A stretch of DNA of 64,000 nucleotides from a virus. Both the position numbers and the translations under genes were made by a program. The stretch lies in IMG/VR virus record IMGVR_UViG_3300028844_005756, positions 1 to 64,000 of that record; one strand, given 5' to 3'. The notes under the pieces are model-generated. The model made no database searches. It had not been told where the DNA came from and saw only the letters and a program-made list of their open reading frames with translations. Positions 1-64,000 of the stretch are shown here, one piece after another (positions within the stretch are counted from its first letter, which is position 1; every line of letters begins with the position of its first letter).

Positions 1-30
1 TTTGAGTTGGGTCAATCAAACTATAGAAAT

Positions 31-60
31 AAGTATATCAGACTTGAAAGAAATGTCAAG
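31..60 (-). promoter_or_regulatory. sigma70-like early promoter pointing out of the window
   Basis: Minus strand reads CTTGACAtttctttcaagtcTGaTATACT, the same family as promoters at 21620, 24187, 36656 and 37123. Confidence 0.75.
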
Positions 61-402
61 TTATTTTTTTAATTTTTTATGTAATTTTTGATGTGTAAAC
101 CATGCATCGGCATTAAAACTTTTGTCACAAACATATATATCAAAGTGTGGTTTTCCTCCAACAGTTACACTTGTGTGCTTACATCCCCATTCTTTTATTT
201 GTTTATTTGTCAATTCAGTCCAGTCTATACCACTTCTGGCTCCTCTTGCAGTCCAATAATGTATCTCATGACCTTCATCATATAAAGAATTTAAATACAT
301 AATCCGTTCATATATTGGCTTATGATTCGGATAGTCTTTGGAACCATCTGCCATTTTAACTTCTTCACAAATGGTTCCATCTATGTCTACGTATATAATC
401 AT
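61..402 (-). CDS. small HAD-superfamily phosphatase-like protein
   Basis: N-terminal VDIDGT (DxDGT), WTARG, GKP..D.Y.CDK motifs. Confidence 0.75.
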   Translation of the reverse strand: MIIYVDIDGTICEEVKMADGSKDYPNHKPIYERIMYLNSLYDEGHEIHYWTARGARSGIDWTELTNKQIKEWGCKHTSVTVGGKPHFDIYVCDKSFNADAWFTHQKLHKKLKK

Positions 403-776
403 ACGGCTCTTTCACGATAATTTTTGATTGCGGCTTTAATAGCATCTTCTGCTAAAACAGAACAATGAATTTTAACGGGAGGTAGAGAGAGTTCTTCAAC
501 TATTTCAGTATTTTTTATTTCAAGTGCCTCATCTATTGTTTTTCCTTTTACCCATTCAGTTGCTAAACTGGAACTAGCAATTGCACTTCCACAACCAAAT
601 GTTTTAAATTTAGCGTCAACTATTCTATCGTTTTCTACTTTGATTTGTAGTTTCATTACATCACCACATTCAGGTGCGCCTACTAATCCTGTACCAATAT
701 TTTCATCATCTTTAGAAAAACTTCCTACATTTTTTGGGTCATTATAATGGTCCAAGACTTCTTTGCTGTATGACAT
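399..776 (-). CDS. iscU: Fe-S cluster scaffold IscU
   Basis: YSKEVLDHY, GAPECGDVMKLQI, FKTFGCGSAIASSS, LPPVKIHCSVLAEDA. Start at 776 preferred over the track's 785. Confidence 0.97.
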   Translation of the reverse strand: MSYSKEVLDHYNDPKNVGSFSKDDENIGTGLVGAPECGDVMKLQIKVENDRIVDAKFKTFGCGSAIASSSLATEWVKGKTIDEALEIKNTEIVEELSLPPVKIHCSVLAEDAIKAAIKNYRERAV

Positions 777-777
777 A

Positions 778-1131
778 TTATTCAATTCCTAATTTAAAAT
801 TAGAATTTAACGGTTGAAAAGATTCTCCACAACCACATTGTCCTGAATTAGTTAAAAAAACAAACCCTTGTTCAATTAAATTATCATCCTTATAATCTAT
901 AGTAATAGAACCTATAACGTTTGTCAATAGTTCTTTATCAATGATTATTCTACCACCTTCAAATGTAACATCATTGAGTTTGAGGTCATTAGTTGATTCA
1001 AGTGTCCATCTCCATCCCGAACATCCTCCTGGATTTGCTCCAACTCTTATAAATTTTTCATCTGCTTCATAAAATATATTTTTTGCTTTTTCTGTAATAG
1101 AAATTGTAAAATCTTTATCTCCAATAATCAA
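778..1131 (-). CDS. iscA: IscA/HesB-family A-type Fe-S carrier
   Basis: GGCSG and CGCGESF motifs; TTG start after GAGG. Confidence 0.9.
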   Translation of the reverse strand: MIIGDKDFTISITEKAKNIFYEADEKFIRVGANPGGCSGWRWTLESTNDLKLNDVTFEGGRIIIDKELLTNVIGSITIDYKDDNLIEQGFVFLTNSGQCGCGESFQPLNSNFKLGIE

Positions 1132-1140
1132 TTTTACCTC

Positions 1141-1248
1141 TTAGCGATGATGTAAAACATATCTGACTACATTATATTTTATATTAAAATTATCTGCACT
1201 TTCTTTTTCTTCTTTATATTTTTCAGAATCCAATCCTTCAGTTGTCAT
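1141..1248 (-). CDS. 35-aa hypothetical protein (not in ORF track)
   Basis: ATG preceded by AAGGAGG; MTTEGLDSEKYKEKK...HHR*; fills the gap in the operon. Confidence 0.5.
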   Translation of the reverse strand: MTTEGLDSEKYKEEKESADNFNIKYNVVRYVLHHR

Positions 1249-1275
1249 ACCTCCTTGTTTGATTTATTGTTATCA

Positions 1276-1599
1276 CTAAATCCATAAATTACAATAGTAT
1301 TTACCAAACAACAAAAGTCCATTATCAACTCTTTTTCTCTTTTCTGTGCTTAATAATATAATGTTATCTTCCTTCACTTTTTCAAATGCATAAATCATTT
1401 CATCCAAAACATAGTGCCATCTTTTTTCTAAAAATTCTATATCAGTGTCATTAACTGGAGAATCATCTTCTAATTTTAATTCTTCAGGTACATCATCACT
1501 TGATACAAATGGAACAGAATATACATTATCCTTTCTTAACTTAACAAGTGCTGGATGAATAACCTGAGAAAGTTTATAATCTTCCGCTTTCTTCTGCAT
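1276..1599 (-). CDS. conserved T4-like phage hypothetical protein, possibly N-terminally split
   Basis: DDVPEEL...KRWHYVLDEMIYAFE...RVDNGLLLFGKYY.NLW motif recognisable from myophage proteins. Confidence 0.6.
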   Translation of the reverse strand: MQKKAEDYKLSQVIHPALVKLRKDNVYSVPFVSSDDVPEELKLEDDSPVNDTDIEFLEKRWHYVLDEMIYAFEKVKEDNIILLSTEKRKRVDNGLLLFGKYYCNLWI

Positions 1600-1679
1600 C
1601 TACAAGCCAATCATAAAAAAAATGCAAGTAACTACGATAACCACACAAATAAACTTTCATGATATTTTCCTTTTAATAA

Positions 1680-2621
1680 TCAACTTTCTAATACACCCAA
1701 AACTTCATAATTTAAATTAACAGATTTTAAATTTTTAGGATCAACTACTAAAACCATTCCTAAACCACAATTAAATGTGCTTCTCATTTCATCATTTGTT
1801 AATGATGTTTTTTCTTGTAACCAACTAAACAATTCTTCATGTGCAAAATAAATTTTTGATTCTGATTTCCAGTTTATAGAATGTTTAGATGAAATACTTC
1901 TATTAATATTATTCCAACCACCTCCAGTAATGTGAGCAACTGCTTTAATATCTACTAATTTTTTTCTAAATTCATCTAAATCATTTTTATATATTTTAGT
2001 TGGTTTTAACAAATTATTTAACAGTTCTTCTGTTATTTTAATTTTATAGTCATCTTTTAGTAATTTGTTTATTAAACTAAAACCATTACTATGAAGACCG
2101 GTACTATAAAGTCCAATTAAAATATCATTCTTTTTAATTTTCTTTGTATTTTCATCTAATTTTGTACCTACTCCAAATCCACAAACATCAAAGTTTTTAT
2201 TTGTTTTAAACATTTCTGGTAATTCAGCAGTTTCACCTCCTACTAATTTTACATTTATATTTTTACAAGCACTATCTATACCTGCTATTACTTCCAGATA
2301 AAAAGATTCATTTAACTCACCTGTTGCAAAATAATCCATAAAAAAAAGAGGTTCTGCATTTTCACATAAAATATCATTCATTACCATAGCTACACAATCT
2401 TCTCCAATTGAATTCATTGGACGTTGATAAACTTCTTTAGCATATTTTGCAAGTAATACTTTTGTACCTACCCCATCACAACTCATAACAAGACTACCAT
2501 TTGACCATTGCGGAAGAACACACGTAGCTGAAAATTTACCAATTTGGTCTGAATAAGTTTTTATTTTATCTACAAGATTATTTGCCAAATTTACATCAAC
2601 TCCAGCATCTTTATAATTCAT
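1680..2621 (-). CDS. purM: AIR synthetase PurM
   Basis: YKDAGVD, DGVGTK, GGETAELP, GLHSNGFSL, AHITGGG, TFNCGLGM. Confidence 0.97.
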   Translation of the reverse strand: MNYKDAGVDVNLANNLVDKIKTYSDQIGKFSATCVLPQWSNGSLVMSCDGVGTKVLLAKYAKEVYQRPMNSIGEDCVAMVMNDILCENAEPLFFMDYFATGELNESFYLEVIAGIDSACKNINVKLVGGETAELPEMFKTNKNFDVCGFGVGTKLDENTKKIKKNDILIGLYSTGLHSNGFSLINKLLKDDYKIKITEELLNNLLKPTKIYKNDLDEFRKKLVDIKAVAHITGGGWNNINRSISSKHSINWKSESKIYFAHEELFSWLQEKTSLTNDEMRSTFNCGLGMVLVVDPKNLKSVNLNYEVLGVLES

Positions 2622-2623
2622 AA

Positions 2624-3241
2624 TTACCTTAATAAGAATTTATCTATTATTATATAACCATCTTTACTTTTGTGATGACTTTCAAAAGCACGTTCTGGAT
2701 GAGGCATTAATCCAAGAACATTACCTTTATTGTTGTATATGCCAGCTATAGCATGTAGACTTCCGTTTGGATTGAGTGGTTTGTAGCGCCAAGCTACTTC
2801 AAAATTAAAATGATCATTTTTATTACAATAAAACTGTCCGTCTCCATGTGCAATTGGTACAGTAATGTTTTTTAGATGATTATCATATAATTCAACTTCT
2901 TTGCATATGAATTTTAAAGTATTATTTTTTCTCAGTGTGCCGGTTAATATCTTTCTCTCACATAGAATCTGAAATCCATTACATATTCCTAAAACTTTTC
3001 TACCATCATTGGCATATTTTTCAATATCATTCATTGCTGGACTTAAACTTGCAAGAATACCGGCACGTAAATAATCTCCATAACTAAATCCACCTGGTAA
3101 AACATACATATCTAATTTTGGAACAGAACTTTCTTTGTGCCAAATTGTAGATACTTGGAATTCCTTATAAGTCTTTAAAAATCTAATAGTTTCTTGCTCA
3201 CAATTGGAACCAGGAAATATAACAACTCCAACCTTATACAT
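2624..3241 (-). CDS. purQ: FGAM synthase glutaminase subunit PurQ
   Basis: FPGSNC, PGGFSYGDYLRAG, GICNGFQIL, GLMPHPER. Confidence 0.97.
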   Translation of the reverse strand: MYKVGVVIFPGSNCEQETIRFLKTYKEFQVSTIWHKESSVPKLDMYVLPGGFSYGDYLRAGILASLSPAMNDIEKYANDGRKVLGICNGFQILCERKILTGTLRKNNTLKFICKEVELYDNHLKNITVPIAHGDGQFYCNKNDHFNFEVAWRYKPLNPNGSLHAIAGIYNNKGNVLGLMPHPERAFESHHKSKDGYIIIDKFLLR

Positions 3242-4833
3242 TAATCCTCCATTAAACCAATTGCTCCAAATACTGGAGTAGGTAATATATTTTGTCCTGA
3301 TGTTTCATTATAGAAACTCACATTGCCGCTGACAACAGGAAAGTCCAGTTTCTCACAGATTCTAGCCATTGCATCTATAGTTTCTTTAAACTCAAACATA
3401 ATCTCAGGGTTCTCAGGATTGCCGAAATTCAAACAATTTGTTAATGCTATAGGTTTAGCACCAATAGAAACTAATTTATCATAAACTGAAACTATACAAT
3501 TCTCTGCTCCTTGGTCTGGATTAATATAACTCTGATATGGAAAGCTATCAGTATAAATTGCAATTTGTTTATCTTTACCTCTGGCATCTTTTCTAGGTAT
3601 TCTGACAATAGCTACATCATCTCTAATACCCTTTATTGTATTACCTTGAACTTCACTATCATATTGAGAATGAATTAATTCTGAACTATAAAAATAATTC
3701 TCCTGTGCTTCTTCTCTTTCAAATATTGGTTTCCAGGGTCTTTCCATTTCTGGATATTCTAAAGCACTAAGCGGAAAATTACAACAAACATTACCATCCT
3801 TATACACTGTAAAATTTCCATCTTCTGTTGTATGACCAATTTCTACACAATCCAAATCCCATTTATCAAAAATAGCTTTAGCTTCTTCTATTCCCCGATC
3901 GTGCAAAACAAACAACATTCTTTCCTGAGATTCACTGAGTAAAATCTCCCAAGCTTCCATACCTGTTTCTCTTAACGGAACTTTATCTAGATTTAATTCT
4001 ATACCACATGTTCCTTTAAATAATGCAGAGCCTCCTTTTATACCTATTTCAGTAGAAGAACTGGTAAGTCCTGCTGCTCCCATATCTTGTGCGGCAATCA
4101 CATGTTCTGTTTTTGCTAGTTCAAGACAGGCTTCTATTAACAACTTTTCTAGATATGGATCTCCCACTTGTACAGTAGGGCGTAAATCTACACCATCTGT
4201 GAAACTATCACTTGCCATTACTGCTCCGCCAATACCATCTCTTCCTGTCTTAGCACCGACATATAATAATCTTCCCGGATTTTTGGCTACACTTTTTATA
4301 ATACGTTCTCTAGTATGACCAATTGCCATTGCATTTACTAGTGGATTTTTTTCATATCTTTCATTAAACTTTATTTTACTACTGACAGTGGGTACACCTA
4401 CACAATTTCCATAGTGTGTTAATCCTGCAATCACTCCATCCATAACACGTTTACTATCATCAGAAAATGCAGGGTCTCCGAAAAATAAATTATTGGTAAG
4501 TGCAATAGGTCTAAATCCCATTGTAAAGATATCACGTAGAATACCACCAACTCCGGTTGCTGCACCTTGAAATGGTTCAATATAACTTGGGTGATTATGT
4601 GACTCCATTTTAAATGCGACTTTATCAGTGCCACCAATACTAATTACTCCAGCGTTTTCACCAGGACTTGAAAAAACATATTTGTTATCTGTGTATAATC
4701 TACGTAAATGAGGCTTGCTTGTTTTATAACTGCAATGTTCACTCCACATTGCATCAAAAACGGATTCTTCTGTATGATTCGGTTTTCTATTTAATCTTTT
4801 TTCAATTTCAATTAGTTCATCTTTAGTCAACAT
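3241..4833 (-). CDS. purL: FGAM synthase small-type PurL, C-terminally shortened
   Basis: MWSEHCSYK, KMESHNHPS, GAATGVGGILRD, QDMGAAGL, SESQERM, VSGNVSFYNET, PTP. Confidence 0.96.
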   Translation of the reverse strand: MLTKDELIEIEKRLNRKPNHTEESVFDAMWSEHCSYKTSKPHLRRLYTDNKYVFSSPGENAGVISIGGTDKVAFKMESHNHPSYIEPFQGAATGVGGILRDIFTMGFRPIALTNNLFFGDPAFSDDSKRVMDGVIAGLTHYGNCVGVPTVSSKIKFNERYEKNPLVNAMAIGHTRERIIKSVAKNPGRLLYVGAKTGRDGIGGAVMASDSFTDGVDLRPTVQVGDPYLEKLLIEACLELAKTEHVIAAQDMGAAGLTSSSTEIGIKGGSALFKGTCGIELNLDKVPLRETGMEAWEILLSESQERMLFVLHDRGIEEAKAIFDKWDLDCVEIGHTTEDGNFTVYKDGNVCCNFPLSALEYPEMERPWKPIFEREEAQENYFYSSELIHSQYDSEVQGNTIKGIRDDVAIVRIPRKDARGKDKQIAIYTDSFPYQSYINPDQGAENCIVSVYDKLVSIGAKPIALTNCLNFGNPENPEIMFEFKETIDAMARICEKLDFPVVSGNVSFYNETSGQNILPTPVFGAIGLMED

Positions 4834-5044
4834 ATTTTACTTCATAATCATAGAGTAATTCGTTTACAAAAAGTTTTTTAGCAATATCATCAACGTCAGC
4901 ATCATTCTCTATTTCTAGATAATAAATCTCCCCTACGGAAATGTGAGTGATTTTTAAATCTTTTCCTACGGAGTTCAGTATTGTTTCCCCTTCTACGTCT
5001 TTGATTCCACTCCGAAGCTTTGTTTGAATTGCCACTTTTTTCAT
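4823..5044 (-). CDS. purS: FGAM synthase subunit PurS
   Basis: 73 aa directly upstream of purL; GIKDVEGETI and KLFVNELLYDY match PurS D.xG / L.N motifs. Confidence 0.85.
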   Translation of the reverse strand: MKKVAIQTKLRSGIKDVEGETILNSVGKDLKITHISVGEIYYLEIENDADVDDIAKKLFVNELLYDYEVKYVD

Positions 5045-6269
5045 TTTTGCCTATGTCCTTTCTGTAGATCATATTATCAAAATTGATTTTATTCACTGCA
5101 TTATACACGTTTTCTCTAGCTTTGTCAAGTGTTTTTTCAAATGTTGTTACATTTAATACTCTTCCACCATTTGTTTTGTATTTTTGAGATTGTTCATCAA
5201 ATACGGTTCCCGCGTGAAATACTTGAACACTATTATCAATTTTATCTAAACCTTCAATGCAATAACCATGTTCATATTTTTGAGGATATCCTTGTGAACA
5301 TAAAGAAACTGTAATAGCATATCCTTCATGAAATTTTGGGTCGGGTAAATTATCTAATGTTCCTTCAGAAATTGCCTTTAAATACGGAGCTAAGTCATCT
5401 TTCATAAGCATCATTAGTACTTGACATTCAGGGTCTCCAAATCTAACATTATATTCTAAGACAAAAGGACCATTTTCATTTATCATTAATCCTATATATA
5501 ATATTCCTTTATATCTACAACCTTCTAAACGCATTCCATTTAATGTAGGTTTTATAATAGTATCTTCTATTCTTTTTTTCATTTTATCAGTGACAAGTGG
5601 ATGTGGAGCAATAGCACCCATTCCGCCTGTATTTGGTCCTTCATCACCATCATTTATTCTTTTATAATCTTTACAAAATGGTAATATTTTATAGCTATCT
5701 CCGTCTGACATGACAAAACAACTTGCTTCAAAACCAAATACATAGTCTTCAAATAATACTTTATTAGAAGAAGATTTAAAAATATTATTAATAAAGATAG
5801 GTGGAATATTCCTCCAAGCTTCTTCTTGAGTTCTTGCAATTACTACTCCCTTTCCTCCACAAAGTCCATCTTCTTTTATTACTACTGGATAATATGGATT
5901 TTCTAAATCTAGTGGTTTAATACTTATAATTTTGTGGGAACGATTATTACGCATGATATCAAGGTCAAGCAACGCTTGATTCATACCATCAGGATTTCTA
6001 GTATACGTCATCCATCTTGCAGTGGGTATATCCCATCGTTGCATAAACTGTTTGGCCCACAATTTACTAGATTCTAATCTAGCCGCAAGCATACTAGGCG
6101 CAACTATTCTTATGAAACCATGTCTATCGGCAATACCATCTGCAATAGGTCCTTCAGGACCTACGACAGTTAATTCTTGCAAATCATTTACAATTTCATG
6201 ACAATGTTTTGTTAATTTCCATTTTATTGCAGATTCTCTGCCACCATTTCCTACAATTTTTACTCTCAC
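4902..6269 (-). CDS. purD: phosphoribosylamine-glycine ligase PurD
   Basis: GNGGRE, VVGPE, LESSK, GKGV, DYKR..DGDEGPNTGGMGA, EYNVRFGDPE, FHAGT, GGRVL, YRKDIG. Confidence 0.96.
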   Translation of the reverse strand: MRVKIVGNGGRESAIKWKLTKHCHEIVNDLQELTVVGPEGPIADGIADRHGFIRIVAPSMLAARLESSKLWAKQFMQRWDIPTARWMTYTRNPDGMNQALLDLDIMRNNRSHKIISIKPLDLENPYYPVVIKEDGLCGGKGVVIARTQEEAWRNIPPIFINNIFKSSSNKVLFEDYVFGFEASCFVMSDGDSYKILPFCKDYKRINDGDEGPNTGGMGAIAPHPLVTDKMKKRIEDTIIKPTLNGMRLEGCRYKGILYIGLMINENGPFVLEYNVRFGDPECQVLMMLMKDDLAPYLKAISEGTLDNLPDPKFHEGYAITVSLCSQGYPQKYEHGYCIEGLDKIDNSVQVFHAGTVFDEQSQKYKTNGGRVLNVTTFEKTLDKARENVYNAVNKINFDNMIYRKDIGKNEKSGNSNKASEWNQRRRRGNNTELRRKRFKNHSHFRRGDLLSRNRE

Positions 6270-6289
6270 ATTACAATCTCATATGTATA

Positions 6290-6823
6290 TTAAAATATAT
6301 TATTATCAACTACAGTAACATTTCCATCTTCATAATAAGTATTAAATTCAGAATTAATAATGTCTATATCTTTTTCTTGCTTTACTCTTTCGGAAATTAA
6401 TTTTTGATGAAGTGTAGTATTGTTTAGTGCTAATATTTGAAGAGATAAAAGAGCCGCATTTTTAGAATTGTTAATCGCTACTGTTGCGACAGGCACACCT
6501 CTTGGCATTTGCACAATAGATAATAAACTATCCAATCCTTCAGCAGTAGAGGTTCTTACTGGAACACCGATTACAGGAATTGTAGTTAATGCAGCAAACA
6601 TTCCTGGTAAATGTGCTGCTCCACCAGCACCGGCAATAATTACTTTAAATCCATTTTGAATAGCATTTTTAGCATATGTAGCCATTTTCAAAGGTGTTCT
6701 ATGTGCGGATAGAATTTTTTTTTCGTGGGGAATATTATATTCTTGGAGTGTGTCACATGCGGGTTTCATGATATCCCAATCACTTTTACTTCCCATAACA
6801 ACACTAACAATCGGATTTAACAT
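6290..6823 (-). CDS. purE: N5-CAIR mutase PurE
   Basis: [40 protein letters not shown]; ATG at 6823 after AAGGA. Confidence 0.97.
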
Positions 6824-6957
6824 GTCATTTCCTTTCAATTAAAAATCTTCAACTATAAAAGAAGATTAACATTTATAAAAAATTACAATCTCATAAAAAA
6901 TACATTGATATTTTTTTATATAAATTAAGCGGCTAATAAATTATAAGAAGTCAAGTA

Positions 6958-7170
6958 TTATTTTTTATACTCTGGCAAATCTTTATGTTTAGTAGATGCA
7001 AATTTCTTTGCATCTTTCATAGACATACCTTTAGCTATCTTTTTTACTTCATCAGAAGCATCTTTCATTCGGCCTTTTTTATAGGCGTATACCATACCCA
7101 TTAGTCTTTGTTGACTTTTAGATAAGGATTTCTCTAGGATAACTTCCCAGAATTCACTGTATCGTTTCAT
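6958..7170 (-). CDS. small basic putative internal head protein (DUF3008-like)
   Basis: MKRYSEF...ILE leader; SKSQQRLMGMV...FASTKHKDLP module. Confidence 0.6.
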   Translation of the reverse strand: MKRYSEFWEVILEKSLSKSQQRLMGMVYAYKKGRMKDASDEVKKIAKGMSMKDAKKFASTKHKDLPEYKK

Positions 7171-7331
7171 TTATCTTTTTTATCATCATCTTTTTTATCT
7201 TCTTCTTTGTCATCTGCAGCTTTCTCCATAGATTCTTCTTTATCACCATCTTTATCTATATCAAGAAAATCTGGTTTCTTTTTCTTGGCGGCTTCTGTGA
7301 TTTGGTCTAAAAATAGTTTAAATGACTTCAT
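7167..7331 (-). CDS. 54-aa D/K-rich putative internal head protein (not in ORF track)
   Basis: MKSFKLFLDQITEAAKKKKPDFLDIDKDGDKEESMEKAADDKEEDKKDDDKKDK*; ATGA overlap with the next gene. Confidence 0.7.
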   Translation of the reverse strand: MKSFKLFLDQITEAAKKKKPDFLDIDKDGDKEESMEKAADDKEEDKKDDDKKDK

Positions 7332-7382
7332 GTTCTGTTAGATTAAAGTTAAAATATAATTTATATATATTTAGCAGGTTTA

Positions 7383-7832
7383 TTAGTTGACCTGTATAGG
7401 AATTAATTTTAGTCCAATGATATCAGCTAGTCCAGCTGTATCTTCATTACTAAGTGCAATTGCATTTCTATTTCCCAAAACATAACGATATGAATCCATA
7501 GTTGTTGCTTTAACTTCAACTTGTTCTAGTTGTCCTCTGGCAATCTTTTCTTCTATTTTTCTTTTAAGAAGATGTGGAGGTAAAACGGATATTTCACGTA
7601 CTACCGAATCTAATAAAGTTGAATCTTTACCATATAAAACAATGACTAAAGTTGTTTGAACACCTTGAATAGTATCTGTTCTACCTTCCAAAAAATACAT
7701 AAGTTCTTCACCCTCAACTTGTGTTAGTTTATTCTGAGGATGAACGGCTATAGAATTTTGAGCTTGTATAGTTGTAGTTGTTAATAAAAAAGCTACTGCT
7801 AAATTAAAAAACGTAAGTAATAGAGACCGCAT
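7383..7832 (-). CDS. exported small periplasmic-binding-protein-like (short PstS-like) protein
   Basis: Signal peptide (..IQA|Q); IAVHPQN..., YVLGNRNAIAL resemble the ~140-aa porin-associated PBP family. Confidence 0.55.
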   Translation of the reverse strand: MRSLLLTFFNLAVAFLLTTTTIQAQNSIAVHPQNKLTQVEGEELMYFLEGRTDTIQGVQTTLVIVLYGKDSTLLDSVVREISVLPPHLLKRKIEEKIARGQLEQVEVKATTMDSYRYVLGNRNAIALSNEDTAGLADIIGLKLIPIQVN

Positions 7833-8952
7833 AGATATCCCAGTATTCCTTTAGATTATTTGTAATTGCTCTTCTGTTTTCTTTCCACGTTAATTGATGT
7901 GTGCCGTTAGAATTACCATACTGACCTTTAAGAATCAAATTATCAAGATAGTCATAAGAAACACCAGCCCCCCTATGAGTTTCTTCTTCGGTATCTTCTA
8001 TGTTATCAAATCCGTAATTTGCCCATAATTTATATTTATAAGTACGATATTGAACCATTGTATTCCAAAACTGTTGTTTGGATGTAGGTAATCTAAATCC
8101 GTAAAACTGTTGCATTAAATCATTTGCAGTTCCATCAGCTTGTCTTAATCTATCTATTTTTTCTACAGTAAAAATATAATTATCCCAATAGTATTCTGCA
8201 GCATTGTATCTGTAAATATAATTTAAATCAACTTCTTTATATGTTTTTTGACTATCTGGTATAAATGGATTTAAACTATAGAATTCTGGAGTTACAAAGA
8301 AGTCAGCAGTGATACTACTTTCTATTTGACGATATCTAAAACTACGATAATTTGCTTCTAATTGATATCCATAATTAACATTCTGTTGTACTGGTTCCAT
8401 ACCAACAAAATCTTGTACGTAATCTTCTTTCGGTCTTAAATCAGTATTTTTACCAGTTAAATATTCTAACTCTAAACAGAGTCCTCCAATGTGATATCTA
8501 CCAAATAAAGAATGTCCATCAATTGATGTTAAAAGTTTTCTTGAATTTTGCCATACCATATTTGTTGGATAATATTGTAGAACAAATGGTCTTTCTGGTG
8601 CAAACTTTGTATCACTCCAAAATCCAAAAGGAACACTCAATCTACCAACTCGGTATCCACCACCAAAATCTCTATTCTTAAAATCTGCTTGTACAAATGA
8701 ATAGTTAAAGTCTAAGTATCTTTCATCATCATATGCAGTTTCAAAAGCAAACAATGAATTCCAATGTAAGTTTTTTGTTATACCTACATTTAGTTGTAAA
8801 CCAGCTTCTATATTTGTATATTCTTCTGGTACTTTGTTTTCTGATGTTTCTACATAGCTAGTAGTTAACCATGAACGTGTATTTAAACGCAATTCAGCGT
8901 ACAATAAACTGTACACTAAACAAAAGATTAGTGTGAGTATAATTTTTTTCAT
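7804..8952 (-). CDS. outer-membrane beta-barrel (porin-like) protein
   Basis: Signal peptide, alternating aromatic beta-strands, RVGRLSVPFG motif, C-terminal Bam signal YAVSITYVF. Confidence 0.75.
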   Translation of the reverse strand: MKKIILTLIFCLVYSLLYAELRLNTRSWLTTSYVETSENKVPEEYTNIEAGLQLNVGITKNLHWNSLFAFETAYDDERYLDFNYSFVQADFKNRDFGGGYRVGRLSVPFGFWSDTKFAPERPFVLQYYPTNMVWQNSRKLLTSIDGHSLFGRYHIGGLCLELEYLTGKNTDLRPKEDYVQDFVGMEPVQQNVNYGYQLEANYRSFRYRQIESSITADFFVTPEFYSLNPFIPDSQKTYKEVDLNYIYRYNAAEYYWDNYIFTVEKIDRLRQADGTANDLMQQFYGFRLPTSKQQFWNTMVQYRTYKYKLWANYGFDNIEDTEEETHRGAGVSYDYLDNLILKGQYGNSNGTHQLTWKENRRAITNNLKEYWDIYAVSITYVF

Positions 8953-9593
8953 TAGGGATTTTTAGGGAGAATTTTAGATAGTTTGGAATATGCGTCAGAA
9001 ATGCTAAAAGTATTTGTTTCTATACTTTTTTCTGCGGTATTTAATCTACTGGAAACTTTCATGATCTTGTCTTCTATGACAATCATAGATTCTTTCATAG
9101 AATCCACATTGCCTTCCATGATAAACAATTGTTTTTCAACACCTCTATTGTTAACCAACATTTCAGACACTTGGGTTTTCAATAATGGCACGGAATCCAG
9201 TTTAGTTTGCATATCATATAACGAATTCCAAACAGAACCTAAACCCCCGGCAAAAACAACTCCAAGTATCGCACCTACATATTTTGAAACATTTGATTTT
9301 TTAACCGTATTACCATCCAACTCTTCTATCTTATCATGAATATGATCTAACAATTTTTCATGATTATTCTTCTCTCTATCTATAATTGACCCGACTTTAG
9401 GAAGAATAACTTTGTAAAAAAAAGTTTCAAACTCACGATTTAAATGTTCATCGTCAAATACTCTTTTACTAATATCAGTTACTTCTCTTTCAAAAGACCT
9501 TAACTTGATATCTAGTTCGTTTTGTTTTTCAAGTATCTTAACTTCATGTTTAGATAACCACTCATAAAATTGTTCTCTTGATAATTCGGACAT
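8952..9593 (-). CDS. single-pass membrane coiled-coil protein
   Basis: Hydrophobic YVGAILGVVFAGGLGSVW flanked by heptad-rich segments; TAATG coupling to the porin. Confidence 0.6.
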   Translation of the reverse strand: MSELSREQFYEWLSKHEVKILEKQNELDIKLRSFEREVTDISKRVFDDEHLNREFETFFYKVILPKVGSIIDREKNNHEKLLDHIHDKIEELDGNTVKKSNVSKYVGAILGVVFAGGLGSVWNSLYDMQTKLDSVPLLKTQVSEMLVNNRGVEKQLFIMEGNVDSMKESMIVIEDKIMKVSSRLNTAEKSIETNTFSISDAYSKLSKILPKNP

Positions 9594-9632
9594 TTTAAAA
9601 TGGTTAAAAAAGTTAGTTAATAGAGTGTATAT

Positions 9633-9785
9633 CTATTTATCTTTTAAAACTTTTTTAGCATAATCCGTTAAAATCTCAACAATTAAATCATTTAATTTTA
9701 TATCTCTTTTGTGTGCTTCTAACGCTAATTCTATGAATGTATCGGTAGGTATATCAATAGTCACTAGTTCATCCTGTTCTTCCAT
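9633..9785 (-). CDS. 50-aa ribbon-helix-helix-like protein (not in ORF track)
   Basis: MEEQDELVTIDIPTDTFIELALEAHKRDIKLNDLIVEILTDYAKKVLKDK*. Confidence 0.6.
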   Translation of the reverse strand: MEEQDELVTIDIPTDTFIELALEAHKRDIKLNDLIVEILTDYAKKVLKDK

Positions 9786-9786
9786 A

Positions 9787-10107
9787 TTAACATTCCTTTA
9801 ATTTCTGTACAATATATTTCATTAATGTTGTTTCTTTCGCATGAGCCCGCATTGATAATTCTAATACTAATTTTTCTGGTAGGTCTAATATAATCATACA
9901 AGTTTCTTCTTCTTGCGTATATACTCCGCCTTCTTTATCAATCTTTTCAAAAATATTAACATTAGGATTATTTTGTAATTCAGAAATAATATTTGCATTA
10001 ATATAATCCGCTGCAGAATCAACATATGTTTCTCCGCCTGAATTAATTTCTTGTAATAAATTTTTAATATCTCTAAGTTCTTCTAACGCAGACATACTTG
10101 TTCCCAT
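9787..10107 (-). CDS. hypothetical protein with C-terminal RHH-like module
   Basis: C-terminal LDLPEKLVLELSMRAHAKETTL parallels 9633..9785. Confidence 0.55.
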   Translation of the reverse strand: MGTSMSALEELRDIKNLLQEINSGGETYVDSAADYINANIISELQNNPNVNIFEKIDKEGGVYTQEEETCMIILDLPEKLVLELSMRAHAKETTLMKYIVQKLKEC

Positions 10108-10113
10108 ATATTG

Positions 10114-10446
10114 TTAAGTCTCCATCATTTCCATATATATATCCAATACATCTTTATGTATCGGAAATGAATTTCCATTTTCTTCCACTATTACATATAC
10201 ACTGTCATTTTCATCATCAATATCTTCTTTATCTATATCTTCATAGTCCTCTTCATATAAATGAAATAAATCATTTAATTTATTTTCCATAGAATCTATA
10301 TCATTATTACTTAAAGTAAGTAGCATTTCTAATTCAGAACCATCAGAATAAACTATTTTTTCTTTTATTTTTACTCCATCATATTCACCAGTCCATTTAA
10401 TTGGTGCTACCGATTTAGAAAATTGAAAAATTTTAGAATTATTCAT
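10114..10446 (-). CDS. acidic hypothetical protein
   Basis: ORF tiled in operon. Confidence 0.55.
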   Translation of the reverse strand: MNNSKIFQFSKSVAPIKWTGEYDGVKIKEKIVYSDGSELEMLLTLSNNDIDSMENKLNDLFHLYEEDYEDIDKEDIDDENDSVYVIVEENGNSFPIHKDVLDIYMEMMET

Positions 10447-10690
10447 ATTTTTTTTTCTTGTGTTGGTTAAAAGTGTTCATTACAGAGAAACTATTTAAAA
10501 TTCCAAAATCATCTACATTTAATAATTTTAAAGTGTTTTTGCTAATATTTTTTTTTACAATTTCTTCGGGAAAAATAAAACATTCATTATTTTTTGAAAT
10601 TATTTGTACTTCATTTTGTTCTAAATTAGAAGAGTAACGAATACTAACATTGACTTTTATATCGGAATCGTGTATAATAAATGGTTTCAT
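10439..10690 (-). CDS. hypothetical protein
   Basis: First ORF after divergent promoters. Confidence 0.5.
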   Translation of the reverse strand: MKPFIIHDSDIKVNVSIRYSSNLEQNEVQIISKNNECFIFPEEIVKKNISKNTLKLLNVDDFGILNSFSVMNTFNQHKKKKYE

Positions 10691-10733
10691 ATTTCTTTAT
10701 TTTATTTTAGTAAGCTAATTTAAGTTTACATTC

Positions 10734-10770
10734 TATTTATAGAATACCACAAAAGTTTGAAAAAATCAAG
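10734..10770 (-). promoter_or_regulatory. tandem sigma70-like promoter and T4 late promoter
   Basis: TTGATT...TGgTATTCT, then TATAAATA at 10734-10741, both on the minus strand. Confidence 0.5.
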
Positions 10771-10827
10771 TATTTTTTCAAACATAAATATAAGTAGTTC
10801 AAAATATTAAATAAATTAGGAGAATTC

Positions 10828-11349
10828 ATGTCAGCGCCTTCATTACTAAGTATTAACAATGGGGATTTAGATAATAATTTTTCTCAAGTAAATCGTTTTG
10901 AGATGGTATTTTCTATTCTCCCAAATGTTACATATACGTTAAACGAGGTGAATTTACCTGGATTATCAATAAGCAATCCAATAGTTCCAACTATACTAAA
11001 TCCAACTTATCATGGAGCCGATTCAGCTACTTTTGATCAATTAAATATTAATTTTTTAGTGCAGGAAGATTTTGCTAATTATTTTGAAATACATGATTGG
11101 ATAAGAGCAATTTCATTTCCTGATAGTTTTAATGATAGAAAAGATTTAGAAAGATTTGAAGGTGTTGATAGTTATGGATTTTTGACTATTAATGATAGTT
11201 ATAACCTACCTTTATATAGATTTCATTTCTATAATGTAATACCCAATACATTAACTGGTTTGAATTTGATGGCTGCGGATGCTAATGAACTACTTGCTTC
11301 AGCTTCTTTTAATTATACAATTTACAGAAGGGAAGTTGTCAAAAAATAA
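10828..11349 (+). CDS. tail completion / sheath stabiliser gp3-like
   Basis: LPNVTY..VNLPGLS, FDQLNINFLVQEDFANYFEIHDWI; gp3-uvsY-uvsW synteny. Confidence 0.85.
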   Translation: MSAPSLLSINNGDLDNNFSQVNRFEMVFSILPNVTYTLNEVNLPGLSISNPIVPTILNPTYHGADSATFDQLNINFLVQEDFANYFEIHDWIRAISFPDSFNDRKDLERFEGVDSYGFLTINDSYNLPLYRFHFYNVIPNTLTGLNLMAADANELLASASFNYTIYRREVVKK

Positions 11350-11368
11350 TTTTGTTTTTGGAGTTAAT

Positions 11369-11830
11369 ATGATTACCCATGAATTGATTTCTTCCGAATG
11401 GAACAACGACTATCCAAAATATGAAGATATTACAAAGAATTTATCTAATTTAGATGAGATTACATTAAGCGTTGAAAATAAGTACAACAAATACTCTGAT
11501 TTCTATTACGAAGCTTGTAAAGAACTTTATGGTTTACAAAAAAAACAAGAACAAATGGAAAAAGTATTAAAATTATATTATTCAAAAAAACCTATGTCTG
11601 ATGATGATATTGAGAAATATCAATTAGAAGCGTTACAAATTTCGTATACTAAACCTGAAATTGATATGATGGTACGTTCTGATAGTAGAATTCTTGATAT
11701 TAAAACTAAAATAAAAATGAAAGAATTAACTATTGAAAAAATTAGAACATGTATGAAATTCATTACAGATTGGAAATGGAATTTTAGTAAATTTATAGAT
11801 TTGTATAAAATTAAAAATGGAATAATTTGA
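11369..11830 (+). CDS. uvsY: recombination mediator UvsY
   Basis: Position between gp3 and uvsW; KY...LYYS...D...W pattern; ATG after GGAG. Confidence 0.75.
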   Translation: MITHELISSEWNNDYPKYEDITKNLSNLDEITLSVENKYNKYSDFYYEACKELYGLQKKQEQMEKVLKLYYSKKPMSDDDIEKYQLEALQISYTKPEIDMMVRSDSRILDIKTKIKMKELTIEKIRTCMKFITDWKWNFSKFIDLYKIKNGII

Positions 11831-11837
11831 GAGTATA

Positions 11838-13286
11838 ATGGAAAAAATAAATGTAAATTTTTTAAATCATAGTGATTGTAGATTAATTTGTTCTCCAAGC
11901 GTAATGAATGAATTGAGTGATGTTTTCTCATATTTTATACCAAGTGCAAGATATCATCCTAAATTTAAAGCTAAAAAATGGGATGGTAAAATACGCTTAG
12001 TAAATATGCGAACAAAAACTATTCCTTATGGGTTAATTCACCGTTTAAAAAATTATTGTAAGATTAAAGAATATGAATTTGAATCTGAATTTTCTTTAGA
12101 ACCTGTAGATTTTAGTGAAGAAAATGCTATAGAATTTATTGAAAATTTACAAATGCCATTTGAAGTTAGAGACTATCAGATTCAGGCATTTGTTCATGCT
12201 GTTCAGAAACAACGGTCCATTTTAGTCTCACCTACTGGTAGTGGTAAGTCTGCTATTATATATTTGCTCATGCGTTTATTCTACGAGTTAGACCGTAGGG
12301 TTTTGATGATTGTACCTACTGTTAATCTTGTAACTCAGATGAGATCTGATTTTGAGGAATATGCAATTAATATAGATAAATTATCTGTTCAAGAGGTATA
12401 TGCAGGTAGGACTAAAGAAGTTTCTTCACCAATCATGATTTCAACTTGGCAAAGTCTGCAGAATCTTGAGCGAGATTGGTTTGACCAATTTGACACCGTT
12501 GTTATTGATGAAACTCATTTAGCTACTGGAAATACACTTCAGAAAATTCTAAACTACTGTAATCATGCAGATTTCCGAGTGGGACTTACCGGAACTTTGA
12601 CTGGAGAAAAGATTCATGAGATGTTACTTATTGGTGCAATTGGTGAACCAAAGAAGATTATAACCACCAGTGAGTTGATTGATAATGAAATGTTAAGTGA
12701 TTTAAAAATCAAATGTTTGATATTAAATCATAAAAATTCTCCACCAAAAATGAACTATCAAGAAGAGATTGCCTACTTGATCTCTCACCAGAAAAGAAAT
12801 GATTTTATTATTAATTTAGCAAAATCTTTGAAAGGCAACACTCTGATTTTGTTTAATTATGTTGAAAATCATGGAGTTATTTTGTATGAGCAAATCACAG
12901 AAGAGATTGAAGATAAAAATATATTTTTCATGAGCGGTGAAACAAAGGCAGAATTACGTGAGAACATTCGCCAACACGTTAGAAACAACCATTCCGATAA
13001 TATCATTTTAGCAAGTAGCGGTGTATTTTCAACAGGAGTGAATATACCGGCATTACATAATGTAATATTTTCCTCACCAACAAAATCTAAAATTAGAGTG
13101 CTACAGTCTGTTGGTAGAATTTTGCGAAAACATGATTCTAAAAATGTTGCGACCGTCTATGACATAGCGGACAAATTATATACAACGAAGAAAAATTATG
13201 TTTTTACTCACTTTGAAGAAAGATACAAGTATTACATTGAAGAAGATTTTGATGTTAAGTACTATGAATTTAATTTAAAGACTTGA
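11838..13286 (+). CDS. uvsW: SF2 helicase UvsW
   Basis: WDGKIRL, RDYQ, SPTGSGKS, DETH, GLTGT, LQSVGRILR. Confidence 0.95.
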   Translation: MEKINVNFLNHSDCRLICSPSVMNELSDVFSYFIPSARYHPKFKAKKWDGKIRLVNMRTKTIPYGLIHRLKNYCKIKEYEFESEFSLEPVDFSEENAIEFIENLQMPFEVRDYQIQAFVHAVQKQRSILVSPTGSGKSAIIYLLMRLFYELDRRVLMIVPTVNLVTQMRSDFEEYAINIDKLSVQEVYAGRTKEVSSPIMISTWQSLQNLERDWFDQFDTVVIDETHLATGNTLQKILNYCNHADFRVGLTGTLTGEKIHEMLLIGAIGEPKKIITTSELIDNEMLSDLKIKCLILNHKNSPPKMNYQEEIAYLISHQKRNDFIINLAKSLKGNTLILFNYVENHGVILYEQITEEIEDKNIFFMSGETKAELRENIRQHVRNNHSDNIILASSGVFSTGVNIPALHNVIFSSPTKSKIRVLQSVGRILRKHDSKNVATVYDIADKLYTTKKNYVFTHFEERYKYYIEEDFDVKYYEFNLKT

Positions 13287-13311
13287 CATTCTGTCAATTT
13301 TAAGATATAAT
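13283..13311 (+). promoter_or_regulatory. sigma70 promoter for gp55
   Basis: TTGACA-17-TATAAT consensus. Confidence 0.8.
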
Positions 13312-13361
13312 ATATTTGTTTGATAAAAGAATTAAAAAAAACAAATTAAGGAGATTTTCTA

Positions 13362-14021
13362 ATGGCTAAAGCTAATTTTGTAGATAAGAAAAAATTTTAT
13401 GAACATCTGTTGAGTAGATATGATACTGTATTAAAAGTAAAAGCGAAGCAAAAGAAATATTATAACATGATTGAAAAAGCTAATGGAGATGCTGCAGACA
13501 AAGTTATATTAAATCAGAAAGTTAAAGAATTATTACATCGTATTCCTATTGATGATTTTATTGGAAGTTGTATCTTAAAAATATGTAAAAATCTCATTCG
13601 TAAAAAAGGTTTTATTGAATATAGCCAAACTCACAGTGAAGATATGATTGGTGATGCGATAGAAAATTGTATTCTTTACATATCTTCATTTGACCCTCGC
13701 AAATCTTCAGAACCGTTTTCATATTTTACACAAGTTGCTACATGGGCTTTTGTCAGAAGAATTGAAAAAGAAAAAAGAGAAATTTATTTTAAATTAAGAT
13801 CTTTACATAATATGGATGGACTAATTGACAGTTCATTTCAAGCGGAATATGATGATACTTATGATGGTAAAATTATGAGTGATGATTGGTTAATCCATAC
13901 ACGCAATTATGTAAATGAATATGAAGATAAAATGGAAAAGAAAAGAAATCGACAACGTAAGAAAAAAGAAAGAAAAAATTTAACAGATATGTTTGAAAAG
14001 GTGGAGGAAATAAATGAATGA
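13362..14021 (+). CDS. late sigma factor gp55
   Basis: EDMIGDAIENC, FDPRKSSEPFSYFTQ..WAFVRRIEKEK. Confidence 0.93.
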   Translation: MAKANFVDKKKFYEHLLSRYDTVLKVKAKQKKYYNMIEKANGDAADKVILNQKVKELLHRIPIDDFIGSCILKICKNLIRKKGFIEYSQTHSEDMIGDAIENCILYISSFDPRKSSEPFSYFTQVATWAFVRRIEKEKREIYFKLRSLHNMDGLIDSSFQAEYDDTYDGKIMSDDWLIHTRNYVNEYEDKMEKKRNRQRKKKERKNLTDMFEKVEEINE

Positions 14022-15072
14022 GTGGGTGGCATTAATTACAGACCAACATTTTGGTGTAAGAAATAATTCACAAACGTTTTTAGATTATTATTTTAAATTT
14101 TATGATGATGTATTTTTTCCAGCATTAGAAGAATATGATGTTTTAGATATTATAGACCTTGGTGATACTTTTGATAAAAGAAAGTCAATTGATTTTAATA
14201 TATTAGATCAAGTTAAAGAAAGATATTATCAAAAATTATTAAATATGGAAAAAACAGTTTATAGTATTGTTGGTAATCATACAGCATATTATAAAAATAC
14301 TAATCGTGTGAACACATTAAAATTATTATTAAATGATTTTGAGAATGTGTATATATGCGAAGAACCTGAAGTAGTAAGAATAAATGAAAACGATGTATTG
14401 TTGATGCCGTGGATAAATGAAGAAAACAGAGACATTGCATTTGAACTTTTAGAAAAAAATCATGAATATTGTTTTGGTCATTTAGAGATTAACGGTTTTG
14501 AGATGTACAAAGGACACGTACATTCTGATGGTGAATTTGATAGTAATATTTTTAAAAATGTAAAAAATGTTTTTTCTGGTCATTTTCATCATCGCAGTAA
14601 AAAAGGAAATATTATGTATTTGGGAAATCCATATCAATTAACATGGGGTGACTATGGTGATGTGAGAGGATTTCATATGTTAAATTTTGAAACTGGTGAA
14701 TTAAAATTTATTGAAAATCCTTATCAAATGTTTCATACAATAAAGTATGACAATAAATTTGATAAAATAGATTTTGAAAAATATAGAGATACGTATGTAA
14801 AAGTTATATGTAATAAAAAAGGTAGTCAATTAAAATTTGAAACTTTTATGAAAAGATTACATCAACATAATCCTGCTGACGTAATTATAATAGAACAGGA
14901 AAATATATTTAATAATGAAGATCTTGATGATTCTTTTGAAGAAGAAAATACAAAAGAAATATGTCAAAATACTGTTAGAAAATATATTGAAGAAAATTCT
15001 ATTTCTTTTGGAAATAGATTAGAAGATAAACTATTAAATTTATTAAGAAAAGCTGAAGAAGAGGAAGTATGA
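14014..15072 (+). CDS. recombination endonuclease gp47 (Mre11-like)
   Basis: TDQHFG, LGDTFD, GNH, GHLE, SGHFH. Confidence 0.95.
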   Translation: MNEWVALITDQHFGVRNNSQTFLDYYFKFYDDVFFPALEEYDVLDIIDLGDTFDKRKSIDFNILDQVKERYYQKLLNMEKTVYSIVGNHTAYYKNTNRVNTLKLLLNDFENVYICEEPEVVRINENDVLLMPWINEENRDIAFELLEKNHEYCFGHLEINGFEMYKGHVHSDGEFDSNIFKNVKNVFSGHFHHRSKKGNIMYLGNPYQLTWGDYGDVRGFHMLNFETGELKFIENPYQMFHTIKYDNKFDKIDFEKYRDTYVKVICNKKGSQLKFETFMKRLHQHNPADVIIIEQENIFNNEDLDDSFEEENTKEICQNTVRKYIEENSISFGNRLEDKLLNLLRKAEEEEV

Positions 15073-15434
15073 ATCGCAAAAATACAGATCCTCCTAAAAC
15101 GATATCTTTAGCACCCAATGCTATTTCTCCTAATTCACAAAGAAGAAGACCGAAGTCTAATTCTATATTACCGCCTAAAAAAGAAATAACCCCAGTTACT
15201 CATGAAACTATGGTTGATTATTTCTCTGATGATAAAAAGGCAGTAAGATTTGCTAAAGGAATGGGTATAAAAAAAATAGCCATAAATCGTAAAACAAATG
15301 CGATAGAATTTGAATTAGAAGAAGATTTTCATAATGTATTAAATACAATAAGTTCTTGGAAAAAAATAAGTCCTGATGTTTATTTGAGTCAACTGATTAC
15401 TGAATATTTTTTGTCAATGAAAGAGAAAAAATGA
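15069..15434 (+). CDS. hypothetical protein
   Basis: ATGA-coupled to gp47. Confidence 0.6.
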   Translation: MNRKNTDPPKTISLAPNAISPNSQRRRPKSNSILPPKKEITPVTHETMVDYFSDDKKAVRFAKGMGIKKIAINRKTNAIEFELEEDFHNVLNTISSWKKISPDVYLSQLITEYFLSMKEKK

Positions 15435-15443
15435 AGGAAATAT

Positions 15444-16511
15444 ATGCGAATTGAAAATGATGTAAAGTATGATTATAGTGATGTTCTTATTCGGCCTAAA
15501 AGGTCAACACTATCTTCTCGCAATGAAGTTTCTTTAGAAAGAAATTATGCTAGTATTAAATGGACTGGTGTTCCCATTATAGCGGCTAATATGGATGGTG
15601 TTGGTACAATTGAAATGGCAAAAAAACTTAGTGAAATGAAAATGTTTACATGTCTTAAAAAAACATACGACACTTCACAACTTATTGAATTTTTTTCTAA
15701 TAAAATAAATTGTCAACACACAGCAATGAGTATTGGAATTACAGATCATGATTTTCGTAAGTTCTGTGATGTTTATAGTATATGTCAAAATTTAAAATTT
15801 GTTTGTATTGATGTGGCTAACGGATATAGTGAAAGATTTGTAGATTTTGTTAAAAAAATACGTGAAGTTGATTTTAGAGGAATATATGATGAAAAAGCAG
15901 ATGATACATTCCGAAGACACAATCCTTTGTTCATCATTGCTGGAAATGTTGTTACTGGTGAAATGGCAGAACAATTGATTCTTAGTGGTGTTGATATTGT
16001 TAAAGTGGGTATTGGTCCTGGTTCTGCTTGTACTACTCGCATACAAACTGGAGTAGGATATCCACAACTATCTGCTGTAATGGAATGTGCTGATGCGGCA
16101 CATGGATTAGGTGGATTGATTATTGCTGATGGAGGATGTACATGTCCTGGTGATGTAGTTAAAGCATTTGCAGGTGGTGCAGACTTTGTTATGTTAGGTG
16201 GAATGTTAGCCGGTCACGATGAGGGAGGCGGAACTATTATAGAAAAAAATGATGAAAAATATATAGAGTTCTATGGCATGAGTTCCAAGAAAGCTAATGA
16301 AAAACATTTTGGTGGATTGAAAGATTACCGAGCTTCTGAAGGTAGAGAAGTTTTAATTCCTTATCGTGGTGAAGTATCTGAAACCATTCAAGAAATTCTT
16401 GGCGGATTACGTAGTGCTTGTACCTATGTTGGAGCAAGTCAATTAAAACACTTGACAAAATGCACAACATTTGTTAAAGTAAGTAATCAATATAATACTG
16501 TCTTTGCCTAA
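15444..16511 (+). CDS. guaC: GMP reductase
   Basis: [52 protein letters not shown]. Confidence 0.96.
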
Positions 16512-16519
16512 AAAAAGAC

Positions 16520-16548
16520 TTGACATTTTAAATCATTGGTAATATAAT
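16520..16548 (+). promoter_or_regulatory. sigma70 promoter abutting the gp46 start
   Basis: TTGACA-17-TATAAT immediately followed by ATG. Confidence 0.6.
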
Positions 16549-18285
16549 ATGCATATCATTTTTGAAAAAGTTCGTTTTCAGAACTTTCTTTCCTTTGGTA
16601 CAACCCCAACAGAAATTAATTTAGTCAATTATAAATCAACTCTTGTCACAGGCTCAAATTTTTCTGGAAAATCTTCAGCTATACTTGATACAATTACATT
16701 CTCTCTTTTTGGAAAAGCATTTAGACAAATTAACAAACCGCAACTTATTAATATGTTTAATGGAAAAGAGTGTTTAGTTGAATTACAATTTGTAAAAAAT
16801 AATGTAAGATATTTGATTAGACGAGGATTAAAACCAAACATATTTGAAATTTTTAAAAACGATCAAAAATTAGATATTGATGCTTCTGCAAAAGATCAAC
16901 AATCTGAGTTTGAAAAAAACATTTTAAATTTTACATATCAAACATTTCAACAGATTGTAGTTTTAGGGTCTGCTAATTATATACCTTTCATGCGATTAAA
17001 ACCAAATGAAAGGAGATTAGTTGTTGATGATATTTTAAATTTACATGTCTTTACCAAGATGGCAGACAATCTGAAATTAGAAATTACCGAAACTAAATCA
17101 GAATTACAAACTACTCTCAATCAACTCTTTTTAAAAGAAGAATTATTAAATTCTAAGAAAGAACATTTAGAAGCACTTTCTAATGTAAATGTTTCTACAG
17201 TTGATGAGAACTTAATAAATGAGATTAAAAATGAAAATGAAAATCTAACATTAGAAATAGAGGAAAAAGAAAGAGAATTAGAAACACTTCATATAGAAGA
17301 TGAACATGATTTGTTATCTGTAGATAGAGAATTAAATAAGTATGAAAAAATAAAAAACAAAATAATGTTTGGTGTTGAAACTCAAAAGAAAACATATGAC
17401 TTTTTTCTTGAAAATTCCAGTTGTCCAACTTGTTGTCAAAACATAGAAGAAGATTTTAGAAAAAAACAGATAGAATTAATAAAAGAAAAAATACTAGAAA
17501 AGAAAGAAGGTGTTCAACAACTCCTTGAAAAAATAACAGACTTTAAAAATATAAAAGAAGACTATATATCAATTAATAAAAATATTGATTCAAATAAAAA
17601 AAAGCAGGTTGAATTAAAAAATTTAATTCTTTCATTAAAAAATAAAATTAAAAACAATCATGAAAAAATTTCTATATTAAGAAATCCTAGTACTTTGGAT
17701 GTTGAAAAAGTGAATAAAACTGAAAAAGAAATTTTAGATATAGAAAAGACTATTAATGAATTAAAGTATAATGAAAAATTTTACAATGAAGAAACTGAGA
17801 TACAAAAAAATTGTAGTATTTTACTAAAAGATACCGGTATTAAAGCTACAATTATGAATAAGTATTTGAGATTATTAAATAAAAATATGGAATTATATTT
17901 AAAAAGATTTGGATTAAAATTAAATTTTGAATTAGATAATTCATTTAATGAAAAAATTACAAATTTTTCAGGTCATGAATTCTCATATTTTTCACTTAGC
18001 GAAGGAGAAAAACTAAGAGTTGATTTGGCTATGATGTTTTCATGGAGAAATCTTGCTACAAAGAGAGCAAAAATGAAAACAAATATTTTAATTTTAGATG
18101 AAGTGATGGATGGTGCAGCGGATGCTTTTCTCCAACAAGAACTTGTAGATTTATTAAATGAACTTGACTCCACAAATGTTTATGTTATTTCACATAGAAC
18201 AGATGGATTGCAAGATAAATTTGATAGAAATTTACATGTTGAGCGTAAAACTGGATTTTCTATTATAAAGGAAAATATATTATGA
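16549..18285 (+). CDS. recombination ATPase gp46 (Rad50-like)
   Basis: NFLSFG, GSNFSGKS, CPTC hook, SEGEK, ILDE, VISH. Confidence 0.95.
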   Translation: MHIIFEKVRFQNFLSFGTTPTEINLVNYKSTLVTGSNFSGKSSAILDTITFSLFGKAFRQINKPQLINMFNGKECLVELQFVKNNVRYLIRRGLKPNIFEIFKNDQKLDIDASAKDQQSEFEKNILNFTYQTFQQIVVLGSANYIPFMRLKPNERRLVVDDILNLHVFTKMADNLKLEITETKSELQTTLNQLFLKEELLNSKKEHLEALSNVNVSTVDENLINEIKNENENLTLEIEEKERELETLHIEDEHDLLSVDRELNKYEKIKNKIMFGVETQKKTYDFFLENSSCPTCCQNIEEDFRKKQIELIKEKILEKKEGVQQLLEKITDFKNIKEDYISINKNIDSNKKKQVELKNLILSLKNKIKNNHEKISILRNPSTLDVEKVNKTEKEILDIEKTINELKYNEKFYNEETEIQKNCSILLKDTGIKATIMNKYLRLLNKNMELYLKRFGLKLNFELDNSFNEKITNFSGHEFSYFSLSEGEKLRVDLAMMFSWRNLATKRAKMKTNILILDEVMDGAADAFLQQELVDLLNELDSTNVYVISHRTDGLQDKFDRNLHVERKTGFSIIKENIL

Positions 18286-19067
18286 TTCTACAATCTGATT
18301 TTGACGTTGGATTTGAAATAGAAGGTTTTGCATTAGAATCAAATTATATAAAAATTAAAAAACTTGCAGAAGAATATGGATTGTATTTTATCACAGGAGA
18401 TTGTAGTATAAAAGAAGATGATGATATGAAAGAACTTTCATATTATGAATATAATGGTAATGAATACTATGAAACTATTGTTCCATTTGAAATTAATACT
18501 AAACCTTTAATTGTAACACCAAAAAACATATTAAAAACAATTAATTTTTTTGTTGATTTATATAAAAATAGAATCGTTACAAATAATACATGCTCTTTGC
18601 ATATGCATGTTAAATTAAAAAAAGATAAATTAAACTCATTGAAATCATTTTACAATTCTGCAATGTGTTTAGCTTATCTAATTGAAACTCAAAAATATAA
18701 AAACTTTAAAGTGTTTGATGGAGAAAAAATGGAGCATGTATTTTGGGCAAATCCAGAATACATGTATAAAGAATATGAGCGAATGAAAAACAACTTTGAA
18801 AATATTAAAAATGTAAATCATGATAAAAGAAGAGGTCTGTTTCATACACATTCAATTGGTACACTTGAATGGAGAGGTCCTAGGAGATTATTTGATAGTA
18901 ACCCCTTAATGTTTTTAAATAATTCATTAAAGTCATATGAAGATAGAATAATACGATATACAAAATTTTTATTTAATTTAATACCCACTCTAAGAGATGC
19001 ACACAATGCAAAAGGTATTGAAAAGAAAAATTCACTTTATTGGTCACTTTATTACTTAAAGGTGTAG
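18282..19067 (+). CDS. putative amidoligase (COOH-NH2 ligase-like)
   Basis: GFEIE, DCSI, FEINT, CSLHMHV, TLEWR motif series. Confidence 0.6.
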   Translation: MILQSDFDVGFEIEGFALESNYIKIKKLAEEYGLYFITGDCSIKEDDDMKELSYYEYNGNEYYETIVPFEINTKPLIVTPKNILKTINFFVDLYKNRIVTNNTCSLHMHVKLKKDKLNSLKSFYNSAMCLAYLIETQKYKNFKVFDGEKMEHVFWANPEYMYKEYERMKNNFENIKNVNHDKRRGLFHTHSIGTLEWRGPRRLFDSNPLMFLNNSLKSYEDRIIRYTKFLFNLIPTLRDAHNAKGIEKKNSLYWSLYYLKV

Positions 19068-19586
19068 ATGAATTTTAATTTAGTCACTGAAAAAGATAAT
19101 TTAGAATATCTTAAACAAGTATCAAATCCTTTTGATTTTAAGAATCCTCCCTATGACCCAACTGAATTAGCCAACACTATCTTTAATTACGTTAAAGGAG
19201 CGGAAGCATTTGGTGTTTCAGGAATTCAATTATCATTTCCATACCGTGTATTTGGTATTTTTATTGAAAATAACAAATTTCAAGTAATGTTCAATCCTAG
19301 ACTTATAGAAATTATAGACGATACAAAAGTAAATGAAAAAGAAGGATGCTTGAGTTTTCCAAATTTATTCCTAAATATAGGAAGACCAAAAATTATTAAT
19401 GTGGAATATCAAACAACTACTGGATTGATAAATAATATAGAATTATCTGATTATTTTGCAAGAGGCTTTTTACACGAATTAGATCATTTAAATGGCGTGG
19501 TGTTTACAGATTATGTAGGAAGACTTTCTCTTAAAATGACAAGAAAAAAATTGTATAAAAAAATGAAGAAGTATAAACAATCTTAA
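19068..19586 (+). CDS. def: peptide deformylase
   Basis: GVSGIQ, EGCLSFP, HELDHLNG. Confidence 0.93.
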   Translation: MNFNLVTEKDNLEYLKQVSNPFDFKNPPYDPTELANTIFNYVKGAEAFGVSGIQLSFPYRVFGIFIENNKFQVMFNPRLIEIIDDTKVNEKEGCLSFPNLFLNIGRPKIINVEYQTTTGLINNIELSDYFARGFLHELDHLNGVVFTDYVGRLSLKMTRKKLYKKMKKYKQS

Positions 19587-19599
19587 AAAGGATATTTAA

Positions 19600-20259
19600 A
19601 TGCCAAATTCAGCAGCATTTTTAGCTAAAGTAGCAGAAAAACCAAAGTGGATGACCGCACAAGAAAAAGCAAAAACATTTGCAGGTCCTGGTGGTTGGTA
19701 CATGAAAAATGGAAATCCAGCCGCAGCACCAGAATTAATAGAAACTATTCCAGGATTATCAAACATGATAGATTTTGATAGTGCTGGTAATTTAGTAGCT
19801 GATGTCGGAACAATTAAAACATTATCAGCTACATTGGTCAGAAGAAATAGAAGAGGATTTAATGTAGTTATTGGTTTAGAAGAACAATTTAAAAATGATA
19901 AAGCCAATAATGTTCAATTTGTGTTAGCACTGGCTTCAGGTGCAGCCACAACTACAGATGGTAATCCAATGCCTAATTTTTCACCCGGGGGAAGTAGTAT
20001 TGTTTATGAGCTTGCAGCTGGAGCTACAACAGGTAGATTATTATTTCAATTACCTTTGTTAGATGAAGTACCAGCTACATTAACACTTACATTTCCAGCA
20101 CCTGCTATGTTGATAGTAGAAGCTACTGTTGGACCAATTGGAGTACAAACACCAACTGCAATTACAGGTCTAACAGGATTTGTAGATAGTGAAAATAGAG
20201 CATTAGATACATTAGACCTAAATGGAGTATATGGTCCAAATGATACGATATCACTATAA
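19600..20259 (+). CDS. Ala/Gly-rich hypothetical, possible virion protein
   Basis: Composition, SD, downstream terminator. Confidence 0.5.
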   Translation: MPNSAAFLAKVAEKPKWMTAQEKAKTFAGPGGWYMKNGNPAAAPELIETIPGLSNMIDFDSAGNLVADVGTIKTLSATLVRRNRRGFNVVIGLEEQFKNDKANNVQFVLALASGAATTTDGNPMPNFSPGGSSIVYELAAGATTGRLLFQLPLLDEVPATLTLTFPAPAMLIVEATVGPIGVQTPTAITGLTGFVDSENRALDTLDLNGVYGPNDTISL

Positions 20260-20272
20260 ATAAGATTTGTCA

Positions 20273-20302
20273 ACGGCAGTTTTTATAACTGCCGTATTTT
20301 TT
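20273..20302 (+). terminator. rho-independent terminator
   Basis: ACGGCAGTT-tttat-AACTGCCGT followed by a T-tract. Confidence 0.7.
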
Positions 20303-20326
20303 CACTAAGATTGGAGAACATAGAAA

Positions 20327-20524
20327 ATGCGTGATAAAGCATATCGTAAAAAACAGGAAGCTAAGAAATCTTATAAAAAATTTGTTTCCGAAATGAAACA
20401 TGAGAAGTTTAAAAATCCTGTAAAAAGTTCTAAAAATAAAAAAATGAATTTGAATAAATTAGATTACGATAATTTGACAGAAGACGATATTTTAAACTTA
20501 GAACATATGACTGATGAGGAATAA
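20327..20524 (+). CDS. small basic hypothetical protein
   Basis: GGAG SD. Confidence 0.6.
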   Translation: MRDKAYRKKQEAKKSYKKFVSEMKHEKFKNPVKSSKNKKMNLNKLDYDNLTEDDILNLEHMTDEE

Positions 20525-20527
20525 TAA

Positions 20528-20980
20528 ATGAGTTATACTCTTGAAGAATTAAGAAAACTTTCAGTCGAGGAACAAAATACATTAAACTTGGAAAGAAATG
20601 TAACTAGACAACTAATTATTAGTGCTGATAGTATAATGAATGATTTTTTTAAAAAATATAAAAAACAAGAGTTTGTCGGACCTATAAGAAAAGATATTGT
20701 AGATGCTTCTAATAACATAAGAAACAATATAATGAAAATGCTTGAAAATAAATGTTCTGAAATACTTAAACAATTTAATGAAGATTATGAAAATTTCTGT
20801 GTTAAGTTCGGTTGGTATGAAAATTTAGGTGCAAAATTTAGACATAAAATAACAAGAGATGAACTTGCTTATGAGTTGTGTGAAATTATAAGAAAAATTT
20901 ATTATGTTTATGTAGAAGATAAATTTCCTAAAAATTATAAAATAGATATAATAGAAACATATCTACTGAAAGAAAAATAA
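20528..20980 (+). CDS. hypothetical protein
   Basis: Tiled ORF. Confidence 0.6.
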   Translation: MSYTLEELRKLSVEEQNTLNLERNVTRQLIISADSIMNDFFKKYKKQEFVGPIRKDIVDASNNIRNNIMKMLENKCSEILKQFNEDYENFCVKFGWYENLGAKFRHKITRDELAYELCEIIRKIYYVYVEDKFPKNYKIDIIETYLLKEK

Positions 20981-21195
20981 TGCAGAAAATTAATACAACA
21001 GATTTAATATTAACTACTCCTCAATGGTCTTCTTTTTGTGCTTCAGAAAAAGGTGTTAAAAAAGAAGTAATGCCAGATTTTGTTGTAGATAAAAGAACAA
21101 TAGTTGTAGACCCTATTTCAAAAAAGAAATTCTATAAATGTAGAATGGTTTCGGATAATGAAGTATATAAAGAAATTAAAAAATATTTAATGTGA
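20980..21195 (+). CDS. hypothetical protein
   Basis: TAATG coupling. Confidence 0.55.
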   Translation: MQKINTTDLILTTPQWSSFCASEKGVKKEVMPDFVVDKRTIVVDPISKKKFYKCRMVSDNEVYKEIKKYLM

Positions 21196-21201
21196 TTAAT
21201 T

Positions 21202-21375
21202 ATGATTTTTAAAAGAAAAGCTAACCAAATTTTTTGTTTTGATAGTGAAGAAGAATTAAAAGATTATTGTGCAGAAAATAATAACATTAATATAAAAATG
21301 TTTCAAGATTTTGATGTATCAAAATATAATAAAAGAAACAAAAGATTTGACAAAATAAAATCCAATAAAATTTAA
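21202..21375 (+). CDS. 57-aa hypothetical protein (not in ORF track)
   Basis: MIFKRKANQIFCFDSEEEL...; fills the gap between flanking ORFs. Confidence 0.45.
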   Translation: MIFKRKANQIFCFDSEEELKDYCAENNNINIKMFQDFDVSKYNKRNKRFDKIKSNKI

Positions 21376-21377
21376 AA

Positions 21378-21623
21378 ATGATTTCATTTCAAGGAAATGG
21401 AATGCATCACAATGTAAATTCAGATCACTACAAGATGTATCCCAAACATTTGCAAGAAGAGATGAGATTAATTGATGAACAATATCTGATAGTTGAGAGA
21501 TTGCAAATGGCAGACAAATTACCAGAATATCCTATTCCCGATTTTCCGCTTTCATGTGCAATGTTATATGAATTGTTTTTTGGTAAAAATAAAAAAATAA
21601 AAATTTATAAAAAAAGTCCTTGA
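21378..21623 (+). CDS. hypothetical protein
   Basis: Tiled ORF. Confidence 0.5.
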   Translation: MISFQGNGMHHNVNSDHYKMYPKHLQEEMRLIDEQYLIVERLQMADKLPEYPIPDFPLSCAMLYELFFGKNKKIKIYKKSP

Positions 21624-21648
21624 CTTTTTGATTCTCTTGTGATATACT
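21620..21648 (+). promoter_or_regulatory. sigma70-like early promoter
   Basis: TTGACT-17-TATACT with extended TG. Confidence 0.75.
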
Positions 21649-21685
21649 CTTTCCATTAGTCAGAAAACCCACCTTGGAGAACTAT

Positions 21686-24190
21686 ATGTCTATGGAAATA
21701 TACAGTGACAGTTTGGCAAAATTGTTTGCCGCTGAGAATATTGGTGTAGAAATCAAGAAAACATCAACAGCATATTTTGATGTCAAGAATCGCAGAATGA
21801 CATTTCCAACTTGGATTCTAGAACTGCCTGTTGCCTCCCGTGAACTCCTCATGTTGCATGAAGCATCACATGCTCTCCACACACCTGAATTTGGTACTCA
21901 TGAAAAAGCCAAAGAATATGAGCAAGTTTTCAGAACTATTCTAAATGTTTTGGAAGACAAACGCATAGAAGATATGATGAAAGAAAAGTTTCCCGGTTCA
22001 AAAGCCACATTTATTCGTGGATTTTTTGAGCTTGTGAACAAGAACTTTTTTGGCATTCGTTTTCATGACAGTACAGAAGAACTTAGTTTAATTGATAGAA
22101 TGAATCTACATTTTAAAGGTGATTATTACTTTGAATGTGAATTCACAGAAGAGGAGCAATATTGGGTAGACCGCGCCGTACAAAATAAGACCTTTGAGGA
22201 AGTGTATCAAAATGCTCTAGAATTGTTTGAGTGGATTAAAAAAGAATACTCTAAAGAAGTGTTGGAAAACATCAAATTCAATTTGGATGATTTGCAATTT
22301 GGTGATAGTGATTATGATGTTGATGGTAATCCAATTCAAATGGATTTAGACAAAGTTAAAGAATCTATTGGTGAAGAAGCATTTGAAGAATTGATGAACG
22401 CAATTGAAGAGAATAGAAAAGAAGATGCGGAAAATATTATCAATCAAAATCTAAAGGATGATAGACTAGATTTTGCTGAGAATAATTCTGCGAAAACAGA
22501 TCAGAATTGGGAAAAGAACCAAGAAAATTTCATGAAGGATAGAGAGAATCAATACAATTCTTTCTCATACCGACATCCGCTAAATCTTAATATTCCAAGA
22601 AGAATCAATTGTGATGATTTTATTGTTAAAAATAGAGTTGTCACTGAAACATTAACAGAAAATTTTTCATATCTTTCCGATACAGAAAGAGAAAGTTTTC
22701 AAAACTTTATGAAAAAGCATAAAGATTCTATGCGACAGATTCTCTCTCATATGGTTAGAGAATTTTATCGCAAAAAAGCTGCAGAAGATTATCGTAGAAC
22801 GCAAGAATCTAAAACTGGTAATCTTGACTTGCACAAATTACCACATTACAAATATAATTCCGATTTGTTCCTAAACAAGTCTGTGATAAAAGATGAAAAA
22901 AATCATGGGTTTGTGTTGCTTCTAGATTGGTCTGGCTCCATGAGTTCAATCATGACCAATGCAATTTTACAATTAATCAATAAAGTTACTTTCTGTAAAG
23001 CGATTGATGTTCCATTTGTAGCATATGCATTTTCATCCGAAGCAGGAAAAAGCTATGATACTCCACAAGATATTGTGGTACATGCAACAGATGAAAATGA
23101 TTTAAGAATCGGTTATACTTATAAACTAATAGAGTTGTGTGATTCTACTAGAAAGAATTATGAAGAACAACTCCGAAATCTATATTATCTTGCATATTGC
23201 TTCATCAATAATAACATGATACCAGTTCATAGATATACATCAATGAAAAATTCTTGTGATGAATATCTACGCATACATGGTAATGAAAAAGTAGATTCAT
23301 TTCCTCAACAAAATTGGAGAGTAAGACAATTAGAACAATCTGTTGTTTTGAGTGATTTGTTTGAATTGGGTTCTACTCCACTGAACGATAGTTTAGTATT
23401 GATGAACCACGTATTACCCAAAACACAACAACGTATGAATGTGGATATCATGAACTTCATTACCATTACAGATGGTGATAGTGATTTTATTCAATCCCCA
23501 GCAAAGGTTAGCGATTCAAAGACATACAAACAAAATTGTCATCCGAAGAAAAATACCGAAACTTATACTGAGGACTCTATTGAAATTGATAAATTATATA
23601 CAATTTTTGGAAGAAATGGTACAGCATCTAATAGACGGGGTGATAACACAATTTTCTTACGTTCACTGTATTCAGATAAGATCTATGATTTAACAATGCC
23701 AGAAATGAAAGATGGTGGATATGGCCATTCAAAGAGCAGAGAACGTACACGTACATTTGCTAAAGTATTGAAACAAGAAACCGGTGCGAATGTTATTAGC
23801 ATTGAGTTGCTACCTAATAACAACAACTCTTTCAAAAAAACCATCATGTCAATGTATAACACTGATGATTTTGAAAAAATTGAAAAAATCTCCGCTGATT
23901 ATCGCAAGAATGGTTTTGCAGTAATTGAAAATGGCTATGACAAAATCTTTGCAGTGAACACAAATGTAATCTGTGAAGAATCATACAATCGTAATTACTA
24001 TTACGATGTTTCTAATCTAGATGAAGAACGTGATTATTTTGATGATATCACTCAAACTAAGGATGGTAAATATACTACCAAACAATTGAAGAATGCACTT
24101 GTGAAAAATTCTTCTCAAAAAGCAAAACGGAAGTTCCTTGCTTCCAGAATTGTTGATATTATTTCCGATAAACAGAAAATTTCTGCTTGA
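21686..24190 (+). CDS. CobT-like metallopeptidase/VWA protein
   Basis: TAYFDVKNR, HEASHALHTP, NVLEDKRIE, LLDWSGSM MIDAS, TPL, ITDGD. Confidence 0.85.
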   Translation: MSMEIYSDSLAKLFAAENIGVEIKKTSTAYFDVKNRRMTFPTWILELPVASRELLMLHEASHALHTPEFGTHEKAKEYEQVFRTILNVLEDKRIEDMMKEKFPGSKATFIRGFFELVNKNFFGIRFHDSTEELSLIDRMNLHFKGDYYFECEFTEEEQYWVDRAVQNKTFEEVYQNALELFEWIKKEYSKEVLENIKFNLDDLQFGDSDYDVDGNPIQMDLDKVKESIGEEAFEELMNAIEENRKEDAENIINQNLKDDRLDFAENNSAKTDQNWEKNQENFMKDRENQYNSFSYRHPLNLNIPRRINCDDFIVKNRVVTETLTENFSYLSDTERESFQNFMKKHKDSMRQILSHMVREFYRKKAAEDYRRTQESKTGNLDLHKLPHYKYNSDLFLNKSVIKDEKNHGFVLLLDWSGSMSSIMTNAILQLINKVTFCKAIDVPFVAYAFSSEAGKSYDTPQDIVVHATDENDLRIGYTYKLIELCDSTRKNYEEQLRNLYYLAYCFINNNMIPVHRYTSMKNSCDEYLRIHGNEKVDSFPQQNWRVRQLEQSVVLSDLFELGSTPLNDSLVLMNHVLPKTQQRMNVDIMNFITITDGDSDFIQSPAKVSDSKTYKQNCHPKKNTETYTEDSIEIDKLYTIFGRNGTASNRRGDNTIFLRSLYSDKIYDLTMPEMKDGGYGHSKSRERTRTFAKVLKQETGANVISIELLPNNNNSFKKTIMSMYNTDDFEKIEKISADYRKNGFAVIENGYDKIFAVNTNVICEESYNRNYYYDVSNLDEERDYFDDITQTKDGKYTTKQLKNALVKNSSQKAKRKFLASRIVDIISDKQKISA

Positions 24191-24231
24191 CATTTCTCCA
24201 CAACACTGATATACTATTTCAGTGTTGTGGA
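24187..24231 (+). promoter_or_regulatory. early promoter with a perfect 13-bp inverted repeat around the -10 box
   Basis: TTGACA-17-TATACT; TCCACAACACTGA / TCAGTGTTGTGGA. Confidence 0.8.
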
Positions 24232-24257
24232 TTTCCCCTATAATCAAGGAGATTATT

Positions 24258-25586
24258 ATGAGCCGTGAGATTGAACTTGTACGTGAACACCTGAATAATG
24301 ACGTTGCTACTCGCAAAGAGATTGTTGTTGCTGCTAAAGAACTTGGAATCAAACATGGTCCTGTGTTGCGAAAAGCAGAGAAAATTTCTCATGGTGTTTA
24401 TAAATTGGAGACTGTATTGAAAAAGACCCCACCTGTTAAAGAAAAAGTTGTAAATTTTCGGCCTAAACAAGAAGAGGTGAGTAAAGGTTATATACCTGAA
24501 AAAGACCCTTGCTTTGTTGCTTTTGGAGACTTCAGCGTAGTAGATGCCGTAATTGCATCCAAACGTTTCATGCCTGTCGTAATTACTGGCGATTCTGGTA
24601 ATGGCAAGACTAAAATGGTAGAGCAAGCTTGTGCCAAAAACAAGCGTAATTTCTATCGTATGAATATTACTGTTGAAACAGATGAGATGGATATTCTTGG
24701 CCACTACAATCTGATTAATGGTGAAACAGTATGGGAGGACTCCCCACTAGTGGAAGCCGCTAAAGTTGGTGGCATTGTATTACTAGATGAAATCTTTGCT
24801 GGCAATCCAGCACGGATGTTGGCATTGCAAGGTATTCTAGAAGGCAAGCCATTTCTAATCAAGAAAACTGGTGAACGTGTTATTCCGGCAGAAGGATTCA
24901 ATATTATTGCAACTGACAATACAAAGGGGAATGGTTCTGAATCTGGACGTTACATCGGAACTAACATTCAAAACACCGCATTTCTTGAGCGATTTGTAAT
25001 GTGTATTGACCATGACTATCCACCAAAAGCTAAAGAAATCAAGATGTTGGATAAGTACATTGAAGTATACAATATCAATATTGATGATAAGGATTATACA
25101 AATAAACTTGCGCAATGGGCAGAAGTCACTCGCAAATCTTACAAAGATGGTGCAATTGATGAACTTGTAACAACACGGAGATTGTTTCATATTTTGAACA
25201 TTTATTCCGTATTGAACGATAAAGAAAAAGCTATTCAATACGCAATCTCTAGATTTGATGAAGAAGTGCGAGATTCCTTCTTATCACTTTATAAAAAGAT
25301 TGATGAAACTGTTGTTGACCCTAATCATCAACCAATTGAAAAGGAAAACCTAGTAACATTAGACCAACTTATAGATGAAGTTTTTGATGAGAAAGAAAAA
25401 CAACATTATTTATTAGATTCTGCTGATTATGATGAAAGGCATAAGTTGTTCAAATTATATCTTGAAACTTTGGAAGAATATACAGAATTAGAGCAATCTT
25501 ATGATAGAGTTTTGCAAGCCGATTTGATTTATCAACGAAAACTTTTAATTGAAAAATTGTGGAATATTTTTGATTCCGCTTCTTAA
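24258..25586 (+). CDS. cobS: CobS/MoxR-family AAA+ ATPase
   Basis: GDSGNGKT, ETDEMD..G, LLDE, NTKGNGSESGRYIGTN, FLERF, TRRL. Confidence 0.88.
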   Translation: MSREIELVREHLNNDVATRKEIVVAAKELGIKHGPVLRKAEKISHGVYKLETVLKKTPPVKEKVVNFRPKQEEVSKGYIPEKDPCFVAFGDFSVVDAVIASKRFMPVVITGDSGNGKTKMVEQACAKNKRNFYRMNITVETDEMDILGHYNLINGETVWEDSPLVEAAKVGGIVLLDEIFAGNPARMLALQGILEGKPFLIKKTGERVIPAEGFNIIATDNTKGNGSESGRYIGTNIQNTAFLERFVMCIDHDYPPKAKEIKMLDKYIEVYNINIDDKDYTNKLAQWAEVTRKSYKDGAIDELVTTRRLFHILNIYSVLNDKEKAIQYAISRFDEEVRDSFLSLYKKIDETVVDPNHQPIEKENLVTLDQLIDEVFDEKEKQHYLLDSADYDERHKLFKLYLETLEEYTELEQSYDRVLQADLIYQRKLLIEKLWNIFDSAS

Positions 25587-25594
25587 AACATCCT

Positions 25595-25639
25595 AAATAG
25601 TAGAGAAACAGTGGTAGTGTAAGTGTTCTCTACTATTTT
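25595..25639 (+). terminator. hairpin / possible terminator
   Basis: AAATAGTAGAGAA...TTCTCTACTATTT inverted repeat. Confidence 0.45.
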
Positions 25640-25663
25640 ATTAATTTATTTTGGAGTATATTA

Positions 25664-26563
25664 ATGGCTGAAGCAGAAAATACTGGTAATGTGTCCCCAG
25701 GTATGAAAACACAATTAGAACCTAAAGACTTTGAAGGTAAAAGTTTGATGGTTTGTATGCCTTGTTATGGTGGAATGATGGTAGCTGAAACAGCATCTCG
25801 CCTAATTGACCTCAACACTCTTTGTTCTTATTTCGGAATTAAACTTCAGTGTAAATTTATTATGAATGAAAGTTTGATTCAGAGAGCCAGAAACTATCTC
25901 ACGCATTATTTTGAAATTTCCGATTTCACTCATATGATGTTTATTGATGCTGATATTGTTTTTGATCCAAGAGATGTATTACATTTATTACATCTTTCAG
26001 ATGAAGACCATCAAGTCATTGGTGGACTTTATCCTAAAAAACATATTCTTTGGCCGAGAGTAGATAAGGCAGCAAAGGTTCCCGGATTTTTAGATGATCC
26101 TAATAAATTATCAGAATTTGGTGGGGATTTCGTTTTTAATCCCGCACATAGAGGTGAAATTGAAATTTTTAAGCCTGTAGAAGTTTTAGAAATCGGAACT
26201 GGTTTTATGATGATTAGTAAAACTGCACTAGAAACATATCGTAATGCATATCCTAATTATGAATATAGACCAGACCATAATCATTCAAAAGATTTTAATG
26301 GTTCAAAAAATATTACTGCATATTTTCATGTAGACTTCGACAGACCAGATACAACTGGTGGTGAAACTAATCGTCTTCTTTCTGAAGATTATTTCTTTTG
26401 TCAAATGTCACGTAAAGCAGGAACTAAAATCTGGGCATGTCCTTGGATGCAATTGAGTCATGTAGGAACTTACGTATATCGTGGTTCTGTACAAGCACTT
26501 GCTGCAATGGAACAAGTGAGTACAAGACAACAAGAAATTCCTACAATTGATATTAAAGGTTAA
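25664..26563 (+). CDS. GT-A glycosyltransferase-like protein
   Basis: PCYGG, NESLIQRARN, FIDADI (DxD), GTGFM, LSEDYFFC. Confidence 0.75.
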   Translation: MAEAENTGNVSPGMKTQLEPKDFEGKSLMVCMPCYGGMMVAETASRLIDLNTLCSYFGIKLQCKFIMNESLIQRARNYLTHYFEISDFTHMMFIDADIVFDPRDVLHLLHLSDEDHQVIGGLYPKKHILWPRVDKAAKVPGFLDDPNKLSEFGGDFVFNPAHRGEIEIFKPVEVLEIGTGFMMISKTALETYRNAYPNYEYRPDHNHSKDFNGSKNITAYFHVDFDRPDTTGGETNRLLSEDYFFCQMSRKAGTKIWACPWMQLSHVGTYVYRGSVQALAAMEQVSTRQQEIPTIDIKG

Positions 26564-26596
26564 AAAAACTTTACTTTTTTAAAATTATATGGTATA

Positions 26597-26851
26597 ATGT
26601 TGATATATATTCAACCACATGAATTATTAGGACGGTTTAAAAATAATCAAGAATTAATTGAAAGTATGTATAATCTTGGAATAGATTATGAGACAAACAC
26701 ATTAGATTGTGTATTTGAAGATGAGTGTGTTCCAGTTTTTAGTTTTAAGAAATATGGTTTTCTCCAAGATAATCGTTGGAGTACTTACGAAATTTCTAAA
26801 GGTTCGGCTGGTATTTTAATTGAAATTGTGATCTCAAAAGAGGAGTATTAA
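26597..26851 (+). CDS. hypothetical protein
   Basis: ORF upstream of gp45; start overlaps a TATAAT box. Confidence 0.45.
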   Translation: MLIYIQPHELLGRFKNNQELIESMYNLGIDYETNTLDCVFEDECVPVFSFKKYGFLQDNRWSTYEISKGSAGILIEIVISKEEY

Positions 26852-26853
26852 TT

Positions 26854-27555
26854 ATGATGAAACTTTCAAAATCAGACCTATTGTTCTTATCTAACTTTGC
26901 TTCAATCAATGAATCAATTCATATCTATGAAGGAGCAATGCAAAGTACAGTTGCCAATTCTGGAAATTTATTTGCATTTGCCTCCTTTGATGAGGATTTT
27001 CCAAAAGAGTTTTGTATCTTTGATTTAAATCATTTTATTTCTGTGTACTCTTTAGTTTCATCTACAGGAGATACAGTTTTAGAATTTCCAGAAGATAAAC
27101 AATATCTGGTAATTAAATCAGATAAAACAAGCCAAGACATTCGCTTTTGTGATGCCAAACTTGTAGAAGAATTAGATAGAAATAAAAAGTATGTAATTGA
27201 AAAACCAGATATTGTATTTACAATTAGTGAGTCATTATTAGAGTATGGTAAAAAATCTGCCGCTATTAATGGTTTTACTAATTTAGTTTTTGAAGGTGAT
27301 GAAACTGATATCTATATGGTTTCTGAAACCATTACAAATAATAGTAATAATTCTTCTGAAAGACATCGTAGAAAAATTGAACAATCAAATACATCCGGAC
27401 AATCATTTTCTGCTGTATTTGAAGTTTCTAAATTAAAAATGTTGAGTGATGATTATGAAGTGAGAATTGCTGCAAAGGGCGGAGCACAGTTTACATCAAA
27501 AAATCGTGATTATAAATTTTTTGTAGCACTTCAACAACCCGTAACTTTTGAATAG
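26854..27555 (+). CDS. sliding clamp gp45
   Basis: NFASIN, FPKEFCIFDLNHF, LKMLSDDYEV; synteny. Confidence 0.9.
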   Translation: MMKLSKSDLLFLSNFASINESIHIYEGAMQSTVANSGNLFAFASFDEDFPKEFCIFDLNHFISVYSLVSSTGDTVLEFPEDKQYLVIKSDKTSQDIRFCDAKLVEELDRNKKYVIEKPDIVFTISESLLEYGKKSAAINGFTNLVFEGDETDIYMVSETITNNSNNSSERHRRKIEQSNTSGQSFSAVFEVSKLKMLSDDYEVRIAAKGGAQFTSKNRDYKFFVALQQPVTFE

Positions 27556-27562
27556 GATTAAT

Positions 27563-27871
27563 ATGTCTTATAATGTTTGTTCCTGTAAACTTTCTACAGG
27601 TGAAGAAATTATTGCTAAAATAGATGAAGGTCAAAATTTTTTAAACCAATCCGGCATTATAGAACTAAAACAACCTTTTGTGTTAATACAAACACAGCAG
27701 GGTATTGGAGTTATGCCTTGGATAAACACAGGTTCAACAGAATCGGTAACAATTAAAACAAGTCACGTTGTTACAATTGTTAAGACTAAATCAGAAGTAG
27801 AAGCTATGTATGTTAAAGCAACTTCAGGTATTGATATTGCAACAACAGATGCATCCTCTATTATCATGTAA
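27563..27871 (+). CDS. conserved T4-like hypothetical protein (Sm-like fold)
   Basis: KLSTGEEIIA...PW...Y..ATSGI. Confidence 0.65.
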   Translation: MSYNVCSCKLSTGEEIIAKIDEGQNFLNQSGIIELKQPFVLIQTQQGIGVMPWINTGSTESVTIKTSHVVTIVKTKSEVEAMYVKATSGIDIATTDASSIIM

Positions 27872-27872
27872 T

Positions 27873-28445
27873 ATGAAAAACACGATTATAAGCTTGAGTG
27901 TACTTATGATATCCTCTATTACCATAAGTGCAAATGAAAAAACATCTAACATGTTTTATGATAACTCAAGATTTGAAAGAAGTGTAAAATATTGCATACT
28001 AAAGGCGAATAAAAAACAATATTTTGACTTTATAAAATCTATATTTTTGAAATATAATTTACCAAATAAATTAATTTTTATTCCTGTTATTGAAAGTTGT
28101 TTTAACCCCTATGCTAAATCTTCTCAAGGTGCATTAGGAATGTGGCAAATCAATGATATTACTGCCAGACATATTGGACTAAGAGAAGGTTTTTTCACAG
28201 ATGAAAGATATAACTGGAAAAAATCTACAGTTGCTGCAGCAAAATATTTATTATTTTTAAAAGAAAGATTTGATAGTTGGGAATTAGTTCTTGCGGCATA
28301 TAATGTAGGCCCAACTTTTTTGAAAAGTCAAATTGTAAAACATAAAACTTCTAATATTGAGAAATTGAAATTACCTAAAGAAACCAAAGATTATGTTTAT
28401 AAATTTAGAGCATTATTTAAATATTTAAAATTATCAAGGAGTTAA
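27873..28445 (+). CDS. lytic transglycosylase (SLT/MltD-like) with N-terminal signal
   Basis: IES, S..GA.GMWQ, DER, LAAYN.G, ET..YV. Confidence 0.88.
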   Translation: MKNTIISLSVLMISSITISANEKTSNMFYDNSRFERSVKYCILKANKKQYFDFIKSIFLKYNLPNKLIFIPVIESCFNPYAKSSQGALGMWQINDITARHIGLREGFFTDERYNWKKSTVAAAKYLLFLKERFDSWELVLAAYNVGPTFLKSQIVKHKTSNIEKLKLPKETKDYVYKFRALFKYLKLSRS

Positions 28446-28449
28446 TAGT

Positions 28450-28761
28450 ATGAGCAGCAATCAACCTAATAGTTTAACATCTGTTGTATTACCATCAGCA
28501 GAAGCAGATATTAAGGCAATTCAAAGAGTGTTAAAAGAAGTTTCTGATTGTATGACAAGAATTGATTCAGAAAAAGATTTTATTAAAGATGCTTTAGGTG
28601 ATTTATCAAAGCAATATCAAATTCCAAAAGTAATGTTAAATCGTGTAGCAAAAGCTTTTCATAAAAGAAATATTGCTGAAGAACGTGCAAAAACAGAGGA
28701 TGTTTTTTATTTGTATGATGGAATATTTTCTACCATAAAACAAGTAGAGAATGAAACATGA
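28450..28761 (+). CDS. dsDNA-binding protein (T4 DsbA-like)
   Basis: RIDSEKDFIKD...IPKVMLNRVAKAFHK. Confidence 0.7.
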   Translation: MSSNQPNSLTSVVLPSAEADIKAIQRVLKEVSDCMTRIDSEKDFIKDALGDLSKQYQIPKVMLNRVAKAFHKRNIAEERAKTEDVFYLYDGIFSTIKQVENET

Positions 28762-28850
28762 CTTCAATGATTTTATTTGCTATCGGACTTGGATTGGGTT
28801 TTGGTGCTGGCATTTACCTGTCAAAAAATGTGTTGACAACTAAAGAATAA
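28758..28850 (+). CDS. 30-aa membrane peptide (not in ORF track)
   Basis: MTSMILFAIGLGLGFGAGIYLSKNVLTTKE*; ATGA overlap. Confidence 0.45.
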   Translation: MTSMILFAIGLGLGFGAGIYLSKNVLTTKE

Positions 28851-28861
28851 TTTGTTATAAT
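28833..28861 (+). promoter_or_regulatory. sigma70 promoter
   Basis: TTGACA-17-TATAAT with TG. Confidence 0.7.
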
Positions 28862-28870
28862 GGAGTTGTT

Positions 28871-29065
28871 ATGAGAAGTAATAATAGGTTTGCAAAAGGA
28901 ATTCGTAGAAAAGGAGCAATTGAGCGACTTGAAAAGAATATTGCAGACTATGTGACTCTTATGAAAGAGACTAAAGACAAGGATACTTTGAAAAAATATG
29001 AGCAAAAAATTGAAAGGCATCGGACTGCCGTTGAGAATACAAAGAAGAATTTGAAAAATATTTAA
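28871..29065 (+). CDS. small basic hypothetical protein
   Basis: Promoter plus GGAG. Confidence 0.6.
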   Translation: MRSNNRFAKGIRRKGAIERLEKNIADYVTLMKETKDKDTLKKYEQKIERHRTAVENTKKNLKNI

Positions 29066-29195
29066 ATGGAGTTATATTTTGAACTACCTAAAAATAAACA
29101 AATGTCTTTAAACCTGGAGTATGCAGATGCCATACAAAAAAATGAATGAATAATTAATAGAGTGTAAATGCATAAATTTATATAATGGTATTATT

Positions 29196-30143
29196 ATGAT
29201 TGTACGTGATGAATTTTTATGGGTACAGAAGTATCGCCCTAAAAGTGTTAATGATTTAATTTTACCAGAAGATATTAAAAATACTTTAATATCTTTTGTT
29301 GAACAAGGTAGTTTGCCTAATTTTTTATTTCATTCGCAATCAGGCGGTACTGGTAAGACTAGTGCCGCTCTCGCTATAGCTCATCAATTAAACCTAGAAG
29401 TAATGATGATCAATGCTTCTGAAGAAAGAAGTATTGATATTATTCGTACAAAAATGACAGATTTCTGTTCTGCTATGTCTGTTGATGGCAGAAGAAAAAT
29501 GTTAATTCTTGATGAGGCAGACCATCTTCCTGATTTAAGTCAAAACGCTTTGAGAAACTTTTTTGAAAAGTTTTCTTCAAACTGTTCATTTGTTATGACT
29601 GCAAATCAAGCACAAAGAATTATTGCACCACTTCAATCAAGATGTGCAGTAATTGAATTTAAATTTCCAAAAGAAGAAAAACCCAAACTTGCTGGTGAGT
29701 TTTATCTAAGAGTGTGTCATATTCTTGACAGTGAAAACGTATCTTACGATAAAAAATTAATTCAACATGCAATTGTGCATTTCTTTCCGGATTTTCGCAG
29801 ATGTATAAATGAACTCCAAAGATATAGTGCAAGTGGAGAATTATCAAATAATATTTTATCAAATGTTCAAAATGAAAGTATTGAAAACTTATTAGAGGCT
29901 ATTGAAAATAAAAAATTTCAGTTAATAAGAAAATTCATACTTGAAAATTGGCATGGTACTGAGCAAGAACTTTATCGTTCTCTCTACGAAGAACTTCTAA
30001 AAAATGCTAAACCAGAATGTATTCCCGATATTATATTAATACTTTCTAAGTATGGATTTGAATCTACATTTGCTGTAGATAAAGAAATACATACATTAGC
30101 TTGTATGGTTGAACTAATGACATTACCTATACAATTTAAGTGA
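29196..30143 (+). CDS. clamp loader large subunit gp44
   Basis: LWVQKYRP, GTGKT, INAS, ILDEAD, LQSRC, FPDFRR. Confidence 0.95.
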   Translation: MIVRDEFLWVQKYRPKSVNDLILPEDIKNTLISFVEQGSLPNFLFHSQSGGTGKTSAALAIAHQLNLEVMMINASEERSIDIIRTKMTDFCSAMSVDGRRKMLILDEADHLPDLSQNALRNFFEKFSSNCSFVMTANQAQRIIAPLQSRCAVIEFKFPKEEKPKLAGEFYLRVCHILDSENVSYDKKLIQHAIVHFFPDFRRCINELQRYSASGELSNNILSNVQNESIENLLEAIENKKFQLIRKFILENWHGTEQELYRSLYEELLKNAKPECIPDIILILSKYGFESTFAVDKEIHTLACMVELMTLPIQFK

Positions 30144-30149
30144 GGTAAT

Positions 30150-30587
30150 ATGTCAACAAATGTTTTTGGTTTAGAGAACCATGAAGAAGTTGAATATGAA
30201 TTAGAACCGCCCAAGAAAATAAATTTGTTTGAGTATGTAAAATCAATTAATACTAAAGAACAATATCTCGGAGATAATTTAGAAAATTACTCATCATATA
30301 TAGTTAACAAGGCTATTGCCAGTTATCAAGATTGTATTTTTTTTGTAAAAGAGATGAATCTTTATCCTGCACTTAGTGATAAAATGGAGTATGACTTTTA
30401 CTATTATAGTATTAGTAAAAGAAAAAGATTCGCTGAGTGGATGAAACGTGACCAAGATAAAATAGAACTTGTTAGCAAGTTTTATAATGTTTCTCTTAAA
30501 AAAGCTGCGGAGTTTCTGGATATACTATCCGATAGTGAATTAAAAGACATAGAAAAATCACTAACTTATGGTGTTACAGAAAAATAA
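30150..30587 (+). CDS. clamp loader small subunit gp62
   Basis: Y..YIVNK, EMN, YDFY, KRKRFAEW; synteny. Confidence 0.88.
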   Translation: MSTNVFGLENHEEVEYELEPPKKINLFEYVKSINTKEQYLGDNLENYSSYIVNKAIASYQDCIFFVKEMNLYPALSDKMEYDFYYYSISKRKRFAEWMKRDQDKIELVSKFYNVSLKKAAEFLDILSDSELKDIEKSLTYGVTEK

Positions 30588-30592
30588 AAAAA

Positions 30593-30600
30593 TATAAATA
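30593..30600 (+). promoter_or_regulatory. T4-type late promoter
   Basis: TATAAATA in the intergenic gap upstream of regA. Confidence 0.45.
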
Positions 30601-30646
30601 TATTTGATGAGAATTATATGTTAAAATAAATTATTAAGGAGATTTT

Positions 30647-31069
30647 ATGTTATCCGAAGATACTATGAACGAAGATATATTTCGTGGCGTTGGAGTGGAA
30701 GTAGATTTAAAAAGTCAAGATGATTTTTTAAAAGTTAGAGAAACATTAACTAGAATTGGAATAGCTTCTAAAAAAGAAAAAAAATTATACCAATCTTGCC
30801 ATATACTACATAAACGTGGAAGATATGTAATTTTATCTTTTAAAGAACTTTTTAAATTAGATGGTAAAGAAAGTAACTTTACTGAATCAGATTTAGCTAG
30901 AAGAAACACAATTGCTAAATTACTTCATGATTGGAATTTAGTTGAAATTAAAGATTTAAATCAAGTAGAAGAACCTTTGGTTCCAATTTCTCAAATAAAA
31001 ATAATTCCACATAAAGAAAAGATTCAATGGGAATTGGTAGCTAAGTACCAAGTTGGTTCTAAAAATTAA
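30647..31069 (+). CDS. regA: translational repressor RegA
   Basis: DDFLKVRETLTRIGIAS, LYQSCHILHK.G.Y, RRNTIA.LL.DW. Confidence 0.97.
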   Translation: MLSEDTMNEDIFRGVGVEVDLKSQDDFLKVRETLTRIGIASKKEKKLYQSCHILHKRGRYVILSFKELFKLDGKESNFTESDLARRNTIAKLLHDWNLVEIKDLNQVEEPLVPISQIKIIPHKEKIQWELVAKYQVGSKN

Positions 31070-31091
31070 TACCATTTACTAGTGATTTATT

Positions 31092-31286
31092 ATGAAAAAA
31101 ATGACAGCATTCAAAAAAAGAACTAACATTAAATTAATTGTTAGTTCTTTCAACACAAAAAAATTCATAAAAGAATTTATGAATTTAATGGATAATAAAG
31201 GTTTGAGTGAAGAACAAATAGATAAATTATTATATAATCATTGTCTATATGATAAAAATAGTCCATTAAAATTGAATAAAGGTTAA
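31092..31286 (+). CDS. hypothetical protein, paralog 1
   Basis: SFN.KKFI.EF...NHCLYDKNSPLKLNKG. Confidence 0.6.
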   Translation: MKKMTAFKKRTNIKLIVSSFNTKKFIKEFMNLMDNKGLSEEQIDKLLYNHCLYDKNSPLKLNKG

Positions 31287-31496
31287 TTATGGAAAAGGTG
31301 GTAGGTTTTAAACACCTAAAAGATAAAGAAAATATTCATACTAAATCTTTTAATAGAAAAAAATTTATAAATGAATTTGTAGAAGTCATTAAAAATGAAA
31401 AATTATCAAAAGAACAAAAAGTAGAAATACTTTCTAATCATTGTCTATATGATAAAAATAGTCCATTAAAATTGAATAAAGGTTAACTATGGAAAA
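31235..31496 (+). repeat. 62-bp direct repeat with 1 mismatch, period 200
   Basis: 31235-31296 vs 31435-31496. Confidence 0.95.
31289..31486 (+). CDS. hypothetical protein, paralog 2
   Basis: Same motifs, identical last 16 aa. Confidence 0.6.
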   Translation: MEKVVGFKHLKDKENIHTKSFNRKKFINEFVEVIKNEKLSKEQKVEILSNHCLYDKNSPLKLNKG

Positions 31497-32028
31497 CTGG
31501 AGAGTAGTGAATGATAATAATGAACCTGTTAAGTTAGGTGTTTATAGAATATATGAACATGCCATGTTACCTACTTTTGCTACAGATGGTTCAGCATGTT
31601 TTGATGTGTATGCTTCTTTACCAGATGAGTCAACAGTTAAAGTATATAGCAGTAACTTTCAAGACTATGCTAAAGTACTTGTACGTTCTGATTGCATAAC
31701 AATTTATAATGGTCATCGTGCTATGATTCCAACTGGAATCATTTTTGATATTCCCCAAGGATACAGTGTACGCCTACATGCAAGATCTGGTTTAGCTTTA
31801 AAAAATGGTATTGTTTTAGTTAATCAGGAAGCCGTTATTGATTCTGATTATGTACAAGAAACATTTGTTTTAATTGAAAATACATCATTAGTTCCTTTTG
31901 AAGTGACAGATGGAATGAGAATTTGTCAAGGTGAACTAGTTAAAAATATACCAACACTCATCAATGAATCCGTAGTGCCACCGGAAGAACGCAATCGTAA
32001 AGGTGGCTTTGGTTCAACTGGTGTGTAA
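31489..32028 (+). CDS. dut: trimeric dUTPase
   Basis: GSACFD, IPTG, ARSGLA, IDSDY, RICQ, R.GGFGSTG. Confidence 0.95.
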   Translation: MENWRVVNDNNEPVKLGVYRIYEHAMLPTFATDGSACFDVYASLPDESTVKVYSSNFQDYAKVLVRSDCITIYNGHRAMIPTGIIFDIPQGYSVRLHARSGLALKNGIVLVNQEAVIDSDYVQETFVLIENTSLVPFEVTDGMRICQGELVKNIPTLINESVVPPEERNRKGGFGSTGV

Positions 32029-32441
32029 TGAAATTAGAACATAAACACTTTATAGTTAGAGCAGAAGTAGCAGGTACTCCTAAACTACAAGATATATCTT
32101 TTGTTGAAGATTGGATGTCACGTTTAATTAAAAGTGTTGGTATGGTTACTTTAATAGAACCTAAAGCGGTTTATTGTGACAAAGAAAATAATCGTGGAAT
32201 TACGGCAATTGCCGCACTTACAACAAGTTCAACAACATTACACATATGGGATGAGAAACCACCATGTTATTTACAATTTGATTTATATTCATGTAAATCA
32301 TTTGACTATGAACATGTTTTACACGCAATCAATGAATTCGGAATGACAAGATATGAATATTATATGTTAAATCGTGAAACTCCGTTTTCTCATATACACG
32401 CAAAAGGCCATGGACTCTTTGAACCGAGCATCTCTAAATGA
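32028..32441 (+). CDS. speD: pyruvoyl-dependent S-adenosylmethionine decarboxylase-like protein
   Basis: KH.IV, G.T....TTSS..LHIW.E, QFDLYSC. Confidence 0.75.
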   Translation: MKLEHKHFIVRAEVAGTPKLQDISFVEDWMSRLIKSVGMVTLIEPKAVYCDKENNRGITAIAALTTSSTTLHIWDEKPPCYLQFDLYSCKSFDYEHVLHAINEFGMTRYEYYMLNRETPFSHIHAKGHGLFEPSISK

Positions 32442-32874
32442 TGCATCTGATATAATTAAAATATTTTATCTTTATCGTGATATATTTCCCCACATCAGAA
32501 AAGACTACATAGATAGAAACCTTGAAAAAGGTAATGTTATATATGAAAATGATGTTATTATAATATATAATAAGTATTTGAAAAAAACACGATTAGGCAA
32601 CATACATGCTTTAAAAGGTAATTTTATACTACATCAAATAGTAACAAAATATAGAGATGGAAGAGCAACACAAATATTTAAAAAGTTTTTAAATGAATTA
32701 GATGATAAATTGTTTTTAACTGTAAGAAGCAGTAACACTAAAGCTATTAATTTTTATGAAAGGAATGGTATGAAATGTGTAGGGGATATTGCTTGGAAAA
32801 ACAATACACTTCCAGGTAAAGTATTTTTATATACTACACCAAATAATTTATATGAAAAATTTGCATTACTATAG
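32410..32874 (+). CDS. GNAT acetyltransferase
   Basis: LHQI, G.A, LTVRSSNTKAINFYERNGM. Confidence 0.8.
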   Translation: MDSLNRASLNDASDIIKIFYLYRDIFPHIRKDYIDRNLEKGNVIYENDVIIIYNKYLKKTRLGNIHALKGNFILHQIVTKYRDGRATQIFKKFLNELDDKLFLTVRSSNTKAINFYERNGMKCVGDIAWKNNTLPGKVFLYTTPNNLYEKFALL

Positions 32875-33043
32875 AAGAACTTTTACATTTTTTGTTATTT
32901 TTTATGCAATGTGGTTGATACTATTTTACGGCAGTTGGAATGTTGAAAATGAGTATTCTAAATTTCATCATGATAATTTCGTAAGATTATGTAAAACTAA
33001 TTATGAGAATATACATGAAAATGTACGAAGGTATTGTTCATAA
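32852..33043 (+). CDS. small membrane protein
   Basis: Hydrophobic FTFFVIFYAMWLILFY; lies upstream of the endolysin. Confidence 0.45.
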   Translation: MKNLHYYRRTFTFFVIFYAMWLILFYGSWNVENEYSKFHHDNFVRLCKTNYENIHENVRRYCS

Positions 33044-33061
33044 TTTATAGGAGAATAATAA

Positions 33062-33511
33062 ATGTTTAAACTATCACAGCGGTCATTAGACAAACTAGAA
33101 GGTGTAAAACCTGAATTAGTAGATGTTGTTAAAAGAGCAATTGAGTTAACAACAGTAGACTTCGGAGTTATTGAAGGTTTACGAACAGAAGAACAACAGA
33201 AGGCACTTGTAGAAAAAGGTGCATCACAAACAATGAAATCAAAACATCTCACTGGCAATGCTGTAGACTTAATGGCATATGTTGGCGGAAGAGGATGTTG
33301 GGAATTAAATGTATATGATGAAATTGCAGATGCTGTGAAAGCCGCTGCAGAAGAACTCGGAACTCCGATTCGCTGGGGTGCTGCATGGACTGTCAGTGAT
33401 TTGCGAAATTGGGAAGGAACAGCAGAGGAAGCTATGAATGCGTATATAGACATTCGTAGAGCAGAAGGAAGAAGACCTTTTATAGATGCTCCACATTTTG
33501 AGCTTGTATAA
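33062..33511 (+). CDS. M15 (L-Ala-D-Glu) peptidase endolysin
   Basis: LSQRS..KLEGV, EGLRT, SKHLTGNAVD, RWG, DAPHFEL. Confidence 0.92.
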   Translation: MFKLSQRSLDKLEGVKPELVDVVKRAIELTTVDFGVIEGLRTEEQQKALVEKGASQTMKSKHLTGNAVDLMAYVGGRGCWELNVYDEIADAVKAAAEELGTPIRWGAAWTVSDLRNWEGTAEEAMNAYIDIRRAEGRRPFIDAPHFELV

Positions 33512-33519
33512 AAAAATCC

Positions 33520-33547
33520 TTGACTTTTCAGATAGTTTTGATATGAT
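33520..33547 (+). promoter_or_regulatory. sigma70-like promoter
   Basis: TTGACT-16-TATGAT with TG. Confidence 0.55.
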
Positions 33548-33592
33548 AGATGAATATTCACCGCTAAGAAAAATTTTAGTTAAAAAGCTACC

Positions 33593-34129
33593 ATGATTAC
33601 AAAGCAAATCATAGATAGACTGACAGATGAGGTAAAGGAATTATTTGATTTTTACGACAAAAAGAAGTTAAGAAAATCTGATAAGCAGAAATCTGAAGAT
33701 ATTTCTGGTTTGCTTGAGACAGTGATGGAAGAAATGATTGAAGGTGCGATTGCTCCAAAAGTTGATAGTGAGCCAGATATTCGTTTGAATGGTGAGCCTG
33801 TTGAGATTAAAACAACATCTGGTGATTCTTGGAGAGGTGGAGAATACTCTAAGCGAGGTGGATATTTCATTTTTGTTTCATGGAAATTGAATGAAAATAA
33901 TGTCCCATCATTTTTTATAGCTGGATTAAGTTTACAAAAAGATGATTGGATTATTAGTAAATCTAAAAATTATTATGCAACTACTTTTAATAAAAAGCAA
34001 TTATTAAAAAATCAAGATAGAGTAGATTTTTATAGTGGTAAACTCAAATCATACATGCGAGGTTCACAACAATGTATTTCTTTAGTATATGATAATACTA
34101 AAGAGTTTGATTTAAAATCTTTATTTTAA
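33593..34129 (+). CDS. PD-(D/E)xK restriction-endonuclease-like protein
   Basis: E...PDIRLNGEPVEIKTT. Confidence 0.6.
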   Translation: MITKQIIDRLTDEVKELFDFYDKKKLRKSDKQKSEDISGLLETVMEEMIEGAIAPKVDSEPDIRLNGEPVEIKTTSGDSWRGGEYSKRGGYFIFVSWKLNENNVPSFFIAGLSLQKDDWIISKSKNYYATTFNKKQLLKNQDRVDFYSGKLKSYMRGSQQCISLVYDNTKEFDLKSLF

Positions 34130-34134
34130 AATAC

Positions 34135-34210
34135 TCCTGATTAGCTCAGTTGGTAGAGCAAATGACTGTTAATCATTGGGTCGCTGGTTCGAGTCCAGCA
34201 TCAGGAGCCA
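34135..34210 (+). tRNA. tRNA-Asn(GTT)
   Basis: Canonical 76-nt cloverleaf, TCCTGAT/ATCAGGA acceptor, CT-GTT-AA loop, encoded CCA. Confidence 0.97.
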
Positions 34211-34227
34211 AACCTTATGGAGTAATT

Positions 34228-34413
34228 ATGGCTAATGCTAAACAAAAGAAAGTTGTACGTAAAATGCTTTCGCAAATTGAAGTGATGAAAAAGAAAGCAA
34301 CTGAAAAAAAGGAATCTGCTGAAGTTATTGCAAGAAAAGAACAAAATATGTTGAATTATTATAAAGATAAATTCGGAAAAAGGTTTGATGAATTTGCTGA
34401 TATGGTAAGCTAA
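34228..34413 (+). CDS. small basic hypothetical protein
   Basis: ATG after GGAG, downstream of tRNA-Asn. Confidence 0.65.
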   Translation: MANAKQKKVVRKMLSQIEVMKKKATEKKESAEVIARKEQNMLNYYKDKFGKRFDEFADMVS

Positions 34414-34421
34414 AGAGATAT

Positions 34422-34508
34422 GCGGGGTGTTCCATTCACATGTCTTATATACATGCGGCAAAACAGAGTGGCGGTGCCAATGAAGTTCAATTCTTCCACC
34501 CCGTACCA
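34422..34508 (+). tRNA. atypical D-armless tRNA-like gene, anticodon TAT (Ile)
   Basis: GCGGGGTG/CACCCCGT acceptor + ACCA; CATGT-CTTATAT-ACATG anticodon arm; long variable arm; GAAG-TTCAATT-CTTC T arm. Confidence 0.7.
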
Positions 34509-34540
34509 CATTTAAAAAAAATATATTTATTATGTAATTA

Positions 34541-34921
34541 ATGGAAAATAATACAAATAATGAAGATTTAAAGTTCAATGAACCTTTTCTTGAAAAAAAA
34601 GAAGTAACTGCAATTTCATATGATAGTTCCGTAGTAGATGAAATTGTTGAGAATGAACCGCAAATCACAAAAATTGTAACTCCTGTTGATGATTGGACCT
34701 ATTGGGCAAAATGGATTGGTAATGCGTTTCTCATTGTTGGTACATTACTTACTAATTTAGCATTACTTCCAATGAACTATATTTTTAGTTTGATTGGTTT
34801 ATTTTTATGGGCTATTGTTGCAGCACAATGGAATGACAGAAGTTTAGTTGTTTTAAATGTTTTTCTATTAGGTACAGTTGCAATGACTTTAGCCCAGCAT
34901 ATTAAAGAATATTTTTTATAA
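34541..34921 (+). CDS. membrane protein (DUF6552-like)
   Basis: W..KW....P.N......W..V...W.DR.L.VLN. Confidence 0.65.
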   Translation: MENNTNNEDLKFNEPFLEKKEVTAISYDSSVVDEIVENEPQITKIVTPVDDWTYWAKWIGNAFLIVGTLLTNLALLPMNYIFSLIGLFLWAIVAAQWNDRSLVVLNVFLLGTVAMTLAQHIKEYFL

Positions 34922-34928
34922 GGTAATT

Positions 34929-35086
<158 letters not shown>

Positions 35087-35237
35087 GTTTTTTTAGGTGT
35101 TTTTAGTAAAAAATACCTATATATGATCAGAAAAAAACTATAAAGACTGAAACGTTTTTTCTGTTTTGTCACCTGTCTAAACAACAGGGTTGCTGATTAG
35201 CAGCAACAATTCTATAACTAACCATAGGATAAGTATT

Positions 35238-36608
35238 ATGCAAACTATCAATACCCCCAGTGTAAATCTACACACAACAGAAGCTTTCACCGCAACAGAA
35301 CAAAATATTCTCAAAGAATATCTAGAAAAGAAAGAAAAGAGATTTCCTCATAGATATGATGAAACATATCTTCAAAAGAGCGGATTGCGACTTTCTGAAC
35401 ATTGTGCTATTTTAAATAAAGAAGATATTGTTGTTGAGAAACCAGGTCATTTCACAAACAATTTAGTTTGGGCAGGTGGAATCAATAATAAATTTAATGA
35501 TATTAAGAAAAGTTTAAGTGAAGATGGTTATGAATTATCACATATACCACCTGCAGTTTATTTTGATAAAAAGGAAAAAAAATATCAACTAGTTGATGGA
35601 AGAACTAGATTTAAAATTTTGGAAAATTATGATATTAGTAATATTATAGTAGATATCTATGAGAAAATTGAAGGGGCATCAGAAAAAACAGTTGAATTAG
35701 GATGTGGTAGACTACAAACACAATCAAATTTAGGAAGGGAAATTGCTGGTAAAGTTACTGATAAGGATATTATTTCAAATGTTCATTCATGGATTGAAAG
35801 TGGGTTTATCAAAAAAGAAGACTCGACTACTAAAAAAGAAGAAGATAAACAACCTGATTTGACTAGTATAATAGAGTTTATTAATGATTTTTATAATCCA
35901 TTACATGTTAAAAGTTCTAAAAAAATAAACAATTTAGCAAATGCCGCCAGAGATACATATGGACAAAATACTAAACGAATAGTTTGGATTGATGTTAAAG
36001 ATGTGCAGACTTGGTTGGGTGTAGATAAAAGAACTAATACTAGAATTCCAAATAGTCAAAGACCACCAGAAGACCTTGACAACCCTATGGATAATAAGAA
36101 TTCTTATGTTGATTCTTTTCCAGATGGAGCAACACATAGCAGGGGTACTTGTTATTTAGAAATTGATACAACTCAAGCAAGACGTGCCGTTGCTGCAGCA
36201 GCAAATCATGCTAGATTAAATCCTAACTGCGACATTAGAATTATTATATATGTTAAACAAATAACAGATAATGAAAATCCTGCAATTGCTTATAATAGAG
36301 AAATTACTAGGTTTGTTAGAACTTTTTATGGTACTCTAAATCAAATTTCAGAATGTTATTTTAATAAGGTAACTCCATTAGTTGATGTGGTTTCTATATA
36401 TGGTGCTGTACCAAGTTTAAAAGAGTATCATAATACTAAAGAACTTATTCTTCTTAATTCAGCTTCGGTTGGAACTACTGGGTCTAATCCAAAATGGTTT
36501 CAAAAAAATCCCTTAAAGTTAAATGGAATATCATCATATGATTTATTAAATACTATTTCTATCAATAATAACGAAGAAGAAGATGATGATGATAGTTGGC
36601 TTGATTAA
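35238..36608 (+). CDS. ParB/Srx-like N-terminal domain protein
   Basis: IPPAV...YQLVDGRTR; acidic tail. Confidence 0.6.
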   Translation: MQTINTPSVNLHTTEAFTATEQNILKEYLEKKEKRFPHRYDETYLQKSGLRLSEHCAILNKEDIVVEKPGHFTNNLVWAGGINNKFNDIKKSLSEDGYELSHIPPAVYFDKKEKKYQLVDGRTRFKILENYDISNIIVDIYEKIEGASEKTVELGCGRLQTQSNLGREIAGKVTDKDIISNVHSWIESGFIKKEDSTTKKEEDKQPDLTSIIEFINDFYNPLHVKSSKKINNLANAARDTYGQNTKRIVWIDVKDVQTWLGVDKRTNTRIPNSQRPPEDLDNPMDNKNSYVDSFPDGATHSRGTCYLEIDTTQARRAVAAAANHARLNPNCDIRIIIYVKQITDNENPAIAYNREITRFVRTFYGTLNQISECYFNKVTPLVDVVSIYGAVPSLKEYHNTKELILLNSASVGTTGSNPKWFQKNPLKLNGISSYDLLNTISINNNEEEDDDDSWLD

Positions 36609-36618
36609 ATAAATATGT

Positions 36619-36643
36619 TGGGGAGATTTTTCTCCCCATTTTT
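36619..36643 (+). terminator. rho-independent terminator
   Basis: TGGGGAGA-tttt-TCTCCCCA-TTTTT. Confidence 0.75.
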
Positions 36644-36655
36644 CAAAAAAATCCC

Positions 36656-36683
36656 TTGACATTTCCCCACAATCTGCTATACT
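36656..36683 (+). promoter_or_regulatory. early promoter
   Basis: TTGACA-16-TATACT with TG. Confidence 0.7.
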
Positions 36684-36685
36684 TT

Positions 36686-36762
36686 GGCCTGTTAGTTCAG
36701 TTGGTTAGAACGCTTGCCTGTCACGCAAGAGGTCACCGGTTCAAGTCCGGTACAGGTCGCCA
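36686..36762 (+). tRNA. tRNA-Asp(GTC)
   Basis: Canonical cloverleaf, CT-GTC-AC loop, GCCA end. Confidence 0.96.
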
Positions 36763-36782
36763 CAACTCTTTAGGAGATTCAT

Positions 36783-37088
36783 ATGTCTGAAGAACATCCA
36801 TTCGGTCGACAACTAGAAGTTATCAGTGGTTTTGAATTAGAAGACGGTTCAGCGATTAGATGCTGGAAAGACTTTGATAACGGATATTCTATTTCTACTA
36901 TCCGACATAACATGTCATATGGCGGAAAAGCAGGTCTGTATGAGATTGCCGTATTCTACAAAAGAGTAGGTAGAGAAGTAGAAGGCATCACAGATGAAGG
37001 TGATTATGTTGCTGGTTGGTTGACTTATGAAGATGTGCTTGAAAGGCATGAGAAAGTCAAGAACCTTCTACCTAATCTTCTAAACTAA
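36783..37088 (+). CDS. conserved early phage protein
   Basis: FDNGY..S....SYGG..GLYEIAV...V.GWLT. Confidence 0.75.
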   Translation: MSEEHPFGRQLEVISGFELEDGSAIRCWKDFDNGYSISTIRHNMSYGGKAGLYEIAVFYKRVGREVEGITDEGDYVAGWLTYEDVLERHEKVKNLLPNLLN

Positions 37089-37092
37089 TCTC

Positions 37093-37150
37093 GGATATTC
37101 CTGGTAAATCCAGGAATATCCCTTGACATTTTCCCTCAGTCTGCTATACT
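37093..37150 (+). promoter_or_regulatory. 12-bp hairpin followed by an early promoter
   Basis: GGATATTCCTGG-taaat-CCAGGAATATCC; TTGACA-16-TATACT. Confidence 0.7.
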
Positions 37151-37195
37151 ATTTCTATTGAGTGAGACAACTCTCCACACTAGACAAGAGGCATC

Positions 37196-38731
37196 ATGAC
37201 CCCTACAGCAGAACAACAAGCAATCCTAAATGGCTTCAACACTGTAGAAGGCAACATCAAAGTTCTTGCTCTTGCAGGAACAGGTAAGACCTCCACACTC
37301 TTGGAATTGGTACAGCAGAATCCAACCCAAACTTTCCTCTACATTGCTTTCAATCGTGACGTTAAGGAAGAAGTTGAGCGCAAAGCCCGTGCCAAAGGCA
37401 TGAGCAACCTCAAAGTCAAGACTCAAAATGGTTTTGCTCTTGAGCTTGCAAGAGGTGCAGGTCTTAACTGCAACAACATCAAAGGCTACATGTCCGTCAA
37501 GGATATCATCGCCCGCCTCAACTTGACTGGCAATGACAAGTTCCTTGCATACCATGCATTTCAAGTCATGACACGTTTCATGGTTTCCCGTGATACCACA
37601 ATTGCTATGAAGCATGTACCCAAGGATGTTGAAGAAAAAATCTACAACAACATCCGCCGCTACACCAACATGACTGAAGATAAAATTCTTCAAGAAACCG
37701 ATAAGCGCAAAAAACGTGCAGTACAAATTGCACAACGTCTGTTCTCTTCTTTTGACTTCAACAGTGACGTTATGCTGCATGATGTATACGTCAAGTTGGT
37801 TCAAATGCACTACAATGAAATCCCTGTTACAGAAGACGTTGTTCTTTCTGATGAATCACAAGATGTAAATCCAGTATTCTCGGATATTATCTCCCGTGTA
37901 ACTGCCCGTGTGATTGCTGTAGGTGACAACAACCAAGCAATTTACCAGTTCCGTGGTGCAGCAGACTACCTGAAAGAAATGCCTTCAGAAGCTACATACA
38001 CTCTGACACAATCATTCCGCTTCTTGCCAGAGATTGCAGACAAGGCAAATGAATTGCTGCAGCATATGACAGACCTGCGCATCAAAGGTTTTGAAGGTGT
38101 GGAAGAAGAGAATACTTCCGCTGTACTGTGCCGCACCAATATGGGTTGTTTGACAGAAGCAATCTCAATGTTGGATCAAGGTGTTTCATTTTCTCTTGAA
38201 GGTGGAGTTGACAACGAAGGATTCCGCATGATTGAGGATTTGGTTTCTCTTTCAGATGGCAGAACATACGATGTACGACATCCTGACCTCAAAGGATTGC
38301 GCTCAATTGAAGAATTCAACAAAGAGTTGGAAGAGGATTTGCTAAATAGAGAGTGGAAAACTTCCTTGCGTGTAATTGACAAGATGGGAGGTTTTGACAA
38401 TGCATTAAACATCATTCAGCAAATCAAAGATTCTCAGCGCAAAGTTCCTGCTGATGCTGTAGTCATCACCACTATGCACAAATCAAAAGGTAAAGAGTGG
38501 AATAGTGTGCGCATTGCTGATGATGCAGAAATGGTATTCTACAAGTCTGATGTTGATGCAATGGGCAGAAGAACAAGAGTTGCCATTGAATTCAAAGATG
38601 CTCCTGTGATGGAGAAAAACCTCTTCTATGTTGCAGTTACCCGAGCAAAAAGAAACTTGGAACTCGGACTTTCTCAGCGATTGTTCTATGTTGAGAAGTC
38701 CGCAAATACAGTTATTCCAGAAGCCGCATAA
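37196..38731 (+). CDS. UvrD-like SF1 helicase
   Basis: ALAGTGKT, AFN, DESQD, VGD..QAIYQFRGA, LTQSFRF, TMHKSKGKEW, YVAVTRAK. Confidence 0.92.
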   Translation: MTPTAEQQAILNGFNTVEGNIKVLALAGTGKTSTLLELVQQNPTQTFLYIAFNRDVKEEVERKARAKGMSNLKVKTQNGFALELARGAGLNCNNIKGYMSVKDIIARLNLTGNDKFLAYHAFQVMTRFMVSRDTTIAMKHVPKDVEEKIYNNIRRYTNMTEDKILQETDKRKKRAVQIAQRLFSSFDFNSDVMLHDVYVKLVQMHYNEIPVTEDVVLSDESQDVNPVFSDIISRVTARVIAVGDNNQAIYQFRGAADYLKEMPSEATYTLTQSFRFLPEIADKANELLQHMTDLRIKGFEGVEEENTSAVLCRTNMGCLTEAISMLDQGVSFSLEGGVDNEGFRMIEDLVSLSDGRTYDVRHPDLKGLRSIEEFNKELEEDLLNREWKTSLRVIDKMGGFDNALNIIQQIKDSQRKVPADAVVITTMHKSKGKEWNSVRIADDAEMVFYKSDVDAMGRRTRVAIEFKDAPVMEKNLFYVAVTRAKRNLELGLSQRLFYVEKSANTVIPEAA

Positions 38732-38789
38732 TTTATTGGTAATAATATGATAAATATAAAGAAATATAAAACTTATTCAGAGAAAATAA

Positions 38790-39284
38790 ATGAAAAAATT
38801 TCTAGCGGCACTTGCTTGTGGTGCGTTCATAATTGCCAGCACAGTGCCCGTTCAAGCAGACCCTCTTTTATTTGGTAAAGAACTTCCTCCTCCTCAACAA
38901 CAGGTAGTTCCAAAAGGAGTACAACCAAATGTAGATTATCCTACGGTAATGATTGGTCAATTCATGTCATTCTGTATTAATATGATTATGATGAAATTAT
39001 CCAGCGAAGGTGTACCAAGAAATATAGCTGCGGAAAATGCTGGATATGTATGTTCTTGTATTATGGATAGTTATCGTGAAGAAAATCAGCAAGCTGAATT
39101 TCAATTTGAATTAACAAGAAAAAATGAAGGTGATGTTCCATTGTTTAAAAAACATTATACTAACTGTAGTTTATTGAATGCTGAACGAACTGGAAATATG
39201 AACATTAACCCAAGAAAAAGCATTTGGGTTAATCAACTTAACAAACCAGAAAATATTTTAATAAATTTTAAAGAGAAAAAATGA
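38790..39284 (+). CDS. exported Cys-containing hypothetical protein
   Basis: Signal peptide VQA|D; C...CSC...C. Confidence 0.65.
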   Translation: MKKFLAALACGAFIIASTVPVQADPLLFGKELPPPQQQVVPKGVQPNVDYPTVMIGQFMSFCINMIMMKLSSEGVPRNIAAENAGYVCSCIMDSYREENQQAEFQFELTRKNEGDVPLFKKHYTNCSLLNAERTGNMNINPRKSIWVNQLNKPENILINFKEKK

Positions 39285-39853
39285 GTCGTTTAACATTTCC
39301 AACTGTTTTTGCTAAAGAGCAAAATACATATTTTATTAAAGATAGAATGAGAATGTATTTGTTTGACCACACATCGCAATACATATTTCAACTTTCTTTT
39401 GTGTTAGGAGAAATAACTTCTACTGGTCTAGACAAGTATGTTTATGAAAAATATTCTGCAAGAGAAAAATTACAAGTTTTTTCAAACGAAGAAATAGTTT
39501 TTTCAAGAAGAACATATACTGATTCCAATGGTGACACCGTAAATCAGGTTGGTACTGATGGTTATACCTTTTTAAATGATCAACTATTGTATGATGCACA
39601 ATTAGGATATGATGCTTTTAACATTAATAAGGATTTAATTACAGTATCTGCTGGCGGTACATATTCTACATATCCAGAACAATTGGCAGCATCAAAATAT
39701 ATAATGAGAGACAAAGAATGGATAACTAAATTTGCACAAAAACACTTTTTATTAATATTTAAAGCTAATAATCTAAATCAGACACCAAAAGTTTTATACG
39801 GATTTCGTATGAGAGATTTGCGTGACCATCCATATGATAAATTTAAATATTGA
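39281..39853 (+). CDS. hypothetical protein
   Basis: ATGA-coupled ORF. Confidence 0.65.
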   Translation: MSRLTFPTVFAKEQNTYFIKDRMRMYLFDHTSQYIFQLSFVLGEITSTGLDKYVYEKYSAREKLQVFSNEEIVFSRRTYTDSNGDTVNQVGTDGYTFLNDQLLYDAQLGYDAFNINKDLITVSAGGTYSTYPEQLAASKYIMRDKEWITKFAQKHFLLIFKANNLNQTPKVLYGFRMRDLRDHPYDKFKY

Positions 39854-39888
39854 TTAAAAGATTTTTATAATATGAAAGAGATGTTTTT

Positions 39889-40197
39889 ATGAAAGTAGAG
39901 AAACTTAAAGAATTAGTTTTTGAAGTTGCGAACTGTGAAGAAAATAATAAAAATGGTGGTGTTGGTGGATTATATATATTATTTTCTATGTGGAGAGAAG
40001 ATAGCACATGGTCTTTTGTGCAGTCATACATTACCAAAGAGGGAGTTCACCATATGACCAGAACAATCTCTCAAGAATTGTTGGATAGGCAATATCTTAA
40101 ATTAACTTATGTAAATGGAAATACAAATGAAGTTAATATATTATTGAATACAAAAGAATATTATTATATGGAGTCTGAAGATGAAAAAGAAAGTTGA
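39889..40197 (+). CDS. hypothetical protein
   Basis: Tiled ORF. Confidence 0.55.
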   Translation: MKVEKLKELVFEVANCEENNKNGGVGGLYILFSMWREDSTWSFVQSYITKEGVHHMTRTISQELLDRQYLKLTYVNGNTNEVNILLNTKEYYYMESEDEKES

Positions 40198-40396
40198 GTT
40201 AGATTTTGATATGCCAGAATGGGCAAAATATCATGCTGTTGATGAGAATGGTGATTTTTGTGTTTTTGATGAAAAACCTTTTCTAGTTGATAACATTGTA
40301 GGTGAAGGGATTTTTGAAACAAAAACTAATTTTATGATTTTAGCAAAAAATTGTGTAGTTGATAATTGGAAAGCCTCATTAACTCCTCTTGATTAA
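40181..40396 (+). CDS. hypothetical phage protein
   Basis: PEWAKY.AVDENG...KP...NWKASL. Confidence 0.6.
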   Translation: MKKKVELDFDMPEWAKYHAVDENGDFCVFDEKPFLVDNIVGEGIFETKTNFMILAKNCVVDNWKASLTPLD

Positions 40397-40410
40397 AAAA
40401 AAGGTTTATT

Positions 40411-41487
40411 ATGAAAAAAAGGCGAAAACACTCTATCATTTCAATGGAACCCCATTCTGTTGAACAACTTTCTGAATTTGATATAGCCAGATATTATAAT
40501 TATTATCGTATTAATTATACAGAAAAAGATGCTAGAAATTTTTTATGTGAATTTGTCAAATCAACAAAGAAGCAAGCAATAATTAATAGTCAATCATATA
40601 TTCCATTGGCATATGGATGGTTGGCTAGAATTATTACAAATGGCAATAAAGTTCCTGTTGAGTATGTTGATAAACTCAATCATTATATTGAGAGTATTAA
40701 ACTACAAAAGAGAAAGGTTGAAAAGCCCACACTTCTACCAACAATTTCTGCAGAAAGGAAAAATAAAAATAAAGAAAATGATGCATATTCTTTTTTAGAA
40801 ACACTGATAGATAAATTATACGACACAAAGGGTAAACACACTATAAGTGCCGAATCTACTATTTTAATGTATGGTTTAAGTAAATCAAATACACAAGTTT
40901 TAGCTGAAAATTTAGAACAAGATCATCTAAGAGATTTGCGAAATATTCCAAACGATGAAGATCTTCAAGAAGGTTATTCTTTTCTTACTAAAAGACAATT
41001 AAACATAATTTTTAAAAATCTAAAGCAAGTAAAAGAAGAGTTACTATCTGTTAAAAATATTGTAACTTCAGAAAATAAGAAAACACGGGCTATTAAACTT
41101 AAACCTATTTCTGAAATTATTAAAAATATAAAGTTTAAAAATGAAGTTTACGGTCTTTCTACAGTAGAAATAAAGCATCTATTAGGCAAGCGAGTTGCGT
41201 ATGTAGTGTCTGATGCGAAACGAACTATTCTGAGATTGGAGTCTAAATCTGGATTTGATGCGAGATCTTCTTTTCTTACAAATGTGGATTCTGCTGAAAA
41301 GATTATTGTATATGGTAGATATCAAGAAAGTGCTGCAATTTATTTGGCAAAAGCAAAAACTGAAAAAGACGCAAAGAATTTAAAAAAGCACATTCGGGTT
41401 CGTAGGTATGAACCTATAGAAATTAAAAACAATGAATATCGCACTACTGATAAATTCTGTGTTATTCAAAATTATTTAGATTTATGA
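40411..41487 (+). CDS. conserved T4-like hypothetical protein
   Basis: YNYY, GWLAR, DEDLQEGYSFL. Confidence 0.65.
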   Translation: MKKRRKHSIISMEPHSVEQLSEFDIARYYNYYRINYTEKDARNFLCEFVKSTKKQAIINSQSYIPLAYGWLARIITNGNKVPVEYVDKLNHYIESIKLQKRKVEKPTLLPTISAERKNKNKENDAYSFLETLIDKLYDTKGKHTISAESTILMYGLSKSNTQVLAENLEQDHLRDLRNIPNDEDLQEGYSFLTKRQLNIIFKNLKQVKEELLSVKNIVTSENKKTRAIKLKPISEIIKNIKFKNEVYGLSTVEIKHLLGKRVAYVVSDAKRTILRLESKSGFDARSSFLTNVDSAEKIIVYGRYQESAAIYLAKAKTEKDAKNLKKHIRVRRYEPIEIKNNEYRTTDKFCVIQNYLDL

Positions 41488-41497
41488 GGTAACAATT

Positions 41498-41926
41498 ATG
41501 TCTTTGAAACCAATTCCTATTATCTTTAAAGAAATATCAGATGCTAAAACACATCTAGAAAAAGTTAAAGTTTTAAAAAATAATCGCAATAGTATGGTTG
41601 ATTTACTATTGGAATTAGCATTTAGTAAAAATTTAAAAATTAATTTGCCCGATGGTGAACCACCTTATATAAAAACGGGAGAAGCAGATTTATTTAATGC
41701 TACTCTTTTATATGCTAACAGAAAGTCAATTGAATTGTTTATAAATGAAAATACAATGCATATTCCTCAAGTCAAACGTGAGCAATTATTCATAGATTTA
41801 TTAGAAAATTTGGATATCAATGAAGCAAAACTTTTATGTGAAGTTAAGGATAAAAATTTAATTTCTTATCCCGGTATTAAAAAGAAAGTTATAGAAAAAG
41901 TTTATCCCCAATGGGAACTTATTTAA
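41498..41926 (+). CDS. conserved T4-like protein (DUF6433-like)
   Basis: LPDGEPPY, KREQLFIDLLE.L...EA.LL..VKDK.L..YPGI. Confidence 0.75.
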   Translation: MSLKPIPIIFKEISDAKTHLEKVKVLKNNRNSMVDLLLELAFSKNLKINLPDGEPPYIKTGEADLFNATLLYANRKSIELFINENTMHIPQVKREQLFIDLLENLDINEAKLLCEVKDKNLISYPGIKKKVIEKVYPQWELI

Positions 41927-41927
41927 A

Positions 41928-42638
41928 ATGACTCTTTATATTGCAGCACCTTTTGGAAATTATATTAAAACAGCAAATATTAGAAGTGTGGTAGGTTCTT
42001 TTACTGTAGAAAAAAGAACTGGATTATTAAAGCAGATAGCCACTACGCTAAGATACCATGATGGTGTATGGTATAATGCAATAGGATTAAGAAATCCTGG
42101 CATAGAATATGGGTTGAGAAGATATAATGAGTCAACAGGAGATATATTATCTGTAGCCGCTATCAAATCCGGAGATTGGGAAATCTTAAACAATATTATA
42201 CCTTTTAATACAGATATTGAATTAAATTTAAGTTGTCCTAATATAGAACATTTTGATGATTATAATCAAGGCATTGATAAGTTTTTAAATGGAGATAGAA
42301 AGGTAATTGCTAAACTATCACCTTTAACAACAAAAGAAACTATTGTAAGTTTAATTAATCAAGGATTTGATAGTTTTCATTGTTGTAATACATTACCAAC
42401 AGAAAAAGGCGGTATGAGTGGAAAAGGCCTTTATGTTCATATAGAAAGATTAATAAGGATCATAAAGTACTTTAAAAAAGATGCGGATATAATAGCGGGA
42501 GGAGGTATTGAAAACATAGAAGATATAAGAAAATATAATAAATTAGGAGCAACCTCATTTTCACTCGGTACTGTATGTTTTAATTTGTTTAAACTATTTA
42601 ATGTGATAAAAGAATATAAAAAAAGTAATCTTGATTAA
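41928..42638 (+). CDS. pyrD: dihydroorotate dehydrogenase-like FMN enzyme
   Basis: N.IGL.NPG, ELNLSCPN, AKLSP, NT, GGMSG, IIAGGGI, GA. Confidence 0.8.
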   Translation: MTLYIAAPFGNYIKTANIRSVVGSFTVEKRTGLLKQIATTLRYHDGVWYNAIGLRNPGIEYGLRRYNESTGDILSVAAIKSGDWEILNNIIPFNTDIELNLSCPNIEHFDDYNQGIDKFLNGDRKVIAKLSPLTTKETIVSLINQGFDSFHCCNTLPTEKGGMSGKGLYVHIERLIRIIKYFKKDADIIAGGGIENIEDIRKYNKLGATSFSLGTVCFNLFKLFNVIKEYKKSNLD

Positions 42639-42642
42639 AAAC

Positions 42643-43383
42643 TCACCTAATTTTTCTTGCTGATTTTAATTTTTTCTTTCCTTGGCAATGTGCACGTTGG
42701 CTAAACCCCTTGGGGTTATTACAGTCAATGGACTTTTTGTATTTCTTAGTCCATTTTTCAGCAATGTCATAAAATTGTTCTCTCAGAGCTTCAGATGCTT
42801 CGCCAGTAGGGTTTACATACCAACCATAAAACTTAGCATTAGGATAATCTTTTTTCAAAGAAACAAAAGAATTTAGATTTGCTTTTGAATCATCGTACAT
42901 AATGACCTTATCGTAAGTATCCTTGTTCATCAGAGAAAGAATGATTTTTTTCTTGTTTTCCTCAATAGTTCCACCCTTCATGTTACCGGCACGGTATACA
43001 TGAACTTTTTTCATATCAATTCCGTACTTACGAAAGGTATCTAAAAATAATTCTTTATCATCAAAGTCCGCTCTGGCAGTAACCATTACAACTTTATTCC
43101 CACGATTGATATCTCTCTTCAATTGTTTCATCATAGGAATGATCGGTTTTGCATTATCAAAAAATTCTTTTGCATTGCGAAAGTTCTCAAAATCAAATTC
43201 TTCACCGTCCTTGAGTTTATAGTTGGTGAACTCATGACTGTTCAGTTCCCTTATTTTTTTCCCATCTTTCATTACTCTAACTTTTGTTGATGTGTGAACC
43301 AACGTATCGTCAATATCAAAGACAACTAAAATTTTAGTGAGTGCCTCTTGCAAATTTAAAAAGAATTGTTTAAAGTTTTTCAT
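42643..43383 (-). CDS. HAD-family enzyme with capsid-targeting-like leader
   Basis: FDIDDTL, VTARA, MYDD; C-terminal KW..KYKKSIDCNNPKGFSQRAHC module. Confidence 0.75.
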   Translation of the reverse strand: MKNFKQFFLNLQEALTKILVVFDIDDTLVHTSTKVRVMKDGKKIRELNSHEFTNYKLKDGEEFDFENFRNAKEFFDNAKPIIPMMKQLKRDINRGNKVVMVTARADFDDKELFLDTFRKYGIDMKKVHVYRAGNMKGGTIEENKKKIILSLMNKDTYDKVIMYDDSKANLNSFVSLKKDYPNAKFYGWYVNPTGEASEALREQFYDIAEKWTKKYKKSIDCNNPKGFSQRAHCQGKKKLKSARKIR

Positions 43384-45272
43384 GTAAAATTGTATACACG
43401 GTTATTTAAATGTATTGCACCTTTCGGTGTAAGTTTTCTTCTGAAAATAGTAAATGCTATGTAGTTTAATTGTTCATCTAGTTTATTCTTTCGTACTTCT
43501 TCTGTTTCTTTTTCCAAGTCTTTAAAGAATCCAGGACCTAAATCTTTGAAATAATCATTCACTATTATATCTATAACTTTTGTTTCAAATTTAGGTTCTT
43601 TACTAAAATCGGTTATTGATTTAGTAGAATTATGCATAAAGAATCCTTTGATTCCACTCGGCTCATCACTCTTCAATATCTTTTCAAATACTTCCAATTC
43701 TTTAGAATCTCCAAAATATTTTGCCATACCAGGCCAAATATCAACTGCAGCTAATTGTAGTTTCAATGGAACTTCTTTTTTAAGTTCATACCATCTATTT
43801 ACCCATCTACCTAAGTCACGGACACTTGTATTCTTTTCTTTAGCTTCCTTTAATGCGAATATAAATGAATCAACATCTAGTTTAGAGTTTTCAAGTTCCA
43901 TTAATACACGCACATGCATCGGCTCTTTTATGAATGCCCACTTATAAAAATAGTTTAGAAATTTAGCATCATCAGTATAATGATGCATTCCAACGGCAGC
44001 ATCTGGTTCCTTCTTGATTACTTCTTCTAGAACATCTTTGTCTAATTTAACATTGTAATCCTTACATGCTTTATAGAAAGTAGTCATTCTTGTATGCATT
44101 GCTACATTTCCTTTTGCATACAAAGGCCTAGTTTCTTTCATTGGATCGTATTTGTTCCTAATAATATCTTTTAAAATATAGTTAATCTTTTTTTCTTTAG
44201 AATCTAGTTTCTTATATTCAATTGCATGTGGTGTTTTATCCTCATATGTTTTATTATCAATGATATCCAATACTTTATAACCTGCTCTGGATAAAAATAC
44301 TGCTTGTACAGGCTCTGCCTCATGAATAATTCCATAACCACTTCTATCACTAATAGAATCATATCCAATATTAATCAACAAATTAGCCCATGCGTTAGCC
44401 GCTGGTTTTGCACCTTTCTTTTCATTTGGTGATGGGTCTTTCATTATTACCAAATCAAATTTAAAATCTCTAGATTCTTTTTTAATAAATTTATACGGGT
44501 CAGTTTTCATTTCTGCTGGAACTGATTCAACTTTATCTGGTAAAAAATCTTTTATTTTATCTTTTTCTGTTAAGTCTACTTCTGCATTAAAGCTAGTTGG
44601 ACCTTCAGCATCCTTTAAAGTATAAACCATATTGTATGTGTTATCCTTGTCATATTCTTTTGAAGTTGCTGTAAGTTGTTTTACTTTCCTTGCTTGTGCA
44701 ATTAATCCAGAAACTGTTCTAGTTATGTTCCAAAATTCAGCACCACGATTTTCAGCCTTTGCACCTTTCATTGAATGCTCAATAACAGACAACATCATAT
44801 AATACATTAGCTTTTCATTTTTAATATTCAATACATCCATCAATTTTTTAGAGGCATACTCAATTATTTTTCTCACATCCTTTTCTAGCATAGCTTGCTT
44901 ATAATCTCTACCAACATCATTAATATTTTTATTACCCTTTCTTTTAAGAATAGCTATTTTAGGTTTTTCTTTTACAAAAGGAACATTAAATCTTTTATAT
45001 TCTTTACCACCACTATACATTAAATAAACTTCTTCTAGAGGATATGTGTATACACCATTCGGAGTGTTGAATTTTGATTTGGTGTTCAATCCTACTTGTG
45101 CTGATAGTTCACCGCTTTTACCTGTTTCTGTAAATTCTTTTGCATTAGATATGAATGAAATAAAAATATCTGGGTCCTTCTCATATTTTAACAATGCCTC
45201 AACAGGAAATTGTTTTACATTCAATTCTGGATTTCTTCTAGCTTCTGTTAAAATAGTTGTAAATGATTTCAT
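43380..45272 (-). CDS. large putative internal virion protein
   Basis: MKSFTTILTE leader; late promoter upstream. Confidence 0.6.
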   Translation of the reverse strand: MKSFTTILTEARRNPELNVKQFPVEALLKYEKDPDIFISFISNAKEFTETGKSGELSAQVGLNTKSKFNTPNGVYTYPLEEVYLMYSGGKEYKRFNVPFVKEKPKIAILKRKGNKNINDVGRDYKQAMLEKDVRKIIEYASKKLMDVLNIKNEKLMYYMMLSVIEHSMKGAKAENRGAEFWNITRTVSGLIAQARKVKQLTATSKEYDKDNTYNMVYTLKDAEGPTSFNAEVDLTEKDKIKDFLPDKVESVPAEMKTDPYKFIKKESRDFKFDLVIMKDPSPNEKKGAKPAANAWANLLINIGYDSISDRSGYGIIHEAEPVQAVFLSRAGYKVLDIIDNKTYEDKTPHAIEYKKLDSKEKKINYILKDIIRNKYDPMKETRPLYAKGNVAMHTRMTTFYKACKDYNVKLDKDVLEEVIKKEPDAAVGMHHYTDDAKFLNYFYKWAFIKEPMHVRVLMELENSKLDVDSFIFALKEAKEKNTSVRDLGRWVNRWYELKKEVPLKLQLAAVDIWPGMAKYFGDSKELEVFEKILKSDEPSGIKGFFMHNSTKSITDFSKEPKFETKVIDIIVNDYFKDLGPGFFKDLEKETEEVRKNKLDEQLNYIAFTIFRRKLTPKGAIHLNNRVYNFT

Positions 45273-45317
45273 AATACTAAAAAGATTTTTTGATAAATAA
45301 ATGTATTGGTTATGTTA

Positions 45318-45325
45318 TATTTATA
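45318..45325 (-). promoter_or_regulatory. T4-type late promoter
   Basis: TATAAATA on the minus strand upstream of 45272. Confidence 0.55.
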
Positions 45326-45346
45326 AAATTTAAAATGGAGTATCTT

Positions 45347-45598
45347 ATGCCAAGCTATGATTATCACTGTGATACCTGCGAAAATGATTTTGAAATTTTT
45401 ATGTCAATTTCAAAAAGACATGAACCTATTAATGAAGAATGTTCAAAAAATAACTGTTCTCTTAAATTAAAAGTTTCATCACCAACTATCGGTTACGATA
45501 ATTTTTCTTTAACTGGTAAAAAACCAGATGAAGGCTTTCGGGATAAGTTAAGAGAAATGAAAAGAAACATTCCTGGAAATACAATTAATGTGGATTAA
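45347..45598 (+). CDS. FmdB-family zinc-ribbon protein
   Basis: MPSYDYHCDTC...C....C. Confidence 0.8.
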   Translation: MPSYDYHCDTCENDFEIFMSISKRHEPINEECSKNNCSLKLKVSSPTIGYDNFSLTGKKPDEGFRDKLREMKRNIPGNTINVD

Positions 45599-45605
45599 TT
45601 AAAGG

Positions 45606-45708
45606 AGGTTTCTAATAGAGAGATATTAAATAGCTCACTCGGGTTTTATATTCTGAGTGAGTGATAGCAAACCTGAGTAATTCTTGTTAAAACAATACGG
45701 AGTTACTT
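45606..45708 (+). promoter_or_regulatory. putative structured RNA leader of phoH
   Basis: Three stems with G-U pairs; the last stem pairs the GGAG SD. Confidence 0.45.
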
Positions 45709-46503
45709 ATGTCAAGAAAAAAGACACAAACTTCTAACCAAAACCGCGGATTGCAATTAAGAGAAATTGAGCCGATGACTAATGCTCAAAATTTATTATT
45801 CAATTCTTTTTATGATGGTCATCATGTAATTTCAATGGGAACGGCGGGTACAGGTAAATCTTTTTTATCTATTTTTCTTGGGTTAGAAGCAGTGTTTGAC
45901 CCACATTCTCCATACAAAAAAGTTCTCATATGTAGGTCTTGTGTGCCTTCTAGAGACATTGGTTTTTTACCAGGAACTGAAGAAGAAAAAATTTCTGTTT
46001 ATAAAAGACCATATCAATCTATTGTGCAAGAACTTTTTAAAAGAGATGACGCTTGGGAAATTCTTGAAAAGAAGGGAGTAGTGGAGTTCTGTTCTACTTC
46101 TTTTTTAAGAGGAACAACTATAGATAATACAATTATCTTTGTTGATGAAATTCAAAATTTAGCTTATAACGAAATTCATAACGTAGTCACTCGCATAGGA
46201 AAGGATTCGGCTTTAATTTTGGCAGGAGATTTTGGACAAATGGATTTAGATATGGAAGAAAGTGGGATTAAAGATTTTTTTGAAATAGCTAAAAAAACAA
46301 AAGGTTTTAAAATCGTGGTGTTTCAAGAAAAAGATATTGTCCGAAATGATTTTATTAGAGATTATATTATAGCTAAAAATCAATATGATAAAGAGAAAAA
46401 AGAAAGGATATTATACAATGGTCACAAAGTACAAAGAGAACCTTTTAATAATATTGTAGTTGCTGGTCAGCGATATTCTATAGAAGCAACCCCCGTAAAT
46501 TAA
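45709..46503 (+). CDS. phoH: PhoH-family ATPase
   Basis: GTAGTGKS, IGFLPG, FLRGTT, VDEIQN, TRIG, GD..Q.D, DIVR. Confidence 0.95.
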   Translation: MSRKKTQTSNQNRGLQLREIEPMTNAQNLLFNSFYDGHHVISMGTAGTGKSFLSIFLGLEAVFDPHSPYKKVLICRSCVPSRDIGFLPGTEEEKISVYKRPYQSIVQELFKRDDAWEILEKKGVVEFCSTSFLRGTTIDNTIIFVDEIQNLAYNEIHNVVTRIGKDSALILAGDFGQMDLDMEESGIKDFFEIAKKTKGFKIVVFQEKDIVRNDFIRDYIIAKNQYDKEKKERILYNGHKVQREPFNNIVVAGQRYSIEATPVN

Positions 46504-46556
46504 TCTAAATACACAAGGTAGGGGAATTTTAATATTCCCCCAAAACGAGAAAGTAA

Positions 46557-46961
46557 ATGCAAGAATATGAAGACATAGTAAATGATGTTTTAGATTTTTG
46601 CAAATCTAGAAAGTATACAGTAGCAGGCATAGACAAATTATTTGAACATGAAGATTTTAATATACATAATGATGAAGTTATAGCAAGAATAATGCTTTAT
46701 AACCATGCTCCATTAATGCTTGAAGTTTATAATACAAATACATTAGGATTGTTTTTTAATCTTTTTGAATGTGATCCATTTTCAGCAAGTTTATTTACTA
46801 AAGAATTTTTAGAAAAAAAAGTAGATATAATTTCTGCATTTGTTGAAATGAAAAATTCAGAAGGAAAAATAACTAAATTACTTTTTGGTGAAAAAGCAGT
46901 AGAACAATATGCAAAAGAACGTAAAACTAAATCAGAAACACCATTATTATTTTTAAATTAA
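46557..46961 (+). CDS. hypothetical protein
   Basis: Tiled ORF. Confidence 0.6.
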   Translation: MQEYEDIVNDVLDFCKSRKYTVAGIDKLFEHEDFNIHNDEVIARIMLYNHAPLMLEVYNTNTLGLFFNLFECDPFSASLFTKEFLEKKVDIISAFVEMKNSEGKITKLLFGEKAVEQYAKERKTKSETPLLFLN

Positions 46962-46962
46962 A

Positions 46963-48351
46963 ATGCTACCATTTAAAAGTTTTTTAACTGAAGGTATTAA
47001 AAAAAATCAAATAGATCAAGTCTTCAGCAACAATGATTTCAAAGTTGGTCTTGAATTTGAATTTTACAATGAAAGATTCTTAGAAGATAGCAATCGTCCG
47101 AGCGCAGAAGAAACATTACTACTTGGTACACTTTCTGATTTACTCACTGGTGCAAAGAAAAAAAATAGAAACATATTGAATAATAATCGTAATGTTGAAA
47201 AGAACAAAAGAAATAAAATCATAACAGATGATGATATTTTAAATGATTTTCAGACAAGAGAACGTAAGATATTATTAGGATATTTCAAAAGACAAGGATT
47301 AAATGAGAAAACTGTTGCGGACTACATCTACTACATTGTAGCTCAAGCAGGCTCTAGATTTAAAGAGTTGTATTATCCTCAAAATTATAAACAAGATGTA
47401 TTTGACAGAGTGAAAAGACAACTAAGAAAGTTGGAAAAATTTATGGATTTGCTGAACGCACAAACAGATGAGAATGTTCCATTTGCAGACGTAAGAAAAT
47501 TCTATAAGCAAGAAAGAAATTTACCACCATTCATCAAGAATCCATTGATATCTAGTAAGCATGGTGCTACTGCAAAAGCAAATAGATGGGCAATTGTAAT
47601 TGACCAATCAATTTCACCAGCACTCGGTGGTATAGAGATGGTAAGTCCTGTGATGAGACCGCAAGAGGCATTAGAAGTAACTGATAAAATGTTCAACTAC
47701 ATTAGAAATGTTGGTAATACAAAATCAATGGCATCTGCAGATGAATTTGAAGAATCAGACCCAGATTACAATGTAAGGGATGTGCAATGTGGATTACACA
47801 TCAACATATCATTTACACCAGAAAGAATGAAAAAGTTTGATGCATTAAAATTTTTACTCTTCTCTCATGAATCTCAAGTGAATAATAAAAAATTATTTGG
47901 AGATAGAAAAGATGCTGAATTTATAGATGGTACTTTAAAAGAAATAAAAGATAATTATTTTCGTACTGCAAAAACAGTAAATTTGTCACCAGAATCTTTA
48001 GGAAAATGGTTAGATGAAAAAGTAAAAAAGAACAATATGAAAACAGGTATAGCAGTATTAGTAAGCACATTACAGCTTTTTGATAAGTATACCAATATCA
48101 ATTACTCTCACTACAAATTCAGTAATAGAACTATTCGCAGAGCAGGTTCAGAACGTATTGAAATTCGTTACTTTGGTGGTGAAGGATATGAGGATAAAAT
48201 TATGACTTTCAGAAGAGTTCTTGGTGAGTTGTTATATGCTCTGGATGTAGCTACAGATCCTGAAAAAGAAAAAGATAGATACTATAAGAAAGTTTATAAA
48301 ATTTTAAATAGTATAAAAGAGTTTGATAAAGAAAAATCAAAGCGAAAGTGA
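46963..48351 (+). CDS. putative amidoligase with capsid-targeting-like leader
   Basis: MLPFKSFLTE; GLEFE, DQSI, IEMVSP, CGLHINIS, KY..IN, IEIRYFGG. Confidence 0.7.
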   Translation: MLPFKSFLTEGIKKNQIDQVFSNNDFKVGLEFEFYNERFLEDSNRPSAEETLLLGTLSDLLTGAKKKNRNILNNNRNVEKNKRNKIITDDDILNDFQTRERKILLGYFKRQGLNEKTVADYIYYIVAQAGSRFKELYYPQNYKQDVFDRVKRQLRKLEKFMDLLNAQTDENVPFADVRKFYKQERNLPPFIKNPLISSKHGATAKANRWAIVIDQSISPALGGIEMVSPVMRPQEALEVTDKMFNYIRNVGNTKSMASADEFEESDPDYNVRDVQCGLHINISFTPERMKKFDALKFLLFSHESQVNNKKLFGDRKDAEFIDGTLKEIKDNYFRTAKTVNLSPESLGKWLDEKVKKNNMKTGIAVLVSTLQLFDKYTNINYSHYKFSNRTIRRAGSERIEIRYFGGEGYEDKIMTFRRVLGELLYALDVATDPEKEKDRYYKKVYKILNSIKEFDKEKSKRK

Positions 48352-48391
48352 AATTATATGCCAATAAAAACTAATGTAGGTAATAAGAGTT

Positions 48392-48661
48392 ATGAGTGAA
48401 AATAAGTTAAACGAATATAATAGTTGGCGAGTATTATTTTATGAAAGTGAGGATGAACTTTATGAAGGATATTTGTTTAAATCTAAAAATGATGCTTTAG
48501 AAGCAGCAATGCAGTTTTGTAGACAAATGAGTCCCAATGAGAGAACAAAACTTATAAAAGCTAATGCTAAAGGTATGATATTAGGCGCCAGAAATTCTAA
48601 TGAATTTACTATCATAAAACCCCCCGAAAACGAAAAATTTAAAAAAAGTGAAAAACAATGA
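48392..48661 (+). CDS. hypothetical protein
   Basis: Tiled ORF. Confidence 0.55.
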   Translation: MSENKLNEYNSWRVLFYESEDELYEGYLFKSKNDALEAAMQFCRQMSPNERTKLIKANAKGMILGARNSNEFTIIKPPENEKFKKSEKQ

Positions 48662-49095
48662 AACATCTTTTGAGTTTATTTTTAGTATTTTGTTTATTAA
48701 TAATTACTAATATTTCATATGCAGAAGATTTAGAATTTCCTATATTCAAAAGTTGCTATGATGGTGACACTTGTAAGTTTGATATACCAGATGTGCCAGA
48801 TGTTTTTGGTAAAGGTCTTTCAATAAGAATACGTGGTATTGATACACCAGAAATACGTGGCAAATGTGAAAATGAAAAGGTTCTAGCAAAAAAGGCAAAG
48901 GAATTCATTAACTTTCTAATGAACAAAGCGACAACAATTGAAATTAAAAATGTGGAAAGAGGAAAATACTTTAGAGTAGTTGCTGATGTTTATGTTGATG
49001 GTAAATCAATTGCGGAATATATGATTCAAAACAATTACGCATTACCTTATGAAGAAAACATTGATTGGTGTAGATACAGGCGCATAAGAAAATAA
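48658..49095 (+). CDS. exported thermonuclease (SNase family)
   Basis: Signal peptide; YDGDT, IRIRGIDTPE, GKYFRVVADV. Confidence 0.9.
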   Translation: MKHLLSLFLVFCLLIITNISYAEDLEFPIFKSCYDGDTCKFDIPDVPDVFGKGLSIRIRGIDTPEIRGKCENEKVLAKKAKEFINFLMNKATTIEIKNVERGKYFRVVADVYVDGKSIAEYMIQNNYALPYEENIDWCRYRRIRK

Positions 49096-49214
49096 CACAT
49101 TACCTGAAGCTTTATATTAGACACCAGTTAATTTTTATAATCAAGATAAGCTTAGTTATAGCAAAACATTTAAAAAAATAAAAAAATAATTTACACCTCT
49201 CATATATTGAGTGA

Positions 49215-49222
49215 TATAAATA
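49215..49222 (+). promoter_or_regulatory. T4-type late promoter
   Basis: TATAAATA upstream of a structural gene. Confidence 0.6.
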
Positions 49223-49279
49223 AATAAAACACTTCTATCGTATTTGAAATATTTAAACAAAAGAATTTTTTAGGCAACT

Positions 49280-52183
49280 ATGAGTTATATTCCCCAATTA
49301 TTATTAGCTAATACATTTGGCGAATGGTTGAATACAATAAATGATGTTATAGCTGAAAATAATAATTCAACAGCAAATGGCACACCAAATACATTAACAA
49401 GATACGATGCTAACGGTTCGCTAGAATTTAATGAGTTAAAAGTCTTTGATTTACAGCTAAAATCTGGACCTGTAATACAAGAAATCAGAACAGATTTTAC
49501 ACAAAATAATGATACGTCTTTATGTACAACTAAATCTGTATATGATTTAGTTTCGGGCGCAACTTCAGTAATTGTTCCTGTAAAAGCCAAGACATTAACT
49601 TTTGGAACAAGTGGATTATATGTAAATACTATTTCCACATCTTTCGGTCCATTAGATAACAAAACTCTAGTAACTTCAAATGCAGTTTATAATTTATTAA
49701 ACGGAATCAGAACTGTACCTATTGCATTTAATACAGACACACTTCAATTTGGTACCGGTCTTGTTATTAATGCAATAGCAGATGATTTTAGTACTATTGA
49801 TAGTAATACTGTTGCTACAACAAATGCTGTATACAATTTACTTACTGATGGAGCAATAAGTTTAAATACAGTGTTTAATAACTTAAAATTAGGAAGTGGT
49901 CCTAATATTGATAAAATTGTTACTAACTTTACAAATACACCACCTGATGATACAAGTTTAGTAACAGCACTTGCTGTATATAATCTAGTTGGTGGACCAG
50001 ATAATAATATCACTACACTAGAAGGTGTAAGCTTAGAATTATCATCTGGCAATAAAGTGACGGATATTGTACACAATTTTATGTTTATTAATAATGATTT
50101 ATTACCAACTACAAAAGCCGTTAACGATAGAATTTTTAATGTTCTCACTAGTGGAACACATACAATAAATCTTATAGCGAATACAGGTAATTTTACCGAA
50201 AGCCTAACTGCTGATGATATACACGCAAATACTGCAAATGTTGATGTATTATTAATTGCAAATAATATTAATGTTACAAACACACTATCAATAAATAACC
50301 TAACTGCTAATTATATCACTGCAAATGTAGTAGATATGCAAACAATGATTTTTGATGATTTAGTAGTTAATAATGTTCACACAGATTTTTCAACAATAAA
50401 TGATGAAACTTTAGTAACATCAAATGCAATTTATAATCTTATAACAGATGGTGATGTTTCTATAAATTCAGTGTTTAATAGTACAGAAACACAAACATTT
50501 ATATTAAATGGAAACACTGTAACTAATGTTGTTAGTGCAATAAACAATACAAATATAAATCAAAATACTTTAGCAACAACAGTAGCCATTTATGATTTGA
50601 TATCAGGTAATAATACGACATTACCTTCAGTACCACTCTCAGCAAATACACTTCAATTTCCTGGTGGTGATCCTAATGTATCAATAAATTCTATATCTAC
50701 AGACTTTTCAACTATTGATGACAATACTTTAGTTACTGCGAATGCTGTATACAATTTATTAACAGATGGTCAAATATCAATTGATTCTAAATTTACATCA
50801 TTAACTCTTGAAAATGGTGTAACTGTAAATGGAATTTTTGATTCTTTTACAACTGCAAATATTAACAGCTATTCTATTGCTACAACAGCAGCAATAGAAA
50901 ATGGATTGACTAATGGTTCTATTGCTGCTTATTTTAGAGAAATAGAAGTTGATAATGTTTTTTGTCAATTTATAAGTGTCAATAATTTAAATTATCTAGA
51001 CTCTATTTCACAAAATACATCTTCTGAGAGATTACAGGGATCAATTGTTACTCCATATGTTTATACTTCAGCTATTGAAGCATATAATGAAAAAGATGCA
51101 ACAAGCACAGGCATATTATTCGGTGATAGAGGAGCATCTCCCGCAGGTGAAACTATTTCTTCTACAACAACTGCAATATTTGCGAATGGTAATATTCAAT
51201 TAAAAATTGAAGATGGTAGTATAAATGCAATAAGCAATCCAATCATAACAACAAGTAATGTTGTAAGTGATCATATTGACTCTGATTATGCAAAGATAAA
51301 TTATATTGTTAATAAAGCAACTGCAAATACACTAGTGTTTCCTGATTTTGGAAATCAGGAATTAATTGGTAATACAGCCACTCAAACATTAACAAATAAA
51401 ACTTTAGGTAAAACAGACATATCCGGAGATATTGTACCTACAGTAGATTCAATATACAGTCTAGGTTCGCCTGCTAATAAGTTTAAAGATTTATTTTTAT
51501 CTTCAGCTACATTGTGGATTGGTGATAACATAAAATTGGATGCCTCTTCAGGTGTTGTAAAATATCTTAAAAGAGATGTCAATGCAGTACCATTTATAAT
51601 TTCTTCGTTGGGAGGTAACGGACCTAATGCGATTGCATATGTGAATACAACATTTAATTATAATCCAGCAAAAACTACTCTATCAGAATTAACATTAAAT
51701 GACCATTTAAGTTATCTAAACACTTTTGCAGGATATGAAACATCTGATGTAGGTACATTACTACCTCCTGAAGTAGATAGTAATGGAAACATTAGCTATT
51801 ATTATAATATTAATGATTATGATGAAATCATATATTCAGAAACTCCTGGTAAAAATGCTTCTGAAGTTTTAACTGATGATTTAAATGCAACTATTGATTA
51901 TCATGAAACTGATAATGTTGTTTTCAAAAAACCATATGGTGATTTTTTCTTAATAGTAAATCGAGTGTCTGAGTTGGAAGGTGTAACGGTTCATGCAAAA
52001 GTGCATGTGTTGCAAAATACAACACCTTATACTTTAAGCAATATAGTGATAAATGGAAATACAGTCTCTTCAATGAATATGTCTGGTAATTTAGAAATGC
52101 AAGTAGCAAACACTTATAATACTTACGATATTGATGCTGTTTATCTAGACAATCAGTGGTATAGCACGGTTATGGTAAAATAA
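49280..52183 (+). CDS. tail fiber-like structural protein with internal repeats
   Basis: N-terminal TFGEW...N; repeats of I.TDFSTID..TLVT.NAVYNLL; GDIVP...SLGS...FKDLFLS motif. Confidence 0.7.
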   Translation: MSYIPQLLLANTFGEWLNTINDVIAENNNSTANGTPNTLTRYDANGSLEFNELKVFDLQLKSGPVIQEIRTDFTQNNDTSLCTTKSVYDLVSGATSVIVPVKAKTLTFGTSGLYVNTISTSFGPLDNKTLVTSNAVYNLLNGIRTVPIAFNTDTLQFGTGLVINAIADDFSTIDSNTVATTNAVYNLLTDGAISLNTVFNNLKLGSGPNIDKIVTNFTNTPPDDTSLVTALAVYNLVGGPDNNITTLEGVSLELSSGNKVTDIVHNFMFINNDLLPTTKAVNDRIFNVLTSGTHTINLIANTGNFTESLTADDIHANTANVDVLLIANNINVTNTLSINNLTANYITANVVDMQTMIFDDLVVNNVHTDFSTINDETLVTSNAIYNLITDGDVSINSVFNSTETQTFILNGNTVTNVVSAINNTNINQNTLATTVAIYDLISGNNTTLPSVPLSANTLQFPGGDPNVSINSISTDFSTIDDNTLVTANAVYNLLTDGQISIDSKFTSLTLENGVTVNGIFDSFTTANINSYSIATTAAIENGLTNGSIAAYFREIEVDNVFCQFISVNNLNYLDSISQNTSSERLQGSIVTPYVYTSAIEAYNEKDATSTGILFGDRGASPAGETISSTTTAIFANGNIQLKIEDGSINAISNPIITTSNVVSDHIDSDYAKINYIVNKATANTLVFPDFGNQELIGNTATQTLTNKTLGKTDISGDIVPTVDSIYSLGSPANKFKDLFLSSATLWIGDNIKLDASSGVVKYLKRDVNAVPFIISSLGGNGPNAIAYVNTTFNYNPAKTTLSELTLNDHLSYLNTFAGYETSDVGTLLPPEVDSNGNISYYYNINDYDEIIYSETPGKNASEVLTDDLNATIDYHETDNVVFKKPYGDFFLIVNRVSELEGVTVHAKVHVLQNTTPYTLSNIVINGNTVSSMNMSGNLEMQVANTYNTYDIDAVYLDNQWYSTVMVK

Positions 52184-52202
52184 TAATTCACAGGTGAATA
52201 AC

Positions 52203-52237
52203 AAAAAAGCCGAGGTTTTTACACCTCGGCTTTTTTT
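52203..52237. terminator. bidirectional rho-independent terminator
   Basis: AAAAAAGCCGAGGT...ACCTCGGCTTTTTTT between convergent genes. Confidence 0.9.
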
Positions 52238-52258
52238 ATTTAAACAGCGTTTGCACTA

Positions 52259-54598
52259 TCAGAACTGAATACTAATCTTCAAGTCTTCAGTTTGATTTTG
52301 TGAACGAGATACCATACTTCTGTTCTCAACGTAAAGAATTTTACCAGAACCAGGTAACATGCCTGGTGTATTTGCTGTATTAGCAGTAACAGTAAATGCC
52401 TCTACATTTTGAGCATCAGCAGAATGATAACCTAGTGATTTAATTTTAAAATCACCACTTGCTAAAAGTGTACCAAAATCTTTTCTTGGCTTAATTACAC
52501 GGATTCTCTTAGAGAATACATCATGATCTACAATTCTAGCAGTAGCAACTAATAGACCTGTTGAATTTGCATAAATTCCTACATCCATATCAGGTTCAAA
52601 GTTTAATGTATTACCATTCAAACTTCCTAAAGAAGCAGATGTTAAATTAATTCTATAACATTGGTCAGTTTTATAACCTCTAAACAATTCTGTATATGCA
52701 CTTGGATTCATCCAGAGTCTTGTTTGATCTGAAGAATAGGTTCTTGGATTTTTAAGAATACCAATCTTTCTGAATTCGTTACCAACTGTAAATTCATCAG
52801 ATTCTGTACCTTCAAATCTAGCATTAATCATAACATTATGACCACCTAATTCTTCTACAGCATCAAATCCATGTCCTCCTACGGGTGGAATATGTGCATG
52901 TACTGTAGCGGTAGAATAATTATTTGCAGTACCAGTAACCATAGCACTATCTACACGATAATGATATTTACCAGGATTTGTTACTCTTACATCAAGTACT
53001 CTACCCGGTCGTTCTCTATGATATCCAGGTGTTGTTGTATTAAACAATGGTTCAACAATTCCATATGCATTAAATCCATCAATAGGATCTGTTGTCGTAG
53101 TACTTTGATGATTCGCTTCAATTTTTACTCTTGGATGAATTTCAACTACAGCATCCTCATTTACTATCTGTGTTGCTGCAGGAAGACCGGCAACACCAGT
53201 AACACTTGTTCCTATCAAACTTTCTATGGTTGCAGAATCAATTGTAAATTCAATTGTGCCATCTGTAAAGTCAGAACCACTTGTTAATTGTACACCGCTG
53301 ATTGGGAATACATATCTTTTGAATGCATCTCCATTTAGAGTACTATCAGTAGAAGATTTAATTACAACACCATAATCTAACCAAGTATCTAATCCTTTAT
53401 GACCCATGGCTACTAGTCCTGCATCAGGAGTGGCCGTCCATGTTCCGCCAGCATGACTTAAATTATTTGCAAAACTAAACATATTGTAGTGAGTGTTAGA
53501 ACTTAAATCTAGTCCAGCATTTGTTCCTGCTTCTGGATCTGGAAAATCACAATTGTTAACAGTATTCCATACTATTTGGAATGTCAATGAATTTTGAGAA
53601 TCATCGTAATTTACTTGTGCAGAACTTGAACCAAATTGATAATATCCATCTCCACCCTGCATTTCATATCCCTCAACAGTTGAATCATTGGTTTCAACTG
53701 CATACTTATCTACTGTAACATTTAAGATACCGCCTGGAATAGCAGTTGTTTCAACTGTATATTGATCTGAGAAATCATTTTCAATTGTTCCATTTTCTTT
53801 ACGTATTCTTCTTACCGGAATATAAGAAGTGGTAACAAATTTTAATGCTTCTCCAGCATCAATAGTATAGTAATATTTCCATTGATATCCGTCATTATCG
53901 TCATCACCCAAAACCATATAATCTTCACTGATGCCACCATCAGTTACAAAGTTTAAAGGTTCTTGATATGATTTGTGATCCCACAGGTAAACAGTATTGC
54001 CGTTAACACCATTGAAATTTTCAACTTTTCTAAACTTACCAACACCTTGCTTTAAACACTTGTAAATTCTAAATCTTCTATTCACAGTGTGAATCAACAT
54101 GTCATCATAAAATAAGAAAGCAGAACGGTCATCGTAACCATCATATCTTGTACCCAAAGTCCAGTTCCTAAGGCCTGATTGGATCTCTACAGTTCTTTCA
54201 CGCTTAATAACGTGTGATACTTCGCTATCGGAAACTTTCTTAGCAGCAATCATATCATCCCAGTGATTAAAGTGTGAATCTTTTACACTATCAACTGGAA
54301 ATGGAGGATTGTTTTCGTTTAAATTCGGATCAATAGAACCATCCGGTGTATCAGAAGGATTCCACGGAGATACTCTACCTATAAACAAATACATTTGGTC
54401 ATCCAATGCATAGTAAGGTATAGCATTTAGGTTATTAACTGAAGGAGCAGATGTGACACTCAAATCACCATCTAGTCCAGGAGTCATGTCTTCTATTCGT
54501 ATATATCCACCAACACCATGTTCTGATTTTTCTTCAAAACTTTCTTTAAATTGTTTTGCATTACTAACACGAAAAGTATTATGCACTAGTGCGGGCAT
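52259..54598 (-). CDS. baseplate wedge subunit gp8 (expanded)
   Basis: YLFIGR..PW, WDDMIAAKK, YKCL, DGYQWKY, GHGFDAVEELG, SG.ILYVENR, QTEDLKI..QF. Confidence 0.9.
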   Translation of the reverse strand: MPALVHNTFRVSNAKQFKESFEEKSEHGVGGYIRIEDMTPGLDGDLSVTSAPSVNNLNAIPYYALDDQMYLFIGRVSPWNPSDTPDGSIDPNLNENNPPFPVDSVKDSHFNHWDDMIAAKKVSDSEVSHVIKRERTVEIQSGLRNWTLGTRYDGYDDRSAFLFYDDMLIHTVNRRFRIYKCLKQGVGKFRKVENFNGVNGNTVYLWDHKSYQEPLNFVTDGGISEDYMVLGDDDNDGYQWKYYYTIDAGEALKFVTTSYIPVRRIRKENGTIENDFSDQYTVETTAIPGGILNVTVDKYAVETNDSTVEGYEMQGGDGYYQFGSSSAQVNYDDSQNSLTFQIVWNTVNNCDFPDPEAGTNAGLDLSSNTHYNMFSFANNLSHAGGTWTATPDAGLVAMGHKGLDTWLDYGVVIKSSTDSTLNGDAFKRYVFPISGVQLTSGSDFTDGTIEFTIDSATIESLIGTSVTGVAGLPAATQIVNEDAVVEIHPRVKIEANHQSTTTTDPIDGFNAYGIVEPLFNTTTPGYHRERPGRVLDVRVTNPGKYHYRVDSAMVTGTANNYSTATVHAHIPPVGGHGFDAVEELGGHNVMINARFEGTESDEFTVGNEFRKIGILKNPRTYSSDQTRLWMNPSAYTELFRGYKTDQCYRINLTSASLGSLNGNTLNFEPDMDVGIYANSTGLLVATARIVDHDVFSKRIRVIKPRKDFGTLLASGDFKIKSLGYHSADAQNVEAFTVTANTANTPGMLPGSGKILYVENRSMVSRSQNQTEDLKISIQF

Positions 54599-54626
54599 AT
54601 TTTTTCTCCTATTTAAATTTTCTTAA

Positions 54627-57600
54627 TTAAACTTCAATTCGTACAGTCTCTAAAAACTCTTTTCTATTTATGTTCGGATCATTATATTCTGTTTCAAATG
54701 TATTTAGCGCACTAATATTCCAAGTATAAACCTCACTCACAGTATAATTCATTTTTAATGTGGCATGTAAATACGTCTGTTTATCATCACCTTTTCTTTT
54801 TAAATGTTTTTCAATTTCAAATCTTATATAGTCATCAGTAAAAGGTCTAATCACAGTATTTAATAAAAAATTGTCATTCGTTATTCCATTATTTATAGTG
54901 TTTATTTGACTCTCTTTAAATCCAAAGGTGTTATTTATATTTCCTTCTGAATCAAAACTTAAAATTTTCTCAAAATCTACTAAAGATATATCATCTGGAG
55001 TTGTTGAAAATGAATAATCAAAAATTTCTTTTGCAAATAATTCTGCTTGAACTGTAGGTATATTAGATTCTAAAATATAATATTTTAATTTTAAAGGAAC
55101 TTTTTCTGTTATTTCTTCTTTTAAAAAAGTATCAACTTTTTTATCTAATTGAAATAAAAAATTTCTATCTTCAATTTCATTAAATATTTTTGTTAGATTT
55201 TCATTTTGAATTAATTCTATAGTACCATCAAGGATCTTTTCAGTACCAATAATATTTGATACAGTTTCTTTAAATTTAGATTTTCCATCTTGTATATCAA
55301 CAGTTGTGATAGAATATTGAGTTTTTGGAGATACAATAGGTATTGTATTAATAATATCATATCTTAATTTAGTAAGAACTTTTGGTCTTATTTGCTTTTC
55401 TAAAAAGGATTCTGTTATTCTATCATTTAGCGATATTGCACTATTTTCATTATAGACATAAGATTCACTAAAAAATTCAATTTCTGTAGAGTCCATAAAA
55501 GATGTAGAATCTATGAAAGTATGCTTATCATTATACAATATAGATATTTCATCACTAGTTAATTCTTCCATATCAGATATAATGACATATTCTATTTCAT
55601 CATTGTTTGTCAAACCTACATCTACAGTCTTCACAGTATCATATGTGTGTTCGGCTATTTGACTATTTAAATAATTACCAATAATTTCATTTTGTTTATT
55701 AATAATAAAATCTTTTCTTCCAATTTTAGATTTATCAGAAATAAATTCTACAAGATTTTCAAATTCAAGAACAACTTCTTCTGTTGCTATTGTATTATCT
55801 AAAATAGTTGCTTGCTTATCATATACAGTAGTACTTGATGTAATTGCAGTATGTATTAAATCTAAAGTAGGATTATATGTGAATTCTAATTCATTTAGAA
55901 CAGAAACTGTTGGAATATAATCTAAATTATAAGGAACGAGTTTAAACGGTAAATAGTCATCAACAAAATTATTAAAGTATGAAGTAATTCTATCTTCATA
56001 ACTTAATGTGACATTTCTGTCAAGTAATTTGGGATTATGTTCGTATTCATCAATTACAGAGTAAATATCTGTAGTTGCATCTGCAAATGCTGTGTTACCG
56101 TATAATGTTGTAAACGGAACTATATTCACATCAATAGGTACTTTTGGATTGTATGTTATTTCTGGTTCATTCAGTACAGTAGCCGTTGGTACAGTCTCAC
56201 TTTCAAAATCCACAAAAATCTTAGGTATCATATCTAAAGAAAATTTTGTATCCACCCATCTACTAATGACTCTATCTTCTGCAAAAGTTTTGTTTCTATC
56301 AACTATTATAGTATCATCTTCAAATCCATATTCAAATGTTACATCATGAGTTGCGTCCGCAAATGCCGTGTTTCCATATAATGTTGTGAACGAAACTATT
56401 TCTGTATTTGCAAGAACAATTGGATTATATGTAATTTCAGGCTCAGAATGAACTCTTACAGTAGGAATATCACTTAAATTATAATACTTTAATTGTAAAG
56501 GTCTATAGAAACCAAAGAGAGTATTATCTGTCCAGGGTCCTATAATATCACTTAATGAAAATGTTTTATGTCTATCAAGTATTAAATTTTCGTTTTTAAT
56601 TTCAAATTCAAAATCAATATCTTGTGTAGCATCTAAGAATGTTGTATTTCCTGTTAATATTCTATTATCAATATTAATGACTTCCATATTTTCAACATAA
56701 TCTGTAATCGGCACTACTTCAAGATATGCAGTTACAGATGGTAATGTATCTTGACTATATTCACGTATAACCCATGGTCTCATAAAATGTTCTATGATTG
56801 TAAATTCATATGGGTAGATATAATCACTTCTAATTATAAGTTTATTTCTATCAATAATATTGTTTTCAATGTCTTCTTCTATTTCACCCATGATATCAAA
56901 ACTAGAATCTAAAAATGTTGTGTTTCCATAAAGAGATGAAAACAATTCAAAATTAGTGAGTAATTCTGTATTTGCTTGTCTCTCATTTCTTATGTAAGTA
57001 CCATCTATTCTTACTGAAGGTAATTTATCCAGAATATAATCATCCATTTTTATTCTAGAATAATCCTTAATTAAAATAGGAGTCCATGGTAAAATGATAT
57101 CTCCTAAATCTACATACTTATTTCTATCTTCAATTATAATAGGAATTTTTATTTCGGTTTGTGCTTCTGCAAGTTCTAATTCAAAATAAATAGCTGGAGG
57201 CGCTGCATCTGAGAATATGCTGTTTGGATGTACGAGAGGACTTACATCCTCATTTGCTGTCCGTTTACTTATAATAATCGCATCTTGAATAAATGCACTT
57301 GGTATTTTATCTAAAACATAATCTGAAAATTTAACAGGAAGATATCCAGCAATAAATTGCCTTTTCCAATTCTCAAATTGAGTATCTAATGTTATGTATT
57401 TTCTTCTATCTTCTATCTCAAAATGATTTTCTATATCTGTTTTACTAATGACTTCCGTAGAAGAATCTAAAATAACAGTGTTGGCAAAATAAATAGTTTC
57501 TTTGTCTAATACTGTAGATAAATCCTTTGATTTAGGACTTGTATACAAAAAGGGTTCTGACAATGCGCTTGTGGCGGGCATTGTGTCACCCAAATATGGT

Positions 57601-60600
57601 TTATATTTTTTATGGAGATTATAAACTATAAGATTGTTTTTGTAATCAACAATTTTTTCATCAAAATTAAAAAATAAATTTCTATTTAAAACATCAACAA
57701 ATATTTTACGATTTACATCTGTTTCTAAAGGTGTTACATCAGTTACTGCAGGGTTATCACCTCCACTTACTAGAGTGGACAATGGATCAAATCCAGATTC
57801 TGATATACCAACAAATTTATGAACAGGTGGGGGTATTACGGTAAAGTCTTGTTGAATTGATTTGCTAGGTAATGATGGGTCTAAACTGAAAGGTTCAAAT
57901 GCAAAATTATTAATGTGATTCACATGCACACTCATAAAATCAATATCACCAGAATTTACATCATTAGCAACTATGGTTGACCAAATTATAAAATTATCTT
58001 CGTTGTATATTGGTTTTAAGTTATCCAAGTCTTCAATATTTTCAAAAGTAACTAGAGTATCAACATTAAAATTTTCGCTTTCTTGAAATAATTTTCTTTC
58101 AGGTAGTAAACTATCTTCATCAAATGTAAAATTATCATAACTATCAAAAGTTAATTCATCCGAATCAAAATAAGAAGATGGTTTTATACCATATGCGCTT
58201 TTGTTTGTAGAATTCACAAAGGTATAATATATAACAGGGTCAGTATCACTACTTGAATCTGCAAAATTTAATCTTGTAATTACATATCTTAAATCAGGTT
58301 CTTTTAATTGTAATGAATCTATGTGGTGATAATTTAAAATTTTATCATCTTCTACTTCAACACTTGGTAATCCAGATTCTGTTCCTGGATGCGCATTTAT
58401 ACTTCCTAATAATATTAGAGAACTTACTCTATTCTTTTCAAACTCCTCAAAGAAATTTAAAATTACAACTTTTGCTTTTGGTTCAAATTGATGGTCAGGA
58501 CAAAGAACTGTTTCAATATCTGCAATAGATATTTGTGTTATTTTCTTATCATCATCTGAATTTATTAGAATCGCTTCTCGGAAAATCTTAGGTATTTTTC
58601 CACGTATTGCAGGTATTCTGTTTTCAAAAGACAGTGTTGATATTCTATTTTTGGGTTTATCCATAGCCGGCTGAATATCAAACTTTGCAGCAGTAGACTC
58701 AATATTTAAAAATACCGCACTATTATTTTCTTCATCAGATGATTGAATAGAAAGTGGTAATATTTGTTCATCAATATTAATAACAACATGGAGGGGAACA
58801 TCTGTTACTGAGCGTATTGCAGTATCAGTAAAAGAGTCATTGGATAATGTGCTTGTACTTTCAAAGAATAAAAAGTCTTTTATATTAATAGAAAATGAAG
58901 TAAATGTTGTCGGTCGTTCAGTTAATTTATGTTCAAATGTATCTAATACAGTTTTGAATTCTTGCTGATAAGCTAATGTTAATACTACATCTACTTCATC
59001 TGTAATTACATCACTATTCTGGAAAGTCGTCCGTAGGGGTTCCACTGTCAACGGCCCTTGGGGTGAGGGTTGTGTTGTTGGCTGTGTTTCCGCTGAAGTT
59101 AAAAAAAAAATTTCCGAAGGATTTACTATCGGATAAGGGGTTGAATCTACTGTATTATAGTCAAATATTATTGTATTTGACCTTGGTTGCATTATACTAT
59201 AACTTTCAAGGTCTATGGCTACATTTTCATAATCTACATTAATGAATGTTTTTTCTATCTTCGTTACTTTTGGTAAAGTATAATTATTTTCAATAAATGA
59301 TTGCCAACTAATTACTTCTAATATACCTTCATCTACTTCAAAAGGAACTTTAATTGTATCTTGATTATTCTTCAATGTCAGACAGTATAATAATCCTGTG
59401 TATGGAACTTCAATCTTATCTATTTCTTTATCAATATCTCTCAATTCCATTATTGCTCTTTTACCCGTACCGGCTAATGTTTCATCAGGTACTGCTAAAA
59501 AGTCTAGTTCTGTTGGTGGTTTTGTTTTTGATGATAGTTTTCGTCCTTTAATTATTTTATTTGATGTAACTAAAGCTAATTCTTGGTCTGGAGAAACTGT
59601 TATAGACACACTTGAATGATCTGTATACTGATGCATTATTCCATTATATTCTCTTGTTGCTATACTATCTGGCAATTGCCAAACTATAACACCATCTTCT
59701 TTCACATTAGCAACATGCATATAGGGTTCTAGATTTTCAAAAGTTACCCAACCATAATCTCTTGTAAGTATTTCTGCATTTGGTAAATAAGAACCTTTGC
59801 CGGATAATGTATTTCCTGAAACTAATGGTAGATATTCATTTCTTTCTGTATCAGAAAATTCTATTTCTGCGTTGCTAAATTGTTGTAAATCAGAACTAAA
59901 TCTTGGTTCATATAAATCGGTAAATGGATCTCTTACTACAATATATCCACCCTTTGCAATATCTGGCACATGTTCAAATACACGTTCTACTCTTACTCTA
60001 AAATTATAAATTGTTCTATCTGCATCTAAAGAACCAATTGCATTTTTTCTATATCCAATTACATCAGCAATCCAGTTTGCTTCATCTTCAACATTTATAA
60101 TTTTCACAAAAGATTGTACGGCTACAATACCATCATATAGTCTTGTATCAGTGATAATTGAATTTTTCTCATTTGTTTTTCCATAATCATCAAAATCTCT
60201 AAATGAATTTTCACTAGGTTTTGATATAATATCTTCTATGAAAAAACGAAATCCTTCAAAAATCGGTGCTATTGCATTTACTTCTATTTCTGGATATTCA
60301 GATGTTGCAATCTCCTCATTGTGAATAAATTCATTTTCTAATTCTATTTGATTAATAACATCACCAATAGTTGCATCTGCAAAATTTAATCTTTCTACTT
60401 CTATATGCTCAAATATTTCAGCAATTATGTAGCCACGGCTGTCTATTTCTATTTCATGCAATTCATGTGTTTTTATTCTAAAGTCAAGTTCAAGTTCAAA
60501 TTTATTTCTTATAAAATGTAAAAATCCTGCAGGATGTAATTCATCTAAAAGTAAAGGTTCTATTAAACTTGCTGGTATTTTAGTACGTATTTCATATGAA

Positions 60601-62612
60601 TAATTTTGATAATAATAACCATCATGAATATATTTGTTTGATGATAATTTACTTCTGTTGTCTAAGAAAGAATCAAAAGAATCAATGAACAACCCTTCTT
60701 CATATTCATATTCTGATTTCAAACCGTGTGCGATATCATCTTGATTAAACACTCTTTCTTCTGGATTGTGAATAAATTCAAATACATCATCTGATTTAGT
60801 CATTAAACCCATTTGAAGTGTTTTAATCTGAGCTACACCATCACCTAAAACACTTTCCAACTTAGCACTATTTGCAAGAGGATTAATCTTTATTAAATCT
60901 TTTATTTCTAAATTTAAAGTTGTGCCAAAGGGCAACCCTATCTCACTGAAATCATTTAGAATTGTATCTAATTTTATTTGATTGTTATCAAATCTTTCAT
61001 TTTGTCCTAATTCAATTTCAACAAAAGTATCCGTTTCTAAATCTTTTACTGACCTTAGTGTTATAAATCTTTTAACTTCTACGTCTTCACTGAGTATATC
61101 CAAGTCACTCAAATATATTTGTTCTTCATCAGCATTTAGAGTTACATCTCCAATACAAATAGCTTCATTAAAATCTCCAGGTGTACTTGTGCCACCTTTC
61201 ATATAAACTAAAGTATCATTCTGAATATATGCAGTATTTGCTTCGTTATTATCAAATATAACATCAAAATAGTTCAATAACTCTGCTTGTGGTAAAGGAT
61301 TTTTTGCAACAACAGGTGGAGCAAATTCATATCCTAATCCGGAATCATCAAATGTAATTTCTTTTATACCACCCATTTGAAAATCAGTAACAACATCACT
61401 GGGTAATTCTTTTAATGGAGTAGCATCTCTAAACAATATGGAATTTTCATAAACTTCATCTAGTAATGTTTCATCCTCATAAAAAGATACTGGTCTATTT
61501 TTTAATATATTGTAAAAAGAATTGAAATAAGTAGTAAGAGTTGGATTTACTTCAATTTCTGAAACATACGCACTTGCTGTGTATTCTGCATTTGTAAATG
61601 CATTGTCAAAAACAATCGGGTCACCCACACGATAGCATAAACCGGGGTCATTTATTTTTATATTAGTAATAGAATGTTTTTTAAGTTTTGTAATTTCTGC
61701 TCTACCATCACCATAATTAAACATATCACCGACTTTATGACCAATACCACCATCTGTTATTTTTAAGCCAGTAATTGAATTTTTTATTACACCTTTTACT
61801 GCTTCTAATCCTGTGGTAATATCATATCCTACTATAATTTCATTTTCTTTAAAAGTTCCATTAATGTAAACTAAATCAAGAAAGGCCTTTGTGGTGTTGT
61901 TTTGATTTTTAGTTATGATGTCACGACATATAGCAGATGCTTTTGATTTAGGTGCATAAATGCGAGTTTGATTAAATTTACTTATGCTAGAATTATATTC
62001 AATTTGTATTAAATTTTGTTCGTAATAACCACTATCAGAAAGTCTCAGTATATCTACTTTCGGATAATATAATTCTATAATATCATCAAAGAATATTCTA
62101 AAAAACCAATAGTAAGAATTTTCAGTATCTTTGTTTTTATAATAATCTAATATTTTTTTGGTAAGAATATTTGGGTCTAACCTACGAAAAATACTATGAT
62201 CAAGAGAAACATTCTTTTTAAAGTATTTCTGAAAGACTGTGAGTGCGGTTTCGTAATTAGTATTTTCCTCTATATCCTGAGCATATTGATGTATATTCTT
62301 ATATAATTTTTTAATAAAATATATTTCACCGCTAATACCATTTACTAATAATTCATTTCTATAAAAATTATTCGTTTCTGTTTCATAATCAAAATATACT
62401 CTATCTTTAGTAACTATTTTTACAATGGCTTTTGCTTTAGACAGAGAACCATATATGATGTCACCCACGGATAATTTTTTATTATCTGTAAGAAGTATTA
62501 CTGATGATTCTAAAAAATTATAATATTCCTCAATAAACTTCACAAAGTGAGGATATTGCTCTAAAAAATAATTTGGAATATGACTTTCAACCAATTCTTT
62601 AGGAGTTGTCAT
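54627..62612 (-). CDS. baseplate wedge subunit gp7-like giant protein with Hint domain and repeat tail
   Basis: YP.F..F...YY.FLE, FFRIFF...YYPK, IHDGYYYQNYSY, LHPAG; gp6-gp7-gp8 order. Confidence 0.8.
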   Translation of the reverse strand: MTTPKELVESHIPNYFLEQYPHFVKFIEEYYNFLESSVILLTDNKKLSVGDIIYGSLSKAKAIVKIVTKDRVYFDYETETNNFYRNELLVNGISGEIYFIKKLYKNIHQYAQDIEENTNYETALTVFQKYFKKNVSLDHSIFRRLDPNILTKKILDYYKNKDTENSYYWFFRIFFDDIIELYYPKVDILRLSDSGYYEQNLIQIEYNSSISKFNQTRIYAPKSKASAICRDIITKNQNNTTKAFLDLVYINGTFKENEIIVGYDITTGLEAVKGVIKNSITGLKITDGGIGHKVGDMFNYGDGRAEITKLKKHSITNIKINDPGLCYRVGDPIVFDNAFTNAEYTASAYVSEIEVNPTLTTYFNSFYNILKNRPVSFYEDETLLDEVYENSILFRDATPLKELPSDVVTDFQMGGIKEITFDDSGLGYEFAPPVVAKNPLPQAELLNYFDVIFDNNEANTAYIQNDTLVYMKGGTSTPGDFNEAICIGDVTLNADEEQIYLSDLDILSEDVEVKRFITLRSVKDLETDTFVEIELGQNERFDNNQIKLDTILNDFSEIGLPFGTTLNLEIKDLIKINPLANSAKLESVLGDGVAQIKTLQMGLMTKSDDVFEFIHNPEERVFNQDDIAHGLKSEYEYEEGLFIDSFDSFLDNRSKLSSNKYIHDGYYYQNYSYEIRTKIPASLIEPLLLDELHPAGFLHFIRNKFELELDFRIKTHELHEIEIDSRGYIIAEIFEHIEVERLNFADATIGDVINQIELENEFIHNEEIATSEYPEIEVNAIAPIFEGFRFFIEDIISKPSENSFRDFDDYGKTNEKNSIITDTRLYDGIVAVQSFVKIINVEDEANWIADVIGYRKNAIGSLDADRTIYNFRVRVERVFEHVPDIAKGGYIVVRDPFTDLYEPRFSSDLQQFSNAEIEFSDTERNEYLPLVSGNTLSGKGSYLPNAEILTRDYGWVTFENLEPYMHVANVKEDGVIVWQLPDSIATREYNGIMHQYTDHSSVSITVSPDQELALVTSNKIIKGRKLSSKTKPPTELDFLAVPDETLAGTGKRAIMELRDIDKEIDKIEVPYTGLLYCLTLKNNQDTIKVPFEVDEGILEVISWQSFIENNYTLPKVTKIEKTFINVDYENVAIDLESYSIMQPRSNTIIFDYNTVDSTPYPIVNPSEIFFLTSAETQPTTQPSPQGPLTVEPLRTTFQNSDVITDEVDVVLTLAYQQEFKTVLDTFEHKLTERPTTFTSFSINIKDFLFFESTSTLSNDSFTDTAIRSVTDVPLHVVINIDEQILPLSIQSSDEENNSAVFLNIESTAAKFDIQPAMDKPKNRISTLSFENRIPAIRGKIPKIFREAILINSDDDKKITQISIADIETVLCPDHQFEPKAKVVILNFFEEFEKNRVSSLILLGSINAHPGTESGLPSVEVEDDKILNYHHIDSLQLKEPDLRYVITRLNFADSSSDTDPVIYYTFVNSTNKSAYGIKPSSYFDSDELTFDSYDNFTFDEDSLLPERKLFQESENFNVDTLVTFENIEDLDNLKPIYNEDNFIIWSTIVANDVNSGDIDFMSVHVNHINNFAFEPFSLDPSLPSKSIQQDFTVIPPPVHKFVGISESGFDPLSTLVSGGDNPAVTDVTPLETDVNRKIFVDVLNRNLFFNFDEKIVDYKNNLIVYNLHKKYKPYLGDTMPATSALSEPFLYTSPKSKDLSTVLDKETIYFANTVILDSSTEVISKTDIENHFEIEDRRKYITLDTQFENWKRQFIAGYLPVKFSDYVLDKIPSAFIQDAIIISKRTANEDVSPLVHPNSIFSDAAPPAIYFELELAEAQTEIKIPIIIEDRNKYVDLGDIILPWTPILIKDYSRIKMDDYILDKLPSVRIDGTYIRNERQANTELLTNFELFSSLYGNTTFLDSSFDIMGEIEEDIENNIIDRNKLIIRSDYIYPYEFTIIEHFMRPWVIREYSQDTLPSVTAYLEVVPITDYVENMEVINIDNRILTGNTTFLDATQDIDFEFEIKNENLILDRHKTFSLSDIIGPWTDNTLFGFYRPLQLKYYNLSDIPTVRVHSEPEITYNPIVLANTEIVSFTTLYGNTAFADATHDVTFEYGFEDDTIIVDRNKTFAEDRVISRWVDTKFSLDMIPKIFVDFESETVPTATVLNEPEITYNPKVPIDVNIVPFTTLYGNTAFADATTDIYSVIDEYEHNPKLLDRNVTLSYEDRITSYFNNFVDDYLPFKLVPYNLDYIPTVSVLNELEFTYNPTLDLIHTAITSSTTVYDKQATILDNTIATEEVVLEFENLVEFISDKSKIGRKDFIINKQNEIIGNYLNSQIAEHTYDTVKTVDVGLTNNDEIEYVIISDMEELTSDEISILYNDKHTFIDSTSFMDSTEIEFFSESYVYNENSAISLNDRITESFLEKQIRPKVLTKLRYDIINTIPIVSPKTQYSITTVDIQDGKSKFKETVSNIIGTEKILDGTIELIQNENLTKIFNEIEDRNFLFQLDKKVDTFLKEEITEKVPLKLKYYILESNIPTVQAELFAKEIFDYSFSTTPDDISLVDFEKILSFDSEGNINNTFGFKESQINTINNGITNDNFLLNTVIRPFTDDYIRFEIEKHLKRKGDDKQTYLHATLKMNYTVSEVYTWNISALNTFETEYNDPNINRKEFLETVRIEV
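59301..59792 (-). other. atypical mini-intein / Hint domain in gp7 (aa 941-1104)
   Basis: SYLPNAEILT..GW (block A), YNG, VSPDQ (block B), YTGLLYCLTL (block F), WQ|S (block G). Confidence 0.7.
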
Positions 62613-64000
62613 GTATCAAATAACTCCGCTTTTGCTAAATTAGAAGAAGTTGATGACCTATCTATAAATGCAGAAGGTGTTATATAAATGTCATCAATAG
62701 AAATTGTTAGAATTTGTTCTTTAGATGGTATAATAATAAATTCATCACATTGAATTTCAAATGTCATTTCTGATGAATCTTCTCTTATATATGTTGGTGA
62801 AAATCCTTCTAATATAAAAATGCCAGAATCATAATCTATTTTACCTATATTTTCTTTTAGTGTAAATTCTACGTCTGAACCGGATACGTTTATTGTGAAA
62901 ACTATATCAACGCCTGTATATGTTGAATTTTCTTTTAGATAACAATTTGATATTAAATTATTATTATTATCAATATAATCAAATCTACTTGCAGTTAAAG
63001 AACCTTTTTTAATCTTGTTATTAAAATTTATATTATAATAAACTCCAATCCCAACTTCAATATTTCTTTTTTTGTATAAATTTATAGTTAAATATGAACC
63101 CATGAAATATTGACTTATATCATCTACAAGTTTAGTAATATTTGCTAATTGAAAATTACTATAAAATTTTAATAAATTATTTTTAGAATAATCAAATATA
63201 ACATTCTTCACATTATCTACAATTTCTATTTGATTCATATTAATGTCTAAGGAATCATAAACTACATTAGCATTAATTTTAATATAAGTATATTCGGGAT
63301 TAACAATTCTCGGTAGTATGGTAATTACATTTAATTGGTCAAGTCTTGACTTTATGTAATCTATTTCATAATTAGATAACAATGCTCTATTTTTTGGTTT
63401 AATCGCACAAAATACACTACCATACAACGGAGGAGTATTCTTTTCTCCACCCCAAACAGAAATTGATTCTATGAAAGGAAAATATTTCATCAAAATAATT
63501 TGATAATCTTTTTCAGTGACTGTGCGATTTTGACTGAAATATAATTTTCTTGCATTATTTCTTATATCATCGGCATTTTCTTCATCTTCTCCTTGTGAAG
63601 AAAATTGAATAGTTTCTATTAAAAACGTGTTAACAAAGTCGTTTTTATTTTCAATATCAAAAGTTACACACTCATTAGCATCTTCACCTGAAGTAACCAA
63701 ATAATTTAATTCAATTACATTATTATTTTTAATAATTTTTCCTAAAATTCCATCTCCAAAAATTATTTGATATTTTCCATTATAATTTTGTTCTATGTAA
63801 AATATTTCGGAATCTTCTGTAAGTAATGTAATATCAAATACTCTGTTGTATTTTGTGCGCAATCGTTCAAGTTCATTTTCTCTAACATGTACTGTAAGGT
63901 ATGTTAAATCTATATCTTTACTAGAAATTTCAAATTTATTTTCTAATAATAAATTATTTACAACTATTTCTTCTGATATTAAAGTGCCTTGAGTGAGTGT
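62609..64000 (-). CDS. baseplate wedge subunit gp6, 5' end beyond the window
   Basis: FGDGILG, QNRTVT..DY, WGGE...P.YG.V, IDY..G; frame open to position 64000. Confidence 0.92.
   Translation of the reverse strand, partial: TLTQGTLISEEIVVNNLLLENKFEISSKDIDLTYLTVHVRENELERLRTKYNRVFDITLLTEDSEIFYIEQNYNGKYQIIFGDGILGKIIKNNNVIELNYLVTSGEDANECVTFDIENKNDFVNTFLIETIQFSSQGEDEENADDIRNNARKLYFSQNRTVTEKDYQIILMKYFPFIESISVWGGEKNTPPLYGSVFCAIKPKNRALLSNYEIDYIKSRLDQLNVITILPRIVNPEYTYIKINANVVYDSLDINMNQIEIVDNVKNVIFDYSKNNLLKFYSNFQLANITKLVDDISQYFMGSYLTINLYKKRNIEVGIGVYYNINFNNKIKKGSLTASRFDYIDNNNNLISNCYLKENSTYTGVDIVFTINVSGSDVEFTLKENIGKIDYDSGIFILEGFSPTYIREDSSEMTFEIQCDEFIIIPSKEQILTISIDDIYITPSAFIDRSSTSSNLAKAELFDT

Follow-up and report, generated by a model that had tools for sequence, protein, structure and literature searches.

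The locus at one end of the viral record IMGVR_UViG_3300028844_005756 raises the question of why a virus should carry six genes of de novo purine synthesis in a row, with genes of iron-sulfur (Fe-S) cluster assembly next to them, and whether the two sets work as one unit. The stretch analyzed (the window) comprises positions 1 to 64,000 of this record, which is 85.8 kb long in total (contig G000), has a CheckV completeness of 34% and carries the block at its end.

Arrangement of the pur and isc genes

An earlier note on this DNA had described purE-purD-purS-purL-purQ-purM as tightly packed on one strand, and scores against curated profile HMMs bear this out for all six, which follow one another on the minus strand from 6823 to 1680. 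Downstream of purM there is one broken small gene, and then genes for an A-type Fe-S carrier, IscU and a small HAD phosphatase. The features are listed below, with the family cut-offs in brackets.

6290..6823, minus strand: purE, class I N5-CAIR mutase, 177 aa from the ATG at 6823; TIGR01162, 208.9 bits (149.6)
4902..6269, minus strand: purD, GAR synthetase, GTG start; TIGR00877, 385.7 bits (288), profile positions 66-423
4823..5044, minus strand: purS, 73 aa; Pfam PurS, 34.5 bits (22.2)
3241..4833, minus strand: purL, short form of 530 aa, A1-B1-A2 without B2; NF002290, 691 bits (648)
2624..3241, minus strand: purQ, glutaminase subunit, 205 aa; NF002957, 237.7 bits (212)
1680..2621, minus strand: purM, AIR synthetase, 313 aa; TIGR00878, 264.4 bits (236.35)
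1276..1660, minus strand: gene matching phrog_11543 (PHROG), function unassigned, broken by a 128-nt deletion
778..1131, minus strand: divergent A-type Fe-S carrier (IscA/SufA-like), 117 aa, TTG start; TIGR00049, 54.7 bits (58.8)
399..785, minus strand: iscU, Fe-S scaffold, ATG at 776; TIGR01999, 216.7 bits (192.4)
61..402, minus strand: small HAD-type phosphatase with a DIDGT motif; phrog_1238, E = 3e-23
15444..16511, plus strand: guaC, GMP reductase, between gp47 and gp46; NF003470, 517.5 bits (397)

The genes purL and purQ share 1 nt and only 2 nt separate purQ from purM, while overlaps of 143 nt (purD/purS), 11 nt (purS/purL) and 4 nt (iscU and the adjoining HAD phosphatase gene) are found elsewhere. 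The GC content of the block is 29-33% and matches that of the remaining window, in agreement with its description as AT-rich. The note had also placed small ORFs, then iscA and iscU, after purM. This order stands, but the ORF at 1276-1599 proved to be the form, with a 128-nt deletion, of a 170-aa gene: three sequencing runs have 128 extra letters at window position 1582, inside this gene, which is 170 aa long in other runs and has an intact 170-aa ortholog in the related contig G001 (146.5 kb), at L013:6096-6608. The presumed iscA falls below its family cut-off but retains three cysteines. The HAD phosphatase gene accompanies pur genes in G001 and in two other large contigs, G002 and G003.

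Like the purEKBCSQLFMNHD operon of B. subtilis, the block is co-oriented and translationally coupled, with purS, purQ and purL as split genes. It differs in its order (E-D-S-L-Q-M), in its miniaturised enzymes, in its phage setting and in lacking purK, purC, purB, purF, purN and purH, none of which is present in the whole 85.8-kb record; the absence of purF, purN, purK and purC, noted before for the window, therefore extends to the full record.

Iron-sulfur genes and a possible link to PurF

The predicted IscU has the ECGD, GCGS, HCS and LPPVK motifs, with three Cys, Asp39 and His105. The A-type carrier has a TTG start preceded by an AAGAGG Shine-Dalgarno sequence, keeps its cysteines at the expected places (GGCSG and CGCG) and is 41% identical to the A-type carrier (ATC) in G003; Pfam PF01521 gave no match in the record. 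A search for the desulfurase IscS with PF00266 returned nothing above the cut-off in five phage contigs. In marine T4-like phages, IscU and A-type carriers have already been published as general Fe-S helper genes, and the viral genomes of Nishimura et al. 2017 resemble the present one in pairing an ISC-type IscU with an A-type carrier, without a desulfurase, in a T4-like, HTVC008M-related background (PMC5332604). Unlike in those genomes, the isc genes here lie directly after a pur block, and the best cellular matches of IscU in the scan were SAR324 genomes (82-85%) rather than SAR86.

The earlier note had suggested that cluster assembly by the phage might serve PurF. In its strongest form, IscU and the A-type carrier would mainly load the [4Fe-4S] cluster of host or phage PurF, with isc and pur as one unit opening the first step of the pathway. 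The PurF proteins of G002 and G003 align with B. subtilis PurF (1AO0/1GPH) and retain all four cluster cysteines, IscU and/or an A-type carrier occurs in each of the four large pur-bearing contigs (G000, G001, G002 and G003), and the isc genes directly follow purM in G000 and G001. On the other hand, purF was found in neither G000 nor G001 (146.5 kb), a distance of 17-25 kb separates isc from pur genes in G002 and G003, and the four contigs represent only two or three independent lineages. The shared synteny that the note had proposed to look for in viral databases exists in G001, but adjacency of the two sets is confined to the G000/G001 sub-lineage: relatives of IscU are encoded on at least 564 contigs of IMG/VR, and among the best 80 of these not one has purE, purD, purS, purL, purQ or purM within 10 kb of IscU. 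IscU is in this sense common without pur genes, and in the marine T4-like genomes already published, IscU or an ATC is accompanied by other Fe-S clients (PMC5332604). Overall, the dedicated loading of PurF appears unlikely. The same holds for its fullest version, in which the phage group would run a near-self-contained purine pathway with miniaturised PurL and PurD and a [4Fe-4S] PurF of its own, purF would lie in the unsequenced part of the genome, and isc genes would be kept chiefly to mature PurF as one unit with pur. We treat the coupling as a hypothesis that these alignments partly support, and the Fe-S type of the phage-lineage PurF gives it a concrete, testable form.

The pur and isc sets are probably separate helper modules rather than one coupled machine. 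IscU and the A-type carrier would then form a second module, acting as scaffold and carrier for Fe-S proteins and depending on the host for cysteine desulfurase and HscA/B, and their position beside the pur genes would be due to the accumulation of helper genes in a variable region, not to an operon-level machine.

A shortened PurL and the other purine enzymes

The genes purS, purL and purQ are separate and each passes its own family cut-off, as in a small-type FGAM synthetase; purS is conserved in all six of the related IMG/VR loci, which have a short PurL in common. PurQ keeps the Cys-His-Glu triad (GICNGFQ and MPHPER motifs). Three separate genes, the purS-purL-purQ order and the PurQ triad are shared with the T. 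maritima complex (3D54) and T. thermophilus PurL (3VIU). Unlike in the PurS2-PurL-PurQ complex (3D54, 3VIU), PurL lacks subdomain B2 and about 16 residues before A2. Where four subdomains are expected (A1-B1-A2-B2, with two AIRS and two AIRS_C domains), the window PurL covers positions 1-544 of the 723 in the NF002290 profile and has a single AIRS_C domain, and it terminates in a ...PTPVFGAIGL motif that is common to all short forms. Both B2 (about 100-180 residues) and the roughly 16 residues ahead of A2 are missing from every PurL of the phage clade. In PurL structures, the dropped B2 is part of the pseudo-half, which is non-catalytic. That PurL might be split, with B2 encoded at another place, was considered and rejected, as a separate B2 ORF was not found in five contigs.

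Short PurL forms more than 100 clusters, which are 55-91% identical to the window protein and share the same end point throughout; it also occurs on contigs of 170-303 kb. Full-length cellular PurL reaches at best 51-53% identity to the window protein. In a phylogenetic tree, 41 sampled short forms fell into a single clade (support 100), which is sister to alphaproteobacterial PurL, and two scans covering the species genomes of 185,579 cellular organisms turned up no member of this clade. Nothing above 45% identity was obtained by tblastn with the short PurL against 50,697 phage records, and no cyanomyophage or pelagiphage record was matched. Cellular PurL of 50% identity or less dominated a scan of metagenome contigs with the short-PurL alignment (universal-motif patterns), and no new phage loci were among the matches listed, while the corresponding scan of viral contigs returned the same six IMG/VR loci as an earlier search and no others. 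Wherever the context could be read in this analysis, short PurL was seen only in phage-type contigs. One short PurL carries a Marine Group I thaumarchaeote label, probably through a binning error. On the strength of alignment and tree, the phage PurL is a miniaturised three-subdomain form of single origin. No report of a short PurL, or of a multi-gene pur block in phages, was found in the open-access full-text literature, a result that does not in itself prove absence.

The open reading frame of purE extends back to a TTG at 6838, and an AAGGA Shine-Dalgarno sequence lies ahead of the ATG at 6823; the product has the class I loops (SAHRTP and GGAAHLPG-type), and its PDB matches (34 of 34) are all class I N5-CAIR mutases. 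A class I PurE requires PurK, and with TIGR01161 only weak ATP-grasp matches on PurD were obtained in five phage contigs; no related contig yielded a purK either, which leaves the host or DNA not yet sequenced as the source of PurK. In PurD the A (ATP-grasp) and C domains are complete. Its GARS_N domain was matched at profile positions 64-100 only, from which a deletion of about 35 residues after the GNGGRE motif is deduced, and a basic tail of about 45 aa extends out of frame across purS. PurM passes the equivalog cut-off of TIGR00878.

The truncations could mean that the genes are decaying relics, with an inactive PurL and PurD in a block that no longer makes purines. PurL without B2, the shortened N domain of PurD and the broken 170-aa gene alongside would all fit such decay. 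Against it, the truncation point is identical across the diverged clusters of one clade, the invariant catalytic motifs are kept, internal stops are absent, and dN/dS values of 0.07-0.29 (PurL), 0.14-0.15 (PurD) and 0.05-0.43 (across the block) point to purifying selection. PurL is also predicted to fold with high confidence: its AF2 model has a pLDDT of 87.6, superposes on 3VIU and 3D54 with TMq of 0.83-0.88 (for 3VIU, TMq 0.88 and TMt 0.67). The PurL sequence aligns with residues 13-548 of 725 in 3VIU and 9-501 of 603 in 2HS0. Loss of function is on these grounds very improbable. The function of the shortened PurL and trimmed PurD is presumed from conservation alone, and the enzymes are phage-adapted and appear to belong to old phage lineages rather than to be recent host copies. 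The proposal that the phage supplies mid-pathway enzymes fits these results: the genes are intact with their motifs kept, they are conserved in relatives, and contigs matching them occur in marine RNA libraries.

Phage setting and extent of the pathway

The record has a set of T4-type genes as neighbors of the block (gp19, UvsY, UvsW, gp47/46, gp44, gp45 and CobS). One marine run (X1) yielded a separately built Logan contig of 33.9 kb that covers the block together with the flank on either side and extends 7.3 kb past the window start; over the 12 kb compared, the sole difference is the 128 extra letters at 1582. The contig G001 keeps the same order throughout the block; its genes upstream of purE are of T4 type, and past iscU it has phage-type ORFs. 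Independent assemblies thus place the block between phage genes within a single contig, and it was present in 17 DNA runs, which belong to 11 marine studies (2014-2025). Contigs 99-100% identical to it were also found in two marine metatranscriptome runs, as assembled contigs from one study in which DNA carry-over is possible. The block is phage DNA and not a host insert, which upholds the earlier reading against that of a chimera.

The phage-type early promoter that had been described at the boundary of the block is not supported, since a sigma-70-type scan gave 68 sites in 11 kb against 65.6 expected in shuffled sequence. One candidate ahead of purE, TTGACT at 6955, was rejected because it has no -10 element at 16-18 nt. 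There are 8 copies of the T4 late motif TATAAATA, where 16.6 would be expected, and none precedes purE, as the sequence there reads TATAAATG; a copy at 10734-10741 (minus strand) heads the entire minus-strand block.

Related phage contigs add purF, purB, purC, purN and purH, giving 9-11 pur genes in total, and guaC adjoins purE in three of the loci (L005-L007). The six genes of the block would cover steps 2, 4, 5 and 6b of de novo purine synthesis, through PurD, the PurS/PurL/PurQ FGAM synthetase, PurM and class I PurE. For the missing steps of PurF, PurN/T, PurK, PurC, PurB and PurH, the phage must depend on the host or on the two thirds of its own genome, estimated at roughly 250 kb, that have not been sequenced. 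GMP reductase could convert G nucleotides to IMP, which would suit a genome of 29% GC. It is conceivable that the block serves an end other than bulk purines, such as a supply of AIR- or CAIR-derived intermediates for a cofactor, a signal or a modified nucleotide. The steps encoded in the contig do end at CAIR, and the pur genes are accompanied by those of a conserved 170-aa protein and of a HAD phosphatase whose presence is unexplained; yet purC, purB and purH in related contigs extend the module towards IMP, GuaC likewise feeds IMP, and the parts scanned revealed no branch-pathway enzyme, which makes such an end scarcely credible. That the block is host DNA misjoined to phage DNA, or recent host-derived cargo, is close to refuted: the record is fragmentary, with the block at its very end, and the pur and isc genes are ultimately cellular, but the bridging contig, the many runs, the same order between phage genes in G001, a GC content equal to that of the phage and a short PurL clade remote from cellular PurL all speak against it.

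The reading we prefer, and think likely, is that of a genuine auxiliary-metabolism island in an uncultured, cosmopolitan marine T4-like phage, which would raise purine supply and carry isc as a second module. The phage enzymes would most likely raise or sustain purine nucleotides for phage DNA replication during infection. The data show the identities of the genes, their motifs, conservation and occurrence and the phage context, and from these we infer enzyme activity, the timing of expression and the benefit to the phage. Host signals conflict, with the best cellular IscU matches in SAR324 and PurL sister to alphaproteobacterial PurL, and for this reason no host is named.

Marine cyanomyophages and pelagiphages also carry host-derived genes of de novo purine synthesis, thought to sustain nucleotides in infection, and have CobS, PhoH, SpeD and peptide deformylase in common with the window phage. 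The families reported from them are purH, purL, purM and purN (PMC5083919), those from marine phages purN, purM, purC and purS (PMC9983427), and purM occurs in podovirus pelagiphages (PMC9599517); purD/GART has been termed a first report in marine viruses (PMC11360552). In contrast to these sets of one to four pur families, with no multi-gene cluster in the cited papers, the present block has six co-oriented, contiguous genes, among them those for PurE, PurD, PurQ and a short PurL.

The short PurL amounts to a natural experiment on the minimum needed for an FGAM synthetase and, if active, would define a minimal form of this enzyme. Purine helper genes of phages have usually been described singly, whereas here consecutive steps are found in one block, which suggests that large AT-rich phages of ocean bacteria are limited in their replication by purine supply and not by phosphate or energy alone.

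Composition and phage context of the block

Every gene between positions 10690 and 61 lies on the minus strand, and this run ends in six pur genes followed by genes for Fe-S cluster assembly. The window makes up the first 64 kb of the IMG/VR record (85,833 bp), which is 34% complete by CheckV.

Genes of the pur–isc block
6823–6290, minus, purE
6269–4902, minus, purD
5044–4823, minus, purS
4833–3241, minus, purL
3241–2624, minus, purQ
2621–1680, minus, purM
1599–1276, minus, unassigned gene (phrog_11543), as a 107-aa ORF
between the phrog_11543 gene and the carrier gene, minus, 35-codon ORF
1131–778, minus, A-type carrier-like gene
776–399, minus, iscU
402–61, minus, small HAD-type phosphatase (phrog_1238, DIDGT motif)

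The earlier note had described tightly packed, co-oriented pur and isc genes, AT-rich like their surroundings, and both points are borne out: each of the six pur genes, like iscU, exceeds its curated HMM cut-off, junctions are overlaps or gaps of 1–20 nt, and the GC content (29–33%) matches the remaining window. PurQ has its triad motifs, and IscU keeps its three cysteines, aspartate, histidine and LPPVK motif, which in the ISC system is where HscA docks. The carrier scores slightly under the TIGR00049 cut-off (54.7 vs 58.8) and has no Pfam match, but its GGCSG and CGCG cysteines are intact.

In three public runs (DNA, viral metagenome and RNA), the assembled contigs are 128 letters longer at position 1582, within the phrog_11543 gene, and there the ORF is 170 aa long (ATG at 1660, stop at 1276), as in phrog_11543 and the ortholog in the related contig G001. 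The conserved gene between purM and the carrier is thus represented here by the 107-aa ORF, a variant due to deletion or to assembly. Each of the four large contigs has the HAD-type phosphatase in the company of its pur genes (window 61–402; G001, 5164; G002, 102385; G003, 74406); the enzyme may act as a nucleotidase or dephosphorylate an intermediate of the pathway.

The neighbors are of T4 type (tail tube gp19, UvsY, UvsW, gp47, gp46, gp44, gp45 and a helicase), and helper genes typical of marine phages (CobS, PhoH, SpeD and peptide deformylase) are also nearby. Among cultured phages, gp44 comes nearest to that of S-CRM01, the Melnitz methylophages and HTVC008M, with no more than 44–45% identity, and the host affinities of IscU and PurL disagree. 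The 6.4-kb block was found in 17 DNA runs (one a viral metagenome) from 11 marine studies of 2014–2025, with 98–99% of sampled words. A Logan contig of 33,863 bp from one run covers window positions 1–12000, differs only by the 128 letters at 1582, and extends 7.3 kb past the window start. In G001 (146.5 kb), gene order agrees with that of the window from uvsW across the whole block, beyond which come phage-type ORFs. Together, these exclude for practical purposes the chimeric host insert that the earlier note had raised against its own reading.

An early promoter before the block, also proposed there, is unsupported by promoter-motif and control counts. The window has fewer copies of the T4 late-promoter word TATAAATA than expected (8 against 16.6), one of which (10734–10741, minus strand) sits in the divergent gap immediately ahead of the first gene of the minus-strand run.

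A short PurL and an altered PurD

The window PurL (530 aa) matches only positions 1–544 of the 723-position PurL model and has a single AIRS_C domain in place of the usual pair. A protein-cluster search (5.8 billion) returned more than 100 clusters of 511–538 aa with 55–91% identity to it, immediately followed by full-length alphaproteobacterial PurL (726–779 aa) at 52% or less. In 185,579 species genomes, scanned twice by pattern, no PurL came closer than 51–53% identity, and tblastn against 50,697 phage records gave nothing above 45% and no cyanomyophage or pelagiphage match, several of the matches being unannotated fragments. All aligned short forms (12, and separately 46) stop at the PTPV.G..GL motif, the A2/B2 boundary, and also lack about 16 residues ahead of A2, while catalytic motifs are invariant. 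In a FastTree phylogeny of 67 rows, the 41 short PurL form one clade on a long stem (SH-like support 100), sister to alphaproteobacterial PurL (support 89).

In each of five phage contigs AIRS_C has two matches and no more, and since PurL B1 and PurM account for both, B2 is not encoded separately. The AlphaFold model has high confidence (pLDDT 87.6, pTM 0.89) and aligns with PurL of T. thermophilus (3VIU; TMq 0.88, TMt 0.67) and with the PurL chain in the PurLQS complex of T. maritima (3D54_A; TMq 0.83, TMt 0.76). B2 belongs to the pseudo-half of PurL, whose nucleotide site is structural, which would make loss of B2 plausible.

PurD keeps its GNGGRE start but then lacks about 35 N-domain residues, and is likewise shortened in the jumbo-phage contig G003. 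At its other end (4902–5044) the frame stays open for 47 codons into purS, with a predicted basic, Arg/Lys-rich tail. In the three remaining loci with purD ahead of purS, the tail frame is open for 34–45 codons, and in those with another order (L005, L006) for just 13–14; G003 PurD ends without a tail. Judged by sequence, PurL and PurD are phage-adapted forms. Pairwise dN/dS among this record, G001 and G002 is 0.05–0.43 for all genes, the ratios being rough because dS is near saturation. PurL is 85% identical to that of G002 and 62–65% to that of G001, whereas PurQ is 84% identical to that of G001 and 57–58% to that of G002, a mosaic that points to recombination within the block.

Pathway coverage and the isc genes

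Searches of the record did not find purF, purN, purC, purB or purH, and the absence of purF, purN, purK and purC, first noted for the window, holds throughout. PurE is class I (SAHRTP and the second class I loop; all PDB matches are N5-CAIR mutases) and so requires PurK, which is encoded in none of the five related contigs. Relatives cover more of the pathway: G001 has purN elsewhere, G002 has the order purF-purB-purE-purD-purS-(ORF)-purL-purQ, then purC and purM, and G003 and G004 carry purC, purF, purD, purM, purE, guaC, purS, purL, purQ, purB, purN and purH. An IMPDH-family gene at 15444–16511, inserted between gp47 and gp46, encodes GMP reductase (GuaC; NF003470, 517 bits vs a cut-off of 397), and its ortholog adjoins purE in loci L005–L007.

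Other genes were seen beside pur genes. One encodes a short TIM-barrel protein resembling dihydroorotate dehydrogenase (236–240 aa; window 41928–42638, L013:11972–12694, G002 near 98932); it immediately precedes purE in G001 and is flanked by purC and purM in G002, which also has an OMP decarboxylase (L008:13305–13910); pyrimidine genes appear to travel with purine genes. Directly upstream of purF in G002 is a class II tRNA-synthetase-core-like protein (280 aa, PF00152, L008:3571–4413), and G003 has an isocitrate lyase (Pfam ICL, E = 1.5e-100) between purC and purF (L011:16521–17753).

The earlier note proposed that phage IscU and carrier could promote the activity of host PurF or of other Fe-S enzymes. 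PurF of G002 aligns with that of B. subtilis with cysteines at all four cluster positions, G003 PurF keeps all four too, and IscU and/or the carrier occur in each of the four large pur-bearing contigs. However, purF was not found in this record or G001, isc and pur genes lie 17–25 kb apart in G002 and G003, G001 has IscU without the carrier, and a search of the phage contigs found no cysteine desulfurase. IscU relatives occur in at least 564 IMG/VR contigs; the best 80 of these (938 kb) all lack purE, D, S, L, Q and M in the vicinity, while 18 of them have a carrier. IscU and A-type carriers of marine T4-like genomes have been described as general Fe-S helpers (PMC5332604). The interpretation in the earlier note is thus supported in part: the phage carries mid-pathway enzyme genes, and PurF of G002 and G003 is of the Fe-S type, but the coupling is unlikely, and the adjacency is better explained by helper genes being gathered in one variable region.

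Significance for the phage group

Single pur genes are well documented in marine phages (PMC5083919, PMC9983427, PMC9599517), and a 2024 paper presented purD in marine viruses as a first report (PMC11360552); neither a contiguous multi-gene pur block nor a short PurL in phages was found in the open-access literature. Two metatranscriptome runs from one marine study hold contigs 99–100% identical to parts of iscU/carrier, purM, purL and purD/purS, which is compatible with expression of the block but does not prove it. The finding varies a familiar type of phage helper-gene set, and its interest lies mainly in the clade of miniaturized PurL and in how much of the pathway this phage group covers. 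The block would most likely sustain purine nucleotide flow for replication of a large genome of 29% GC, for which GuaC, by shifting G towards IMP and A, may move the purine pools from G towards A.

Follow-up and report, generated by a model that had tools for sequence, protein, structure and literature searches.

A tRNA-type gene family of marine phages with a three-way-junction core in place of the D arm

An uncultured marine phage carries a tRNA-type gene of 87 nt, here called X-tRNA-UAU, whose RNA lacks a D hairpin and folds around a three-way junction instead of a cloverleaf. There is very little doubt that this gene belongs to a conserved, phage-specific family, of which 19 distinct sequences of 86-90 nt have been found at about 50 loci in viral or metagenome contigs. 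Judged from its sequence, X-tRNA-UAU is probably, though with considerable reserve, a working tRNA which reads the isoleucine codon AUA during infection with this rewired core.

The window, i.e. the whole stretch of 64,000 nucleotides that was analysed, belongs to an 85.8-kb IMG/VR virus record with a G+C content of 30% and a completeness of 34% (CheckV). Phage genes of the record include an endolysin, a helicase, an SbcC-like nuclease and a peptidase (PHROGs), and related phages have baseplate genes in common with Pelagibacter and Methylophilales myoviruses. A mitochondrial origin does not fit such a phage contig, on which endolysin, helicase and SbcC-like genes accompany bacterial-type tRNAs. 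X-tRNA-UAU is flanked by an ORF ending at 34413 and an ORF starting at 34541, and shares its strand with three neighbouring tRNA genes:

34135-34210, + strand: ordinary tRNA-Asn(GUU), found by ARAGORN and Rfam (71.5 bits)
34422-34508, + strand: X-tRNA-UAU, the whole rewired tRNA gene, 87 nt with encoded CCA (102.9 bits with covariance model R1)
35010-35086, + strand: tRNA-Arg(UCU), 58 bits with Rfam, acceptor pairs 2-4 broken
36686-36762, + strand: ordinary tRNA-Asp(GUC), found by ARAGORN and Rfam

The neighbouring tRNA-Arg(UCU) is itself unusual. Its acceptor strands (5' GAAACUG and 3' CAGGCGC) leave three non-pairs at positions 2-4, which is why ARAGORN misses it with default settings, and the tRNA-Arg(UCU) of relatives shows GCGYCUR at the same place with an intact acceptor stem; the gene of the window may be a damaged copy or a recombination junction. 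Further downstream, two near-consensus promoter copies (TTGACA, 16 nt, TG, TATACT; 11 of 12 matches) are found on the + strand at 36656-36683 and 37123-37150, directly upstream of tRNA-Asp and of the helicase gene, respectively. Both match one element of the related phage contig L005, and a strong terminator-like hairpin (36619-36638) lies ahead of the first copy.

An earlier note, based on this single stretch of DNA, had described an 8-bp acceptor stem, a 4-bp T stem, an ACCA end, a perfect anticodon arm with a UAU anticodon, a GGCA/TGCC stem (34457-34460 with 34475-34478) and 9 nt where the D arm should be, and each of these elements is indeed present in the sequence. The minimum free energy fold of the single sequence (-23.9 kcal/mol) is the fold of that note. 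As its z-score is merely -1.53, the single sequence alone is not beyond chance, and it is the comparative data which settle the fold. On an ungapped alignment of 12 sequences, RNAalifold returned four helices, P1 to P4, which are listed below with the unpaired segments joining them; the proportions of paired cells and of changing pairs refer to an alignment of 17 distinct sequences.

34422-34429, + strand: P1 5' strand, acceptor stem of 8 bp with 34497-34504; 100% of cells paired, 5/8 pairs change on both sides
34430-34431, + strand: two-nucleotide connector UU, in the place of canonical nucleotides 8-9; 2 nt in every member
34432-34437, + strand: P2 5' strand CCAUUC, pairing with 34466-34471; 99% of cells paired, 4/6 pairs change on both sides
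34439-34455, + strand: P3, anticodon arm with a 5-bp stem and the 7-nt loop CUUAUAU; 100% of cells paired, 4/5 pairs change on both sides
34456-34465, + strand: A-rich bulge of 10 nt, CGGCAAAACA, on the 3' side between P3 and P2; 9-12 nt in all members
34457-34459, + strand: candidate pseudoknot strand GGC, with 34476-34478 (GCC); 96% of cells pairable
34466-34471, + strand: P2 3' strand GAGUGG, as for the P2 5' strand
34472-34481, + strand: linker of 10 nt, CGGUGCCAAU, between P2 and the T stem; 9-11 nt across members
34482-34496, + strand: P4, T arm with the 4-bp stem GAAG/CUUC and the loop UUCAAUU; 100% of cells paired, 3/4 pairs change on both sides
34497-34504, + strand: P1 3' strand, as for the P1 5' strand
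34505-34508, + strand: discriminator A73 and encoded CCA; ACCA in all UAU members

From the covarying helices P1-P4 and the invariant connectors, it follows that the RNA is a three-way junction, with the standard 12-bp acceptor/T branch, split 8/4 and formed by stacking of the acceptor stem on the T stem, and a long, interrupted anticodon-side helix made of 6 bp, one nucleotide and 5 bp. Every member has a P1 of 8 bp, a connector of 2 nt, a P2 of 6 bp, one nucleotide, a P3 of 5 bp with a 7-nt loop and a P4 of 4 bp, so that the geometry of the helices remains constant across very different member sequences. P2, the long-range helix which encloses the anticodon arm, is joined to P3 on the 5' side by a single A (34438) and reads CCGGCC/GGCCGG, CCUUCC/GGGAGG, CCCUCA/UGGGGG or CCCGGC/GCCGGG elsewhere in the family. 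The nine nucleotides at 34430-34438 do stand in place of the D arm and form no D hairpin, as had been claimed, but they are not unpaired, six of them being engaged in P2 with what had been taken for the variable loop.

The proposed long variable-arm hairpin did not survive the comparison, since 10 of 12 sequences cannot form the fourth GGCA/UGCC pair and since the stem crosses P2, which covaries. Owing to this crossing, GGC/GCC could form only as a small pseudoknot. Column pair 36:59 is A-U in 10 sequences and G-C in 6, and pair 38:57 is C-G in 12 and U.G in 4; as this amounts to about one independent compensatory event, the 3-bp pseudoknot is kept as tentative.

Several unpaired positions are also conserved. 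The P3 loop contains U33, the anticodon UAU at 34446-34448 and A37, and of the 17 aligned sequences the 16 with UAU all keep C32, U33, this anticodon and A37. The T loop is closed by an invariant G-C pair and reads UUCAAYU in all UAU members seen. Linker positions 2-3 are GG in all 19 distinct members, UCU variants included, a count to be read with the fact that most search patterns required GG and one pattern alone left it free. Likewise, the AAACA motif of the bulge is invariant in the 12 sequences found first, which had been retrieved with a search pattern containing this motif; the UCU variants likewise have an A-rich bulge. The ACCA end common to the UAU members was required or filtered for by every search pattern that found them, and the ordinary tRNAs of these phages whose 3' ends were read (Asn, Asp, Arg, Leu and Met) encode CCA as well. 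The connector at 34430-34431 is mostly UU, a few members having UC or AU instead. At the end of the acceptor stem, the pair 34422/34504 is G.U in 15 of the 17 sequences, A-U in one and G-C in one; this weak 1:72 pair is conserved.

In the commonest subtypes, those with a GCUGU/GCAGU anticodon stem (L006, L017 and others), the anticodon stem contains two G.U pairs, and single-sequence folding prefers a more stable, shifted hairpin in which CAGC or CAGU, right 3' of the anticodon stem, replaces the 3' strand of the stem and the loop is no longer presented in a tRNA-like manner. This predicted hairpin could represent an alternative conformer. It is not the conserved register, as it is impossible in the subtype of the window.

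Support for the helices comes from substitutions which preserve pairing. Within the 17-sequence alignment, 99.7% of paired cells pair, with 1 unpaired cell out of 391, and both partners vary in 16 of the 23 pairs. Covariation scores 0.46, a value which none of 500 shuffles attains (shuffles give 0.13) and which drops to 0.11 or less when the partners are slid. This alignment, which took in 17 of the 19 distinct relatives, was fitted to the model, yet it is almost gap-free. Random decay, against which the earlier note had argued from the intact pairing, is contradicted by relatives that keep the odd fold through compensatory changes. Close relatives with a normal D arm, which would have indicated a simple deletion, were looked for as well, and the relatives prove to have no normal D arm.

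Standard tools for tRNA annotation do not recognize this RNA. ARAGORN, which the earlier note had put forward as a check, gives no tRNA at 34422-34508 with default settings, and the Rfam tRNA model RF00005 has no match at E <= 10, even with the search limited to 121 nt. In this 121-nt search the best Rfam match is tRNA-Sec (RF01852), at 20.1 bits against a gathering score of 47. With a lowered threshold (-ps), ARAGORN proposes a 96-nt tRNA-Ile(UAU) starting at 34413; this candidate was rejected, having acceptor mismatches and relying on an upstream flank which is not conserved in relatives. Among the hallmarks of a cloverleaf tRNA, the D-arm hairpin (a 3-4 bp stem and a D loop with G18-G19) is missing from X-tRNA-UAU. 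Present are the acceptor with discriminator and CCA, a 5-bp/7-nt anticodon arm with U33 and a purine at position 37, and a T loop of the form UUCRANY closed by G-C, on an acceptor/T branch split 8/4, not 7/5.

Relatives were found in phages and their contigs. One homologue lies on the phage contig L005, the helicase of which shows 83% identity, and occupies the equivalent position of the tRNA cluster there; one ENA marine contig is identical to the window. Further members were collected with degenerate patterns, derived from conserved unpaired bases, over IMG/VR and JGI/ENA metagenome contigs. They are not assembly copies of one sequence, because their flanks differ. Blastn searches found no homologue in GenBank phages, an exact 3'-half pattern had no match in viral contigs, and a search for relatives with the 472-aa neighbour protein returned nothing. 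No family member was found among 185,579 prokaryote species genomes (596 Gb), in which 12 pattern matches are attributed to chance: none of the 8 checked by pairing folds, and the other 4 obtain at most 22 bits with the model or nothing, family members scoring 48-115 bits. By comparison, 11 of 11 motif matches in viral contigs fold, as opposed to 0 of the 8 prokaryote matches so checked. A structural descriptor run over 2.58 Mb of collected sequence retrieved family members only. Collectively, the earlier proposal of an undescribed D-armless 8/4 architecture is sustained insofar as the tRNA-type RNA gene is conserved, has an 8/4 branch and lacks a D hairpin; the literature searched contained no earlier description of the family, an absence which is not proof.

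A UCU anticodon (Arg, AGA) is carried by RNAs of this architecture at L079:2205-2290 (-), L106:7509-7594 (-) and L162:1663-1748 (-). In these versions every stem differs in sequence and remains paired through compensatory changes; the L162 copy has no encoded CCA. A motif search free of the anticodon revealed no specificities besides UAU and UCU. In L079 and L106, the UCU copy closes an array of 18 tRNAs, and ordinary tRNA-Arg is absent from the contig sequence there; in L079 it lies 5 nt after tRNA-Cys, with no ordinary tRNA-Arg within 13.3 kb. None of the 42 instances checked departs from the tRNA strand. Most instances sit among ordinary phage tRNAs (Arg-UCU, Leu-UAA, Met-CAU, Asn, Asp, Ser and Thr), and one subtype has no ordinary tRNA within 5-12 kb of contig sequence. 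Three related phage records, 20-68% complete, contain ordinary tRNAs for Asn, Asp, Arg-UCU, Gly, Met, Thr and Leu-UAA only and thus no ordinary tRNA-Ile(UAU); with phage records of 34-68% completeness by CheckV, the rest of these genomes could carry one. Two specificities, both commonly supplied by phages and located in tRNA arrays, argue for decoding over a single-purpose decoy.

Other RNA genes on these contigs deserve mention in their own right. The L079 array includes two unusually long tRNAs of 86 nt, a tRNA-Met(CAU) with an apparent long variable arm (L079:3223-3308 (-)) and a tRNA-Gly(UCC) (L079:3760-3845 (-)). A tmRNA with the tag peptide ANDNVENYNYALAA (ARAGORN) is located at L123:2297-2663 (-), on a contig with the 90-nt X-tRNA-UAU subtype. 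In the record of L005, a 146-kb related phage, ARAGORN reports at L059:199-274 (+) a tRNA-Gly with the anticodon ACC (A34), which is unusual for bacteria-type systems.

In the phage, AUA represents 39% of Ile codons (31 per 1000 codons), while AGA has a share of 63% among Arg codons and UUA one of 52% among Leu codons. Aligned with relatives, AUA positions are matched by Ile at a frequency of 0.46, compared with 0.52 for AUU and 0.58 for AUC, and AUA exchanges chiefly with AUU; there is hence no sign that AUA has been reassigned. With regard to expression, exact contigs of this phage in four marine metatranscriptomes cover 34303-34453 and 34484-34671 at a depth of 2-4, leaving 34454-34483 uncovered. 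Such contigs could reflect read-through transcription, DNA carry-over being another possibility, and they do not give the ends of the RNA. High depth was seen solely on the ordinary tRNA-Asn and tRNA-Arg genes, where it stems from the tRNAs of other organisms.

On the favoured reading, X-tRNA-UAU would be part of a common transcript with the adjacent tRNA genes, from which RNase P would free its 5' end at G1 (usually preceded by a U), the 3' end being trimmed to the encoded CCA. P2 (6 bp), the single A and P3 (5 bp) would provide about 12 stacked layers, which approaches the anticodon-to-elbow length of an ordinary tRNA and suggests that an L-like shape is kept, and the invariant GG of the linker may replace G18-G19 as partner of the T loop. 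Charging would be performed by the host IleRS through the anticodon loop (UAU, A37) and A73, and delivery by EF-Tu through the 12-bp acceptor/T branch. AUA decoding would in this way be supplied without the lysidine-modified tRNA-Ile2 of the host, AUA being very frequent in this phage of 30% G+C; that AUA is limiting in the host is an assumption. Host enzymes would have to serve this RNA, as no phage-encoded class Ia aminoacyl-tRNA synthetase or CCA-adding enzyme was found in three partial phage records. The identity elements of E. coli IleRS include the D-arm pair U12-A23, and ArgRS normally needs A20 of the D loop. The U12-A23 pair cannot exist in X-tRNA, and this, like the need for A20, counts against the favoured reading. 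As for its origin, X-tRNA probably descends from an ordinary phage tRNA-Ile(UAU) gene. A type II tRNA is a possible alternative ancestor, the phage tRNA-Leu(UAA) being likewise 87 nt long and the best match of the model outside the family. One may guess that the core was rewired to escape host factors or nucleases which recognize the D arm.

The absence of the D arm and of a canonical elbow, which several synthetases use, also suits a stable tRNA-shaped RNA working outside decoding, for instance as a decoy or sponge for a tRNA-targeting defence (e.g., an anticodon nuclease), as an inhibitor of a tRNA enzyme or as a non-translational aminoacyl donor. We regard this as unlikely but as the main alternative, the more so as soil allo-tRNA(UAU) species with an 8/4 branch were inactive in E. 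coli translation and have been proposed to be linked to toxin-antitoxin systems (PMC5389517), and as the conserved terminal G.U pair is without explanation. For the decoy or aminoacyl donor suggested by the earlier note, codon data and the surroundings of the gene lean instead towards ordinary decoding. A decoy, however, would hardly require the complete 12-bp branch and the canonical T loop in combination with A73 and an encoded CCA, and UAU and UCU are anticodons which phages commonly supply as ordinary tRNAs. Moreover, in an array of 18 tRNAs the vacant place of tRNA-Arg is taken by the UCU form, and no toxin-antitoxin or defence genes were noticed beside X-tRNA-UAU (PHROGs).

Non-cognate charging by LeuRS or SerRS, by which AUA would be read in part as another amino acid, is improbable in our estimation. 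In favour of such a recoding or mistranslating tRNA, the extra region is similar to the variable arm of tRNA-Leu(UAA), a neighbouring phage gene and the strongest hit of the model outside the family at 23-25 bits; against it, AUA positions face Ile about as often as those of AUU and AUC, Ser is not in excess, and a small excess of Leu is explained by the single-base change ATA/TTA. Ser identity usually goes with G73. Here the discriminator is A73, no variable-arm hairpin exists, and the anticodon arm exactly matches the one found in ordinary phage tRNA-Ile(UAU), despite an 8/4 branch and a long extra region recalling the allo-tRNAs, which SerRS charges whatever their anticodon (PMC7609411). 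Least credible of all, and close to dismissal, is a chance fold, or a tRNA pseudogene decaying after deletion of the D arm and an insertion. The weak z-score of the single sequence, the damaged appearance of the neighbouring tRNA-Arg(UCU) in the same phage and the rejection of the element by standard tRNA finders are what it would explain, but 19 distinct sequences from about 50 contigs keep all helices and their exact lengths through compensatory changes, only one of the 391 cells is unpaired, and a version with a second anticodon exists.

The family matters because non-cloverleaf tRNAs were thought to be exclusive to mitochondria. Whether marine phages own a non-cloverleaf tRNA class, with an 8/4 branch and P2 in lieu of the D stem, which serves at least UAU/Ile and UCU/Arg on ordinary bacterial ribosomes, which would comprise the first natural armless tRNAs outside mitochondria and whose rewiring may evade host or phage factors acting on the D arm, is in our judgement evenly balanced. 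If true, a natural tRNA of another fold would be shown to be acceptable to RNase P, EF-Tu and the ribosomes of bacteria as well as to their IleRS or ArgRS. Since ARAGORN and Rfam both miss X-tRNA, phage tRNA repertoires and analyses of codon supply are incomplete, and an annotation blind spot is thus exposed. X-tRNA also offers a natural scaffold for orthogonal tRNA design and raises the idea that phages rewire tRNA cores in conflict with tRNA-targeting defences of the host.

Among known systems, the D-armless mitochondrial tRNAs come nearest in fold; in the acceptor branch the nearest are other 8/4 tRNAs, namely the allo-tRNAs and the tRNA-Ser and tRNA-His of this type in phages. Like X-tRNA, the mammalian mt-tRNA-Ser(AGY) and the nematode mt-tRNA-Ser(UCU) have no D hairpin, form a three-way junction with two connectors and possess an anticodon-side helix of more than 5 bp which makes up for the missing D stem (PMC7609411, PMC9427863). 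In contrast to them, X-tRNA is encoded by phages of bacteria, its CCA end is part of the gene, its T loop is fully canonical and its 12-bp 8/4 branch is rich in G+C; its extension is a separate 6-bp helix accompanied by a 10-nt bulge, a GG linker and a possible 3-bp pseudoknot.

The allo-tRNAs (Mukai et al., 2017, PMC5389517) share with X-tRNA the 8/4 branch and extra sequence between the anticodon and T arms. UAU is their commonest anticodon, and 8/4 tRNA-Ser and tRNA-His occur in phages (PMC5389517, PMC7609411). The kinship suggested by the earlier note holds for this branch but not for the rest of the molecule: compared by description, the long D stem of allo-tRNAs ends in a tetraloop and their V-arm hairpin confers Ser identity, whereas X-tRNA has neither of these hairpins and carries A73. 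They also differ in habitat, allo-tRNAs being found in soil Acidobacteria, Clostridia and Proteobacteria and X-tRNA in marine phages.

With the ordinary tRNA-Ile(UAU) of phages (L002, L004), X-tRNA-UAU shares its anticodon, an anticodon arm and flanks identical over about 22 nt, the same T loop and the role expected in AT-rich phages. The existence of these tRNAs contradicts, for phages, the earlier statement that UAU tRNAs are rare. They belong to unrelated phages and are ARAGORN-detectable 7/5 cloverleaves of 75-77 nt with a normal D arm and a 5-nt variable loop. The rank of tRNA-Sec (RF01852) as best Rfam match is explained by its long acceptor stem, 4-bp T stem and long extra region; it has a 6-bp D-stem hairpin and the anticodon UCA, whereas the 6-bp helix of X-tRNA is not a hairpin and its anticodon is UAU.

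According to a 2024 study, armless tRNAs do not occur outside mitochondria, and the tRNAs of all known bacteria are canonical (PMC11551756; also PMC7609411). The engineered D-armless "mini HisT" of that study is artificial, needs a pnp mutation for its stability in vivo and has no compensating 6-bp helix (PMC11551756). It has been shown with this engineered D-armless tRNA that E. coli HisRS, EF-Tu and the ribosome accept such a molecule without adaptation (PMC11551756).

Follow-up and report, generated by a model that had tools for sequence, protein, structure and literature searches.

A probable non-splicing intein relic forms a Hint domain in the giant gp7-like baseplate wedge protein of uncultured T4-like phages

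What does an intein-like segment do in the middle of a phage baseplate protein, and can it still process its host? This question is raised by a gene in the first 64,000 nucleotides (the window) of the IMG/VR virus record IMGVR_UViG_3300028844_005756, an 85.8-kb sequence with ~30% G+C that is estimated to be 34% complete. An earlier note, made from the letters of the window, had placed a non-canonical Hint domain inside a baseplate structural protein encoded by this gene. The domain was proposed to be either an auto-processing switch, which splices or releases the C-terminal ~1550 aa, or an inactive structural relic.

The host gene (54627-62612, minus strand) encodes a protein of 2661 aa. Its N-terminus matches the Pfam family PF23786 (Baseplate_wedge) with 33.9 bits at a cut-off of 27, and the protein matches phrog_17744, a baseplate wedge subunit, with an E-value of 4.9e-32. 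The gene is neighbored by a gp6-like gene (62609-63862, phrog_219) and a gp8-like gene (52259-54598, phrog_438). Based on these matches and neighbors, the host is a giant T4 gp7-type baseplate wedge subunit; the PF23786 score above cut-off, the gp6-gp7-gp8 gene order, and the collinearity with gp7 of Caulobacter phage Cr30 all agree with this assignment. Cr30 gp7 (767 aa) is collinear only with residues 7-700 of the 2661-aa protein, where it stops. The nearest cultured relatives, Cr30 and Synechococcus T4-like phages, match only the core, and sequence and profile searches of the PDB with the whole 2661-aa protein matched no gp7 structure.

Residues 1-940 (59793-62612, minus strand) comprise the conserved gp7 core (~1-720) and a clade-specific linker (~720-940), which closes with the conserved motif V-S-G-N-x-L-x-x-x-G immediately before the Hint domain. 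Across six homologs, this part displays 39% mean identity. Residues 1105-2661 (54630-59300, minus strand), starting with S-F-I-E-N-N-Y-T-L-P-K, form a variable C-terminal part with 18% mean identity and 31% gaps among homologs, which includes tandem 92-aa repeats at ~1709-2430. The Hint domain is located at the border between the conserved N-terminal and the variable C-terminal part and thereby marks where the conserved part of the giant gp7 ends.

The domain itself spans residues 941-1104 (59301-59792; this and all following features of the domain are on the minus strand), as defined by phmmer, hhalign, and an AlphaFold2 model, and its 164 residues constitute a mini-intein relic without endonuclease. 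The N-terminal half with blocks A and B (residues 941-1020, 59553-59792), which phmmer and hhalign align to real inteins, shows 40% mean identity among orthologs. It begins with Ser941 at intein position 1 (59790-59792) and contains S-P-D-Q at 1007-1010 (59583-59594) in place of the T-x-x-H motif, with Gln1010 at block B position 10 (B:10). A short variable linker follows (residues 1021-1063, 59424-59552), which takes the position of the LAGLIDADG endonuclease in related inteins and is, with 16% identity, the least conserved part of the domain. The block F region (residues 1064-1083, 59364-59423) harbors Cys1077 (59382-59384) within Y-T-G-L-L-Y-C-L at block F position 4 (F:4). Finally, residues 1084-1104 (59301-59363) form a putative, degenerate block G region that ends with Trp1103-Gln1104 (59301-59306) and is followed by Ser1105 as +1 residue (59298-59300); the C-terminal boundary between Gln1104 and Ser1105 is placed by spacing. 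Thus, every residue singled out by the earlier note is found in the domain: Ser1, the SPDQ lacking the TxxH His, the block F Cys, the terminal Trp-Gln, and the +1 Ser. The absence of an endonuclease is likewise borne out, as only the ~43 residues of the linker separate the N-terminal half from block F and profile searches of the domain detected no endonuclease family.

The curated HMMs Intein_splicing, Hint, Hint_2, and PT-HINT of Pfam do not match the segment even at E ≤ 10, and PHROGs and PDB sequence searches with the segment and its homologs return no Hint match. PF14890 detects nothing across the 85.8-kb record, which contains no paralog of the domain either. Moreover, the segment has no tblastn match among 50,697 genomes of cultured phages, and a single-sequence scan of viral contigs yields none either. 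The domain is too diverged for curated Hint models. As these models overlook such relics, similar fossils may be under-counted.

While the curated libraries remain blank, an exhaustive phmmer search with residues 801-1250 against 1.84 billion representatives links the domain to real inteins (the E-values of this search are library-wide). The search retrieved 18 proteins, several of which represent complete or fragmentary giant gp7-like proteins. The remaining matches (E 1.3e-8 to 9e-4) cover only residues ~940-1020 and are nearly all intein-bearing proteins encoded by D12 methylase, portal, PolB, and metallophosphoesterase genes, with LAGLIDADG_3 and Hint_2, Hint, or Intein_splicing at matching places. 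In the alignments, Cys1 of the real inteins is opposite Ser941, and V-T-P-[DN]-H is opposite V-S-P-D-Q. Their block F, Y-x-G-x-V-Y-C-[VC]-T-V-P-N, is collinear with Y-T-G-L-L-Y-C-L-T-L-K-N-N. A profile of the gp7-family domain compared by hhalign with nine related inteins gives a probability of 99.1% (E 7e-19) over 93 columns. A second collinear match comprises block F and is short (E 3.8e-4, probability 36%), and for block G, no part of the profile aligns with the V-R-R-N-G-K-x-x-W-x-G-N ends of these inteins. In addition, ESM Atlas features point to Intein_splicing and PT-HINT clusters.

The predicted fold leads to the same family. AlphaFold2 with four sequences results in an uninformative model (pLDDT 34). 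With a second alignment of 22 rows, composed of gp7-like homologs and real inteins, pLDDT is 73.6, and residues 941-1083 mostly reach 83-94, whereas the block G region (1084-1104) is below 55 and the last ~20-30 residues of the model are poor. Since real inteins were part of this alignment, the sequence evidence and the N-terminal half of the model are not independent of each other; for the block F half, the model draws on gp7-family sequences only. The top 50 Foldseek matches in the PDB are all inteins, bacterial intein-like (BIL) domains, or hedgehog. VIA-align finds 84 chains at Z ≥ 8, exclusively Hint folds, with a Z of 14.1 and an rmsd of 2.1 over 129 residues to 6zgq. Several structural alignments start at Ser941 (model residue 11) opposite intein residue 1, others a few residues upstream, and most end at residue 1083, so that block F is covered. 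In comparison with the solved Hint domains of the AceL NrdHF class 3 split intein (6zgq), Npu DnaB (4o1r), Ssp DnaB (1mi8), and hedgehog (1at0), the horseshoe β-fold of residues 941-1083 is shared (Z 12-14, rmsd 2.1-2.5, 121-129 residues). In contrast, identity is only 11-17%, the block G hairpin is predicted with low confidence, and the catalytic residues are absent in the gp7 domain. Among viral predicted structures, the named matches are mostly intein hosts (RNA polymerase, RNR, terminase, portal, polymerase). None of the named top matches in this library is a baseplate or tail protein, and the baseplate protein represents a class of host gene absent among them. Intein homology and a predicted Hint fold within a gp7-like wedge protein agree with the earlier placement of a Hint domain inside a baseplate structural protein, and alignments and model together confirm residues 941-1104 as a Hint domain and genuine intein relic.

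Whether such a domain can still be active depends on its catalytic residues, which we compared across orthologs from protein searches (P0003-P0010) and from IMG/VR and JGI contigs (L001-L011, L015-L026). The carriers are ~11 lineages of uncultured T4-like phages with the domain at the same site, next to gp6; the gp6-like gene precedes the giant gp7 wherever upstream DNA is present. All complete giant homologs in IMG/VR (12/12) carry the domain at the same place, and identities of 26-49% indicate a deep divergence of the orthologs. Position 1 is Ser in the window, P0006, P0008/L021-26, and L019, but Ala in P0005/L016-20, P0007, and L015, Gly in P0003/L025 and P0010, and Phe in L010/L011. B:10 is occupied by Gln in nine lineages and Thr in two, and His occurs in none of the ~11. 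Cys F:4 is present in 9/11 lineages; P0010 and L010/L011 lack it yet keep the domain. The residue aligned with Gln1104 can be Gln, Val, Ser, His, Asn, or Ala, with a terminal Asn in one lineage only, and block G is unrecognizable across the lineages. In the nine related real inteins, Cys1, His B:10, the terminal Asn, and Ser/Cys at +1 are retained without exception (9/9). Measured against the class 1 signature, the copy in the window retains Ser941 at position 1 and has lost the B:10 His to Gln1010. At its C-terminal end, Gln1104 and Ser1105 are present, at a boundary set by spacing only and with a variable aligned residue in the orthologs. No intein residue is more conserved than His B:10, and splicing failed in an intein without it (PMC3196547).

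Among known systems, the closest are LAGLIDADG class 1 inteins (P0011, P0012, P0014, P0015, P0017-P0021), whose phage host genes encode a portal protein, a D12 methyltransferase, a family B DNA polymerase, or a metallophosphoesterase. Over ~80 residues of the N-terminal splicing region, the window domain is ~30-37% identical to them and shares the elements E-I-L-T-R-x-x-G-W-x-x-F-x-x-L, V-A, W-x-x-P, and Y-x-G-x-M. Further, both have the Y-x-G-x-x-Y-C block F with its unusual Cys F:4 and a Gly at position -1. The LAGLIDADG class 1 inteins are 336-407 aa long and keep Cys1, T-P-x-His, the V-R-R-N-G-K...G-N/S end, and a LAGLIDADG_3 endonuclease. In contrast, the window domain displays Ser1, a Gln in place of the His, no recognizable block G, and no endonuclease, and it resides in a structural gene instead of the enzymatic or portal genes that host these inteins.

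The more the gp7 core diverges between two orthologs, the more the domain tends to diverge as well (r = 0.75, calculated from 21 pairs that are not independent), and the domain has been inherited vertically along with its host protein. In an Ala1 lineage pair, dN/dS is ~0.24 in the domain as compared to 0.11-0.17 elsewhere in the gene, based on 17 nucleotide differences only; by this estimate, the domain is under purifying selection in this Ala1 lineage. Since orthologs with Ala or Gly at position 1 keep a constrained domain, the protein family is independent of Ser1 chemistry. Among 79 gp7-like IMG/VR loci, which extend by ~12 to ~2700 residues beyond the conserved Y-Y-Y-Q...L-H-P-A-G-F motif, the Hint domain is confined to the clade of the window, and other long extensions are Hint-free. 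The gp7 homologs without Hint domain (Caulobacter phage Cr30, Synechococcus phage S-H9-2, and 66 of the 79 IMG/VR loci) also lack the sequences that flank it. Consequently, the earlier suggestion to look for insertion-free homologs did not lead to any in the classical sense: no intein-free allele with contiguous exteins occurs among the homologs, and every homolog that shares the flanks carries the domain. A search for longer homologous proteins gave no match, and one for shorter homologs with the upstream flank returned only the fragment P0013, which ends at its contig end. The intein evidently entered the clade-specific extension of gp7 and was then fixed there.

We consider it probable that residues 941-1104 are a non-splicing class 1 intein relic that has been retained as a structural module. 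Inteins are regarded as selfish elements that either keep splicing or get removed, since an intein that no longer splices normally ruins the protein it interrupts. The parent would have belonged to a class 1 intein clade with a C-Y-x-x-D-T-E-I-L-T start, a V-T-P-[DN]-H block B, a Y-C-V-T-V-P-N block F, and a G-N/S end. Its present-day members carry LAGLIDADG endonucleases and reside in phage genes for portal, methylase, PolB, and phosphoesterase proteins. An intein of this kind may have become fixed in the clade-specific C-terminal extension of gp7, in an ancestor shared by one clade of uncultured T4-like myoviruses. Loss of the endonuclease, the terminal Asn, and the block B His would have followed, and most lineages would also have lost the nucleophile at position 1. 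With splicing and cleavage gone, the domain would stay in the mature protein as a compact, β-rich knob. In solved inteins, the two ends of the Hint fold adjoin. A knob of this kind would thus be tolerable in the giant gp7, as the flanking chain would remain almost uninterrupted. A domain that is unable to splice, yet conserved and under selection, would have to be part of the mature protein, where it presumably remains unprocessed and serves a structural role in the baseplate periphery.

The alternative of an inactive structural relic, as raised in the earlier note, fits the variable position 1, the missing B:10 His, the variable terminal residue, the co-divergence with the core, and the purifying selection. 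The auto-processing switch splicing or releasing the C-terminal ~1550 aa, in contrast, finds no comparative support across the ~11 lineages. Several observations nonetheless speak against the relic reading. The copy in the window retains Ser at position 1, Ser at +1, and possibly a terminal Gln, with which some inteins splice (PMC4031507). In addition, Cys F:4 and Gln B:10 are each kept in 9/11 lineages, which could reflect residual chemistry rather than packing. The small number of differences underlying dN/dS and the dependence of the N-terminal half of the model on the sequence evidence likewise weigh on this side. Even so, autoprocessing of this copy is unlikely when both routes to a residual activity are taken together.

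By the first route, this copy would be a slow class 1-type autoprocessing element that starts with an N-O acyl shift at Ser941. Ser1105 and cyclization of Gln1104 would then complete splicing, or hydrolysis at the N-terminal junction would free the 940-aa gp7 core. All three residues required, Ser941, Ser1105, and Gln1104, are in place, a few inteins function with a Gln at their end (PMC4031507), and the domain is situated at the conserved/variable border of the protein. We regard this route as very unlikely, as B:10 is a Gln and the inteins tested for it require the block B His, the loss of which blocks both splicing and cleavage (PMC4031507, PMC2807308, PMC3196547). Moreover, the penultimate residue is a Trp, block G is without detectable similarity and poorly modelled, and the Ala1 and Gly1 orthologs keep the domain under constraint.

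The second route resembles that of class 3 inteins and appears highly improbable. Here, Cys1077 would attack the bond upstream of residue 941 irrespective of which residue occupies position 1, and the thioester would be hydrolyzed, resulting in N-terminal cleavage, or be passed to another nucleophile. Such a route would fit the observation that Cys F:4 persists in 9/11 lineages while position 1 is Ser, Ala, or Gly, as in class 3 inteins (PMC2807308). In line with this, the top structural match 6zgq is a class 3 intein, which scores just ~1-2 Z above class 1 inteins and hedgehog. Class 3 inteins are defined by the WCT triplet of Trp B:12, Cys F:4, and Thr G:5 plus His B:10 (PMC2807308). Of this signature, the domain displays only Cys1077: B:12 is Leu1012, the essential His B:10 is replaced by Gln1010, and G:5 would, given a correct boundary, be Ser1102. 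On these signature residues, class 3 intein identity is rejected. Additionally, P0010 and L010/L011 keep the domain without the Cys. As the related real inteins pair Cys F:4 with Cys1, the Cys at F:4 was already present in the ancestor of the clade and did not arise as an adaptation.

Were the domain live, Cys1077, or Ser941 in this copy, together with Gln1010 would form a (thio)ester at Gly940/Ser941 and either cut or transfer the gp7 core, which we consider quite unlikely. The core could then be cut free from the 1700-aa Hint-plus-repeat part, or be handed to another nucleophile during baseplate assembly in a hedgehog-like transfer. In that case, the domain would represent a new, His-independent Hint chemistry in virion morphogenesis. 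That the Hint resemblance arose by chance in an unrelated β-rich spacer is scarcely credible: the blank Pfam, PHROGs, and PDB sequence searches and the uninformative four-sequence model would fit this reading, which is refuted by significant library-wide phmmer matches to real inteins, the hhalign probability, structural matches to Hint folds only at a VIA-align Z of 14, and the ESM Atlas clusters.

A relation to BIL domains or pretoxin Hint domains was also considered. The domain shares the Hint fold with BIL domains (2lwy, 6y75) and the pretoxin Hint domains of polymorphic proteins (Z 11.5-12.1), as well as the position between a conserved N-terminal and a hypervariable C-terminal part of a large protein. 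As in type B BILs, there is no similarity to the intein block G (PMC4031507). BILs, however, keep the N-terminal Cys/Ser and the block B His and cleave, whereas the window domain matches neither Hint_2 nor PT-HINT. BIL or PT-HINT identity is rejected, as the nearest sequence relatives are true inteins.

A precedent for the preferred reading as a non-splicing relic is the pseudo-intein Arth_1007 of Arthrobacter sp. FB24, which is likewise devoid of signature residues, the block B His among them, and fails to splice (PMC3196547). Arth_1007 is a pseudogene with an extein of only 66 aa (PMC3196547), whereas the giant gp7 domain is part of an intact, essential virion gene, occurs in ~11 diverged lineages, and is under purifying selection. 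An essential virion protein that carries an intein-derived domain without its chemistry would offer a natural example of how an intein turns into an ordinary domain. In the literature searched, no baseplate or tail protein is described as containing a Hint domain; as the coverage was partial, this is weak evidence for novelty.

A further feature lies 64 codons downstream of the domain, where a T10 run (59101-59110, minus strand) at codons 1168-1171 (I-F-F-L) forms a candidate -1 slippage site. The run is kept at the DNA level in four other lineages, although the flanking codons differ. The -1 frame after the run is open for 29-31 codons in 5/5 lineages and stops at the same place, in the window at 59014-59016 (minus strand). 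All ten pairwise comparisons of these lineages show higher conservation in the -1 frame than in the 0 frame. The P0008 clade (L021, L024) keeps the domain without the T10 run. The run and the conserved -1 frame suggest a recoding route to a putative short isoform of ~1199 aa with its C-terminus shortly behind the Hint domain. In this case, recoding and not Hint-mediated cleavage would decide whether the C-terminal 1490 aa are present, and the Hint domain and the nearby conserved slippery run may together help to define the isoforms of the giant gp7.

Within the gp7-like gene, codons 1168-1171 (I-F-F-L) contain a run of ten T residues (T10; window 59101-59110, minus strand), whose DNA sequence is conserved in four other orthologous lineages (L015, L016, L019, and L025) and which is absent from the clade of loci L021 and L024. 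In each of the five lineages that carry the run, including the window, the -1 frame past it remains open over 29-31 codons and ends at an identical point, the stop codon of the window lying at 59014-59016 on the minus strand (run and -1 frame together, 59014-59110, minus strand). The -1 frames of these lineages share the motif L-[RT]-P-[RG]-A-[IV]-D-S-G, and downstream of the run the -1 frame is better conserved than the 0 frame in every lineage pair (10/10). The T10 run is likely a site of programmed -1 frameshifting or of transcriptional slippage, either of which would yield a short isoform of ~1199 aa.

In its C-terminal region, the gp7-like protein contains five or more tandem repeats, each exactly 92 aa long (residues ~1709-2430; window ~55323-57488, minus strand), which are 30-36% identical to one another. 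The motif G-N-T-[TA]-F recurs at residues 1896, 1988, 2080, and 2172, and is followed by the motifs D-R-N-K and I-P-[ST]-V. Among the IMG/VR gp7-like loci of uncultured T4-like phages (L015-L093), the C-terminal extension past the conserved Y-Y-Y-Q...L-H-P-A-G-F motif ranges from ~12 to ~2700 residues in length. It therefore seems that peripheral modules of great variability are mounted on the baseplate wedge protein as a platform.

A further intein-like sequence, found in the search of representative proteins, forms the N-terminal half of the 207-aa protein P0022. This half lacks Cys1, starting with ...I-G-Y-S-E-D-T-M-I-L-T, and carries V-T-P-N-Q, in which Gln replaces His, the same substitution as in the gp7 domain. 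An endonuclease-like segment follows it. P0022 may be a further degenerate derivative of an intein, or else a free-standing homing endonuclease.

In the metagenome contig Ga0213866_10005767 (L006), the domain-bearing gp7-like frame does not open until position 2014, whereas the upstream gp6-like gene ends at 365, which points to a frameshift in the N-terminal part of this gp7-like gene or to a sequencing error there.
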